From assembly GCF_020745735.1 (NCBI RefSeq), contig NC_083410.1, positions 54,100,117-54,164,116 of the forward strand: a DNA stretch of 64,000 bases. Reading direction: 5' to 3'. Positions 1 through 64,000 of the stretch are shown piece by piece. Positions within the stretch are counted from its first letter, which is position 1, and every line of letters starts with the position of its first letter. The position numbers were made by a program, and so were the translations under genes. The DNA is from Hemiscyllium ocellatum (taxonomy: Eukaryota). Below the pieces are notes generated by a model. The model was not told the DNA's origin. It made no database searches and saw nothing but the letters and a program-made list of their open reading frames with translations.

Positions 1-208
1 TGTCAGTGGAAGGGTAGTGGTTGATGCGGCGGGAAAGGAAGAAGCGGAGGGCTTTGAGTCCTTCGTGATGGGGGATGGAGGTGTACAGGGACTGGATGTC
101 CATCGTGAAGATAAGGCGTTGGGGACCGGGGAAGCGAAAATCATGGAGGAAGTGGAGGGCGTGGGTGGTGTCCCGAATGTAGGTGGGGAGTTCTTGGACT
201 AAAGGGGG
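1..208 (-). mobile_element. Penelope-like element (Neptune-type) reverse transcriptase fragment, runs off the left edge
   Basis: Open frame PLVQELPTYIRDTTHALHFLHDFRFPGPQRLIFTMDIQSLYTSIPHHEGLKALRFFL contains the PLE RT motif DxxSLYTxIP. Confidence 0.9.
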
Positions 209-699
209 TAAACACTTGTGTACCTAACAGTCATTCTAACTGCAGCTCGAAGAACCATGCTGTACATGTTACCCAGCCTTAGTGCCATCCAATCTTAGTA
301 ATCCTGTCTAAAGGACTGCCACTTTCAGCATGACATACTGAAAAGCCTTATTTAAAAATATTCTCATTTATTCAGCAACAGCAAAAGATAAGAAAATCAA
401 GCAAAGGTACTTTACTTCTGGGAACAGAGAGAGGTTCCTGGCCTTTCATTAATCAATAAAATTCTAAGCCTTCCTTAGAATTGAGCGTCCAGTTTATTGA
501 GCATCTAACATGCAGAAGCTGGTATTCCTCTTGCTCAATTTCTTCATATTCGTCCTTGGAAGTACCCTGCTGCTCTTCCAACACTTCAGTTTCCATTACA
601 TCCCCTCTTTGCCTGCTCAACTTGTGCAGAGATCTGCATGTAAGACTGATGCGGCTCTGGACTGTACTGTAAAACCCCATCAGACCTATTCTACCATTG

Positions 700-1726
700 T
701 GTGAGAAACGAAGCTCACTCAATTCAATAATTTCAATCGAGACAAGATCTGAAGCAGTAGTATCGTTTATTACGTTCTTGCAAGAGGGGTGTGCTGTCTA
801 TTTACCAGATAGTCACACACACATCGAGTTTAACGTGTACACAATATTTATGTAATTCTTTTCTCTTTCCTCCTCCCATTGCTCCTCCCCTGTTTACATT
901 TCCCACTACTCTAAGCCTGACGCCCACTACTCTTGTTTATCTCTGAACTCACCCGGCCTTGTCCGTGACAAAATGTTTATCTCTGGCCTCACAAGGCCGT
1001 TTGACCACATCCCTCTGTGTCTAGATTAGAATGGTGCTGGAAAAGCACAGCAGTTCAAGCAGCATCCGAGAAGCAGGAAGATCGACTTTTCGGGCAAAAG
1101 CCCTTCATCCCGAATACAGGCAGAGAGCCTGAAAGGTGGAAAGATCAGGCTCTCTGCCTGTATTCCTGATGAAGGGCTTTTGCCTGAAATGTTGATTTTC
1201 CTGCTCCTCGGATACTGCCTGAACTGCTGTGCTTTTCCAGCACCATTCTAATCTAGACTCTGGTTTCCAGCATCTGCAGTCATTGTTTTCACCACATACC
1301 TCTGTGGTCTTATTGTTATATATCCTTCTTCACTGCCATCTGTTTCCCTTCCTATCCAAAGCAACATTTCCTTTTATTCTTTGCCCAAACCGAGCCTTAT
1401 GACTTTTTGATTGTGTTTTGTTCTTGTTTTTGCAGAAGCGGGAAACAGATGCTTATAACTATTGTTTGTACAGGCATATCTAACTTAACCCCCTCCCCTC
1501 ACAGCACTTTCCTATTTGTCTGTAACATCTACCATTGTTTGCAGGCACATTTCATTCTTGTATGCAAATTTTAGCTAATTCAAAAACAATTATATATTTC
1601 CTTCACATAGTTTTCATTCTTGTTAACTTAGCTCTTGGCTGAAACAATTATACACTGGTGTGAGTTCATTTACCTTGCAAAGTAATTATTATTGCAGAAG
1701 TAACACTGCTTTACCTATATCCCACA
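700..1726 (-). mobile_element. Solo LTR (ERV- or Gypsy-type) with 4-bp TSD
   Basis: Termini are TGTGAGA...TCCCACA, with ATTG on both sides (696-699, 1727-1730). Minus-strand AATAAA at 766-771. Duplicated U3-like motifs at about 1550-1650, including octamer ATGCAAAT at 1562-1569. Confidence 0.85.
1020..1290. mobile_element. Fold-back Penelope pLTR unit with hammerhead core
   Basis: 1021-1256 is a near-perfect inverted repeat. TSD ACCACAT(C/A)CCTCTGTG at 1004-1019 and 1291-1306. CTGATGAAGGGCTTTTGCCTGAAA at about 1166-1189. Confidence 0.85.
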
Positions 1727-3373
1727 ATTGAAAGTCCACCTTCAGCAGTCCTCTTATCTGCATCACAGTGGTCTTGCCAAAGAATGAGCTGCACTCCACT
1801 CAGTTTTAGTTAGGGGGATGCACATTGGAGCCACAGTTACAGTGAGTAGTCCTTGTTTCCCAATAGTCATTTTGTACGACACTGACCCTTGAATTACAGA
1901 ATAAACATATGCGTTCTCAAAGATATAGGCATCATGAAAACTCCTATCACAGACTTCTAAGAGGTGGTACCATTGATCACAGATGGCTTGCACATTAATG
2001 AATATGGTAGAGTCAACACAACATGTGCACAGTCTGTAGTAACCTACACAAGGTAGGATCCAACAATGCCAGGAAAACCCACAGCCTGGCTGCAGCACCA
2101 ACCAGTACCAAATGAGATGCAATGCTGAGATCAGGATCAAATTACATTGGTAACAGTCTTGATATATGTTGTACAGTGAGAGATTAATTTGAGGGTTGCA
2201 AGATTCCACCCAGTTCCCCAATGGATTCGAGAAAGCAACCAGTCACATAAATGTTTAGCACAGTTGTCACATGGATGGTTATTACAACTCCTTCTATGAC
2301 AGCTCTATGACAAAGACTCAGGACATCTGTAATCTCCCATGACACTATATTTCAGTTAACTGGAGGAAACTGCATTGAAGATGATACACCTCCTCATCTT
2401 CCTAACCTCCTCTGTGCTCTGAGGGGGCCTTCAACGTGACACCTTCATGTGGGGGGCTGTTGAGCAGCCTCGGGGTGTTGCTGCTAGTCCAGGGCTTGCA
2501 GGCACATTTATTCCTCTTTAATTTCTCTGCATTTTTGCAACATTCCATAAATAGCAATGATAAACCCAGCTGTGACTGGATCCATTGGTCACAATTCCAA
2601 TGAATCTCTGTTAGGAATGCCAGAAGTAGGGAAGCTGTTAAGTAAAGCAAGCAGAAATTGTTAGCATCATACACAAATTATGGTTTAATATAGTCCCCCT
2701 TACAGTGGGACACAGAGTACACCAGCAAGGAGGGTAACAGATTGGCTCTCTATGGACCTTTGACATGGGGATCTTAATCTGATATTTGCAGCCCAAACCA
2801 TGTCTGGTAAATACAGTAGGAAATTGTAAGTCCTTTACAATTACTACTGCCTTATTCCTTACTCCACTATCATGAAAAGACAACATTTCATACAAGAGCA
2901 TGTTGGTAACTATTCATAATTCAAGGTGAGGGGACATCAACACAATGCCCTGTGCAACCTTTGGGATCATGGATTGGCTAGTGAATAGTGTCTGTAGGTG
3001 CTACTTTTAAGGTCATCTGTGATTACTTCTGCTTCTCAGAGAACTCTATAACCAATACCCAGTGATATGGTTAAGACTGTTTGTGACTAGAATATGCATC
3101 CCAAATAGTTGAACATTACAAGTGATTTACATGCACAACTCCAATATATTCACAATATAGTCTGTACTTCAATGCTGCTCTTTGAAGCACATTAGCACCT
3201 TTCAATAGAATGCTGGTGCCAGGCACTTTGCATCTATTTCAGTGTGCACAGCATCTCTGCTTTGCCTTGCCTTTTTGTGCTTTGCCCCCCTCATTCAGAA
3301 TTTAAAGACTCGCAATTCTTCTCTCTTGTTTTGCTTTTTATTGCAGTCACAAAGCCAGGCTGATTGTAATTGT

Positions 3374-3539
3374 CATGGAAAAACAAGGACTGCAGATGCT
3401 GGAAACCAGAGTCTAGATTAAAGTGGTGCTGGAAAAGCTCTATTCCTGATGAAGGGCTTTTGCCCGAAACATCAATTTTCCTGCTCCTCGGATGCTGCCT
3501 GACCTGCTGTGCTTTTCCAGCACTAATCTAATCTAGACT
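3374..3539. mobile_element. Short inverted Penelope pLTR unit with hammerhead core
   Basis: TSD CTGATTGTAATTGT at 3360-3373 and 3540-3553. ATTC-CTGATGA-AGGGC-TTTT-GCCC-GAAAC-ATC at about 3442-3473. Confidence 0.85.
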
Positions 3540-3559
3540 CTGATTGTAATTGTTGTCAG

Positions 3560-4450
3560 CAGTGATCAGTCAATGAGGTGGACATGTTGCTGTATGGCCT
3601 TGTGGGACATCAATGCCACTCCTGCACCATACACCTGCTATGTAAGCACCAAACACACTGCATGTGCATCAATCAAATAACCATCTCTCAAAGTCTAAGT
3701 AGAGTCATCCTCAGTCAAGTCTATGGATGCACTCTTCAGTCAGGAGGTTCTGACGCAGTACATTCAGGACTGCTACTGACAAAGCCTTGGGCATGGCCAG
3801 ATGGCTAGTTGGGGTAGTCAAGGTCATGGGATCTCTGTTGTGTGGGGAGTTGGGCCATTTGGGGAATCATAGGAAGACAGTTGGGGAGCTACATGTATAT
3901 CAGTCAGGGATCTCATCACTTGTTATTTGTGGCAATCTGCCAAAGTCACTCAAAGGAGTGGGCCATGGTCAGTGCTGGAGTCTGTCCACTAAAAGACAAA
4001 GGGGGTAATCAGAGAAGTAAATGGCTGCATCTACACCAGGAGTGGCTGGAGTAAGTGCTTCATTCTGTGAGGGAGGGGTTTCAACTTCTTTCATTGTGAG
4101 GCCCTTCAAACAGCAACAGCATGACACACATACCCCTCAACAGGAAGTGAAACACAGGGCTGACACATACCTGCTTTGTGAATATTAGGCATTAGACTTC
4201 TGTCTACAGTCTAATTCCTTGCCCAAGCTCTCCCAACCACATCATGCCATAGAACAACTAAAGCCCACTAATTCCAGTGATGCAGTAGGCATGTTATACT
4301 TCACGGAAAGATGGAATATAATTGCCAAAGTAGGAAATCACTTGCTATTATCCTGTAGACTGGACATGATACAGGAGCCGCTCACTTTACATTGTGGAGT
4401 ATTGAACATTGTGTAGTACTAATGATGGGTGATCCCTGAATCTTCAGATG
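3560..4450 (+). mobile_element. Highly decayed Harbinger transposase remnant
   Basis: ISQSLSRVILSQV/MDALF resembles the HARBI1 motif ISQ..CI.QVTDALF. Weak AIEQL...LYFTERWNII further 3'. Confidence 0.45.
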
Positions 4451-4852
4451 TTGTTGTTGTGGTTAGACAGAGATGCACATGCACAACTAATAATGACAAG
4501 TGCAGGTGTATTCACAAAAACGTATTAACATTGAGATAGCACAGCATCACCTCTGTGGCATCAGAAGGTCTTCATCTTTCCTGCTCTCCCAATCTGTCTC
4601 AATGCATTCTTGAGTTCTGCAGCTGGGATGGGGACAGCCTGCCCTTCACTGGGGCTTGGTGGCTAGGTCAGGGGACCACTATGGCTTTTGGATTTCAAAA
4701 GGCCCAGGCATATTGAGTGTGACTTGCTCCAAGAAAGGTCTACCTTCCTCAGCCTGAGCACCCATAGGACTGACGCTGGAGGTAGGAGACCCAGCTACTT
4801 CCGGAGTGTCATGGGAGGAGACTTTCGGAAGGCCTGCGTATGGTTCTTCCTC

Positions 4853-4987
4853 GAGAAGAAAGTGGTTCCTACAATGCTGGAGATTAGAGTCAAGATTAGA
4901 GTAGTGCTGGAAAAGCACAGCAGATCAGGCAGCATCCAAGGAGCAGGAAAATCGACATTTCAGACAAAAGCCCTTCATTAGGAATTC
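4853..4987 (-). mobile_element. Solo Penelope pLTR fragment
   Basis: Same family as 1020-1290. TSD TGGTTCTTCCTC at 4841-4852 and 4988-4999. Confidence 0.85.
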
Positions 4988-5537
4988 TGGTTCTTCCTCT
5001 GGCTGGGCGACTACTGGCCCAGTTCTGTCTCCATGTGAGGAAGGGGTACCTGCACTGTGATCAAGATCCCTTACTGTTGGTGCTGAGCATTGATGACTAG
5101 GATGATGGAATGCAAGTTTTACCATTATCTAGTAGACTCAGACTGCTGGACCTGGCACTCCATGACAACTGCCAAGCTAGCCATGAAGATAGTCAGCTGA
5201 TTGCATGCCTGAATCAGCACAGTGCCAAACCTTAGTGTCATGGTGACCAGTGCCCTGGACAAACTTATCCCCTGCTCTTGTGTCTGCTTGTGTATTTCCA
5301 TGAAGTTCCCGATTGCTAACAACACTGGGTTCTCTCCTGTATGGAACTGAGTAGGTGTAGTTCTCCAAGTGCCAACAAACTGAGGGGTTTCTTCCTCAAT
5401 CAGTTGCAGAGATGAGACGGTGAAGTGCTCACACTCAGGAGCCCCTGACCCTAATCTAGATAACACTGAAATGCCAGGGTCTGAGCTGGTGGAGGAAGCA
5501 GGAGGGCCAGCCTTGACAGTGTTCCACTGAGCAATCC

Positions 5538-5992
5538 GTTGACAAGGTTTGGAGGATTTGAGCTATAGCAAGAGGTTGAATAGGCTGGGACTGTTTTCCC
5601 TGAAGCATTGGAGGCTGAGGGGTGACCTCATAGAGGTTTATAAAATCATGAGGTCATGGATAGGATAAATAGACAGTGTTTTCCCTGGGGTGGGGGAGTC
5701 CAGAACTAGAGGGCATAGGTTTAGAGTGAGAGGGGAAAGATATAAAAGAGATCTAAGGGGCAACCCATTTTCAGAGAGTTGTGCGTGCTTGCAATAAGCT
5801 GTCAGAGGAAGTGGTGCAGGCTGGTACAATTGCAACATCTTAAAGGCACCTGGATGGGTGTATGAGTCAGAAGGGTTTGGAGGGATATGGGCCGGATGCT
5901 GGCAGGTGGGACTAGATTGGGTGGGGATATCTGGATGGCATGGATGACTTGGACCAAAGGGTCTGTTTCTCTCTGTTCATCTCTCTGACTCG
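5538..5992 (+). mobile_element. CR1 (HER1-like) LINE 3' fragment
   Basis: RL..LGLFSL..WRLRGDLIEVYKIM and SRTRGH, followed by the typical 3' UTR ending in tctctgactc. Confidence 0.9.
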
Positions 5993-7584
5993 ATGATGGT
6001 CCTCTTCATAATGACCACCATGAGCATTCAACCATTGTCTTCAAGAAACAAAAGAAATAAAGTATCACAGGCCAAGGTTTAGATGTTAGGGAATGTTAAC
6101 AATGAATTTGCATTTGGTGGGGGAATGATCAATGCTTCTTACTTAATTTCCAGATCTCCACATGTCTGGTGCCAGTCTTCACCTGCAAGGGCCAAGACCA
6201 TCAATTCATGGTGGGTGAAGAGATGAATATCCCAGCTCCCATCCTGGCCCTGTTACAGGCAGTTTTCTCCTGTAATGAGAGAAATGGGAGCTACTGAGTA
6301 AGATGTAAGTAGATGGCACAGCTGTTTCGTGCCAGTGCATTTGAGAAAAATCTGCTGAGTTGCCCCAAGTAAGTGAGCAAGTAGGCAATGCAGACGGCCA
6401 GCCGCCTAATGGGTGCATGGGAGGTAACAGCAAGTGAGAGAAGATGTCACATATAGGAATGTGAGTGGTACAGCATCAGTCTTGAAGGAAGGTGAGTGCC
6501 GAAGCAGCAAATGAGTGCAGGTGAGATTGCAGACAGCAATTCAGGGCATTTTCCCTGGCAAAACAGAGAAAGCCAGTTACCTTCCTCTTGCATTGTTAGA
6601 TGTTTCCTTGGACCACAGAGACCACACTGACTTAGAGAGCCACCTCAGACCAGGTTGACAGAGTCTGGTGTCATAGGCTCCTCTGCTAATCATTAAGAAA
6701 GAGGATGCCTCTGCTTGACACCATCTTCAGGACCTCCAGGTCCCATCTCACAAAATAAGGTGCAAATTTCCCTTGTCCACCACGTCTAGGGCAAATATCA
6801 GCAAATAAACAGGATAGCTCGAGACCGCCAACTTGTGACAGGAAGTGCAACAGCCTGTTAAATGTAATGCTGACTATGTTGGATTAGGGAGTAGTCCCTC
6901 ATATTCAACTATATGTGTTTAGGAAAGGAGATTAGCAGGTTGCACACTGTCCAAATTAGCAGGTCAGATACTAGGTGACTTTTATACTGACTGATGTAAC
7001 CATTTGTACACACAACATGAATCATGTACATGCATGGAATGGTCACATTCATAACATTTCTATCAAAGTGATTTGTGCTAGCCACACGGTAAATGAAGTG
7101 AGTAGGTCCTGTGCGATTTTCTTTGAAGTTGAGGGTCCAGTAAAGCAGCTCAATATTATGGAGATCAATATTATGGAGCTAAATTGGTGGTCAATGTAAT
7201 ACGCCACACCATTTATTTATTTTTATAATTCTGCATAAAAAAAGTATACAATTTATTGTTGATCCTAATCATAGCAAACCAAGATGAATGTTGCTAATAA
7301 CTTTGGATATTATCTTGCTTAAACATAAATTGAAGCTCATTTATAGAATGTCCTTAATTTGCACTTCGAAAAACTCTTACATTATTACAGACAATACCAA
7401 TTGTTAAAAATCATAATGTATTAAAAATGTCAATGTATCTCTTTATGTCTAAATGATTACAGTGAAGGTAGTTCATCTGCTATAGTCAATCGACTATACC
7501 TGGAATTTCATATGTAATTTATGAAAAACAAGTTAAACTTCATTTAAAATAATATGTTTTCTTTTGTCTCAATTACCCGTTATA

Positions 7585-7900
7585 GGGCGGTACAGTGGCT
7601 CAGTGATGTCTCGCAACATCATGGACCCGGGTTCGATTCCAGCCTCGGGGGACTGTCTGTGTGGAGTTTGCACACTCTCCCCGTGTCTGTGTGGATTTCC
7701 TTCGGGTGCTCTGGTTTCCTCCCACAATCGAAAGATGTGCAGGTTAGCTGAATTGGCCAGGCTAAATTGCCCATAGTGTTAGGTGCATTAGTCAGGGGCA
7801 AATACAGGTTGGGGAATGGGTCTGGATGGGTTACTCTGTGGAGGGTCAGTATGGACTTGTTGGGCCAAAGGGCCTGTTTCCATACCGTAGGGAATCTATT
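7585..7900 (+). mobile_element. HE1-like tRNA-derived V-SINE
   Basis: A box tggctcagtg, B box ggttcgattcc, core tgtgtggagtttgcac..ctccccgtgtctg, CR1-derived tail. Confidence 0.9.
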
Positions 7901-7930
7901 CTCTGAGACCTATTCTGAGGCTTCGACCTA

Positions 7931-10620
7931 TGTCTTGAAGGTACATGAACTTGTACATTCATTTTATCTCATAGTAGTTTAAAGACCACGTCTTTGAAAA
8001 AAAAAATTGGATTTGATTACAAAATGGTGAAAGGACTGCTTTATCCTAAGGACTGTGGAAGGAGTTGCTGTATTTTAAAAAACAAGTTACTGGAATGCAC
8101 TGTGAGGTGTGTTTACACTGCTACTTTGTTGAAGCAGTGGAGGAAGATGTTGAAGCTGCACAGGGCAATTAATGGGCCCGCAGAACAAGCTTCATCCAGA
8201 GACAATGTGCTAATTGATTTGTACAATCAGGACCAGTTGAGGAGGCCATGAGTTATCAATATGACAACAAGCTTCTGATTGGCTCCTTGGCATGTAAACA
8301 GAATGTGTTCGGACTGAAAAAGAGACAAGGATCTCTCTCTTTGTCTTTTCAGTGAAGTAAACAAAAACTGGAAATATTAGCTACTCTCTCCCACATGTGC
8401 TGTAAGTTGTTGACTAAAAGGCTGAATAATTAATGTGTCAACTGGCCACATCTTTGGCAAAGAACTGACAGATCCTTGAAATAAGGAGATTAGAGCAGAA
8501 GACCTTGGAAGAAGCAAAAAGGGCAACTCATTGAAAATTGTGGGCTGTCCTTATTGTTCTGTGTTTCCTTTTCTTAAAAAAACAACCCATAACATCCAGA
8601 TTTGTTTGTCTCTTTCTGTCTGCATGTATGTACCAGGGTTCAGAAGAGGCTTAGGATTTCAACGAATGGAATTACATGTTGATAATTCACAGTTTTGTTT
8701 GTCTGTGGTAAGAAATGATTTCTATTTAGTAAATAATACTTTCTTATAAAATACAGTGACCTGGGCATTGCTTTCTGTTAATTTGATTCCATCGGACTGA
8801 AAAAAAAGGGACTTTAATAATTTGATTAAACCGTTAACTTCTGTGATGATCCTAGGAAATGTAGGACATGAGTGTTCATGACCCATATGGGTCATGACAA
8901 GAGACTGGGGGCTTGTCTGGGATTATTTTGAAAATTCTGCATCAAAGATTTGGGTGTGATATTTGTAGGTGGCACAGAAGTAAAGAAAATGCCACTTTTT
9001 CTTTCAACTACGAGAAGAAATGGCACAGGCAAGTGCTTGAGACTGTATATAGATGACAAGAGTTGTCCTTGACAAACTTGAAAGAAATACAGAAGTCAGG
9101 TTAACTGAATTGGCAACTGATTTGGGAATAGAAGTAGCAACATAAGCGAGAAGGCAGAGATAGTCAAAGGGGTAACACAGCATTTAGGTTCAGAAATACA
9201 AGACGGACCAGATATTCAAGGTATTGAAACATTGGAATCAATTAAACTTGAGTTACAGTTAAAATCACTTGAACATGTGAAAAGAATGAAAAAGCTAGAT
9301 GGAGTGGGAAGTTAAAAGGCAGGAAATGGAAATAAGAAAATGAGTATTAGAATTACAAAAGGAAAGAGAAAAGTAAAAGAAAAAAAATGAATAAAATATC
9401 GAGAAAAGACCCATTAGGCATTGACGAGTGCTGTACTGGGATGTATCCCACGATTTAAAGACACGAAAGAAATGTTTAAGCGAGGGCGAGGCGAGGGATG
9501 TGGAGTCTTGCTTTATATCCTTTCAAAAAGGAGCATTGCAAATGAAATGGCTAAAAACATAAGAGAATTGCCCTATTAAAGCAAGTTGACAGGTGGAGCA
9601 CAGGTATATGCTTCACTGTCCAAAAAGGTTTCTTGGGGTTATGAAACGGTGAAAACAATGTACACTGACTGCATATCAATTAGGGCCTGAAGCACAAAGA
9701 GAAAGGCTCCAGAATTTAAAGTAACAGCCTGGCCAAGCCTGTATTAAATTCCAGAGAGCTAAGCAAAGTATTTTGACAGATGGATATGAAGTTGAAAACT
9801 ACATATGAAGTCCTTATACAAATTCCCTTGAAAGAGTTTTAAATCTCACTATCTTCTGTTACGAGAAACCATGTTAAAGACCAAAATGTTGCAACTGCTA
9901 GTTGACAATCATAAACTGATCCATAAATTTATCCATCATCTTCATAAATTCAAAAGTGGGAGAATGAAAGGAAGGCAAGTAGTGGTGTAAAGAATGGAAT
10001 GCCCCAAATATCCTCCTTAGATCAGAAAGGAAAGTGCTAAGGATGGAGATAAGAAACAGAAGCTGAAAGATTTCCATTGTAAGAAAGGGCACACATTCAA
10101 TAGGGGTACTGGAAGTTGTGAGAGAAGCCCATGGCATTTATTGGGATTTCTAAGATTGAATGTGAAAAGGAAACTCAAAAGAAAAATGCCACAGATCAAC
10201 TGATAGCTTTAACTACAAATAAAAGATTAAATGTATACACTGCTATAAGAAATAGATGAGAGATAAAAAGGTTTTTGTCGAACTCTACTTTCTCAATACA
10301 GCCAAGTTTATATCTGTATTAAAGGATAAAGGCTACATAAAATTTTTTTGCTGGAGAAGGGCTTCATATTCCTCCAGAAAGTTCAAAGAAATTCCATGCA
10401 ACTCACAGTTTTATCTACAATTGGTGAAAATCTGAATCAGACTGAAGAGGCAGACCAGTTGCAAGAAGAAGTTCCAAGTATTTTTTCATCATTTGTCGTA
10501 ATCAGAGCAAAAGAGTAACAAATTCCATTACCAGAGGTCAAAGTTATACCACAAGCAGATTTTAGGGTTGCTGAAACACCCTTCTCGACAGAAATGTTTT
10601 GTTCCATCTGATTGTACTAT
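7931..10620 (+). mobile_element. Truncated Gmr1-like Gypsy element: 5' LTR (7931-8899), PBS, decayed gag/protease
   Basis: LTR termini TGTCTTGA...TCATGACA. PBS TGGGGGCTTGTCTGGGAT at 8906-8923 (tRNA-Pro-like). gag motif DVESCFISFQKGALQMKW near 9495-9555. Confidence 0.75.
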
Positions 10621-12277
10621 TTAACAAGTCAAATCCCAGAATAAAATATGGCTTGATAGAATTTTTTTGCTGTGCTTTGTGAATTAAAGTGGTGGTTAGA
10701 CTACACATTTTACTTGACAACAGATGTTTATTACATTAAAGAAGAAAGAAAAACAAACACTGTTATCTAGACAGAGAAGACAGCAAGATCTAAAACATAA
10801 CAAAAAAAGATTCAACCTGGATTTTGCAAATTTATTTAAAGGACTCTCTTCTTTAAAATAAAACCCCTCATAGAAGTAACCCACACCACTTGTCTATAAC
10901 TTGAAATATACATTTCAAAACTGATATTATTAATTACGAAATCTGTGATTAATGTGATAAATGATCATACTACAGCTCATTTTTCAAACTGGTCATGTCA
11001 AAATCTGGTGAAAGCACAGATATGTCACTATCTTGAGAATATTTGTTCTTCAGCAACGTCAAAAGTAACTTTATGAATGTCTTGATATTTATTACCAAGC
11101 AACTCTGGCCAAATGGAAGACCTGCCAGAGAAATAAGGTTTCTTTTTGACTATTTTGTTTTCTACAGCCACAGAATTGGTTAAAAATAGATCAGTCTTGA
11201 CCATTCATGAAAAGGTAAAAAATGATCTTAGAAGAACTTCCTTTAAAGAGAGGGATCTTCTTCCAGGTAGAGAAGTGGATAGAGATGAACCTACATGAAG
11301 AACACAGGGCTGGATACAGCACTAGCATTTGAAAAATACAAATAATAACAATATAGGAAAGTTATGAGTTATTGGTTACTCAGGAATGGTAATGTGAACG
11401 TATGCAAGTGTTAAAGTTGAGAAGGAAAAAACTATTTTTTAGTCAACCTGTAATTATCTACCTTATTATTACTTGAGACTCTAGCAATAGGAAAGAAAGA
11501 AATTAAATGATTCCATGATTTATGTTATTCTTAAATGGGAAAGGCATTCTTTGAATTCTGAAGTTTAATACAGAAAGTGATAGTGAGAATAGACATCAAT
11601 TAATTTAATAATTGATCATGTAATTAATTACTTAGTAGTAATTGGAAATGCAGACTAATAAATCCTTGGGTATTGATGGACTTCAAACTGGAATCGTAAA
11701 ATGAGAAGTTAGTGAGAACATGTGATACATTGGCTTTCATTTTCCAAGTTTTAAAGATTCAGGAATGTCCCATTAAATTGGAAAAGAGAAAATGTCACAT
11801 TTATATTTACAAAGGGGAACAGAAAGCAGGAAAATGTGTCCAGTAAGCTGAACAACTCGTAAGTAAGATGTTAGAAGATATCATCAAAGACATTTTAGTA
11901 AAGCATTTAGAAAAGTTCAAGGAAATGAAGTAGAATCAATATGGTTTGATGAGAGGGAAATCATTTTTAACCAATTTATGGAGTTCTTTGAGGAGGGTAC
12001 ATATATTGCAGATAAAAAGGGACCAGAAAATATCTTCCAGACTTCCAGAAGATTTTTGATAAGGGCCTTGTCAATTTTTTATTGCAGAAAATAATAACTC
12101 ACAGTGTGGGGGTAACATATCGACATAGAAAGAAGAATGACTAGCTAACAGGAAATGAAGTAGGCATAAATGGGTAACTTCTTAGTCAAGAAGAGATTAC
12201 AAATGGGTGCCACAGGGATCTCTGCCAACATGTCGATTTCGCAAAATTTATCTAAATGAAGGACCGAAGGTTTGTTG

Positions 12278-12408
12278 TGGAGAAAGTGAGGATTGCAGAT
12301 GCTGGAGATCAGAGTCGAACAGAGTGGAGCTGGAATAGCACAGCTGATCAGGTGGATTCCGAGGAGCAGGAGTGTCGTTGTTTCGAGCATAAGTTCTTCA
12401 TCAGGAAT
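12278..12408 (-). mobile_element. Solo Penelope pLTR fragment
   Basis: TSD GGTTTGTTG at 12269-12277 and 12409-12417. Minus-strand CTGATGA..GAAAC. Confidence 0.8.
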
Positions 12409-12436
12409 GGTTTGTTGGGTAATTTGCTGATGGTGC

Positions 12437-13580
12437 TGTGATGTAGATTGTGTGATTTATAGGTATCTAATAACATTCATTTTGAGCTTTTGTTCCTTGA
12501 CTTAGTAAAATGTGAGTTTTCTATGTGTATAAAGTTAATAATTAACTTGGAAGTATTGCTGTAGCAATGGCAATTTATTTTAAAATAGTATTTGAGACCA
12601 AGCTTTAGATTCAATTAATTTTTGTGCACCACAAATGTAGTTTTATTAACCTTTAAATTATTTTGCAATACAGCAAAATAAATAATAGGACCTCAGAGTT
12701 TGTTAGATTTCTGGACTTGTTTGTATTGAAGCTTAAGGGAAACACCCATAACTAGACAGGCATTGTTTTATCCTTGGGTTTTTGCCTATTTAGACCAGTA
12801 CTCTTAAGAAGGGAAATATGTAATGGAACAACCTTAAAAGTAATTCTGGTTTTAGACCAGAATTGTTGGGATAAAAGCCTGAAGGGGTTACTTAATGATG
12901 CATATTTCTAGCTTCGGTTGTTAACAACTCAAAGAAGAAACTCTTTGCAATTCTAGTCTATAAATTAAAGTTTCAAGTTACCTCCATGTACCAAAGTAAC
13001 AGAGATGCTGGGTATGAATACTGCACAAGTGGTATTTTGGAGTATTATATTAGATGCATTTTGGGTACTTTGCAAAAGCTGTTGTTTTTCTTTTCAATTT
13101 ATAATGGGGTGTTTTTAGGTTAAACAGATCATACATTTACTGTGTGCTTAAAAATCTTTGTATTTATGTTGAAAGTACATTGTTTGGTTTATTCTAATTG
13201 ATATTAATTTCTATTGTTAATAAACTTTCTTTTAAATCTGCACTATTGTGTTATGTTTCAGTGAGAGACTACTTAATCAAAACCAAACCAAACCAAACCA
13301 AAACAAAATAAGATCTGTCGAGAGTGTGGAAAAACACAGCAAGTCAGGCAGCATCCGAGGAGTCGTGGGAGGGGGTGTGGTCCTGCAGGGGAGGCAGCTG
13401 AGAATGCAATAGCTAGATGAAGGTGGGAGAGAAGGTGATACATCAGAGAGGAGGATGGAGCAGGTAAATGGGAAAGACCTTTTGACCTGTCAACCATCTT
13501 TCCCATCCTATGATCTGTCAACCCCAAGTTCCAGTTTGGTATTTGACTTGCCAATAATAACATTAGCTGGGATCATAATA
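12437..13580 (+). mobile_element. Probable old solo LTR inserted in the CR1 RT, containing an (AAACC)n tract and a Penelope fragment (about 13315-13480)
   Basis: Interrupts CR1 just after the FADD motif. Ends are TGTGAT...GGGATCATAATA, flanked by GTGC/GTTC. AATAAA near 13220. Confidence 0.5.
13279..13305 (+). repeat. (AAACC)n microsatellite
   Basis: aaaaccaaaccaaaccaaaccaaaac. Confidence 0.9.
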
Positions 13581-14214
13581 GTTCCAAGATAGATAGGAAA
13601 GAAAGCTGAGAAATGTGTGCAAGGAGGTTCCAAAGAGATATAGATAAGCTAAAGAGCATAGGTAAAATCTTGAAAATGAAAAAAACTGAACAATTGCCTG
13701 CTTTTGGTAGTAAGAATTTAGAAATAGGGAGACCCCTTGAGATGCATAAGGATTTAGGTGAGCCAGTCCATACACTGCAGAAAGTTAGTATGCAGGTACA
13801 TTAAGTATCAGGAGTCATTATTTAAGGAAGAATGGAAGTGGTCTACTGGATTGATACCAAGAATTAGTGCATTGTATTCTGAAGATTAGATAGACGAATT
13901 GGCCTTGTTTCAATTAGATTTGATTGAAGTATATATAACCCTGCATGATCTTGAATAGGTGAATGTGGAAAGGATGTTGGTTCTCATGGGGGAATCCAGA
14001 ACTAAACAGGTCTATTTTGAAATTAGGGGTTTCTCTTTAAGAACAGAGAAAAGGAGATTTTTATTTCTTCAAAGGTCGTGTGTCTTTGGACCTCTGCCTC
14101 AGAAGGCATGAAATTATTGATTTTTTTAATCAAATGTGTTGCTGTTCAATAGAGAAATCAAAGATTATTTTGGGAAGATATAAATATGGAATATGAAGCA
14201 CAATTGGATTAGCT

Positions 14215-15205
14215 TTTTGAGATGATTTGGAGCTCATGTTGAGGTTCTGGATGTAAGTTAGCTCGTTGAGTTGGAAGGTTTATTTTCAGATGTTTCATCG
14301 CCATATTAGATAACATGCTCAGTGAGCCTTCGCTGAAGCACTGGTGTTAGTGACCCGCTTTTTATTTATGTGTTTAGGTTTCCTTGGGTTGGTGATGTAA
14401 TTTCCTGTGGTGATGTCAGTTCTTGTTGAGATGTAATTTCCAGTTCTTTTTTTCTCAGTGGGTGGTAAATGGAGTCCAAGTCGATATATTTGTTGACAGA
14501 GTTCCGGTTGGAATGCCATGCTTCAACGAACACAGTCCATCAATTTCTCATCAAAAAACCCAAATAAGCAGATAAAATACATCCAGAAATCCTAGCCACT
14601 CTCCATTCCATCAAAGACATCTTGGAAATGACTGCTAGACTACTCAGACTGCTTGGCATTATGGTAGCCCAAACATCCACTAACACACCAAAACAAATGA
14701 AATTAAGGACCCCACACAGACAACAAGCAAAACTAATGTCATTTACAACATACCTTGCAAGAACTGTAACAAACAGTACACTGGACAAACAGGCAGAACA
14801 CTAGCCACCAGGATACATGAACATCCAATAGGCACAAAAAGGACATGACCCACTCTCACTAGCATCCTTACATACAGATGGCGAAGGACACCACTTTGAC
14901 TGGGACAACACATCCATCTTAAGACAAGCCAAACAGAGACATGCATGAGAATTCCTAGAAGCATGGCATTCCAACCGGAACTCTATCAACAAAGCATGGC
15001 ATATCGACTTGGACCCCATTTCCCACCCTCTGAGAAATAAGAACAGGCAATGACATCACCAACCCTAGGAAACCTAAACACATAAATAGAAAGCAGGTCA
15101 CTAACACCAGTGCTTCTTCGGAGGTTCACTGATGATGTTACCTAGAATGGCGCTGAAATGTCTGAAAATGAACCTTCCAGCTCAGTGAGCAAACTTACAT
15201 CCAGA
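14215..15205 (+). mobile_element. 5'-truncated Penelope/Poseidon-type element with inverted 5' pLTR and GIY-YIG endonuclease remnant
   Basis: About 14246-14525 is the reverse complement of about 14950-15205. Internal PCKNCNKQYTGQTGRTLATRIHEH...HHFDWDNTSIL...EFLEAWHS. Hammerhead-like CTGATGA..GAAA-TGTC at about 15129-15161. Confidence 0.9.
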
Positions 15206-15399
15206 GCTTTGAACACCTTAAATTGTGGTACAGAGTCAAAGGGTTGAATGGTATATTTCTGACCTATTTAAAAGGTGCATGTGCTTCAGTTTGTGCAGGA
15301 CACAAATGAGACTACGTCTAACTACAGGGAATATAATTTGTCACATTATGGAAAGAAAGATACAAATGCTTCAGAGCTGTTCTGAAAACACGTCCAACA

Positions 15400-15820
15400 C
15401 TCAAACCTGAAATTGATAGGTTGTGTTATGAGGAAGGGTTAGGCAGTCTCAGCTTGTATCAACTTGAATTTAGAAGAGTTTGACTTGATTGAAACATATT
15501 AAATCCTTATGGAATAGAGAAGGAATGTTATTTGTGTGGGAGAATCCAAACCAGGGGTCACTGATGAAAAATAAGGAGATATTCTTTTAAGGTAGAGATA
15601 AGAGATTTTTTTCTCTTCCTGAGGTTCTTTGGAATGTTCCTCAAAGGAGTAGTAGAAGCAATGTGTTTGTTTTTTTAAGCAGAGGTTGATAAATTTTAAC
15701 AAAGGTATGAAAGGTTATCTATGGTGTGTAGGAACGTGGAGTAGTCAGATTAATCACTATCATTTGATTATTACAGCAGGCTTGAAGAGCAGAGTGGTCT
15801 ACTCCAACTCATGGTTTGTA
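15400..15820 (+). mobile_element. Old CR1 3' fragment
   Basis: Decayed YEE..LGL..LEFRR, gagaatccaaaccaggggtca, and CR1 3' UTR. Confidence 0.7.
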
Positions 15821-17073
15821 CATTTGAATGTAACTACACAATGGTGGGGTAGATGAATTGTGTTTCAAAAGAAAATATGAACATCACCAAAAATTTTGAA
15901 ATATGTCAAGAAACAATTTGATGCAGGAATAAAGACACATACAGTGACTTTTTGGATAGATAAATAAAGGGCAACAAAATAGACTTCTGTATCCATAGAC
16001 ATATTGTGACCATCTTTTTTAAAAACATCTGATTTCAACAAGGTTATATCTAGACCAGCTTAATCAAAATGTTACTCACAATCCTTAGAGCCTGTATGGG
16101 TGAATGGTAGAACAGCCAATCAAGTGGCCACATCTAGGATTGCTGCCCACCTTTGAATGATGGCCATTCTCTGCAAGCTGCTCCTCTAATAAGGGGGCTG
16201 TTTCCATTGACAAAATGCCAACAGAGGCATAAAATAACCATTAACAGGGAATGGGCAGCAGAGAACATACCATTCCCAGCTCAGGAACTATTCCAAAGTG
16301 AGAGAAGAGGTTGAAATTTCAGCCCTCACACCTGTTTAGCATCCCTCCCACTTTAAAGGCCTGTCTCCAGAGAGCTGGTACAATTGCAGCTCCTGTTTTC
16401 TGTAGCAATGTTTTCTGAATTACCTCCCTTGCAACACTGCCACATAACTGAAGTACACATACCTAAGATAAGATTGTACATATCAATTAATTCATCATTT
16501 CTGCATGTAAATCATGAAATCTTTTTTTTTGGAGTCACAAGTTGAGGTTTACTTGATTTGTGTACATATTTAGCTTCATTTTTGTTGCACGATGCACAAT
16601 GTGAAAATCAGCCAATTGGACAATTCAGACCATTGGTTAAAGGCAAATTTCTTTCTTCCTTTGGGACACTTAAAGTCTGATCAGAAAAGTAAACAGATGT
16701 TGTGTTTATGACAAAATGCAGTTTCCTGCATATATTATCTAGTCAAAATTTATAGCTAGTTTTATATTCTAAGTTAAAATGAAATAAAAGATTTCCAGTG
16801 ATTTTGAATGTGGTCACTATCTCATAAAGAACTGATAAGAAATCATACCATTGTTTGCTGCAAAGTGCTTTTTCAGCTTTTACCCTTTCAATAATTTCAT
16901 ATTCAACAATACGTATATGAATGTATTTATGAAATTCAGGATTAAGATGTGCTTAGTTTTATAGTTCAGAATTAATTGACTTGATACTTTCTAAATAGCT
17001 TATATTAATCTTTAGTCCTGAACTTAAAGAACAGTATGATCAAGAGAATTGAATGCACACACAGCACTGCATT

Positions 17074-17087
17074 GTTGCCATGGCAAT
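17074..17087. promoter_or_regulatory. RFX X-box-like palindrome
   Basis: GTTGCCATGGCAAT is a 13/14 match to GTTGCCATGGCAAC and lies in repeat-free sequence. Motif evidence only. Confidence 0.35.
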
Positions 17088-17393
17088 TTCATAAGGTAGC
17101 TCAAGAGTTCTGATCCAAGTGCAATACAGCACATAAAATCTATCGTCCTGAAGCATATGCCATATCAGCTTTTTGATTCCTGAAAAGAAGGATCAAATAC
17201 AAATACTTTGCTTTTTAACCTTTAAATATCCAAAACTAAAGGACTGCAAATAACATTGATTTATAATTTTAGTTTTGCAAAAGCCCAATCATAAAAATGC
17301 AGCAAATTTAACTCAAATTAATTATCTTATGATTATGACGCTGGTTTGACAAATTATTCTTTTAATCCTAGAATGCAAATTCAAAACATTCAA

Positions 17394-17725
17394 GGGGTGG
17401 CACCGTGGCTCAGTGGTTAGCAATGCTGCCTCATGGGACCCGGGTTCAATTCCAGCCTTGGGCGACTGCCTGTGTGGAGTTGGCACATTCTCCCCATGTC
17501 TGTGTGGGTTTCCTCTGGGTGCTCCGGTTTCTTCCCACAATCCAAAGATGTGCAGGTTAGATGAATTGTCTATAATATTCAGGGACGTGTGGGATAGATG
17601 CATTAGTGAGGGGTAAATGTAGAGTAATAGGATAGTGGAATGGGTTTGGGTGGGATACGCTGTGAAGGGTCAGTGTGGAGTTGGTTGGGCAGAAGGGCCT
17701 GTCCCCACAGTACGGATTCTATTTT
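17394..17725 (+). mobile_element. HE1-like V-SINE
   Basis: A and B boxes, V-core, and tail ending ggattctatt. Confidence 0.9.
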
Positions 17726-17829
17726 ATGAAAACGATGTGATTAAGGTATCCCCTTGTAATTAGCTGCAAGTTTTCTTTATCCCACATGAAAATAACTGGA
17801 TAATTTAACTTAGTTCATTTTGATGTTGT

Positions 17830-18015
17830 GATGTGGAGGTACTAGTATTGGATTGGAGTGGACAAGGTCAGAAGTCACATGACATCAGGTTATAGTCCAA
17901 CAGGATTATTTGAAATCACAAGCTTTTGGAGCACTGCTCCTTCATCAGGTGAAATGACTTCAGTAGCACTCAGAAAGCTTGTAAATCCAATTAAAACTGT
18001 TGGACTATAACCATC
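17830..18015. mobile_element. Inverted Penelope pLTR unit (third family)
   Basis: ggttatagtccaacag...ctgttggactataacc inverted pair. Minus strand CTGATGAAGGAGC-AGT-GCTCC-AAAAGCT. Confidence 0.75.
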
Positions 18016-19719
18016 TGTTTATGGCCATGTTTCTGAGTTTTGGGCATATAAAAGTTTCAGCACCTCAATTTTCCAAGGCATTTACTAGTGGAAGGTCTGT
18101 GTCGACATTGCCTCTGCAACCTTTGATGCTATCCCTCCCTCCCCTTCCAGAAAGAGACAATGGAGGTGAGACTCAAACTGCAAACTCATAGGATCTTATC
18201 TGAAGAGAGAGAGGGCAGACTTACAGGAAACAGCAGCCATGCTGAGGACAATGTGGTTATCAGGAGCAAAACAAAACCAAAGCTTTGCGAGTAAATCAAT
18301 ATTCTGTGAAGCATTCAAGTATGTGTACTTGGCTCTTTGAAGTAATTCTTTTCATTCCCTGAGTGCTGAGCAATCCTGAAAATAGCATTTTATGTGGCTA
18401 TGATTATTATTGAGCACCAACAGAGCACAAATGATGGAAATGTGGATGCCTGATCGCTGCCTCATCCAAACATCAGTAACTGCACCTACTGTGCTACAAA
18501 TGATCCCATAACATGTGGTGGTTTTAAAAATGGATGGGATTATAACTTTGGAAGTTCCCATTCCATTTCCATCTCCCATTTGCCTGAGCTTTATGCAAAA
18601 AAAAACTGACATAAAACCTACTCTTGCATATCTTTGTTCTTCATTAACAACTATTTGGCTGTGTAATAAATTTACAAAGAGAAGTAAGAAATATAAAGAA
18701 GACAAGAAAAATAAACAAAAATAGGTTTGAAAAAAGGAAAAGAATTAAGGAGAAAGATAAAGGAAGGAAAAAAGAAAAAAATGCAATTACAGTACTTTGT
18801 GTGACTTCAGGCCATCACTGAAGTATAGTCACAATTATAATAACGTATTTTTAAAACTTAAATCAAATGAATCACCAACTGTACATTCTGTTTAAATAAC
18901 AGTGAGATAGGACTTGAAGAAGTAAGGGATATCAGAACAACACAAATGTTATTGAACTGCAAGCAGGCAGCAAGCTCAGGGGATCAATAGATTGGTGTCA
19001 ATTTGACCATCTCTAGAACTAGCAGGCCACCGCACCCAACTTTAACACTTGCTTTGCACAAATGAAATCACATTTTAACTCACCCTGTTATTTTTGAGAA
19101 CTTGATTATTTTCACCAGCATTACTGATTAAACTCACCAAAAAAAAGAGTTAGCTCCAGCAATTAATAGAACAAGATATTAATAATCAGTTATTGGTATT
19201 TCTTAAATGATAGAATAATTGCTACTGACTGACAATGAATCTCTCAGGTTCAGAAAGTTAACAATTTAAACTGTCGATTCTCATTGGCTCAAGTTGAAAA
19301 TTGTTGTTGGAGTTCAGAAAATTTACCATTTTCTTAGTTTAATTTGTCTCTGCACTCTCTCCCTTTTCTTTTCAATGAATTGTCCACTTAGTTCTAAATT
19401 ATCCAATGTTGTTATTTGAGGAGATACACTGTCAGTACGTGCTTACCGCTGTCTTAACTATTCGACAACCAGCTTTATTTTTTGTAAGCTAGGGCCAAAA
19501 AAAGTACAAAAGGCTGAAGTTTTCTGGAAAAGTCTACCTTAGAATTTATGAATAATGGATACATCTACATTAACATTAATATCCTTCATCAGATTAATCA
19601 AATATATCTTAAACTGAAACAATATACTTCACAATATAGCATGGTTTAAAAAGTCCACCTGTACAAATTTACCTCTCTTCATTGTACAGGACAGTGACAT
19701 TTAGAAAATAAAACACAGG

Positions 19720-20000
19720 AAGAGAGGATTGAGGAATAGGTTTAGACTATTCAGCTCTTTAATCCTGCTCTGCCATCCAATAACATCATGGTTGTGGTAG
19801 CAGTCCCACTTCACTACCTGTCACCTGTCAATCAAATATCTGTCTCATGGTTCTTCAAATCAATTCAATGAAACAGTCTCCACTATTTTCTGGTGAACTG
19901 AATTCCACAGACTAACAAATGTCTGAAGGCAGAACAAAATTCCTCATCTCTGTCTTAAAAGAAACCCCACTAATTGTTAAACTGTTTCCCCCAGTTCCAA
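19720..20000 (-). mobile_element. Old CR1 3' fragment
   Basis: Reverse complement of the CR1 3' UTR (aggaatagg..attcagc..cctgctctgcca) and of the LWNS..QK coding end. Confidence 0.6.
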
Positions 20001-20594
20001 TTCCTTGCTCAGGCTGCTTGAGACAGGCAAGCAGATCTTTCATTTTCAAAAATAAAGAAAACTTGTGGTTGCAGCTAAAAGGTCAATTAAATTAATTTAT
20101 ATCACATCAGAATTGTTTATTTATCTTTATTATTCAAAGCTAACACATACCCAAGGCTAAATTACAACATAGTTAAAAAAAATTATGAAATTACATAGCA
20201 TTAATGCAGAATCTGATTAATTTTCACTGACACAAATATTCAAAAACAATTAGAGACAATTAGAATTCCATAGCTAAGCTCAAATGAATGATAGATAACA
20301 CTAAATCATAGAGATACATATTTCTTGCAATCACTGATGAGTGCTGGAGGGCATGCCAGGAGTAGCACTAGGGATACCTAAAACTGTGGTGTCAACCTGC
20401 TGAAGTCAGAAAGCAGGATTCGTTGTGTGCCAAGCAACTTAAGCAGTAGGTGATAAAGACATGCAATGAATTCTGCAACAAATGATCTAAGAAGCAGATC
20501 TAAGATCTTTAAGCCTGCCACATCTAGTCCTGAATAGCAGTGGGCAATTAAACAACTCACTGAAGGATTAGGTTCCACAAATATCCCCGTCCTC

Positions 20595-21470
20595 GATTAT
20601 ATTTCCCTCCCCACCCCTATGTGCTTTCCGTAGGGACTGTTTACTCTGCGACTCCCTCGTCAGTTCCACACTCCCCACAAACAGTTCCTCCAAACCTGGC
20701 ACCTTTCCCTGCAACAACAGGAAGTGCAGCACTTGCCCCTACACCTTCCCTTTCACCTCCATCCAAGGCCCCAAACAATCATTTCAAATCTGGCAGGGAT
20801 TCATCTGCACTTCTTCTACCTGATCTATTGCATCCGTTGCTCCTGATGTGGTCTCCTCTACATAGGAGTGACCACAAGCAGACTCAGAGATTGATTTACG
20901 GAGCACCTGCACTCTGTACGCTGCAATCAACAGCACCTTCTTGTTGCCAGCCATTTCAACTCCTCCTCCCATTCCCTTGGCAACATGTCTATCCTGGGCC
21001 TCCTCCATTGTCAAAATGAGGCCACGTGCAAACTGGAGGAATGAGGTCTTATATTCCACCTCAGGAGCTGACAGCCCAATGGCTTCAACTTAGAATTCCC
21101 CAGTTTCAAAATCTTCTCATGCCCAACCTTTTCCCATGTCCACCCCTCCCTCTCCTCCTGCCTCTTTGACCTGAGTAAACCTGTTCATCTTCCTTCTCAC
21201 CTATCAATTCCATCTTCCCCAGTGGCCAATCATAATAACCCTGGAGGTGCATCCACTTATTACCACCCACCTATCTTTCCCACATCCACCTATCACCAAC
21301 CAACCTATCTTTCCGCCAGCTCCACCTCCTCTCTCTAATTCTGAGTTCCCTTTCCTCTCTGCAGTCTTGATGAAGGGTCCTGACCCGAGGAGTTGACTTT
21401 CCTGCTCCTCCAATGCTGTCTGACCTGTTGTGATCTTCCAGCTCAGCATTGTATCGACTCTGATTTACTA
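20595..21470 (+). mobile_element. Neptune-type Penelope 3' fragment (Cys-rich linker, GIY-YIG, pLTR)
   Basis: IFPSPPLCAFRRD..PGTFPCNNRKCSTCPY..YCIRCS*CGLLYIG..EHL. It is inserted in an older LINE fragment (about 20330-20590 and 21660-21770). Confidence 0.9.
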
Positions 21471-23194
21471 TGTCCTTACTATGTCCAACTGTCCCACACT
21501 GCCTCCTACTGGATAAATACTTGCCCACCCACTAATGACTACATCCTGTGTGTGAATTTTGAAAACAAAGTAACTAATAAACGCAATAGTGCATATTCCA
21601 AAAGACTGAAGTCTTTAAATGCTGATATTTCATCAGCCCCTCATTGAGTCATAGAGTCATATGGGAGTAGCCAAGGCCCAACCATGTTCAGATGTTTCAT
21701 AAATAATCTTCTCTCCATCATAAGGTCAATAGTGGGGAAATTTGTTGATGACTGCACAATTTTCAGCACCCCATGGTGAGAAACTCTTCACAAGATTTGA
21801 TAAAACTGATATTTCGCTAATTTCTATAAAAATCAACCCCTGGTCTTAAAACGTCCAATAAAGGAGTTGATGGCAGTAGGCTAGACTCCACCTATTCTGA
21901 TACATTGCTGAACTTCCTACAGATAATTGGTACCTACCTCCAGTCATTCAGAAGCAATCTCAAACTACAGTGGTGAGAAATTCATTCACATTGTAACCTT
22001 TCAAGTGGTTTCCTCCCATTGCTCTCCTTAATCCTTCAGTTACTTCACTTATTGATCTGAAGGCCTTGATACCATTTTTAATGGCAGATCATCATTTTTG
22101 TTGGCTTGGGCGTGTGCTTGGTGACAAGTTGGATGCTACAAAAACTCAGGTATATAATTTAACATCAGCTGAACTAGCATATTGGATTTTATGGTGCACC
22201 TCTTCACCTCTTTGTGGGATTGCTTGCTTCCAAGATAGAAAATGAGGGAAAATCTCTAACACTACATCATGAATCTTAATCAAAGACATATTGATATAAG
22301 AAATTTAATTGAACTGGGAGAAGAATTTGGATTTATATTCAGGCTGGATCACACGCTTTCATAGGCTTCAGTCAGCAAGTCAGATGTCAGTTGTTATTTT
22401 TGTTCAGAGTGAAACGGGACTTCAGTTTTGTCAGCCGAACAAAGAAAAACCTACAAGATGTAGCTGATACTCTGAAAATGCTTAATTATGTCCACAATGC
22501 CACAAAGGTACTAACCTTATATTATTCGACTATTTTCATGAAGATAAGCCAACTGTGCAAAGCATTGTGGTGCATGTTTATCAGAGATTTTGTAAACCAA
22601 AGCAGGCTATAATTTCAAGGTTATATAACGAGGTTTTTATGAGATCTGAAATCCATCAGACTATTGAAACAACTGAACCCTGAGGAAACCGTCACTTGCT
22701 GGTCTCTGACCTCTTTTATCAATTATACAATAATATACACGTGTTTCAAATTTTTGCAGTTTTTACAATTGATACTTCAAAGTGTCTGGATGTTTGAACA
22801 CTTTCATTGCCCTGCAGTGAAAGGTTTTTCTTCAAAGTGAGTGAAAAGTAATGAATAAAGTCTTGACTTTGAGTAAACATCATCCTTGAATTGAGGAACA
22901 AATGACAATTATCATCATGTGTATCATCTGATAAATAAAGTATTCTTTAAGCATTTATGAAGTGGTTTCATTATTCTGTGTATTCCTCTTTTTGTGATGC
23001 TCTTTTTTTTCAAATCAGAGGAAACCGCATGATCCATCTCACTAACATCTAACACAAAGGGTGGAAAATTCACATTCATTTAAATTATGAGGGGAGTAAT
23101 GGGTAGGAATGTAAATGATGAAAGTGTGGGCTCTACCAGTGAACTACTACTGGTCTCTTGATAAATTGGTGACGGAGTTTGAGATCATGTACTT

Positions 23195-23440
23195 TTTTCT
23201 TTGTTCATTCTTGGGATATGCATGCTATTGGCAGGGCCAAGATTTCTGAAGGTACTTAACAATCAATTACTTTGTCATGGGTCAGGAGTCACACACAGGC
23301 CAGACCAGGTCAGGACAACAGATTAATGAATGACTTTAATAAACAAGGTGTATTTCACACCAATTAATGATAGGTTCATTGCTGAGACTAGCTTTCAATT
23401 GTCGACTTTCATTATTGAATTCAAATGTCACCAGCTGCCG
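23195..23440 (-). mobile_element. SacSINE1-like (Deu-domain) SINE remnant
   Basis: ggagtcacacacaggccagaccaggt..attgaattcaaatgtcaccagctgcc matches the reverse complement of the recalled consensus. Confidence 0.65.
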
Positions 23441-23559
23441 TACATATATAGGTCAAAGGAATTCTAATGAAAAGGACAACAGCAGGATGACTCATCTACC
23501 TTAGATTTCTGAGTACATAACAACCACTGTATAGAGAGGAGACCTAGGAAGGCTGTTTG

Positions 23560-24200
23560 CTGGGGGTCTCACTTTTCACTGGGGGTCATACAGTGGGATA
23601 TGAGAGGCTTAACTAAGATGACCTTTCTTAAAGACCAGAAGGAAGACCATAACTCTCCAACAGAAGAAAAGAGGTGTGCACTGAAGCGACTGAAATAGCC
23701 AAAGGCAGGACTGTGGTTCCTTTTACTTAGGTGAAAATGTGTCCAGAGGATCCAAGACCTCAGGAAGACAGAAAATGTTAAGTAGGCCAACGTTAATATT
23801 CTTGATCAAGGATTTAGAATGGGAATCACAACAGCAAAGGGCAGACAGGTTGACCTTGTTGCAAAAAATATGGAGTTGGATTGTGGGAATTAACAGAAAC
23901 AAGAATCTGGTTCCTTCTGGCAATGACAAAACACAAGGTCTTTATCAGCACAAACTATAAAGGCTATCTGTTTCGAAAAATCTTTCAACTATCCTTTCTC
24001 TCCCCAACGACAATCCCATAATGCAATAAGCAACCAAAGGAAACAAATCAAAACCCCATCAATTAAAGTTTTCAAGAATCATCTTTAGATCATTTTCATT
24101 TGAAAATTTTCTTTATCAGGACCATGACATGAGCAGGTCATGCTGGTGTCATCCATATAAACAAAGACAGATAATGATGCAGCACAAGCAGATGTATTGT
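23560..24200 (-). mobile_element. Possible very old I/Nimb-clade LINE remnant (RT end plus RNase H)
   Basis: SVFVYMDDT, ENFN*WGF, then IPT..HIFCNKVN resembling WIPxHxGIxGNE. Confidence 0.35.
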
Positions 24201-24529
24201 CAGGTTGTGTCCGAGTGCAATATTTAATTTCCCTGCATTCTACAGCACACTCTTCAGAACAAGACATCTTGCAGCTCTACTCATTTTTCTCTCCAAGAAT
24301 ATCCCTTTCAAAGAACCCAACACTGATACTGGTTCACATTTACTGATCTCCAAGTATGCATGCATTACACATAGCTTTCACCAACGCTGTCTTCCCCTCA
24401 TGTAAATGCAAGCTGTTTCTCACATTCATAACTCTTTAGCTTCTCTGTTGCTGAAGGTAACAAAAAGCATTAATTGAAATGCAGAGTGGCAAGGTGGCCA
24501 GTGAATGAGGGTTGGTGCAGTGTTAAGCA

Positions 24530-24780
24530 TGGCACCTAGTTCATGGCACCTAGTTCATGGCATTGCAGCAGCCACTGGCCCTGTGGAGACCCAATGGAAA
24601 GGTAGTCATGTTCTGAGTGGATGCTAGTACTGGTGATTTCCTGCCAGGAAAATTTGTGCCTCCTGAGACACTGGTGTTCAAAGAGAACTGACCTCTGCCT
24701 GAATACCATGTCATGTAAACAACTCATAATGACTCTGGTGTTACCTCTACAATAGATTGTGCTATCATTGTTGCTGCTCC
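24530..24780 (-). mobile_element. Harbinger transposase N-terminal remnant
   Basis: MVFRQRSVLFEHQCLRRHKFSWQEIT resembles RVYRQR..SE.QCLRRLR. Tandem 14-bp duplication (atggcacctagttc)x2 at 24529-24556. Confidence 0.6.
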
Positions 24781-24949
24781 TCTTGCTCATCAGAAGTGCC
24801 AACTGGAACTGCATAAGCTGATCGCATGTCATTGGCAACACAGGAGTGCCGTATGAAGATGAACAAAGACCAAGACAGACGATGAGCCTGATACGAATAT
24901 TACACCTGTCAAACTGCGAAAGCAGGTACTCAAAAGGGTTATTTATTTT

Positions 24950-25330
24950 TAATCCATTTGTGTGGAGATAAAGACTTCACTGACTTGGTCACTAATTATC
25001 CCCTATTGTAAACTGTCCAAGAGAAAGTGATGGCGAGCTGTCACTTGAAGCATTGCAGTCTTTGGGGTACAGAAAGGGAGTGCCACAACTTTAACACATC
25101 AACAAGTGAAAGAGCAGCATTACAGTTCCATGTCAAGACAGTGAGTGGGTTCAAAGGAAACTTGCATTGAAGACATTCTCTTGTACAATATAGAGGTCGT
25201 GGATTTGGAAGAAATTGTCAATAGAACCTTGGTGCATTACTGAAGTGCATCTTGTAGATGTATAAAGAGGTTCTGTTGTCACATCAGTGATGAACAGAAT
25301 GGTGGTGGATTGAGTGCATTTTGTCAGTTT
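24950..25330 (-). mobile_element. 3' fragment of the LINE family at 45760-48240
   Basis: Shares agtgcatcttgtagat and the 3' UTR with 45760-46100. Confidence 0.6.
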
Positions 25331-25816
25331 GTTACTGAGGTAAGCAACCATTTATATTCCTGACATACTTCACTCAATTCAGTCCGATTCTTTTCAAAGC
25401 CAGACTAATTGTGGATGACTGCTCATATTGATTTGTGTTAGGATCAAGGCCCTGCTTTTGTGACTAATTTTGATCACAAAAAAATACATTGAAAGAGCAG
25501 AGTAATATTTCAGCAGAACACAAATCATGAGACTGCAACTCAGCATGCAAAAATATTTTCCATTGTTCTTCTGCCATCATTTGCTGATGTATGGGATGAT
25601 CCTGAAAGCAGCAAACAAAGCTCTTTAGCAACAAAAGCCTGTTGTTAACATGGCCTCCTTTGCTGCAGGAAGTATATTTTGCTTCAAAAAATGAACTGTG
25701 CTATGATGAATTAAGTTACACATGTTTAACATCAGGACTAGTAAGCCGTGCACAGTGAGAAAGTAGAGATTGAATCCAGAATGAGACACAGCCTGATTGA
25801 GTATATAATTTGAGGG

Positions 25817-26012
25817 CAAAACAGAAATTGCTGGAGAAACTCAGCACGTCAGGCAGCAGAGAAAGCACAGTTAATGTTATCACTCTGATGAAGAGTCACT
25901 GGACTCAAAAGGTTAGCTCTGCTTTCTTCCCATGGATGCTGCCTGTCCAGCTGAGTTTCTCCAGTAATTTCTGTTTTCGTTTCTGATCTCCAACATCTGC
26001 AATTCTTTGTGT
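25817..26012. mobile_element. Inverted Penelope pLTR unit (older family)
   Basis: aaaacagaaattgctggagaaactcagc ... gctgagtttctccagtaatttctgtttt. Core CTGATGAAGAGTC-ACTG-GACTC-AAAAGGTT. Confidence 0.8.
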
Positions 26013-26014
26013 TA

Positions 26015-27290
26015 TTATATAGGTTGGGGAATTTGGAAGCAACATGGAAATTTGGTGCAGAGTGGAAGGAGATGCATTTTGTTTGTCTTTTTGGCTTTAA
26101 ATTGTGAGGGCTTTTTTACAGGATAAAATGAAGCCCAGGATAAGGGGCCCAGCAGAAAAGAAAGCATAACATTGTAGGGAAACTGCTAGTTCATTTGTTG
26201 GTAAGAGTTACTAATCTATTACAAGTTGAAGGCAAATAGGGGAAATTCCTATAGATTACAAACTAAAAGACCTGTAAGATTTAAACAAAATCATGTTAAG
26301 AACTAAGTAAATGAAACAGAGATGTAAGATGGGCAAACATGTTGTACCTGCAGCAGGTGGGAGCTTGTGGATTCATAACAATCACATCTGGAGCAAGAGT
26401 TGATTGCTTGAGGAATTCTAGCTCAGAGTCAGTGAGCTGGAGTCTGAGCTTCAAAGACCGCAACATATCAGGGAGGGGCAGAGTTACCAGGATGCAGTGC
26501 TCAGGAGGCAGACACACCCTTTAGATTAACTACCTCAAATTCAGTCAGTGGTCAGGGATGGGCAAGTGTGACTATGAACAGGGCAGGTAGAGGGGTCCAG
26601 AATGTAGTATTGAAGGAATCCTTACCTTTCATTTGGCTAACAGATTTAACACTTGCTCCCTGTGAGGATGGATGACAGTGGGGGCTGTAGGGAGGATGAA
26701 CAAATTGACCATAGTACTGTGGCACAGGGAGCAATTTCAGAGGGGTCAGAAAAGAGAAATATAATTATAATTGTGGATAGTATAACCAGGAGAATATACA
26801 CTGTTCCTTGAGGCCAGGATCAAGAGTCCCAAAGGCTGTGCTGTCTGGCTGGTGTCTGGGTTCAGGATATCTCATCTGAGTTGCAAAGGAACTTGGAGTG
26901 GGAGGGGAAAGATCCAATTGTTGTGATCTACATAGGTTCAATGATGTAGGTGGAAAGAGGAAACACATTCTGCTGAGAAAGTATGAACAGCTAGGGGCTT
27001 TTTTTAAAAGCAGAACGGAAAGGGGAGAATCATCTCTGGATTACTATCTGAGCCACGAGCAAATTGGCACAGGGTCAATAAGATTAAATAAGTAAATGCG
27101 TGTCTCAAAGATTACTGTGGGAGAAACCGGTTCGAATTCATGGGAATTAGCACCAGCACTGGGGAAGGAGGGAGCTGCTCCAGTGGGATAGACTTCACGT
27201 GAAGCATGCTGGGAGCAGAATCCTGGGGAATGGCACAACTAGGGTTGTAGACATGGCTTTGAACGAAATAGTGGGGGATGGGTTCAGTTG
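26015..27290 (+). mobile_element. CR1 5' region and ORF1 remnant with SGNH esterase domain
   Basis: CTCSRWE zinc-finger start, IIVDSITR (GDS block), VLSG..VQDISS, DPIVVIYIGSMM (GxND block). Confidence 0.8.
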
Positions 27291-27299
27291 CAAAAAAAT

Positions 27300-28225
27300 A
27301 ACATGATCATCTGCACTTCTGCTACTTCCAATGCAATGCCATCACTAGACTTGTATTATCCTCCCCTCTGTTGTCTGCCTTCCTCAGGAACCATTCCTTT
27401 TCAGGAACCCTGGTCTACTCCTCCTCTACTTCCAACACCACGCCACACCACCATGGCATCTTCCGATGTAATGGCAGAAAGTGTAACATCTGTCAGTTTA
27501 CTTCCTTCCTCCAAATATCCATGGCCCCAGACATACCTTCCAGATGTAGCAATAATTTACCCACACTTCACTCAATCTAGTCTGCTGTGTTCACTGCTCA
27601 CAATGTGGTCTCCTCTACACTGGGGAGACGAAGCGCAAAATGGGCAACCATTTTGCAGAACACCTATGTTCTGCCTGCAAAAATGACCCTGAACTTCCAG
27701 TTGTCTGCCACTTCAACACACCATTTTCCCTGGTCAACACCTCTGTCTCAAGCTTGCTGCAGTGCTCCAGTGAAGCTCAGTGCAAGCTGAAAGAACAGCA
27801 CCTCATTTGGAAACTCTGCAGCCTTTTGGACTCAATGGTGAGTTCATAACTTCAGGGCTGGAGCCCACCTTCTCTCATGTCCTTACCCTAATCTCCACAC
27901 TCTAAGTCTTGTCATCACATGAGCTATTACTACAAGCAATCCATTGCCAGAGACTAATGGTACCCAATAGCAACTATTCATTCACCCAGACTGACCTTTA
28001 TCCATTCTTTTGTCTACCAGATTACTTTTCTCTCCCTCTGGGTTCTATCTCCACCTATCAATTATCCTTTCCCCACCCCTTCTTTAGATATATGCCAACA
28101 TTTTGCAAGCTACAATCAGTTCTGAGGAAGAGTCACTGAACTCGAAAGGTTAATTCTGCTTTATCTTTGCAGATGCCGTCAGACTGATGAGTTTTTTTCC
28201 AGCAATTTTGATTTTTATTTCAGAT
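27300..28225 (+). mobile_element. Neptune-type Penelope 3' fragment
   Basis: GIFRCNGRKCNICQF..CSQCGLLYTGETKR..GNHFAEHL..PVVCHFN. pLTR core CTGAGGAAGAGTC..ACTCGAAAGGTT at about 28123-28151. Confidence 0.9.
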
Positions 28226-28261
28226 AACAGGGTTGTTAGTTATGTTTGCTCAGTGTTTTTA

Positions 28262-29120
28262 TTTAGTGAAGAAGGCATTTGGTATGCTTGCCATAATGGA
28301 CAATAAGTGAGGATTGCAGATGCTGGAGATCAGACTGGAAAAGCACAGCAGGTCAGGCAGCATTTGAGGAGCAGGAGAATCAACATTTTAGGTATAAGAC
28401 CTTCATCAGGAATTCTGATGAAGGACTTATGCCTGAAACATCAATTCTCCTGCTCCTTGGATGTCACTTGACCTGCTGTGCTTTTCCAGTACCATACTCT
28501 TGACCTTTTATTGGACAGTGCATTGAGTGTAGGTATTGGGAGGTCATGCTGCAGCTGGACAAGACATTGGTTAGTTCACTTTTGGAATATTGAGTGCAGT
28601 TCTAGGCTCCCTGCTATAAGAAGGATGTTGTGAAACTTTAACGGGTTCAGAAAAGATTTACACGGATGTTGCCAGAGTTGGAGGATTTAAGCTGTCGGGA
28701 GAGACTGAATAGATTGGGGCTATTTTCCCTAGAGTGTCAGAGGCTGAGGGGTGACTGTATTGAGGTTTATAAATCATGAGGGGCATGGAGACAGTAAATA
28801 GGCAAAGTCCTTTTCCAAGGTTGGGGAAGTTGGGCCAAGAGGGCAAAGGTCGGAGGGGAAAAGCTTAAAATAGATCTTAGGGACATCTTTTTAATGCAAA
28901 GGGTGGTGCATATATGTAATGAGCTGCCAGAGGAAGTGGTGGAGGCTGGTACAATTACAACATTTAAAAGGCATCTGGATGGGTATATGAATAGGAAGGG
29001 TTTGGAGCGATATGAGCCAAATGCTGGCACATGGGTTTAGATTTATTTCGGATATCCAGTCGACTTGGATAAGTTGGACAGAAGGGTCTGTTTCAGTGCT
29101 GTCTATCTCTCTGACTCTGT
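28262..29120 (+). mobile_element. CR1 3' fragment interrupted by a fold-back Penelope pLTR
   Basis: KKAFGMLA, LEY*VQF*AP, RLRGD, and 3' UTR ending tctctgactctgtga. Confidence 0.9.
28305..28504. mobile_element. Fold-back Penelope pLTR unit
   Basis: Inverted repeat centred on cttcatcaggaattctgatgaag (about 28401-28423), with hammerhead cores on both strands. Confidence 0.85.
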
Positions 29121-29269
29121 GAACTCTGTCGCTATTTGTTTTGAAAGGAAATGGAAACAATTCCATTTTTGTTTCCTAAATCCCTTCAGTTTAACAGTGG
29201 CAAGGTATGGAAAATAAACTATCTACTAAGAGTCTCCATTAATAGCTATTTATACTCCCTAGTCAGATC

Positions 29270-29540
29270 TTTATCCATTCCTTTGTATGTCCAACTATTC
29301 TTCTCTCTCTTTTCATTCAATCCCCACCTATCATTTACTCCTTCCCCTCTTCCCCACTCTACCTTCTGCAGATAAACCAACATTATTCCAGCTACCACCA
29401 ATTCTGTGGAAAGGTCGCTGGACCCAAAACTTAAACTCCGATCACTCTCCACAGATACTGCCAGATCTATTGAGTTTATCCAGCAATTTCTGTTTTTGTT
29501 TCTGATATATAGCGTCTGCAGCTCTTGCAGTTTTTATTTA
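29270..29540 (+). mobile_element. Penelope pLTR remnant
   Basis: Similar to 28000-28225. Confidence 0.7.
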
Positions 29541-29799
29541 TGGAAAATTAACAGCTGCTCTGACTCATCCTGCACATCCAAGTTTCCGGCTGCTATTTTA
29601 ACTCTTCCTTGTTAAGTAGTTGATTTTCGTGAAGTTCTAAAAAATGTACTAAGTCTCAGTTCTGACACCATGTTTCATGTAACATGTTTAATGGCAGTCA
29701 CAAATAAATTGCAAGAACCTGCTACAGAGATAAAGTTTATGTGACTACAACAAGCCAGCTGTACATAATGTACCTGCGTATTTCTCCAAACATGGATAA

Positions 29800-30625
29800 C
29801 AATTTACTTGATTCTTCCTTTTCCAGTTAAGAGCAGAGGCTGTAAGATGGTGGTGAAGTACCAGGACTGCATGCCAGTTCTTGCCCGGGGCCCATCTGCT
29901 CCCATCTGCTTTTCTCCCTTGTTTCACTTTTGCTTCTGATCTTTTCTTTCACTTCATTTTCCCTTTCTTCTGGTCTTTTTTTCCTTTTTTCTGTGGTGAG
30001 TTGGTTGGCAGCACCAACACTACAGTGAGTATGGGTCACTTGCGGAATGGCGGGCATGGCCGCTCCCGCCATTTGGGACCAGTGGCAATGGCAGCAAAAA
30101 TCCTCCAGCGATCAGGGACAGCAACACCAGCACCAGCCGACTTTTCAAAATGGAGACACCAACAAGGCAACATGTGCAGCTGAATTGGGGCATGCGGCCC
30201 AGCGCCAGCCTGGCCTAGCAGTGGAACCAGGGCCTCTTGATTGCACGGCGAGTTTGGGTAAAGTGGCATCAGTGAAGTGGGCACTGTTGTAAAGAGGTGG
30301 CACCTAAAATGGGGTGACTCCTACATCAGTGGGTCCGGCGCAGACAGGAGTGAAGCAATAGAGGTCTCCCTTGATGAACTGGGTCGGAAAGACAGGTTTT
30401 CTGAACCTTTTACTTCTTTTTTTCCTAGATTATTCCTATGACTATAAAGCCAAACTAATTATTTCTTTTTCTGATTTTCTAATTTTCTTTTGTTTCTTAA
30501 GAATTTGATCTTAAAAATCTGTACCTAGGTACCTTTGTGCCTAAGTGGTGCTGTAATGCAATGATAGTAAACCTTTCACTGTACTCACTTGAGTACATGT
30601 GACAGTAAAGCTAATTCAGTTCATG
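29800..30625 (+). mobile_element. Non-coding element with Rex1/Babar-like 3' tail
   Basis: GC-richer body ending tttcactgtactcacttgagtacatgtgacagtaaagctaattcagttca, which resembles recalled Rex1/Babar LINE tails. Confidence 0.5.
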
Positions 30626-30802
30626 TTTTGTTGCATTTTATTCTGCAATGTAAATAAAGTACCAAACAAACTTTTTTTTTAGTAAGATAAAAGTGTTTAC
30701 ATTTGCTCATATTAATATCAATATTAGAGAAAAAAACTCTCAAGTTCTATATAACACAAACATTGTTGTTTTCTGTCATTGCCAGTGATGACAGAACTGA
30801 GA

Positions 30803-32420
30803 CCGGTATGGTGGCTCAGTGCTTAGCACTGCTGCCTCACAGCACCAGCGGCCTGGGTTTGATTCCTGCCTTCGGCCACTGACTGTGTAGAGTTTGCACA
30901 TTGCTGGACTCAATTATAAAGGATGAAATTACGACACATCTGGATAGCAGTAACAGGATAGGTCAGAGTCAGCATGGATTTATGAAGGGGAAATCATGCT
31001 TGACTAATCTTTTGGAATTTTTTGAGGATGCAACTCTGAAAATGGACAAGGGAGATCCAGTGTACTGGACTTTCAAACAGCCTTTGATAAAGTCCCACAT
31101 AGGAGGCTAGTGAGCAAAATTAGGGCACATGGTATTGGGGGCAAAATACTGACTTGGATTGAAAATTGGTTGGCTGACAGGAAACAAAGAGTAGTGACAA
31201 ATGGCTCCCTTTCAGAATGGCAGGTAGAGATTAGTGGGGTACCGCAGGGATCAGTGCTGGGACCACAGCTCTTTACAATATACATTAACGATATAGATGA
31301 TGATATTAAAAGTAATATTAGCAAATTTGCTGATGATACAAATCAGCGTGGCAGGGTGAAATGTGAGGCAGGTGTAAGGAGATTACAGGGTGACCTGGAC
31401 AGGTTAGGTGAGTGGACAGATGCATTGCAGATACAGTTTTATGTGGATAAATATGTGGTTATCCACTTTGGTGGCAAGAACAGGAAGGCAGATTACTACC
31501 TAAATGGAGTCAAGTTAGGTAAAGGGGCAGTACAACGCGATCTAGGTATTCTTGTACATCAGTCAATGAAAGCAAGCATGCAGGTACAGCAGTCAGTGAA
31601 GAAAGCTAATAGCATGCTGGCCTTCATAACAAGGGGAATTGTATATAGAAGCAAAGAGGTTCTTCTGGTGAGACCGCACCTGAAATATTGTGTGCAGTTC
31701 TGGTCTCCAAATTTGAGGAAAGACATTTTGGCTATTGAGGGAGTGCAGTGTAGGTTTACGAGGTCAATTCCTGGAATGGCGGGACTATCTTATGACGAAA
31801 GATTGGAGCCACTGGGCTTGTATACACTTGAATTTAGAAGGCTGAGAGGGGATCTGATTGAGACGTATAAGATTATTAAAGGATTGGACACTCTGGAGGC
31901 ACGAAGCATGTTTCCGCTGATGGATGAGTCCCGAACCAGAGGACACAGCTTAAAAATACAGGGTAGACCATTTAGAACAGAGTTGAGGAGAAACGTCTTC
32001 ACCCAGAGAGTGGTGATTGTGTGGAATGCTCTGCCCCAGAAGACTGGGGAGGCCAAGTCTCTGGATACTTTCAAGAAAGATAGAGCTCTTAAGGATGATG
32101 GAATCAAGGGGATAAGGCAGGAGCAGTATACTGATTGAGGAATGATCAGCCATGATCATAATGAAAGGTGGTGCTTGCAGAATGGCCTACTCCTCCACCT
32201 ATTGTCTATTGTCTATTGTCCCTTTGTCTGTGTGGATTTCCTCCGGGTGCTCAGGTTTCCTCCCACAGTCCAAAGATGTGCAGGTCAGGTGAATTCCCCA
32301 TAGTGTTAGGTGCATTCGTCAGGGGTAAATGTAAGGGAATGTGTTTGGTGAGTTATTCTTCAGAGGGTCGGTGTGGACTTGTTGGGCCGAAGAACCTGTT
32401 TCATACAGCGGGGAATCTAA
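30803..32420 (+). mobile_element. HE1-like V-SINE split by a CR1 insertion (SINE parts 30803-30902 and 32221-32420)
   Basis: The SINE reads ...gagtttgcacatt, is interrupted, then resumes cctttgtctgtgtggatttcctccggg. Confidence 0.9.
30903..32220 (+). mobile_element. Young 5'-truncated CR1 LINE, RT domain (342-aa ORF at 31110-32138)
   Basis: QHGFMKGKSCLTNLLEFFE, SGVPQGSVLGPQLFTIYINDID, KFADDT, RRLRGDLIETYKI, and a (CTATTGT)3 tail at about 32199-32219. Confidence 0.97.
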
Positions 32421-32994
32421 AGCATATTACTCCCTCTTTAAAGCCTGAAATGATAGGATTTCTAGTAACTTGGGCCCAATTGAGACTTGATGTATTAGTT
32501 GAGGCCAGTACTTGAGTGAATTTAAAAGTAGAAAGGTTAATTATAAGACCAGTGTGATGCAGGTCAATAATAGTAGGAATGAGAGTCTACTTCGCCAGTG
32601 GCAGCTGGGTGCAGGAGAAATTCTTGAAGTGACATCTGCACCCTCCTGTTCAATGCTAACCGGATGTTACCTTGCAGATCCTGCTCATTGCAAAGTTAAT
32701 ACTGGATAGTACCACAATGATCATGTTGGGTTGTACCTCAAAATATTTCTACAAACACCAAATAACTTATTCAAAGGTAATGAACAAAAAAATTATTTAA
32801 CAAAAATCTTTTCTCTTCTTGTGTTAATGATCAACAATGAAACAATAATTACAGATGCTGCTGTGCACACAGTCTGTTCATGGGTGCTGTTTATCACTGA
32901 AATGATTACAACCAAAAAATACAATTGTAAATCTACTTATGTAAATGGAATCACTGGGCCAAACTGATTTGTTTTCAGAATTAAACCTAATTTA

Positions 32995-33490
32995 CTGCAG
33001 GGTGTAATGGTAATGTCAGTGAACTAGGAATCAGGAAGCCCAGGCTCATTCACTGGGGACATGAGATATCTGTGCTGATGCGTCATCTAGACTTGAACCA
33101 TTAGCTTGCTCTCTCTCTGTAGATGCTGTCTGATCTTCTGTGATTTACAGCATTTTTTGTTTTCAGTACAGATTGCAGGATCTGTAGTAATTTTCTCCAA
33201 CATGGGATAGCAGCAGTTAGAATATAAATTCAGTTATTATATCTGGAATTGAATGCTCGTTTCATTTATGGTGGCCATGAAACTATTGTTGATTGTTTAA
33301 AGACCCATCTTGTTCACTCAATTTCTTTTAGGGGAGGAAATCTGCTCTCCTTGCCCAGGCTGGTTTAAGTAATTCTAAACCCATGCCAATGTGGTTGATT
33401 CTTAACCTGGTTCTGAAATTTCTCAGAATGACAATCCAATGAAGGGTGATGGCCAATTAATGCTGACCTTGCCAGTGTCATCCACATGAA
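32995..33490 (+). mobile_element. SacSINE1-like (Deu-domain) SINE with nested Penelope pLTR piece (33069-33199)
   Basis: Matches gtaatggtaatgtc..ccatgaaactattgttgattg..acccatcttgttcact..ggaaatctgc. TSD ACATG(A/G)GATA at 33059-33068 and 33200-33209. Confidence 0.8.
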
Positions 33491-33756
33491 ACAAAAGTGC
33501 ACAAAAGGACTTACTACATTTCTGAAAAGGCAAAGAGATTCTGTAACTCTTATAGGATGAGGAGACTAAACCACAAAATCCTCAATGCGGAAATTATATG
33601 CAGGCAACATTTGATTTCATTTTTCATCTAGATTGTAAATCAGAACCTAAGGTGTGGGTTAAGATCTTACCCCTTTCTTTCAAAGCAAAGGCTATTTTCA
33701 AATAATTGGTTGCACATCTTGTTCAAAAGTTGTCTTAGTTCATAACATAAGTTTTG

Positions 33757-34067
33757 GGGCAGCACGCTGGCTCAGTGGTTAGTACTAATGCCTCACAGCG
33801 CCAGAGACCGGGGCTCAATTCTAGCCTCGGGTGACTGTCTGTGTGGAGTTTGCACATTCTCGCTGTAGCTGCGTGGGTTTCCTCCGAGTACTCCAATTTC
33901 CACGTGCAATCCAAAGATGTGCAGTTTAGGTGAATTGGCCATGCTAAATTGCCTATAGTGTTCAGGGATGTGTAGGTTAGATGCATCAGTCAGTTGTAAT
34001 TATTGAGAATGGGTTGGTGTGGACTTGTTGGGCTGAAAGGTCTGTTTTCACACTGTAGGGATTCTAC
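33757..34067 (+). mobile_element. HE1-like V-SINE
   Basis: A and B boxes, V-core, and tail ending tagggattcta. Confidence 0.9.
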
Positions 34068-34094
34068 AATATGTCTATTTAATACAATATGTAA

Positions 34095-34410
34095 GGTGGC
34101 CCCGTTTGTCAACCACAAAAATAATTTTCTGGGGGTGGCTGTAAGAGGAGCTGCCGATAAAGGGAGGGTTTTGTGTGGTGTGGTGAGGTTGGGATAGGTG
34201 AACACAGGTAGAGGGTTATGACCTGGTTGGCTGATGAGAGGAATGAATCTGGTTGGTAGCTGAAAAGAAGATTCGGTCAGTGGAATGGAATGTGGGGGGG
34301 TGGGGTGGGGGGGGGCTGGAAAGGGACTCAGGGGATAGGAAGGGACATTATTTGAAATTGGAGTGATCAATGGTGAATCTGCTGGGCCATAGGCTGCCCA
34401 GGCAGAAGAA
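34095..34410 (-). mobile_element. Neptune-type Penelope 3' fragment
   Basis: Reverse complement gives ttctgcctgggcagcctatggcccagcagattcaccattga (FCLGSLWPSRFTI) followed by a C-rich UTR. Confidence 0.7.
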
Positions 34411-35289
34411 CGTAAGAAAACATAGTGGGTGCTGCTTTAGGCATGCTTCAGTATTAACCCATTCAGACCCATATACAGTATTGGATCTCACGATAAATCT
34501 TTATAAAACAAATTAATTTCTGTTTTTATTAATCTTCATTCTTAATCTATACAGTTTTAGGCAATTATTTTGAAATTAGAATAATTAAATGTTTTAACAG
34601 TTCAAATGGAATATAATTTTATTTTCTCTCTCTGGAATTTACCTTGTTTATTTTTTCAAATTTCTTTCTCAGTAGTTATTCTTGTAAGCTACATCTATCT
34701 CCTGATGAAAGCAAGACAGTCAGCTTAACTTATCAAATGCAGAAGGAGCGCGAGCCAAGCAATTATATTTTACACGGAACAATTTCAGAGATATTTTTTA
34801 GACACTCTTATCCCTAGAGTCTGGCAGTCTTGGCAGAAAACTAATCCAAAGCATTGCTTCAGTCACCAAAGCAGCCAATCATTATCCTAAAACTGACAAG
34901 AAGCAGATCTACAGATCCTTACCTAATTACAGGATAGATGTCTTCAAAAGACTGAATACAGCCATTTTAGAAATGTAACTTTTTCATTTTGTTAACAATT
35001 TATTTGGCTTTAAATTATTTCTAACTTGGATGAATACGTGACAAGGTATTTCAAACTCAGTCACAAAACTTCAATAACATTGCAGTAAGTACAAATTCAA
35101 TGTCATTTCTCACAAGAAATGTATCTTCAATAGAACCTAAATATGAAAGGCCAAATTGCAATGTTAACTTCCAAAGTATGATAGAGAATATAAACAAATC
35201 ACAAAATCTCAAACTCGACATGAAGCAATAATTATAATACTGAAAATGTAAATAATCATTTTCTTTGATAACTATTTTATGTTTGAGAA

Positions 35290-35975
35290 TTTGAGAATTG
35301 CTAACGAAAGATACATTTTGCCAAAGCTTTTCATCTTGCACTCATCAGGGTACTTGGCAAGAATACAAATTCAAGGAGAAAAACAAACATTTCTACTGCA
35401 TGAGCAGAGAACGCCGAATGGTTGGCAAGTAGATTCTGACTGGGAGTGGGAATGCCATGGAGAATGCACCCATTAGTGCTGTTTGATAGTTAACAGCCAT
35501 TGCAATTGAATTACATTTGCTGGATAATCCTGAATTTACAAAGAATTATGCTGACAACAAGTTTAGGATTGTCAATCAGGCTCACAGTATATTCTACCTG
35601 CATATACTGGACCTATGTATATATTAATACATAGGTCTGATCATACAAACAGAAAAAACATGCTACACCTGTTTTAACTCAACAAAACAGGTACAGCCAT
35701 TTGCTGGTTCATTTCACAGGTCCATACTTCGACCAGTTAGAGTTAATCTGTCTTATTTAAAATTTACCAAAGCCTGGCCGTTAACCATCAATCAGAATTA
35801 ATGAATTCATTCTCTATGGCAAGACTTCTAACAATCAGAGTCCAGTTGCCAACAAATTAGCTTTCTCTTCTAATGCAAGTTAGATGTCTTTCCACTGGAA
35901 TTTATAGTTATGACAATTTGCAAGATACGTTAATAAAAATCTTCAGCAAAAGGTTTGCTTTTTCAGCAATATTTT
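35290..35975. mobile_element. Old Penelope element with inverted pLTRs (fourth family)
   Basis: 35295-35500 is inversely similar to 35770-35970. Minus strand CCTGATGAGTGCAAGATGAAAAGCTT at about 35325-35350. Confidence 0.65.
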
Positions 35976-36374
35976 ATGATTATGATAGGACCAAGTACTA
36001 AGGAACCAAGCATTTCATCTTACAAAGGCCTTATGCAATGAAATGCAGAAAACTAATGTATAATGAAGCACTTTTTAAATATAATTTGGTCGGAAAACCA
36101 TTTAATTCTAACCAACAGCTATAAATAAATTGTATTGATTCCAAAAATAACTCTATTTATTGATATCCCTACCATCCCAATTACTTGCTATATTCTTGCT
36201 CTGAATCTCCTCTACCATAATTACAGACCTACATTTTTCCAGGTCCTACCTCGAGGTGATTCTGTAATCTGAAGTTAGCCAAAGAACTCAATTTAACAGG
36301 AATTATTAAGAATGACCTTTGTTATCAGTACTCTACGTACTTGATTTTAGTTCTTTGTTTCCCCAGTGGAAAAG

Positions 36375-36702
36375 AATCATAGAATCCCTACAGTGCATAA
36401 AGAGGTTGTTAGGCCCATCAAGTCTGCACAGAGCTTCCAAAGGCCCTATCTCCATAACCCTGCATTTACCATGGCTAATCCACCTGCCCTACACATCCTG
36501 TGACACTACAGGGCAATTTGGCATGACCAAACCAGTTAACTGAACATCTTTGGACTGTGGGAGAAAATTGGAAAACCCAGAGGAAACCCACGCACACATG
36601 GGGAGAACATGCAACTTCCAAACAGTCACCCAAGGGTGGAATAAAAACCAGGTCCCTGGCTCTGTGAGGAAGCAGTGCTAATCACTGCGCCACCATACTA
36701 GC
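36375..36702 (-). mobile_element. HE1-like V-SINE
   Basis: Reverse complement of the SINE: gaatcatagaatccctacag ... gaggaaacccacgc ... agcagtgcta. Confidence 0.9.
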
Positions 36703-37639
36703 CTCAAAGTAATCTGACAGTGTATCCAAGTGATGACAGCTTGAAAAGTAGAAGACTGCAAAACTGCTGACAGTATTTCAGAGGGCCACATTGAGTGACC
36801 TCAAGCAAGTGCCAGTATTAACAAACTGGCTGCAGAAGGCAGCCTCCTTACATAGGTCAGGGCTGTTATTCTCACTAACAACAGTACTAACGGGACAGGC
36901 GTCCAAAAGGTATTGTTTCCACCTTGAGGCAGAGGAAGACATGCAGCTGAAGCTACACGTCAGCATTCCTGCAGTTCTGCCAGAGACTAGAATACAGGAA
37001 ATATGTAAATCATCTGGTAGTTTCTTTAGCCAGTGATACCCAGAAACAAACTTACAAAATGTGAGACTTGTGGAAGCTGTCAGCAGAAGTTATTACTGTT
37101 CATCCACTGACTTCTTCACAAAGATGACCAATCACTTTGCACAAAATGGTTTCCATACTCTGTACAGATCTTAGACGTAATTTGTAAATCAAATCTACCA
37201 GGCTCTGAACTATTGCACACAAAATCAAGCAATCATTTCTTAATCTATTGCCAATTGAAGGTTTGTCCAGTGATAGCAAAATCCAATTTCTCTACAGCAA
37301 AAGTAATTTATGATCTTCTGTTTTAGCAAATAGGGGAATATATGGCACTTCTCTCCTGCTCTAGAACCTGTATATTTGCATTCCCCAAATGAAGACCTCT
37401 AATCTAGTCTACCAATTGAAGTACCATTGGCACAGTCCCTGAACTGGTGCTTTACTGAGAAGCAGAATATACTCAATCTGAAATGTCACAATAGTGCTGA
37501 CACCTTCAATAGCTGAAATGAGAGAGGGAAAGCCTTTAGTGTGAATGAGAAGTAGAGATGGATGACTAGCTTCTGAAATCAGCTGCCATTTGTCGTGCAG
37601 AGCATGTATAACAAGATAATACAAAAAAAGAAAAGGATT

Positions 37640-38330
37640 AGACCCAAACTGAGCATCACTGAGCAGGTTATTGCTAAGCTGGTGCTGCCAGATAGCACTG
37701 TTGATGATACCTACCATCACTTTACTGAATATCAAGAGGAGACTGATATGGGCTTAATTGATTGGGTTGGATTTGTCCTGCTTTTTGTGCATAAGGCACA
37801 CCTGTTTTCCACATTGTCAAATAGTTGCAGTGTCGTAGTTCTACTAGAACAGCTCAGTCAAGGGCTGACAACTTCAGGAGTATGCAACTTCAGTACTATT
37901 GCTGGAATGTTGTCAGGATCCACAGCTTTTGTAGAATTCAGTGTCTTTAGCATTATTATCATTTAGATGGAATGAAACTGGCTGAAGATTGGTATTTGTG
38001 ATTTGGTCAAGAATGAGACGGATCCACTCATTCAACGCTTCTGGCTAAAGATTGTTGAGAATGCTTAAGCCTTTCCTCTTTCATTTCATCTCCACAAAAG
38101 TACTGTGCAGTGGTCACTCATCCCAACACTGCCTTGTACAATGCGCGTTTTACAGGCAGATTACTGAGGCTGAGGTCAAGTGCCCTTGTTTGTTCCCTTA
38201 TCACCTACTTCAGATCTGGTCAAGTAGCGATTTCCTTTAGGAATTGGCCAACTCAGTCAGTTCCAAGACTCTCTTGGTGTTGGACACTGAAACCTCCCAC
38301 CAAGAGTGCATTCTATGTCCTTGCCAGCTG
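37640..38330 (-). mobile_element. Fragment of the LINE family at 45760-48240
   Basis: Similar to 47080-47480 (agtactattgctggaat; QHQLSNNLLSDAQFG). Confidence 0.7.
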
Positions 38331-38339
38331 ATCTGATTG

Positions 38340-38680
38340 TCAGTTTCTACAGCAAATGAGCTGACCCAGGGGTCAAAGGAGCATTATATCATGCAGGTGC
38401 AAACAGCTTGCCTGAGTGAATAAGCATTTCAAGGTCAGCTGTGAGAACTGGTTATAGTAGATTCAGGTGAAAGCAGTCCCACTCAGCTAGACAATACAGT
38501 AGAATGACATTGGAAGGGAATAGGCAATGAAACAGTGTCAAAGATTGCAGATAGTTGAGTAGGAGAAGGAGGGAACGTTTACCATTTTCACAGTCACTGT
38601 GTCTTTGAGAAGAGCTATTTGATACTATGAGACAGAAGTGGAAACTTGATTGGAAGAATCAAAGATGGAATTGCAGAAAA
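38340..38680 (-). mobile_element. L2 LINE RT remnant
   Basis: QSSF..DCENGKRSLLLLL..FDTV resembles L2 QSGFR..D.G..SLL.LLDLSAAFDTV. Confidence 0.6.
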
Positions 38681-40769
38681 GTCTAATTTTTCAATTTTCC
38701 TGTATCTTATGAATCATTTAGTCCATATCATTTAGTTCCTTGAGCCTGTTACGCTCTTTAGTTGCAATATGGTGGTTGATCTACACCTCAACTTGATTAA
38801 TCGATCTTCACTGATTATTAACCCAACAAAAAATCTGCTGATCTCAATCTTGAAAATTAAATTTTGATCCATTGAGATATTGACTTGATCTGACCATTGA
38901 ACGACACGCAGGAGTGAGAGTTTCTAATTGGAAGTAAGTGATCCAGGTTCTAGGGAAGCAGGTACAAGCAATCATTATCAAAGCCTTGTTGATGGTGGAC
39001 AAATCTCTCCTAATAATTGAATACTCAGTACGTCACAGAAAATCCTTTTAGTTCCAATATCCAAGTAAATAAAAGTTAAAACAAGGTTGAAACCAAAGAA
39101 ACCACACATTACTTCTTCAACACCTGACAGAAGGATAGCCAATAGGAAGCCACTGCACAATTGACAAACACTGGTTTGAGACTATGTTAAGTAGCAGGTA
39201 CAAAGAATTATTTTTGAGCAGTATAATGAATAGCACAATTCACAAAGAATTGTAGCAATGATGTATTCTTCCTGAGCACAGCATCAGCTCGTACTAATAC
39301 CCTGTCAGAATGGTGGTTCAACAACATTTGCTATCTTTTCTGCATTCCAACAGATGGGTATTGAAACATATAGAATTGCACATTACCACACCCAGTCTCA
39401 AGGTAATGCCCTGCAGCAGCTGTCATTTCAAGCCCCAGTGCTCCCTCATCAAAAACATGATAGAAATTTACCAGAAATCTAGCATGATAGATGTATAGAC
39501 CTTCTGGCAGATGAACATGAGGTACTGATGCAAAACACAATTGGATAAACCAATTCTAATGCAATTGAGACTTGCCCTGAAAATAACAAAATAATCAAAT
39601 CAAAACATGCCAAACAATGCTCACAGGAACTGAAATACAGAAGACAAACTAGCATAATGCAACATAGATTGAATATAGGTGCAACATCTACCCACAATAT
39701 ATCAAAATTGCATCTTTCAGAGAGTGTACCCAATTTCAAACATTGAAGCATAAGCTCAAGGACAGGCAAAGAAACTAATTTCAAGCTGTCTTGCTCTAAT
39801 AACTTGGACCTTCATTCATATGAAAAATGAAGCTCAAACTGAATTTACAGGAATTTCTACAAATCATGTTGAATTTTCCTTTGAATTATTGACCAATTTC
39901 AGGAATATTTGGAGCATTACATGCAGTAGGATGGAAGAATAACATATTAAATCTTAAACACACCAGTATGATATAACAGCGCCATTTTTCTCTAAGCTAA
40001 AGTAAGCAGTCGTCTTTGAGGATCTGCCAGACAGAATATCCTGTCCACTTAATTGTAAAAGAACAATGATGAAACTAATTTCTCAAATCCAGTTTCCTCA
40101 CATTTCACCTCATAAATATTTTGGCTATTAAAGTAAGACATCTCAGGTGTGGATGATGCAAGTTTTGTGTTAATTTTCCTGCCTTTTCCATTCTATCAGG
40201 GATGTTACATTTTCTTCCAGATCTATAAAAAGCAGGGCTTTGGACGAAACACACATAATTTTTGACACTGTCATAAAAAGAAGGGGGATTGAGGTGATGG
40301 AAGAAGTTTTGATGAACTAGTTCAGATCATCTGAGAGATAAGCATGATGAGAATTCCTACTACCTCTATTTGAAATTACTGTTACCTAAATTTGAAGTCT
40401 TGGACCCATAGCCAAGACACTCATTATGGCCAACACTTCAGTGAAAAGCCCTCTGATTCATTAAACAGTTCCTCTCAACTGTCCAGGAACTGCCGTTGAA
40501 GCAAATGAGATGCATGATGTTTCGGTGATGAAAAGATCTGGCTCAGAACATGTGGATCTGGAGAAAATTGGTAAGTCTTCAGAATGCTTGGTTTCTTTCT
40601 GTAGGACATCCTTTACAAAATCAAACACAGAATAAGACCTTATCCAGTCTATTCTTGGTCTTAATGTGACTACAAGAAGATAATTACTCCTCTCCAGTTG
40701 GCCAATGGGCCCTGTAGAAATGATCTGACTGATGAGATTATAGCCCAAGAGAGTGAATCCTGTTTCCCT

Positions 40770-41279
40770 GAGCAGACTGCACACTGCCCTCAAAGTGGCT
40801 GTGGGGAGGTGTTGAGACTGTCACAGGTCTCCTCTGGACTTGCCTTTGCAAAGGAAGTCTGGAGGAAGGTGTAGTGGTTTGTGTCGAGGTTCATCCCAAG
40901 CAGCTCTGTGACACAGGACTCTGTGCTCTACAGTCTGTTCCCTAGGACACACACTGAGACAACATCAACTGTACTTGGATGACACAATAAAGCTTGGGGC
41001 AGCTGCCGCCAAAGCGCTGTGGGGAAAGACCATTTTCTGAGGTCTTGCTGCTGAAGCTAAATGGGGGTGCATTCAGATATCAGACCCTCCCAGTGTCTCA
41101 AATGTATGCAAATATTAGTATTATATGTTTAAAACAGGGTTTTGGCTTTTTGCATTAAGTCAAAGTCCAATGTTTTGTTTGTTATGATATGTAACTGTAC
41201 AGAACAGAACTGCATTTGTGACTATGTATATACATAAAGAGATTATGTACGAATAAAGAATATGTTTGAAATTTAAAAA
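40770..41279 (+). mobile_element. Tx1/L1-group LINE 3' fragment
   Basis: Zinc-knuckle remnant CPQSGCG..ETV..LLWTCLCKGS/FAKEVW, YSLFPRTHTE, and AATAAA plus A-rich end. Confidence 0.75.
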
Positions 41280-44200
41280 TTATGAGAATATGGCCCATTG
41301 AATTATAGCTGCTTTCTCCACCTTGCTAGAGTTTTCATACTACTGTCTCCCTCTGCTTTTGTGCAGCCGAATCCACAGATCTGTTTCTTGTTCTGTCATG
41401 AAATACAATCACCCTTTTGCCACATTACTTACTCTCAACTCCCACATTATCAGAGATCTTTCTGTATATATTTTTTTCCACTGTACCACTTTTTCCTGGC
41501 TCTGTATTTCCCTAAAAGTTGCTTATTTCAAACATTTACACCTCCATTGTTAAGTTATCCTGGTTACTCAATGTGTGGATTTTTTCTGGATATATTGTGT
41601 GCTTCAGTAATCAGCATTGATTTCATATGTCCAGTGTTCATAGATTTATATATTTTCTTAGCATCTACTTAATAAGTGGTTAACATCTAAGAGATCTGAG
41701 ATCCTGAAAAAGATACAATCGATCCAATTTACATGGACTACTAAGATGAATAAACTGCAAGGGACATCTTGTAATAATGAGAAGAATCCAGATAAATTTA
41801 GATTTCCATTTCAAAATGCTTTTCATTTTGAAATGATGCTATGTATACACCTGGCTCCCATCGAGAGCAAAGAAGTAATTTTAGGCATCAGTCATAAAAC
41901 AAAATTAGACGAAATGGATAGAATAATTGTATTAAATATTCAATGAAAATTAAAGAGAGGCTAAGGTCCAGATTTCTACCTATGTTTTAGTTAAGTACTT
42001 TGACGCAGCAAAAATGTTACAAGTGTTCAGAAACTTTAAACGGCACACAACAGCTCCAATTTTTGGAGGGAGTGGACAGAGTTTTACACATGTACAGCTA
42101 CCAGATGCAACTGGTTGTTTATATCACCAGCTACCTTCAGTCAAATCTGATTTTAGCATCTCTTTCGCGTAGAATGGGCAATTTGCAGATTAGACCAGTT
42201 CAGAGTAAGGGGAGAAGTGAGATTAGGTACTACTTGGATTAAGATAAGGTGCTTTTTAGAGACATGAGGTACCATTTGGGAGCGTTCGGATGGTTTTATG
42301 AATGTGCCTAAACAAAGCTCACCGGACTGATCAACATGCTTAAATCAGCAGCCAAATATGTCAGAAAGATATATCAATGGGACTTGGCTAAAGTCCGAAA
42401 GGGATTTACCTCAGGAGACCATCAAAAGAAAGTATCAAAAAGTTATGCATTTTAAATCTTTAAAACAAATTTCTGGACTTTTGGAAAATGATTGCTCGCT
42501 ATTTCACTCTGTGCTGACTTACGTTTGAGAAGTTCCATCATTGGATTACTACTGTGTGACTGATTTCACATTTTGCGAATACGAAAGTTAGGGTCCTTGC
42601 ATTTCACAGTTCTACTGACAGCTATTCTTGATTTTGGACATTCTTGAAGGAATATAAATTAAGTAACATGTTTTTAAACATAGAGACTGATTTTGTCACT
42701 ATAGAGAAGTCTACAATTCATATTTGCAATGTTACTCAGTATAACTTTATTTTATTTCTGCACAGATGCGAAGATCTGTCCATGGCAGAGACAGGGTGAA
42801 TTGGCATGGCTCACATTAATGAAAAGGGTGCTGGGTGGCTGTCATTCATTGGCAGGTGTTAGCACAGAGGTGGCTTGAATGTTATAGAAGACAATGGGGT
42901 ATGGAGAAGGGCACAGTCTGGTCACAATAAGTGTGGGCACTGAGTGTGGGTAGATGGTTTGTTATGGTATGAGTTTGCCATGTAGGTGAGAGGGGTGAGG
43001 GATGACCGACGAGCACTGGAGGGATTGTTCATTTCATAATTTTCAAGTTTAAACGTTGGACACAGAGCCATATCCTCAAGGAAGTCCTTCCATTCTGCCT
43101 GCATCTGCACTTGGCACCATTTTTGTGGTTGCCCACTTTGACATCTAAGCCGGCACTATACCATCTCCACACCCCCGCAGCTGCCATGTTTAAAGGCTGT
43201 GTTTGCAGAACCAGGAAATCTCTTGATTCTGCACACAACCCGGGAACAGAAAGCTAAGCCCAAACATTTTAATTGCAAGATTCATTTCTAAAAATAAACC
43301 TCATTTGACAGTTCTGGTTATACTTTTATAAGATCAAAATTTTAAACACGTTTTGATTATTTTTAATTGTATTATATTTTATCCTACTTTATCTCTTCAA
43401 AACAGATATTGTGTAGATTGAAGAGATGTTTATGCTACATTAACACCAGATTGCCTAACTTGAAGCAAGTGATACAGGCTGTTCCCTAGTGAACTGGCAA
43501 TGAGAGCAAACCATTAGCTATAAATGTCATCTCAAAAAAAAACAAAATATACTGCAATCATCTTTATTCCATGTTGCTAGTGCAATGCTATTTTGCTTTT
43601 GCATTCTCTTCTCTGCCCATCAGTGGCGAACAGCCCATGAAAAACAACTGTCCTATTGAGGCACACCTCACTAGACATCTGGAAGTTCTGGATAGCAAAC
43701 AGACTCTTCCCTGGCTGAAGATAAAGAGGGCTGCACAGCATCAGAGCTGGCAACCAGCATCACCCAATACAAAAATAATAGAAAATAATTTATCCTTCAA
43801 TGCTTCCTGGCAGCTGTGGCAGATTTTATTTTGTACATTTCCTACATAAAAACTTCACATCTTGGAGACACCCTTTTACTTTCCTGCTTATTTTGGCAGT
43901 ACTCACCTCTCCTATCTGTTCAGTTAACTACGAGAGCCTCGAGCATTCTAAATGGTGATCTTAGCTGTGAAGTTAACCTGCCTTGATTCAACTAACTCCA
44001 GGGAGTTCATTCTTAATTGACCGGCAACTTGAAACTCCCCTTTCAAATCTCATTTCCAGCACATCCAGCTTCCACACCTGCACTTTACTCTGAAGGAGAG
44101 ATGAGGACAAAGGAACATACATCCAGCCCCTCGTATTTGCTCAAGGAAGTATTCCTTCTCCTAGATGGTGTCTGGGAGAGCTTCTCCGGCCTCTGCATTC

Positions 44201-44337
44201 TACAACTTTGCTAACATTGCAGTTAGAACAAATTCCGCCCTTATAAATTTGCCCTTATAAATTTGTTATAAGTAAAAAAAAGGGTCCTTCAAACTGAAGC
44301 AATATTTCAGTTAGAATATTTTCTTTTTACTCTTAAT

Positions 44338-44958
44338 CACAGAGTCGTGGAGCTATACAGCACAGACACAGACTCTTTGGTCCAACCAGTCTCTGCCAAA
44401 CATAATCCCAAACTAAACTAGACCTATCTGCCTGCTCCTGGCCTGTAACCCTCCAAATCTGTCCTAATCACGTATCTATCTAAATGTCTTTTAAACTTTG
44501 TAGCTGTACCCGCATCCACCACTTCCTTAGGAAGCCCATTCTACACTCAAACCACCCCTGTCTTTTATAAATCTCTCTCCTCTCTCCTTAAATATGTGCC
44601 CCCCAGTCTTGAAATTCCCCATCTTAGGGAAAAGACAACAACCATCAACTCTATTTATATCTCTCATTATTTTATAAACTTATATCAGGTCACCTCTCAA
44701 TTTCCTATGCTCCAGTGAAATAGGTCCCAACCTATCCGGCCCTTCTTTATAACTCAAACCTTCCATACCCAGCAAGATCCTGGTAAATCTCTTCTGAACC
44801 CTTTCCAGCATGATAATATCCTTCCTATAACTGGGCGACCAGAACTGGACACAGTATTCCAAAAGAAACCCCACCAATGTCCTATACAACCCTAACATAA
44901 CGTCCCAATTCCTATACTCATAGGATTGAGCAATGAAGACAAGCGAGCCAAATGCCTT
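44338..44958 (-). mobile_element. CR1 3' fragment
   Basis: MLGLYRTLVGFLLEYCVQFWSPSYRKDIIMLERVQKRFTR..LRGDLI. Confidence 0.93.
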
Positions 44959-45759
44959 AAATTAAAGTGAAACCACTATTATTTTATAAAGACACATTTC
45001 AAACAAAGTTGACAATTATTTCAGTCCCAAAATTCAAAAATTAATGACCTGTTTAGAATTTTCAATCCTCAAAAATTGCGCTGACAGCAAAATTAAGTTT
45101 CTTAAATTTCTCAACTGGCACACTGTTAAACTTAATAAACTCATTAATTGGTTGATTAAAACTGTAGATACGCATAGAACATGAAAATGTAAATCTAACA
45201 AATTAATGCTATTTCAATCAGAAAAAAAAAGACTGATTGGTTCAAATTTAGATAAGCTATTGCACACGATAGTCATGCATTTCTTCCAGTTGAATTAATA
45301 TTACTATTTTACCACCTTGTCTAATATTCCTGCAACTGACAACTAATTATTCACTGAGAAGAAATGCGTAGTACAAACTTAAAGCAACTAAAAAAAAACC
45401 TCTTTCATAGGAATCATTGAATATAAAATGATTGGAATTATTATCATGCCTTCAGGTGGCAGCAATCTTTCAGCAACAACAACAAAGTCACATCTTCCTG
45501 AGAAACACATGATGCATCGATGAGGGCGTCATATCCATCATTTCTCACCCTAGTGAACATTCTGTCCAAAAATGCCAGGTAGATACCAGATACTATCATA
45601 TTAAGAAAGATGAAAAACCAGAGGTCAGCCTCAACCTTTCTTCTGCAATTTCTATTTGTTGGATGTAAAAGGAACATTACAGGATATATCAATTGAAGAC
45701 ATTTTAGGACATATCCTTCTGAGAAAAGAATCCACTGAAATTACAAAATACTTCACATT

Positions 45760-48240
45760 TTTTAATCATTCATGGGAAATGGGTTTCACCCACATTTATT
45801 GCCTATCCCTAGTTGCCTTTGAGGTGGAGGTAATAAGCTGCCTTTTCAAACCGCTGAAGTAATGTGTCATAGATAGTTACACAATGCTGTCAAGGAGGTA
45901 ACTCCAGGATTACGACCCAGCGGCAGTGAAGGAATGGTGTTATCTTTTAAGTCAGAATGGTGAGTGGCTTGGAGGAGAATTTGCAGGTAGTGGTGTTCCC
46001 AGGTATCTGCTGCCCTTGTTCTTGTGGGATTGGAAGATGCTGTCCAAGGATCTTTGGTGAATTGCTGCAGTGCATCTTGTAGATAGTACATACAGGTGGA
46101 GTGATGGAATGTAGGCTTAGTGCCAATTAAATGAGTTGCTTTGTCTTAGAGAGTATTAAGCTTCTTAAATGTTATTGGAGCTGCACACATCCAGGCAAGT
46201 GGAAAGTATTTCAAGACACTCCTGACTTGTGGCTTGTAGATGGTGGACAGATTTTGGAGAGCAGTATCCTTAGCCTCTGACATGCTCTTGTAGCTACTAT
46301 ATTGTTATGATCAGCCTAGTTAAGTTTCTAACCAATGGTAACTTCCAGAATGTTGGGATTCAGTGATGATAAGCTGAAAATGTGTTGCTGGAAAAGCACA
46401 GCAGATCAGGCAGCATCCAAGGAGTGGAGAATTGACGTTTTGGGCATGAGCCCTTCTTCAGGAGCCCTTCTTTCTTCTATTCAGTGATAATAATACCATT
46501 GAATGTCAGGACAGTGGTAAGATTGTCACTTAATTGAGATAGTCATTGCCTAGCATTTGTATGGCACAAAGAGTACTTGCTACGTTTCAGCCCAAGCCTG
46601 GATATTGTCCAGATCTTGTTGAATTTTGACATGACTGCTTCAGTATCTGAGGAGTCGCAAATGGTGTTGAACATTGTGCAATCATCGGCGAATATCCCCA
46701 CTTCTGACCGTATGGTGGAGGGAAGGCCAAGGAAGGGAAGAAGATTAATGAAGCAGCTGAAGATGATTGGGCCTGGGATATGATCCTGAGGGACCCCTGT
46801 GGAGATGTTCTGGAGCCTTGCTAACTGATCAACAACTATGAACATCTCTATTTGTACAAGGTATGATTCCTAACAGCAGAGAACTTTTTTAACCTAACTG
46901 CTATTGAGTCTAGTTTTTCTAGGGTTCCTTGATGCCATACTCAGCCAAATGCAGCCTTGATTTCAAGGACTGTCACTCTCACCTACTCTCTGGAATACAG
47001 CTCTTTCATCCATGTTTGAACCAAATCCATAACAAGGTCAGGAACTGAGTGGCCCTGTCAGAACACATATTGGACATCAATCAGCAGGTTACTGCTTGAT
47101 CACACTGTGACTAACACCTTCCATTATTTTACTGATGGTCGAGAGTAGACTGGAATGCAGGTAATTGGCCAGGTTGGGTTTGTCTCATTTTCTTTTGTAT
47201 TTAGGACATACCTGGGCAATTTTCCACATTGTCAGGTAGATGCCGGTATAGTAGCTGTACTGGAACAGCTTGGCAAGGGGACCGTCAAGTTCTGGAACAC
47301 AAGTCTTCAGTACTATTGCTGGAATATTCTCAGGGCCCAAAGCTTTTGCAGTATCCAGTACTTCCAATTGTTTCTTGACGTCGTATGGAGTGTATCAAAT
47401 TGGCTGAACACTGGCATCTGTAATAGAGGAGGCTGAGATAGATCAACAACTTAGCACTTCACGCTGAAGATTGTTGCAAATATTTCAGCCATTTTATTCC
47501 CCACAGACGTGCTGGGTTGTCCCATTATGGAGGATGTGGATATTTGTGGAGGCTTCTCTTCCAATGAGTTGTTTAATTGTCACCACCATTCACATGACTG
47601 CAGAACTTTAATCTGATCCAGTGATTGTGGGCTCGCTTAGCTCTGGATATCACTTGCTGCTTATGCTGTTTGGCATGCAAGTAGTTTGCTTTGGTAGTTT
47701 TGCCAGGTTTTTCAATATTTTTAGGTATGCCTGGTGTTGCTCAGGCAGGTCCTCCTGTACTCCTCACTGAACCAGGATTAATCCCCTGGCTTGATGTTAC
47801 TGGTTAAATGGGGGAAATGCCAAGCTGTGAGGCTGCAAATTGTGTTGGAATATACCTAATGGATGCCCAGTCTTGAGTTTCGAGACCTGTTTAAAGTCTG
47901 TCCTATTTAAGACAATGATGGTGCCACATAACGCCATGTAAGGTTTCTCAATGTAAAGGTAGGAATTTGCCTCCAGAAGTATGATGCAGTGGTCACTCTT
48001 ACTGACACTGTCATGGACAAACGCCAGATTGGTGGGGATCCGATCAAGTACATTACCGTCATATTTGTTCCATCACCACATGCTGCAGACCCTGTCTAAC
48101 AGCTCTGTCCTTTGTGACCCGACCTGATAGATCTATAATGTTGTTGCCACGCCGCTCATGGATGTTGAAATCCCCCATCCAGAGTACATTCTGTGCCCTT
48201 GCTACCCTCAGCACTTCCTCCAAGCACTTTGAATAACGTT
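45760..48240 (-). mobile_element. Decayed non-LTR retrotransposon of the CR1/L2 group (endonuclease plus RT)
   Basis: NVLWMGDFNIH (APE), LDTAKALGPENIPAIVLKTC, GVPQDHIPGPIIFSCFIN, GIFADDCT. Confidence 0.85.
46373..46478 (-). mobile_element. Solo Penelope pLTR fragment
   Basis: TSD ATTCAGTGAT(G/A)ATAA at 46358-46372 and 46479-46493. Minus strand CTGAAGAAGGGC-TCAT-GCCC-AAAACGTC. Confidence 0.85.
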
Positions 48241-48599
48241 TGGACCTTGCAGTTGTGAAAATCATCTCTCCATTTCCCACCAGAAATAGCACTGCAATGA
48301 ATTTTTCCTCTAGTTTAAGATCACCAAACAAATTTAATGTATGCCATCCCTTAACTGTACTGAAACAAAAATTAAAACATCAAATGAAACTTATCAAATT
48401 TAAACTGAATTACCACTTTGTGGTGTGGGGATGCACTGCAGCCCTCGTAGTGCCCCCACCTAGCATGGAAGGCATGAAGTGTACCAGTGGATATCACATC
48501 TTCCTCTCCGGAAGTGAAGACTCTGAACTGACAGATGTCAGTGATCTACTAAACTAGATTTTTACACCAAACAGTAAACCAATGGACAACGAGAGGCAA

Positions 48600-48945
48600 A
48601 TGTCTTAAAACATACAACAGTCTTCGAGAACTTGAAAGGGTAGAAGGCAGAGTCAGTGACCAAATGGCATTAACTCAGGATAAGGGCTCACCCATATGTT
48701 AGAAATGAGGAAGAATTTCTTCTCTAAGTCAACAGTAAATCTGTGGAAGACTTTACCACAGGCTGTACAGTCTGGGTCATTAAGTATATTCAAGGCTGAG
48801 GTAAACAGATTTCTCATGAATCTGGACATCAGATTAAAAGGCAGCAAAGTGGAGTTGAGGACATCCAGATCAGTCATTTATTGGTACAGCAGACTCGATG
48901 GGCCAAATGGTGTCCTTCTGCTCCTACATCTTACAACCTTATAAT
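48600..48945 (+). mobile_element. CR1 3' fragment
   Basis: EMRKNFFSKSTVNLWKTLPQAVQSGSLSIFKAEVNRFL followed by 3' UTR. Confidence 0.85.
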
Positions 48946-49754
48946 CTGACCCCCTTCTGTCTTCCATACCATTATGTCAAATTCTAAAACAGCCATCATA
49001 GCAAGTAAGTACCTTTACCATGCAAAGATATATAAAAAAACTAGTGTTCTACATTAAAAGAAAACTGGAATATTATTTTCTACAATTGAGGAAGCAACAT
49101 TAGGGGGTGAGATTTCTCAATGCCAGCTGTGGAAAATGAACAAGTAGCCTTATCTTATATCACACGCAATTTTCTTTATATTTCATGTTAATTGAAAACT
49201 AAACTGGGCATAATGTCAAATAGGCTGCTGACTCACTATTACTCACTTTGTGCTATCAGTCTTGCCAAATGTTACTGCCTTAATGTCCTTTTCATGTATT
49301 CTCACGGCTCACTCAGAAATGACATGTCACTGTTGCAATATTTAAAACATACCTCACAAAGTTTTATTAAATCGTGTGTCATTCTCCATGCAACAAATTA
49401 TTCATCAAATTAAACATGATATCATCCATGTGTCAGGGGTCAAAATTTCATGTAAAAGATGATCTGACAATTCGACTTACAAGCTGCAATTTTATGGTCC
49501 AGTCAGGAACTGATTGGCAAGGGGGGGGGAAGTGGGGGACTGGAAGTCACGTAAAGTTGGGCATCATGACAATGATGTTGTACCCCCATCACCTTCAGAA
49601 CCCAGCTCACTCACACTCACTAAAGCACTGGCATTGGGCAGTCTGCTCATCACTTGACCAACTGATGCCCTTAAATGGCCTTTTGGTTGGGTACCCAACC
49701 CATTAGATGACCCCTCTCTACCAACAACCCTTCCATCTCCACCTCTAGATCACA

Positions 49755-49872
49755 GTTCCCCTCACCTATCCTTTCCTTCCATCACATTTTTCTTTACATT
49801 TCCCCTCACCTACCCCTTCCCTCCACCCTACAACACATTTCCCCTCACCTACCCCTTCCCTCCATCACATTT
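49755..49872 (+). repeat. Three imperfect copies of a roughly 40-bp pyrimidine-rich unit
   Basis: ttcccctcacctaccccttccctcca occurs three times with variation. Confidence 0.8.
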
Positions 49873-50169
49873 CTTCTTTCCTGCCTTATTCCTTTTGATC
49901 CTGGTCCCACACCCATCCATGTAAAATGCAACCCATCTTTGCAAAAGACCTTTCCTCTATCATATAATTTCATTTGCTTTACTCACTAATTAATTTAAAC
50001 TTTTGAGTTAAACAAGTACCTTTCGTATGTGAACATATGGAGGTTGAGTTTTACACTTAAAGTGAGAACATAACTTACTGTATTACCGTTTTTATATCAT
50101 TCCAATTGCCATGAATGCATTTAACTACCCATCTAAGTTTTTTTTTCACTGGAGCATTACTTCTGAGAA

Positions 50170-50720
50170 ATCCTGTTGATTACTTTGCCTAAGTTTCAGA
50201 ACATTTCAATCATAAAATACGTCTGTAGAAGAAGTTCATGTACCAATGTCCCTTGGTCACCAACCCCAATACCCACAGTCACAATCAACAGCAATCATCT
50301 CAGCACAGAGGTTTTTCTATGTTTGAGTATTCTCTCCAACAAAGACACATCAGGTGATGGAATTGACTGCCCCTTGGCAAAAGCAAGTTCAGCATTCATC
50401 AATCTCACCTTCAGGCTTTGGAAAAACAAAGGTGTAAAATATATCATGTAGTCATTCTGATGACTGTGAACTTCCTAAAGTCACAAAAACAAAACTGGAT
50501 GCAATTTATCATTGTTGCTTGAGATCCATTTGCAACGTCAATTGACAGGACATACCTAGTGCCGTAAAGCATGTTCATCAGAGTTCAACTTTGACGAAAA
50601 TCATAAACTTCACATAGAAAACTCCCGCAAACCAAAAACAGTATTCTACAGCTAGCTGGGCTTGGGAAGCTGCATCATAAGTTATGCTAAACTGATACAC
50701 AAAGATATTCTGAAAGTTAA
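50170..50720 (+). mobile_element. RTE-clade LINE remnant
   Basis: TINSNHL..FLCLSILS..IDCPLAKASSAFINLTFRLWKNKGVK. Confidence 0.7.
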
Positions 50721-50821
50721 TCTTGGGGGCTGGAACTGGGATCTTACTTAAAATAAGCTCTGCATTGATCCAAATGGAGATGGCTTTGTTTTTCTGCAAT
50801 ATCAACATTCGAAAAGAACAA

Positions 50822-51060
50822 AAACAGAAACTGTTGAAAAGACTCAGCATATCTGGCAGCATCTTTGGATAGAAAGCAGAGTTAACGGTTTGCAGCCGGT
50901 AACTGTTCTTCTCAAGAGTCTTTGGTTCTGAATAAGGGTTACTGAACCTGAAACATTAACTCGGCTCTCTCTCCACAGATGCTACCAGACTTGCTGGATT
51001 TATCCAGCAATTTCCATTTTGTCTCTGATTTCCAACATGTGCAGTTATTTGGATTTTTTT
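50822..51060. mobile_element. Inverted Penelope pLTR unit (older family)
   Basis: Inverted arms, flanked by AAAAGAACAA at 50812-50821 and 51061-51070. Confidence 0.75.
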
Positions 51061-52760
51061 AAAAGAACAAGTCATGCAAGCATGATGAACCCCAGTGCCT
51101 TCTTTCACCCACCCAATACTGACCATACATGATGTATGTATTCATATCTGCAAATCAAGATCTAATTTAATGACACATAAGACAATATCAGTCTGGGCAA
51201 AGAATGACTGGTATTGAACATACAGGTAACAGGAAAATCCATCACTTCTGTTGCTATTTTTTCTTTTAATACTAATGTTTTTCGCTTCTTCCAAACTCAT
51301 CAGTTCCTATTGCGAGAAGGTTCCACAGTAACAACCACACTCCAACATTTCTCCCAAATTATCATAATTTATTTGTGAATCTTGACAAGAAGTTCCATCA
51401 GGTTATTGAATTAAAGTAAGTCTATCTCATCCACAGCATCCATCCACATGTATGTAATTCCACAATTCCATCTGGGATGATGACATCTTGATTGAGGTGA
51501 GAAAAGTACCTAAATTTCTTTTCCCTAAGCAGTGGATGGTGAGACCAATGCAACAGTCCCACTGATGTCCTTGCTAAGATCACCTCAGCTCAGCAGTGAA
51601 TACTGATCAGAGAATATTATTTGGGTTTTATGGTTCAGCACTGTATTAGTTCTCCAATAGTTGGACTACAATGACTAATGTGAGTTATAAAATTGAGATA
51701 CAAAGATTAAAATTGGCCAGGCTTGCTTACTTCCTGGATTGTGATTATCCATTTTAGACCCCTCAATACCGATTCCTGTTTGAATAAAATCTTCTAAGCA
51801 ACCAAATATTCAAAACGCAAACAGTGAGCTGGTAATTCATTTCAAAATCAGAGATCAAATTACTACCAAAATTATTTATCGCATTCCTAAATTAAACTTT
51901 ATTTTTTTAAATTGCTAATTCTTCTTGCTGTCAAAGTTCTTCTCTTCCCTTATAGCACTGAACATTACATTTTTGTCAGTAAAGTCACTCACCAGCTCTA
52001 ATCCCAGTAAAGAATATTGATGCATGCACTTTAAAGATAAGTATGAACAGTTTTCAACTACAGGGCTATCACAATCAAAACTTATCCTCTCTTGTCATCG
52101 ACACAAGTCTTCTAGCTAGGGCTAAGTACTTTCTTTTTACCTTAAAAATAATGAGGCCAAATGTAGAACTTACTGTATAATCACAACTAAGATTATCTAA
52201 CTCCTATTTACTTCGGTAAGAATATGACTAAGCTATTCATTAACTAAAGCTGGAAAGTGCCGGGAGAATTTGTATCCACTGTAATTAATTTACAGTAATC
52301 ATTCTCAATTAATACCGCTTCAAGTTAAATTAAAATGCTGATCTTGAAAGTGATATTTCATTTTCTTTAAGTGAATTAATATGATATACACATTTGTCCA
52401 ATTTTGTTCCTATTCAGGATTTCATACATTTTGTTCCTTCAAAGACACGAAAAGCAATTACTCCAATACTCATTAAGTATAATTTTGAAACATACAGTTC
52501 AAACTAAAGCCGTGGCATCTGCATTTAAATTGTGTTGAGTTTCAAAAGGGACGGTGTTCTGTTGCAGTGCGGCAGTAATTCAAATTTGAATGTTTTGTCG
52601 AGATAATTAAATATGCTAAAAAATAAAGTTATAAACATGCCAATCTTCCAACATAGAGGGAAAATCATCTTTTAGTTTCCTAAATTGTTGTGTCCGACAA
52701 GCAGATAAGAATTTCATGATAAATACAAACAGGCAAATACATAAATATCAATAGCCTTAC

Positions 52761-52772
52761 CTTTGGAATCTT
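52761..52772 (-). CDS. Candidate additional 12-nt NRXN1 microexon (E)DSK(G)
   Basis: Minus strand reads gttctaatgcattag|AAGATTCCAAAG|gtaaggct: strong donor, phase 1-1, no stop, 135 nt downstream of the GKIK exon. The pyrimidine tract is weak. Confidence 0.4.
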
Positions 52773-52907
52773 CTAATGCATTAGAACATCATAACCACAT
52801 ATTTAATGCTCAGGCAACAAACAAACACCATTTCTTTTACCAATGATTTAAATGGTTATTAAAATTTTACTTTTTAATTATTCCAAAGAAAGCAAAACAT
52901 TTAGTAC

Positions 52908-52919
52908 CTTTTATTTTAC
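52908..52919 (-). CDS. NRXN1: Neurexin-1-alpha 12-nt SS1 microexon (G)KIK(G), orthologous to mammalian GKSK
   Basis: Minus strand reads ccatcaattccatag|GTAAAATAAAAG|gtactaa, phase 1-1, 819 nt downstream of the 30-nt exon. It matches the position and size of the recalled GKSK microexon. Confidence 0.85.
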
Positions 52920-53738
52920 CTATGGAATTGATGGAATGGTTCCATGAAGTAAGCATTATTGAATAAAAAAAGAGAAACATTTTAAGTTTCATGATTATAT
53001 GCAAATGCAACTAATCATAGCAAGAAAATATATTTAATATGTAAACACACAGGTGTAGTATGAGCATATTATGTTGAAATGGAAGCATGAATCCCATGTT
53101 ATGAAGATAATTTTCTGTTGGGAGATCCATGTATTCAAAACACCTACAGAACCATGACTTAACTCACTCAACTTAAAAAAAAGAACATTGAAAGTAATTA
53201 GGAGTGAAATTATGTGGTTGAATTGCTTGCAAAATCATTCCTCCAGCATTCCAACAGCCTGGTGCATCGAACATACTTTCAATCAGCCATGCATCTCTGT
53301 TAATGGGTGAAGCACACCGCTGCACACATGTTGCAATATGGTGTGACAATTTATCACACTACAAGCTAAGAGCAGGCACTAGTCGTGACAATACCACCTG
53401 ATACAGAAGCAAGCATAATTCTGAACATTATGACTTCAAGCACTCCAAACTAATTATACAATCAAATAAATATTTTTACATTGCTTTAATTATTTTTAAC
53501 ACTGACATTTTTACATTAATTGTTCTCACTTTCTCCTAATTGGCACAAAGACAAAGACAAAGCAAAAAGCTTGACTCAAGTGCAAAAAGAAAAAAAAATA
53601 AAGAAAGACAGATTCTCTTGAAACAGCCAAAGTGGAAGTATAAACTTTTGTAGAATTATTTCTAGAGAGAGTATAAAGACAACTACTAATGGGGGGGAGA
53701 GAAGGAAGCACAGTGGAAAAAAGGAATGGAACCCATAC

Positions 53739-53768
53739 CTTGGTCGCCCATCATCAGGTGCGCCAGAC
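53739..53768 (-). CDS. NRXN1: Neurexin-1-alpha 30-nt cassette exon of splice site 1 (G)LAHLMMGDQ(G)
   Basis: Minus strand reads tttgctgactgtgctcttgtttcccttcaag|GTCTGGCGCACCTGATGATGGGCGACCAAG|gtatgg. It has a branch-point-like CTGAC, a pyrimidine tract, AG/GT ends and phase 1-1. The translation GLAHLMMGDQG matches the recalled NRXN1 SS1 insert (NRXN3 has GLSHLMMSEQ). Confidence 0.93.
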
Positions 53769-56700
53769 CTTGAAGGGAAACAAGAGCACAGTCAGCAAAG
53801 AACAAGGGCACGTGGGAAGAGGTATTGTCACAATGACAAAAATGTTTTGTGACAGACATCTGCATTGTATTAGATGTCTTTATTACAGGGAAATTAAAAA
53901 AAAGCATTTTTCAACCACAGGTTGCAATGCATTGGGACAAGATCAGAAGAATGAAGAAATGATTCTGATAGCATTGGACAATTCCAAGATTTTCCACATA
54001 CACATATCCACAGTAAAAGAGAACAAAGGCTTCTAAAGGAATTTTTGTAAAAGGACCATCCTTCTACCCTACAAATCATGCCAAAAACATTGCTTCATCA
54101 GCTGTTAGTCTGCTTTCAGAAACATATATTTTCAAGAACATTTTAATCATGATTTATACTAAAAAAATGAAATAGAAGCACTAAGTAGAGATGTTATAAA
54201 TACTGTTCATAGCAGTTGTTTCCAAATTGTTGTGCACCTTTCTGCTTGAACATTCTTAAATGCCTTAAGTGTTATTTTGGATAGTTTGACAACAATTGCA
54301 TCTTGAAACTGGGCCGTGAGAGTCATATTCAATTAAAGTAGTTTCTCCAAAGACATATGGTTTGCTAATTGATTTTTGAAGAAGTCACTTTGAAATGTTC
54401 TCATCGAGCCTCACATGTAAAGTAAATCCATATTAATATTGGTAAAATAAGGAGAATTTGTTTGTATTGTTTTATTACATTATTTAAATTACAGTTTTTA
54501 CATCAAAATGTAGATAAAAATCATGTACAGATCAGACGAGAAGATAGGTAGAAGTAGATCCGCTGAATGTACATACACCAACCAATGATTACTTAATTTG
54601 AAATCAATGGCAATGAAAATGGATAGTTACTTATTTGCAATTGCCAATTTTCCATCCAACAATTAATGTTGAAATTTACACACTAGATTTTAATTGAAAT
54701 ATTTGACATGCACATACAAAAGTCAAGTTTCATAATGAAATTGTTGAAAATTGAGTAAAATGGTTTCTGATTACATCTCTTACATTTTATTTTTAAATAG
54801 TTGTGGTTCAAAGTACAATTTATGTTAGATTTTGCAGTTGCCATTCCAGGAAGCCGACTGTTAGATGTACAGCTGAGCAAAATGTAAACACAGTGTTGAA
54901 AATCATTCCCTGTTGGATCAATCTGAAATTCATTAGCATGATGGAACCATCAAATGCAGCTAAGAAATACAACTGACTGAATACTGGTGACAAACTAAGA
55001 ATGTGTTTCGCTATCCTATATTGTTCTTCACAACTTAAAGGACATGTTCCTATGTTGAATTTGTCAGTTACAGAACCAATTTTATAGCTCCCAAATTAAT
55101 TCTCATCAGTTTGGAAGTGTATAAACCCTAAAACAGTCAGTTTCCCAAAAAATGCAGGAACAGATATAATTCAGTCTGTTGTCATGTCTATTACTGCTCA
55201 TGATTCTGGTACAGACTAGCAGGAATAATTAATCTAAGGGAATTTCATATTTTGTTTCTTCCAAATGTGTTTTTTCTATTCTAATGTTTCTTGAGAAAGT
55301 TACATATTAAAAGAAAAAAGGATTGTGATTAATCATTTTTAAAGATGTATTTTGGAGAACAATGTAGTGATATTAAGCAAGGCACATTTATTCAATCAAT
55401 GGATAAGGTAATTGGTGAATCAAACAAGGTCTCCACAAATGTCAATATATATTTGAACTGTTACAAAGTAAATAGTTTTGGTCTATTTTGGAATATTGTT
55501 TCATGAACTGGATTACTGTCTGTGTATTCAAATCATTAATAGGAGTGCACATCACTCAGATCTGTTTGCAGTTTACATATCAGGATGCGACTGAAAAGCA
55601 CTGCAATGAGACAAGTAAAAAGTCTTATTTATAAAGTATCACATTCCTAGAGTTGTGTAGTGTTTTTCATATGAATGCAAATGACATTCATTTTTACACT
55701 TTCTAAAATGTCACATTGTGGCTCAAACTTAATATTGTAATTTTTGTCCTCATCAATTAAGTAACTTCAAAATTAGACTATGTCAGTAATGGGATCGATT
55801 TTTAAAATGGAAAACAAAAGTTGTAACTACTTTTAATCAAGTGAAATGCATTTGTTCCTAAAGCGTATTTAAGTACTGTTATGAGGATTGTACAAAAGAT
55901 TTGCAATATTGTATTGCCAGAAAATACCAGATTAAATCAAAATTGCACATAACTGGTATTACTGCAATGAAGATACATGAACCAAATATAGCTTAACAGA
56001 TCATGAGGTCCTATATAAAAACATACTGAATTGTTAAACAAAAGATTTACGTCAATAAGGAATATATATTGGATATAACATTGACAATGTTGCAGGCTGC
56101 AAAGGAGCAGGAGGCTCAAATATGGTCATTCAGCTGAAAGTGCTGTCAAAGAGAAGTCACATGTCCCAGTTTCTGAGAGAGATGATTATTGCATTGTTGA
56201 AATGAGTGAGAAAGAATTGACCTGCTTGAATAGCAATAACCTGTTGCTCTTTCTCCGCAAAGTGCCTGAGCTGAAAACCCACCAAAGCCATTCATATTGT
56301 TCAAGGAGACTCTGTCAAAGATCTTCTTGGAACCTATCCACCATCTGAAGCATAGAAAATTCTGCCAGCTACAACTATTCCCGTCAGACACCACAGTGCC
56401 AGCAGCTTGTGTGGGCAAATAGCATCAAAAACAGAACACCATTTGGGACGATCCAAAACCTCCTTTTCTCTCATTAATTTAACTACTGATTGGTGAATTA
56501 TTTTAAATTAACACAATACTTTGTTTCTTTTCAGAACTAAGTGCTAGTTATCTTTTTAAAAGGGCATATAATTAAAAAATCCTTCCATGTTTTTTTGAAT
56601 ATGTTGGTGTTTGGTAATAAACCAATCGTTAGTTGTTGGCTAAAGAAATCTGGCTGACGTTTTCTTCATACTGACATTGGCACAGTTGGAGAACTGTATA

Positions 56701-57884
56701 ATGGTCATAACACCAACCTGTTAAGTTCAAATATTTGTTGTGCAGGATTGGGACTCAAAAAGAAAATGGTGATCCCTCTGAACATTGCCTTAACACATAT
56801 TTGGGGGGGTCAGCCACCATTAAAGCCCCACACAATAAAGATTGTGAAATAGCCAAAGTAATTTGAAGTGGTGGCAATAATTAATGAAAAAAGGAAAATG
56901 CCAATATAGATTTCTTGCATATTAGAGTAAAGAGCACTGTAACCAAAATGTCTAATTTTGAAGCAAGTGTGTTTTGTATCAGAGTGAGGTAACTTTAATA
57001 GTTCACTGATAAACTGCAAAGTGTTCACAGGTTGTTGAAGATGGAATTACGATCAGGGACTAAAAATTACACAACTAGGGGCTAACATTCTTGTTTGTGA
57101 ATTGGGAGAGTACTGGGGAAATGTGGAAATGAGACATGGTCACACTGGCAAAGATTTAGTTACAAAAGAAGAGGCTAGAACTAGAATTTCAAAGAGATAA
57201 AGAAGAAAGAGTAAGCGAAGAAAGGAGAATGTGGACAGGAAGGGGAAAAAGAATGTCAGGAAATAAAGTAGAATGATTGGAAAAGGTGAGAGAAAAAGTG
57301 TCCAAAAGTACATTTCAAAGGAAAGGAGGAGAGGCAGAAGAGACAAAGGGAGCGAGAAAGGGTATTCCAATTAAAAAGGCTAGAATAAAGAGGGGAGGAT
57401 TCCTTGAAATCAACGGACCAACGGCTGGGGAGCCATCTGCCTCCAATTTTGGGAGTAGCATTGAATTGTTTAAAATTGTACAAGCAATCATAAAGTTTGA
57501 GGAAATTGACAAAGTGGTATTCTTCAAACTGTTTGGAAAAATAGCCAAGAAAATGAAGTTAGCCATAGAAAACCGGACATTGCTCAACCCAATGCAGGCT
57601 GAGTGGCAAAGCCTGTGAAGATTACATCATGTTTTAAGGAGTCTTTTAGGATTTTATGGTAGCCTAAAAGATTCTCCTCTGTCTTATGGGTTATTCCCTG
57701 GGGTTTCCAAGAAGAAATTTTCAAACCTCTGGAAGCAATCTGAGCAGATCCACATCAAGATTAAAGGAATAGAACAGCTAGTTTTGGTAAATTGTATCAG
57801 CAGGGTGTATACATACTTTAGTATCAAGTGCAGATGAGTACAGTTTAATGTCTGACCTTGTTTGTGGTCAGGTTGGACTGAAAT

Positions 57885-58190
57885 TTATTTATTCATTGGA
57901 TATGTGCATCCCTGGCTGGGTCAATTCCCAATTAAGAACCAATCCAATTATTGGGGGTCTGCAGTCATATATAGGCCAGACCAGGTAAAGATGGCAGACC
58001 TTCGTCCCTAAAGAGCATTAGCAAGCCAGATGGGCTTTTAACAACAATCAACAGTGGTCATCATTAGGCTAGCGTTTCCTTTTATGGAATCCAACTTTCA
58101 ACACAATGGGATTTGAACCCATATCCTCAGAACATCAGGTTGGGGTCCTGGATTAGAGTCCAGTGACATTACCACTGCACCATCTCCCTT
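57885..58190 (-). mobile_element. SacSINE1-like SINE nested in the Gypsy element
   Basis: taggccagaccaggtaaagatggcag..ccagatggg..gggatttgaaccc..tccagtgacattaccact. Confidence 0.8.
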
Positions 58191-58914
58191 TCCTTCATGG
58201 GAAATGATTTGGTGGGGATGAAGGTAACGTCTATGCCACTAGTCTTAAAGAAACCAAGTGAAGTTGAGGATACAGCAGTTGCCGTGAAAGATTCTGGATA
58301 TATTCCCTTCCTATGTTGTGACCACGCCAATGGCTAAACATGCTCCATTGTCAGAAGCCAAATTAGAACCATAGATTCTGCCAATTGGCTGAATAAAAAT
58401 GTATAGCTGAATATGGTCAAGGCTCAGTAAGCTGACTTGAACAAACAGGTCCAAACCTGCTCAAAGCGGTTAAAGCAGAGGGAATTCCGAAATGATACTT
58501 TATGAATTACATTGTTCTGATGAGGAAGCCAAGCTCTCTTCACAGATTCGTAGATGAAGAATGAATGGTGGTTCGAATTGTGTCACTAAAGTACCGTCAA
58601 CAGGTATTGAGGATAACACATGAAATTTTTATATCTGGGTATGTAGGGATCTGGAAGACCTAAGCACCTGTAAACTAGCACATTTACTTGCTGAATCGCA
58701 GCAAGGACATCGTTGAGTTTTGGAACATGTGACACACATGTTAGATTTTGGGAAATCACCAACGTGCAGTAAAACAAGTGCCGCTAATTCCAATACAATT
58801 TTTTGGGAACCATTTAACAGTGTGTCAGTAGACTGTACGATATCACTGCTAAAAATCAATGAAGGCTTCCAATACATACGTCACTCATTATTATGAATAT
58901 GAGGAACGAATTCA

Positions 58915-59043
58915 CAAGGAATTAAGGGCTACAGGAAGAATGTGGGTACGTGGAGTTGAAATGCCTATCAGCCATGATTGAATGGTGGAATGGACACGAT
59001 GGGCCGAATGGCCTTATGTCCACTCCTATGTCTTATGGTCTTA
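58915..59043 (+). mobile_element. Short CR1 3' end nested in the Gypsy integrase
   Basis: tcagccatgattgaatgg..gggccgaatggcctta..cctatgtcttatggtcttat. Confidence 0.8.
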
Positions 59044-59548
59044 TAGTATTGGTTCCCAGAAGGTGGTTTTTCAGAACCATTTCTGCTGAGGTAGTGAGCA
59101 CAGATATTCTGTATCTAACATAAACTACCAACCAAGCTCTAGTGCATTGAGATACCAATCCTAAGTCCAAAATGTTGCAGAAAGTTAGAAGTATTCTGGA
59201 TATAAAACAAGTCTCATAGTCATAAAGAGCTTAGGAACTGTATTATCAGACTCAGAAGACAATGGCGAGGGCAAATTACAATGAGTATTCCCAAGACTGG
59301 GTCAAAGGGCTAGAAATTCATTTGTTTGTCACCAGGATTCACCTGATGAATTGACCTCATCAGCTTTGATCCCTTTGAACATGCTCATGAACATGAGAGA
59401 AAAATCTTCCAAAACAAAGAGATAATTTTGGGAGGAAAGAATAAATATTTTAGGTTAGATTACATATTTGTCTTCTGATAACTGAGCAGAGGAGCCAGTA
59501 GAGGAGCTCAGAAACACATGTAAACTTGACAAGTGGCATTGAGAAAAG

Positions 59549-60246
59549 TGTCATGAAGATGTGGGTGTATTGTACCTTTAAGAAAATTGAAAGCTAGCAG
59601 AACTACCTGGCAGCACCAAGTGCTCTCAACAAGATATAATGTAACCTTTTGGTGTAGCAGTTAGTGTAGCTGGTTGCCTGGAGACAAAAACAAATTTGAA
59701 TTTGGCCAAACAGTTTAAATAATACCCGAAAATACCAACTACCAATCAAGTTTGAATTTAGTATATTGACAATATTAAAACACAATGAAACAATCATATG
59801 CTTTGGGGTTAAAGACCGGAGAAAATTGAACAGTTGGAGGAGAACTGCGAAAAAAAAATGTCGGCTGCTAGTCAGAACTCTCTGAGATGTACCTGTCTAG
59901 AGAAGGAGCTTGCACAGAGAAAAACATCAACACTGACCTGGCGAGTGAATCTGCAATGAGAAGATTCAACAGGTGGCTGGTTTTGAAATTTGAATTTTTC
60001 AGTCAACCTTAATTGGGGGGTTTATCAGACCAGTATTATAGAAGGGAAAGTAAAATATAGGTTAGAGGAAGGAGTTGTAAATAGTTGTAAGATAATTATT
60101 CTCTGTCATATGTTAAGAAACAAAGTTGTTAATGTTTACTTCAAATAGTTCTTGGCCACTTGAATTTTCACAGACTACTGCACAGGATAAATCTTTCTGT
60201 ATTGCTGATATAAATAAAGCAGGAGGGTTTACCCTGTGTTATAACA
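59549..60246 (+). mobile_element. Solo LTR with 4-bp TSD nested in the Gypsy integrase
   Basis: TGTCATGA...TTATAACA, flanked by AAAG at 59545-59548 and 60247-60250. Confidence 0.85.
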
Positions 60247-63200
60247 AAAGGAGTAGTCAAGCAAGCCTAGGCCTCAAAATGTCAGTTAAGGGAATATGTG
60301 TTAGTGTTACAGAGTGAACTGCTGAAATCCCAATTCAATGGCCCATATAAAGTAGCTAAGAAAATTGGTAATGTGAATGTTTTGATTGAGACCTCAGATC
60401 AAAGGAAAAAGAGCCATCTATGTAACATTAACATGGTGAAACATGATTATCATTCAGAGCAGGATAAGCAAGCACAGGCTTGTCAGGCAGTGAGGACAAT
60501 GGAGGACTAAAAGGACAGTGATAATGATGCAGAGGGCAGCCTGGATAGTACCAAATTTTCAACATTATGTTGCCCTGTTACCCAACGCCAACAGCACGGG
60601 TATAATTTTTGTACCAGCTGAGTCAACATGAAGACTCCATTTTCTCAACTTCATCTTCACCAAGGTGCATTTTGAATGAAAGAACAGCCTATATTCTTCT
60701 GGGGCTTTTGTATGCTAGATTAGATACCATGCTTTCGTAATGCGATATAGACAGCAAGGGGATTTAATGATGCTTCTCACAACATTTAGGTGTCTATAGA
60801 GACAAACCAGGATCTATGGGCATAGAGTCCCACTCCATAAACAGAATCATAATCATCCAGGTCTGGGGAAACAGGTTCGGATGAAAGCAGAAATCAAATA
60901 CAAATTTCAAAATCACTTCAGTGAACCCAATCAAAGCAGCTGGATTTCACCAGTTGTGCTGGTGCCCAAGCCTATGCAAAGACAATGGAAGGGTTAACAC
61001 AGCAATCAGGGCACACTCTTACCCAATCCTTTGTCTGAAAGACTGAATTGACAAGATTGGAAGGACCACCTTTATTACTAAAATGGATTTGTGAAAGGGA
61101 TGCTGGCAGCTTCCTTTAACACCCTGAGCTAAAGAAAATGTTGATCTTTGTCACAAATAAGCTTGCAGAAGTAAAGGTCAGCTACCTAGGGCATACAGTG
61201 GTCAGGGAAATTTGCTGCTATGAACAGCAAAGATAAAACGTTTGATGGAGTTTCCTGCTCCCAAAACCAAATCTGTACCAAATCTCAGCCCCGTTGCTGC
61301 TCCATTGATTTACTTGTTACAGCAGAAAACAAAGGCACTGTGGTCAGGAGAGGATCAAGCACCTTTTGAGAGGCTGAAAACTATCTTAACAAACTATGCT
61401 GACTGCCCTAAATTCTGCCAGCCTATCAAGGTCATGACTGATGTCAGAAACTTGGGGGCTGGGGGTGGGGTGCCGTGTTGCTCCAGAATGATGAAACATA
61501 CTTAGATAGATCACTGGGTGATTTCTCTCCAAAGTTAAAATTGATAACAATACAGGATTTTTACTGCAGAGGAAGACAGCTTGTGACTATTACTGGCTCC
61601 AAAACAATTTTAAGAATATGTCTGCCAATAAAACTGGGAGAAGCTGGTATGAACCAATCATTATGCCTTTTTTTTTTGAAAACTTCAAAAACATAAACGC
61701 CAAATGATTTTAATGGGATTTGTCACAGCAACTCCATCACATAAAGGAGCCAAAATGTTAAAAGGCATGGATGTTGTGAGCATCCAAAATAACTGAGTGC
61801 TAAGACAGCAAGCAAGCAACACTGAGACACAGCCTGGTGTAATCATCCACAGTGGTTTTCCTGCAGCAATGTAATGAAAGGTCTCAGTGGGGCTTCATGG
61901 CCAGCATTACCATGTGGGAGTGTACTGTAAGCGGATCGGAAATGTGTCATGAGGGTGCAATAAGAGTGGAACAGACTGAATGCCAAGGTCCATGGATGTG
62001 TGGGGTGTGCACAGTTGATGATTGGCATAAAGCTCAGCAAAGTTGTTTCCAGATGTCCAAGATGGAAGACTGCAGGAGCAAGCAGTGGGCCAGACATGCC
62101 AGATACCTGCTCTGACCTCCATGTTGAAAATTTTGGGGGTCTGGTTTATTTCCAGTTGGTGGCAGATTAGGAGAGTGCATTTTAATGGAGCCAGATAGAG
62201 TAATGATGAGGGTAATAATGTGCAATAATCCCTGTTAATAGGCCTCTCACTGCTATTAGTGAAAATCTTACTTGATGTCTAGAACATTGCTGGAAAATAT
62301 ATCTTTTGATCTTAAATGGTAAAGTTTATGCTTTCCTCCCAAATTTTGCTACCACAGTCCATGTTGTTCAAAGCCTGGGAATGTTTTGCCCAAAGGCATT
62401 TTTGAATTGGATGAGGAAAAAATTAACCTGCCCAAAGAGCACCAGCTTATTATTCTTTCGCTCATTATTTTCAAATCATTTCATGAAAATGTCTGAGGCG
62501 AAAACCCACAGAAAGTCATCTTGATTACTCCAGGAGAGTTCCTGAAAAAAACTTTCTTGGTATCTACCCCACAGTCTAAAGCAAAGGGAATTCAGCAAAC
62601 TGCAACTGTTTCAGGAAGACACTCCTGTGCCAGCAGCTTGTGTGTACAAAATAGCATCAAAATCAGAATACCATCTGGGACAATCTGTGACCGATCCTTT
62701 TTTGCATAAATTCAAATATTATGTGATCAAAGTATTTTAAAGGTAACACTGCACAGTATCAATATTTTAGCAACCTTAATTAGCTTCAAACATTTCTGTG
62801 TATGTATCTGCATGACTGTTGGGAGTCCTTGATTAAGTCTATGCATTAGACACAATCAATGGTTCAAGCATAAAACCACATTCAAAATTGTGTAAACTTA
62901 TAACTACAGCATTGTCTACCAACTCAGAATAGTCTAATGTTAAATTATTGAAAAATGACTTTGAAAATATATACAGGAGAGTATTATTTGGTCAGTTTCT
63001 CAGTAAATTTGAACAACATGCATTCAAAAGTGTTAAGGCACTTTAGTTTTGTTGAAAAAAATTCGTAAGTTCAAAGGCTCATTAAGGCTTTGCAAATGAA
63101 TACAATTTATAAATGTTCCCAATGGTGATTAATTAACCTTGGGTCTGGCTCATTTTGTGGTCAGTCCAACTTCTGGTGCGGCTTTATATAAAATCAATAC

Positions 63201-63449
63201 AAACATTTAAACAAGGTCACGTGAACTGAAGTAAGCCCACACGTAAAAGTCTGAGGGTAGTTTTCTGTTCCCTTGAGCCAGTTTGGGCAAACATGAGAAA
63301 TATGAAAAATTATGGTGAAAGCTAAACTCACCTAATTTTTCTGCAGCTCACAATTTCCTCTCCATCCTCCAAGAAACAAAATGGCACTAATTCTGGATAT
63401 GCCTGGTTGTGGCAGCTAACGGCTTATTGCTGTGGGCCTTTGGCTGACT

Positions 63450-64000
63450 CTTGTCTACACCATGTTCATATTGTATGGATATCATCTTCTTCCATTCTTC
63501 ATCCACAGAAGTAAGCCTCATCAAATTATCAGTCTCATCACATCATCACAGCTGCTTTCAGACCTCCCTCACAAAACACTTCAGTCCTTCAGGACTTCAT
63601 TTTAAAGCTTACGTACAGAGATGGCTTGCATGGTTCTGCCAGGTTGCTTTCTGTGCACAGACACATGGATCTCCTGCATCTCTGGCTCCTAACTTTATTT
63701 CTTCATGCTCACTCAATTGGCACTTTGAAGCTGCCAGAGTGTGTGGCTTGCATTGCTTTTCAATGCAGAGGGAGAAGCAAGCAGCTTGTGAAGATTGGAG
63801 TATTGAGCAGTCAAGTGATTGGCATGATGCTGTAGAGCACCATGCTTTGTCAATGCTAAATACATGTCAAACACTCTGCATTTGCTTCAACCAAGTGACC
63901 ATGCAACAAAGTTGATGGTCACTTGTCCTTAGAGGAGTTACGTGGGCTTTGGTCAATCAGGGAATACCACCATAGTCATTCAAGGGCTTGTCCAATTATT
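63450..64000 (-). mobile_element. Possible Harbinger transposase C-terminal remnant
   Basis: Weak VTPLR, GALQH and an acidic tail, in the expected order. Confidence 0.35.

What the first reader, a model, noticed from the sequence alone, without database searches (positions are those of the whole stretch)
52761..52772. Candidate extra NRXN1 splice-site-1 microexon (EDSK)
Seen: 135 nt downstream of the GKIK microexon is a second 12-nt unit, ag|AAGATTCCAAAG|gtaagg. It has a stronger donor than its neighbour, the same phase 1-1, no stop, the same AAAG ending, and a TGC just upstream of the AG. Known: mammalian SS1 has 18-, 30- and 12-nt cassettes, and UGC near the 3' splice site is the SRRM3/4 microexon signature. 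Inference: a fourth cassette giving GKIK-EDSK-GKEE, or an alternative to GKIK, would extend the neurexin splice code in this lineage. I do not recall it from mammals. The pyrimidine tract is poor, so it may be a chance match.
Basis: partly seen in the sequence, partly recalled or inferred. Interest (0 to 1): 0.75.

Follow-up and report, generated by a model that had tools for sequence, protein, structure and literature searches.

The report
Conserved splice-donor-like site beside neurexin microexon
The 12-base unit is really there and its splice-donor end is conserved in two other vertebrates, but its acceptor end looks like chance. It is more likely a conserved intronic donor-like signal next to a known neurexin microexon than a new coding exon.

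Summary
**Observation.** It is confirmed. On the minus strand, ag|AAGATTCCAAAG|gtaagg sits at 52761-52772, 135 nt after the 12-nt GKIK exon (52908-52919). It is phase 1-1, has no stop, and has a TGC 5-7 nt before the AG.

**The donor end is not chance.**
- It is the only donor-like site in the 700 nt after GKIK.
- It is one of five sites of this strength on the 64-kb strand.
- Two unidentified vertebrate NRXN1-like loci from metagenomes (L001, L002) carry AAG|GTAAGG and AAG|GTAGGT at +139 and +144 nt after their GKSK exon. The window's site is at +147. The rest of that intron does not align.
- The joint chance of this is about 1e-4.

**The acceptor end is at chance level.**
- It has 8 of 16 pyrimidines and scores at the 59th percentile of all AGs.
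- The AG at -12 is unique to the window. An AG at -9 is shared with L002. L001 has no in-frame open acceptor.
- 38% of decoy donors in the window have an open in-frame AG unit.
- The wide conserved intron flanks seen at the real SS1 exons are absent here.

**Verdict.**
- No transcript evidence could be reached.
- Best reading (about 0.4): a conserved intronic 5'-splice-site-like element that helps recognise the weak-donor 12-nt exon.
- A real 9- or 12-nt cassette remains possible (about 0.25).
- Interest is modest.

The parts
53739..53768 (-). 30-nt SS1 microexon encoding (G)LAHLMMGDQ, phase 1-1. It reads ag|GTCTGG...GACCAAG|gtatgg.
   Evidence: An 84-86% identical island of 124-234 nt is shared with L001 and L002. 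Acceptor +6.0, donor +4.3.
52908..52919 (-). 12-nt SS1 microexon GKIK. It reads ag|GTAAAATAAAAG|gtacta, and its own donor is very weak.
   Evidence: donor -1.3 bits. The orthologous GKSK exons in L001 and L002 have conserved upstream flanks.
52761..52772 (-). The candidate 12-nt unit AAGATTCCAAAG (EDSK in phase 1). Its acceptor AG is at 52774-52773.
   Evidence: Acceptor -5.6 with 8/16 pyrimidines. The AG at -12 is absent in L001 and L002.
52761..52769 (-). Alternative 9-nt unit ATTCCAAAG (DSK), using the AG at 52771-52770.
   Evidence: An AG at the same -9 position exists in L002 (ag|ATTTTCAAG|gtaggt) but not in L001. Acceptor score -6.8.
52755..52763 (-). Conserved 5'-splice-site-like motif AAG|GTAAGG, 147 nt after the GKIK exon.
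   Evidence: It is the only donor-like site of at least 3 bits in the 700 nt after GKIK, and one of 5 sites of at least 7 bits on the strand. Counterparts lie at +139 (L001) and +144 (L002), with joint chance about 1e-4. It holds the only 6-mer shared at equal offset.
52778..52780 (-). TGC, 5-7 nt upstream of the acceptor AG.
   Evidence: It matches the position class of the SRRM3/4 UGC motif (bioRxiv 10.1101/2024.09.17.613571). A single trinucleotide is weak evidence, and the TGC is not present in L001 or L002 at that place.
52771..52786 (.). Perfect 16-nt palindrome TTCTAATGCATTAGAA. It covers the candidate branch-point-like CTAAT, the TGC and the acceptor AG.
   Evidence: The hairpin forms in the minimum-energy fold, but the 61-nt region is no more stable than shuffles (z = 0.56).

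Best explanation
The window carries the splice-site-1 (SS1) microexon cluster of an NRXN1-alpha-like gene on the minus strand.

The flagged unit is built around a conserved intronic motif that looks like a strong 5' splice site (AAG|GTAAGG). The motif lies about 140-147 nt downstream of the last SS1 microexon, GKIK or GKSK.

What is shown:
- The motif is rare in this window.
- It sits at nearly the same offset in three divergent vertebrate loci, although the surrounding intron does not align.

What is inferred:
- It is a U1 snRNP binding site.
- Paired with the acceptor of the 12-nt exon, it would span a normal-sized unit of about 150-160 nt. This would help the spliceosome recognise a 12-nt exon whose own donor (gtacta or gtatta) is very weak.
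- Alternatively it serves as a cryptic alternative donor whose product carries stop codons.

In this shark, AG dinucleotides happen to lie 12 and 9 nt upstream in an open frame, so the motif resembles a cassette exon. That acceptor side carries no signal beyond chance.
For: Donor side:
- Donor score +7.3 bits. It is the only donor-like site in the 700 nt after GKIK and one of five of at least 7 bits in 64 kb.
- L001 has AAG|GTAAGG at +139 and L002 has AAG|GTAGGT at +144, against +147 in the window.
- The fraction of positions lying within 8 nt of such a site is 0.012 and 0.008, so the joint chance is about 1e-4.
- AAGGTA is the only 6-mer shared at equal offset in 500 nt.
- BLAST and local alignment find nothing else alignable there.

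The neighbouring exon:
- The GKIK/GKSK exon has a weak donor in all three loci: gtacta, gtatta, gtacta.

Acceptor side:
- The acceptor is at the 59th percentile of all AGs, with 8/16 pyrimidines. The eight real SS1 acceptors have 11-14/16 pyrimidines and score +0.4 to +6.1.
- L001 keeps the donor motif but has no in-frame open acceptor.
- Extending the 12-nt exon to this donor meets stop codons in all three loci (read).
Against: - There are only two comparison loci, and their species are unknown.
- No RNA data were available, so actual use of the site, or U1 binding, is untested.
- 140 nt is far for a donor to help a neighbouring donor. The exon-definition role is an analogy from my own knowledge of mini-exon recognition, not a test.
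- The window and L002 share AAGATT and an AG at -9 upstream of the donor (6 of 9 non-motif positions identical, p about 0.02 by my own binomial estimate, not a tool result). This fits a small conserved exon as well.
- The architecture of strong 5'ss, weak 3'ss and UGC near the AG is also what neural microexons look like.
Confidence: 0.4

Rival explanations
1. It is a real fourth SS1 cassette, 12 nt (EDSK) or 9 nt (DSK). It would be included in some neuronal NRXN1-alpha mRNAs of this lineage. It may be ancient, with a 9-nt form shared with the L002 lineage and lost in the L001 lineage.
For: - It is phase 1-1 with no stop, and has a strong donor and a TGC before the AG.
- This matches the published microexon architecture of strong 5'ss, weak 3'ss and UGC between branch point and AG.
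- The donor is conserved.
- The AG at -9 and AAGATT are shared with L002.
- A hydrophilic four-residue insert in a linker would be tolerated (inference).
Against: - The acceptor is no better than a random AG, and there is no pyrimidine tract.
- The AG at -12 is unique to the window.
- L001 has no in-frame open acceptor.
- The peptide is not conserved (DSK against DFQ).
- There is no wide conserved flank like those at the 18-, 30- and 12-nt exons.
- 38% of decoy donors have such an open unit by chance.
- No transcript evidence was found.
Confidence: 0.25
2. It is pure chance. A decoy donor happens to lie near the microexon, and the matches in L001 and L002 are coincidence.
For: - Introns hold many decoy sites: 47 of at least 5 bits on the two strands of the window.
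- In a test with no prior site, a shared 6-mer anywhere in 500 nt occurs in 5% of random trials.
- There are only two comparators.
Against: - The site was named before the comparison. For a named site the joint chance is about 1e-4.
- It is also the sole donor-like site within 700 nt in the window.
Confidence: 0.15
3. It is a recursive splice site. The weak GKIK donor first splices to the AG of ...CAAAG|GTAAGG. This leaves a strong regenerated donor, AAG|GTAAGG, for removing the very long downstream intron.
For: - AG|GT are juxtaposed in all three loci.
- The downstream intron exceeds 52 kb within the window.
- A CTAAT branch-point-like sequence lies 20 nt upstream of that AG.
Against: - There is no pyrimidine tract before the AG in any of the three loci.
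- The base at -3 is A in all three.
- In the window, two other AGs intervene between the putative branch point and this AG.
- Known vertebrate recursive sites have strong 3'ss tracts (my own knowledge).
Confidence: 0.08
4. It is a U1 site that guards against premature cleavage and polyadenylation. The 12-nt exon itself contains a poly(A) signal hexamer (AATAAA here, AGTAAA in L001 and L002) followed by a U-rich or GU-rich stretch.
For: - The hexamer lies at 52915-52910, and TGTTTTGCTTTCTTT follows 10 nt after the exon.
- The variant hexamer and U-rich sequence are present in L001 and L002.
- Suppression of an upstream poly(A) site by a downstream donor is known from the HIV-1 5' LTR (my own knowledge).
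Against: - The hexamer is forced by the Lys codons.
- AT-rich introns of this gene hold many such hexamers without a paired donor.
- Nothing was tested here.
Confidence: 0.07

Closest known systems
NRXN1-alpha splice site 1 cassettes (18-, 30- and 12-nt exons)
   Same: - The candidate lies in the same intron cluster and on the same strand.
- It has the same phase, 1-1.
- It ends in AAG|gt, as all three known cassettes do.
- It starts AAGA, as the 18-nt exon does (AAGACA... in L001, AAGACG... in L002).
   Different: - The known cassettes have acceptors with 11-14/16 pyrimidines.
- They have 55-230-nt conserved intron islands shared between the shark and L001/L002.
- The 18-nt exon also has a cluster of GCATG motifs upstream.
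- The candidate has none of these. Only its donor motif is conserved.
SRRM3/4-dependent neural microexons
   Same: - Length 3-27 nt and in frame.
- Strong 5'ss, weak 3'ss, and a UGC a few nt before the AG (bioRxiv 10.1101/2024.09.17.613571).
   Different: - There is no pyrimidine tract upstream of the UGC.
- The best branch-point match (CTAAT) is only 8 nt from the AG, rather than at a long BP-AG distance.
- The upstream flank is not conserved.
- Inclusion is untested.
Decoy or cryptic 5' splice sites and intronic U1-binding elements that aid recognition of very short exons
   Same: A strong consensus donor lies in an intron, about one exon-length downstream of a 12-nt exon with a weak donor. 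It is conserved without a conserved reading frame.
   Different: - No binding or functional data exist.
- The distance of about 145 nt, and the possibility that the site is also spliced, are unexplored.
Vertebrate recursive splice sites
   Same: AG|GTAAG juxtaposition at the start of a very long intron of a long neuronal gene.
   Different: It lacks the strong pyrimidine tract. It lies only 147 nt from the exon rather than deep in the intron.

Membership tests
NRXN1 SS1 cassette exon | Lies between the EGF-A-encoding exon and the first LNS2 exon, in phase 1-1, with an open frame | tested here: met
   It lies 135 nt after the GKIK exon. Phase 1 gives EDSK without a stop. The flanking constitutive exons are outside the window.
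NRXN1 SS1 cassette exon | Orthologous exon, with acceptor, donor and length kept, in other vertebrate NRXN1 loci | tested here: not met
   The donor is kept at +139 and +144. The AG at -12 is absent in both loci. Only a 9-nt unit is possible in L002, and no in-frame open unit in L001.
NRXN1 SS1 cassette exon | Conserved intron flanks, as at the 18-, 30- and 12-nt exons | tested here: not met
   BLAST islands exist only at the 30-nt and 12-nt exons. A further island at the 18-nt exon is shared between L001 and L002. There is none at the candidate.
NRXN1 SS1 cassette exon | Presence in mRNA | not testable with these tools
   - The protein search with the ORF over the 30-nt exon found nothing.
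- Exact-protein look-ups found nothing.
- No transcript data are held.
SRRM3/4-type neural microexon | 3-27 nt, frame-preserving | tested here: met
   12 nt (or 9 nt) with an open frame.
SRRM3/4-type neural microexon | UGC between the branch point / pyrimidine tract and the AG | tested here: inconclusive
   A TGC is present at -7 to -5, but no pyrimidine tract precedes it: 8/16 pyrimidines. A single trinucleotide is expected by chance in roughly one in six such stretches (my estimate).
SRRM3/4-type neural microexon | Strong 5' splice site | tested here: met
   AAG|GTAAGG scores +7.3 bits, among the top five on the strand.
SRRM3/4-type neural microexon | Long BP-AG distance with a functional pyrimidine tract | tested here: not met
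   The best branch-point match, CTAAT, lies 8 nt from the AG. An upstream AG 34 nt away limits the AG-free zone. The acceptor score is at the 59th percentile of all AGs.
Recursive splice site | Strong 3'ss (pyrimidine tract plus YAG) directly abutting a strong 5'ss | tested here: not met
   AG|GT is present, but the base at -3 is A and there is no pyrimidine tract in any of the three loci.
Conserved intronic 5'ss-like (U1-binding) element | Consensus donor sequence conserved in position across species, without a conserved coding frame | tested here: met
Conserved intronic 5'ss-like (U1-binding) element | U1 binding and an effect on splicing of the neighbouring exon | not testable with these tools
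   This needs CLIP, a minigene or antisense experiments.

The most novel reading that the evidence does not exclude
An ancient fourth SS1 microexon of 9-12 nt, built on a donor conserved across jawed vertebrates. It would be used in sharks (EDSK or DSK) and in the L002 lineage (DFQ), and lost where the acceptor mutated (L001). It would add a further binary choice to the neurexin SS1 code.
Probability: 0.2. Interest if true: 0.6.

Novelty: new member of a known kind. Interest (0 to 1): 0.35.

Why it matters
Neurexin alternative splicing is a model for how a few genes encode many synaptic identities. SS1 is its least understood site.

- If the motif is a regulatory donor-like element, it gives a concrete, mutable handle on how a 12-nt exon with a very poor donor is recognised.
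- If it is a real cassette, SS1 would have one more combinatorial unit in cartilaginous fish, and perhaps in other vertebrates.

Either outcome is a small addition to known biology rather than a new principle.

Tried and rejected
**Searches that found nothing**
- Protein database search with the 73-aa ORF spanning the 30-nt exon, hoping for transcript fragments or orthologous genomic ORFs. No candidate was found. This blank covers only proteins of about 40-128 aa.
- Exact-protein look-ups of ORFs from the window, L001 and L002, to reach other assemblies or learn the source species.
- Scans of genome contigs and viral contigs with the degenerate 30-nt exon pattern. Both returned 0.
- Literature. 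No held paper describes SS1 exon structure in sharks or a fourth SS1 cassette. Treutlein 2014 is not held. The accessions of the two metagenome contigs appear in no paper.
- Rfam: no RNA family in the window.

**Ideas tested and dropped**
- Repeat or transposon origin of the candidate region. There is no other copy in the window.
- Tandem duplication of the GKIK exon. The flanks show no similarity beyond AAAG|gta.
- A stable RNA hairpin at the 3'ss. The palindrome folds, but the region is no more stable than shuffles.
- An 18-nt EDNNVE-type exon in the window. There is none within the 10.2 kb upstream, and no GCATG cluster.
- MAFFT's alternative pairing of the candidate with L001 sequence 21 nt further downstream. 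It is not above the level of random local alignments.

Full report
**1. What is in the sequence**

The gene runs on the minus strand.

- Translation of the minus strand finds GLAHLMMGDQ and GKIK in one frame.
- The 30-nt exon is ag|GTCTGGCGCACCTGATGATGGGCGACCAAG|gtatgg at 53768-53739.
- The 12-nt exon is ag|GTAAAATAAAAG|gtacta at 52919-52908.
- The flagged unit ag|AAGATTCCAAAG|gtaagg is at 52772-52761, exactly 135 nt further on.
- With the carried-over G it reads E-D-S-K.
- A TGC lies at -7 to -5 from the exon start.

The window has no N, and no Rfam family matches it. The constitutive exon after SS1 is not in the window, so at least 52 kb of the downstream intron lies here.

**2. Splice-site quality**

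I scored sites with a simple position-weight matrix. Its frequencies are my recollection of vertebrate consensus tables, so the scores are only relative.

| Site | Donor (bits) | Acceptor (bits) |
|---|---|---|
| Candidate | +7.3 | -5.7 |
| 30-nt exon | +4.3 | +6.0 |
| GKIK exon | -1.3 | +2.8 |

- Against all 3,987 AGs on the strand, the candidate acceptor is at the 59th percentile. It has 8 of 16 pyrimidines.
- The eight real SS1 acceptors in the three loci score +0.4 to +6.1 and have 11-14 pyrimidines.

**3. Chance**

- The minus strand holds 180 open AG-N12-GT units.
- Of 47 donor-like sites of at least 5 bits on both strands, 18 have an open in-frame AG unit of 3-27 nt, and 3 have a 12-nt one.
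- The exon-like spacing therefore adds almost nothing to the evidence.
- The donor is the unusual part. Only five sites of at least 7 bits exist on the 64-kb strand. This one is the only donor-like site of at least 3 bits in the 700 nt after GKIK.

**4. Other species**

A degenerate pattern for the 30-nt exon was run against metagenome contigs. It returned two vertebrate loci, L001 (read as its reverse complement) and L002.

- Both carry a 30-nt GLAHLMMGDQ exon and a 12-nt GKSK exon, separated by 787 and 732 nt. The window's spacing is 819 nt.
- Both carry an 18-nt exon, EDNYVE in L001 and EDDRTE in L002. It lies 4.7 kb and 1.6 kb upstream of the 30-nt exon, behind a cluster of GCATG motifs.
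- The species are unknown. The three loci are about equally distant from each other, at 84-87% identity in the exon islands.
- BLAST aligns only the exon islands.
- The intron after the 12-nt exon does not align above shuffled controls.

Even so, a strong donor-like site sits at nearly the same offset in all three loci.

| Locus | Offset after the 12-nt exon | Motif |
|---|---|---|
| Window | +147 | AAG\|GTAAGG |
| L001 | +139 | AAG\|GTAAGG |
| L002 | +144 | AAG\|GTAGGT |

- The fraction of positions lying within 8 nt of a site of that strength is 0.012 in L001 and 0.008 in L002. The joint chance is about 1e-4.
- In a test with no prior site, AAGGTA is the only 6-mer shared at equal offset in 500 nt. 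Such a hit occurs in 5% of random trials.
- The site was named before the comparison, so I take the donor motif as conserved.

**5. The acceptor side in the other loci**

Alignment anchored at the donor gives these results.

- The window and L002 share AAGATT and an AG at -9. This gives 9-nt units, ATTCCAAAG and ATTTTCAAG.
- The AG at -12 is present only in the window.
- L001 has TG in place of the -9 AG. Its only in-frame unit, 36 nt, contains a stop.
- The peptides would be EDSK or DSK in the window and DFQ in L002.
- Extending the 12-nt exon to the conserved donor meets stop codons in all three loci (read).

**6. Other checks**

- The candidate region has no other copy in the window.
- A perfect 16-nt palindrome, TTCTAATGCATTAGAA (52771-52786), covers the CTAAT, the TGC and the acceptor AG. 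The RNA hairpin is not more stable than shuffles, with z = 0.56.
- Published work on SRRM3/4 microexons describes a UGC between the branch point and the AG, a long BP-AG distance and a strong 5'ss (bioRxiv 10.1101/2024.09.17.613571).
- The candidate meets the UGC and 5'ss features. It does not meet the pyrimidine-tract or BP-distance features.

**7. Interpretation**

Shown:
- The 12-nt pattern is present as described.
- There is a rare, positionally conserved donor-like motif next to a microexon whose own donor is weak in all three loci.
- The acceptor is at chance level and is not conserved.

Inferred:
- The motif is a functional U1-type element.
- It most likely helps define the 12-nt exon, by giving its acceptor a strong donor about one exon-length away.
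- Or it acts as a cryptic alternative donor.
- The exon-definition idea rests on my own knowledge of mini-exon recognition and was not tested.

| Reading | Confidence |
|---|---|
| Conserved 5'ss-like element (best explanation) | about 0.40 |
| Real 9- or 12-nt cassette | about 0.25 |
| Coincidence | about 0.15 |
| Recursive splice site | about 0.08 |
| Guard against the poly(A) hexamer inside the 12-nt exon | about 0.07 |

**8. Novelty and score**

I know of no fourth SS1 cassette, and none appears in the papers I could search.

- The most likely reading adds one conserved intronic element to a well-studied locus.
- This is a new member of a known kind, of modest interest (0.35).
- The cassette reading, if RNA data confirmed it, would merit about 0.6.

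Noticed in passing
window 53769-64000 (minus strand, upstream of the 30-nt exon): No 18-nt EDNNVE-type exon, and no cluster of GCATG motifs, lies within the 10.2 kb upstream of the 30-nt exon. In L001 and L002 that exon sits 4.7 and 1.6 kb upstream behind four GCATG motifs. In this genome it is either further away or lost.
   Followed up: partly
window 52910-52915 (minus), inside the GKIK exon: The 12-nt exon contains the canonical poly(A) hexamer AATAAA (AGTAAA in L001 and L002). A U-rich or GU-rich stretch, TGTTTTGCTTTCTTT, follows about 10 nt into the intron.
   Followed up: no
window 52771-52786: The perfect 16-nt palindrome TTCTAATGCATTAGAA contains TAAT-GC-ATTA, which has the form of a palindromic homeodomain-type site. 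It is absent from L001 and L002.
   Followed up: partly
window 53739-53768 and 52908-52919; L001 and L002 equivalents: All SS1 exons end in AAG, and the 30- and 12-nt exons begin with GT. Joining any of them therefore recreates an AAG|GT donor-like junction inside the mRNA.
   Followed up: no
window 31026-32135 (+): A 369-aa ORF matches Pfam RVT_1 (E = 1e-17). It is a retrotransposon reverse transcriptase fragment inside the long intron, antisense to the gene.
   Followed up: partly
L001 6821-6838 and L002 4491-4508, with about 110 nt upstream of each: The 18-nt SS1 exon in both metagenome loci is preceded by a conserved island with four GCATG motifs, which are Rbfox-type sites. The island is 81% identical between the two loci.
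   Followed up: no
window 52945-52951 and 52756-52762 (minus): CTTACTT, which starts about 32 nt before the GKIK exon, can pair over 7 bp (one G-U) with AGGTAAG of the conserved donor motif. L001 and L002 have CTTTCTT there, which gives a mismatch, so this is probably coincidental.
   Followed up: no
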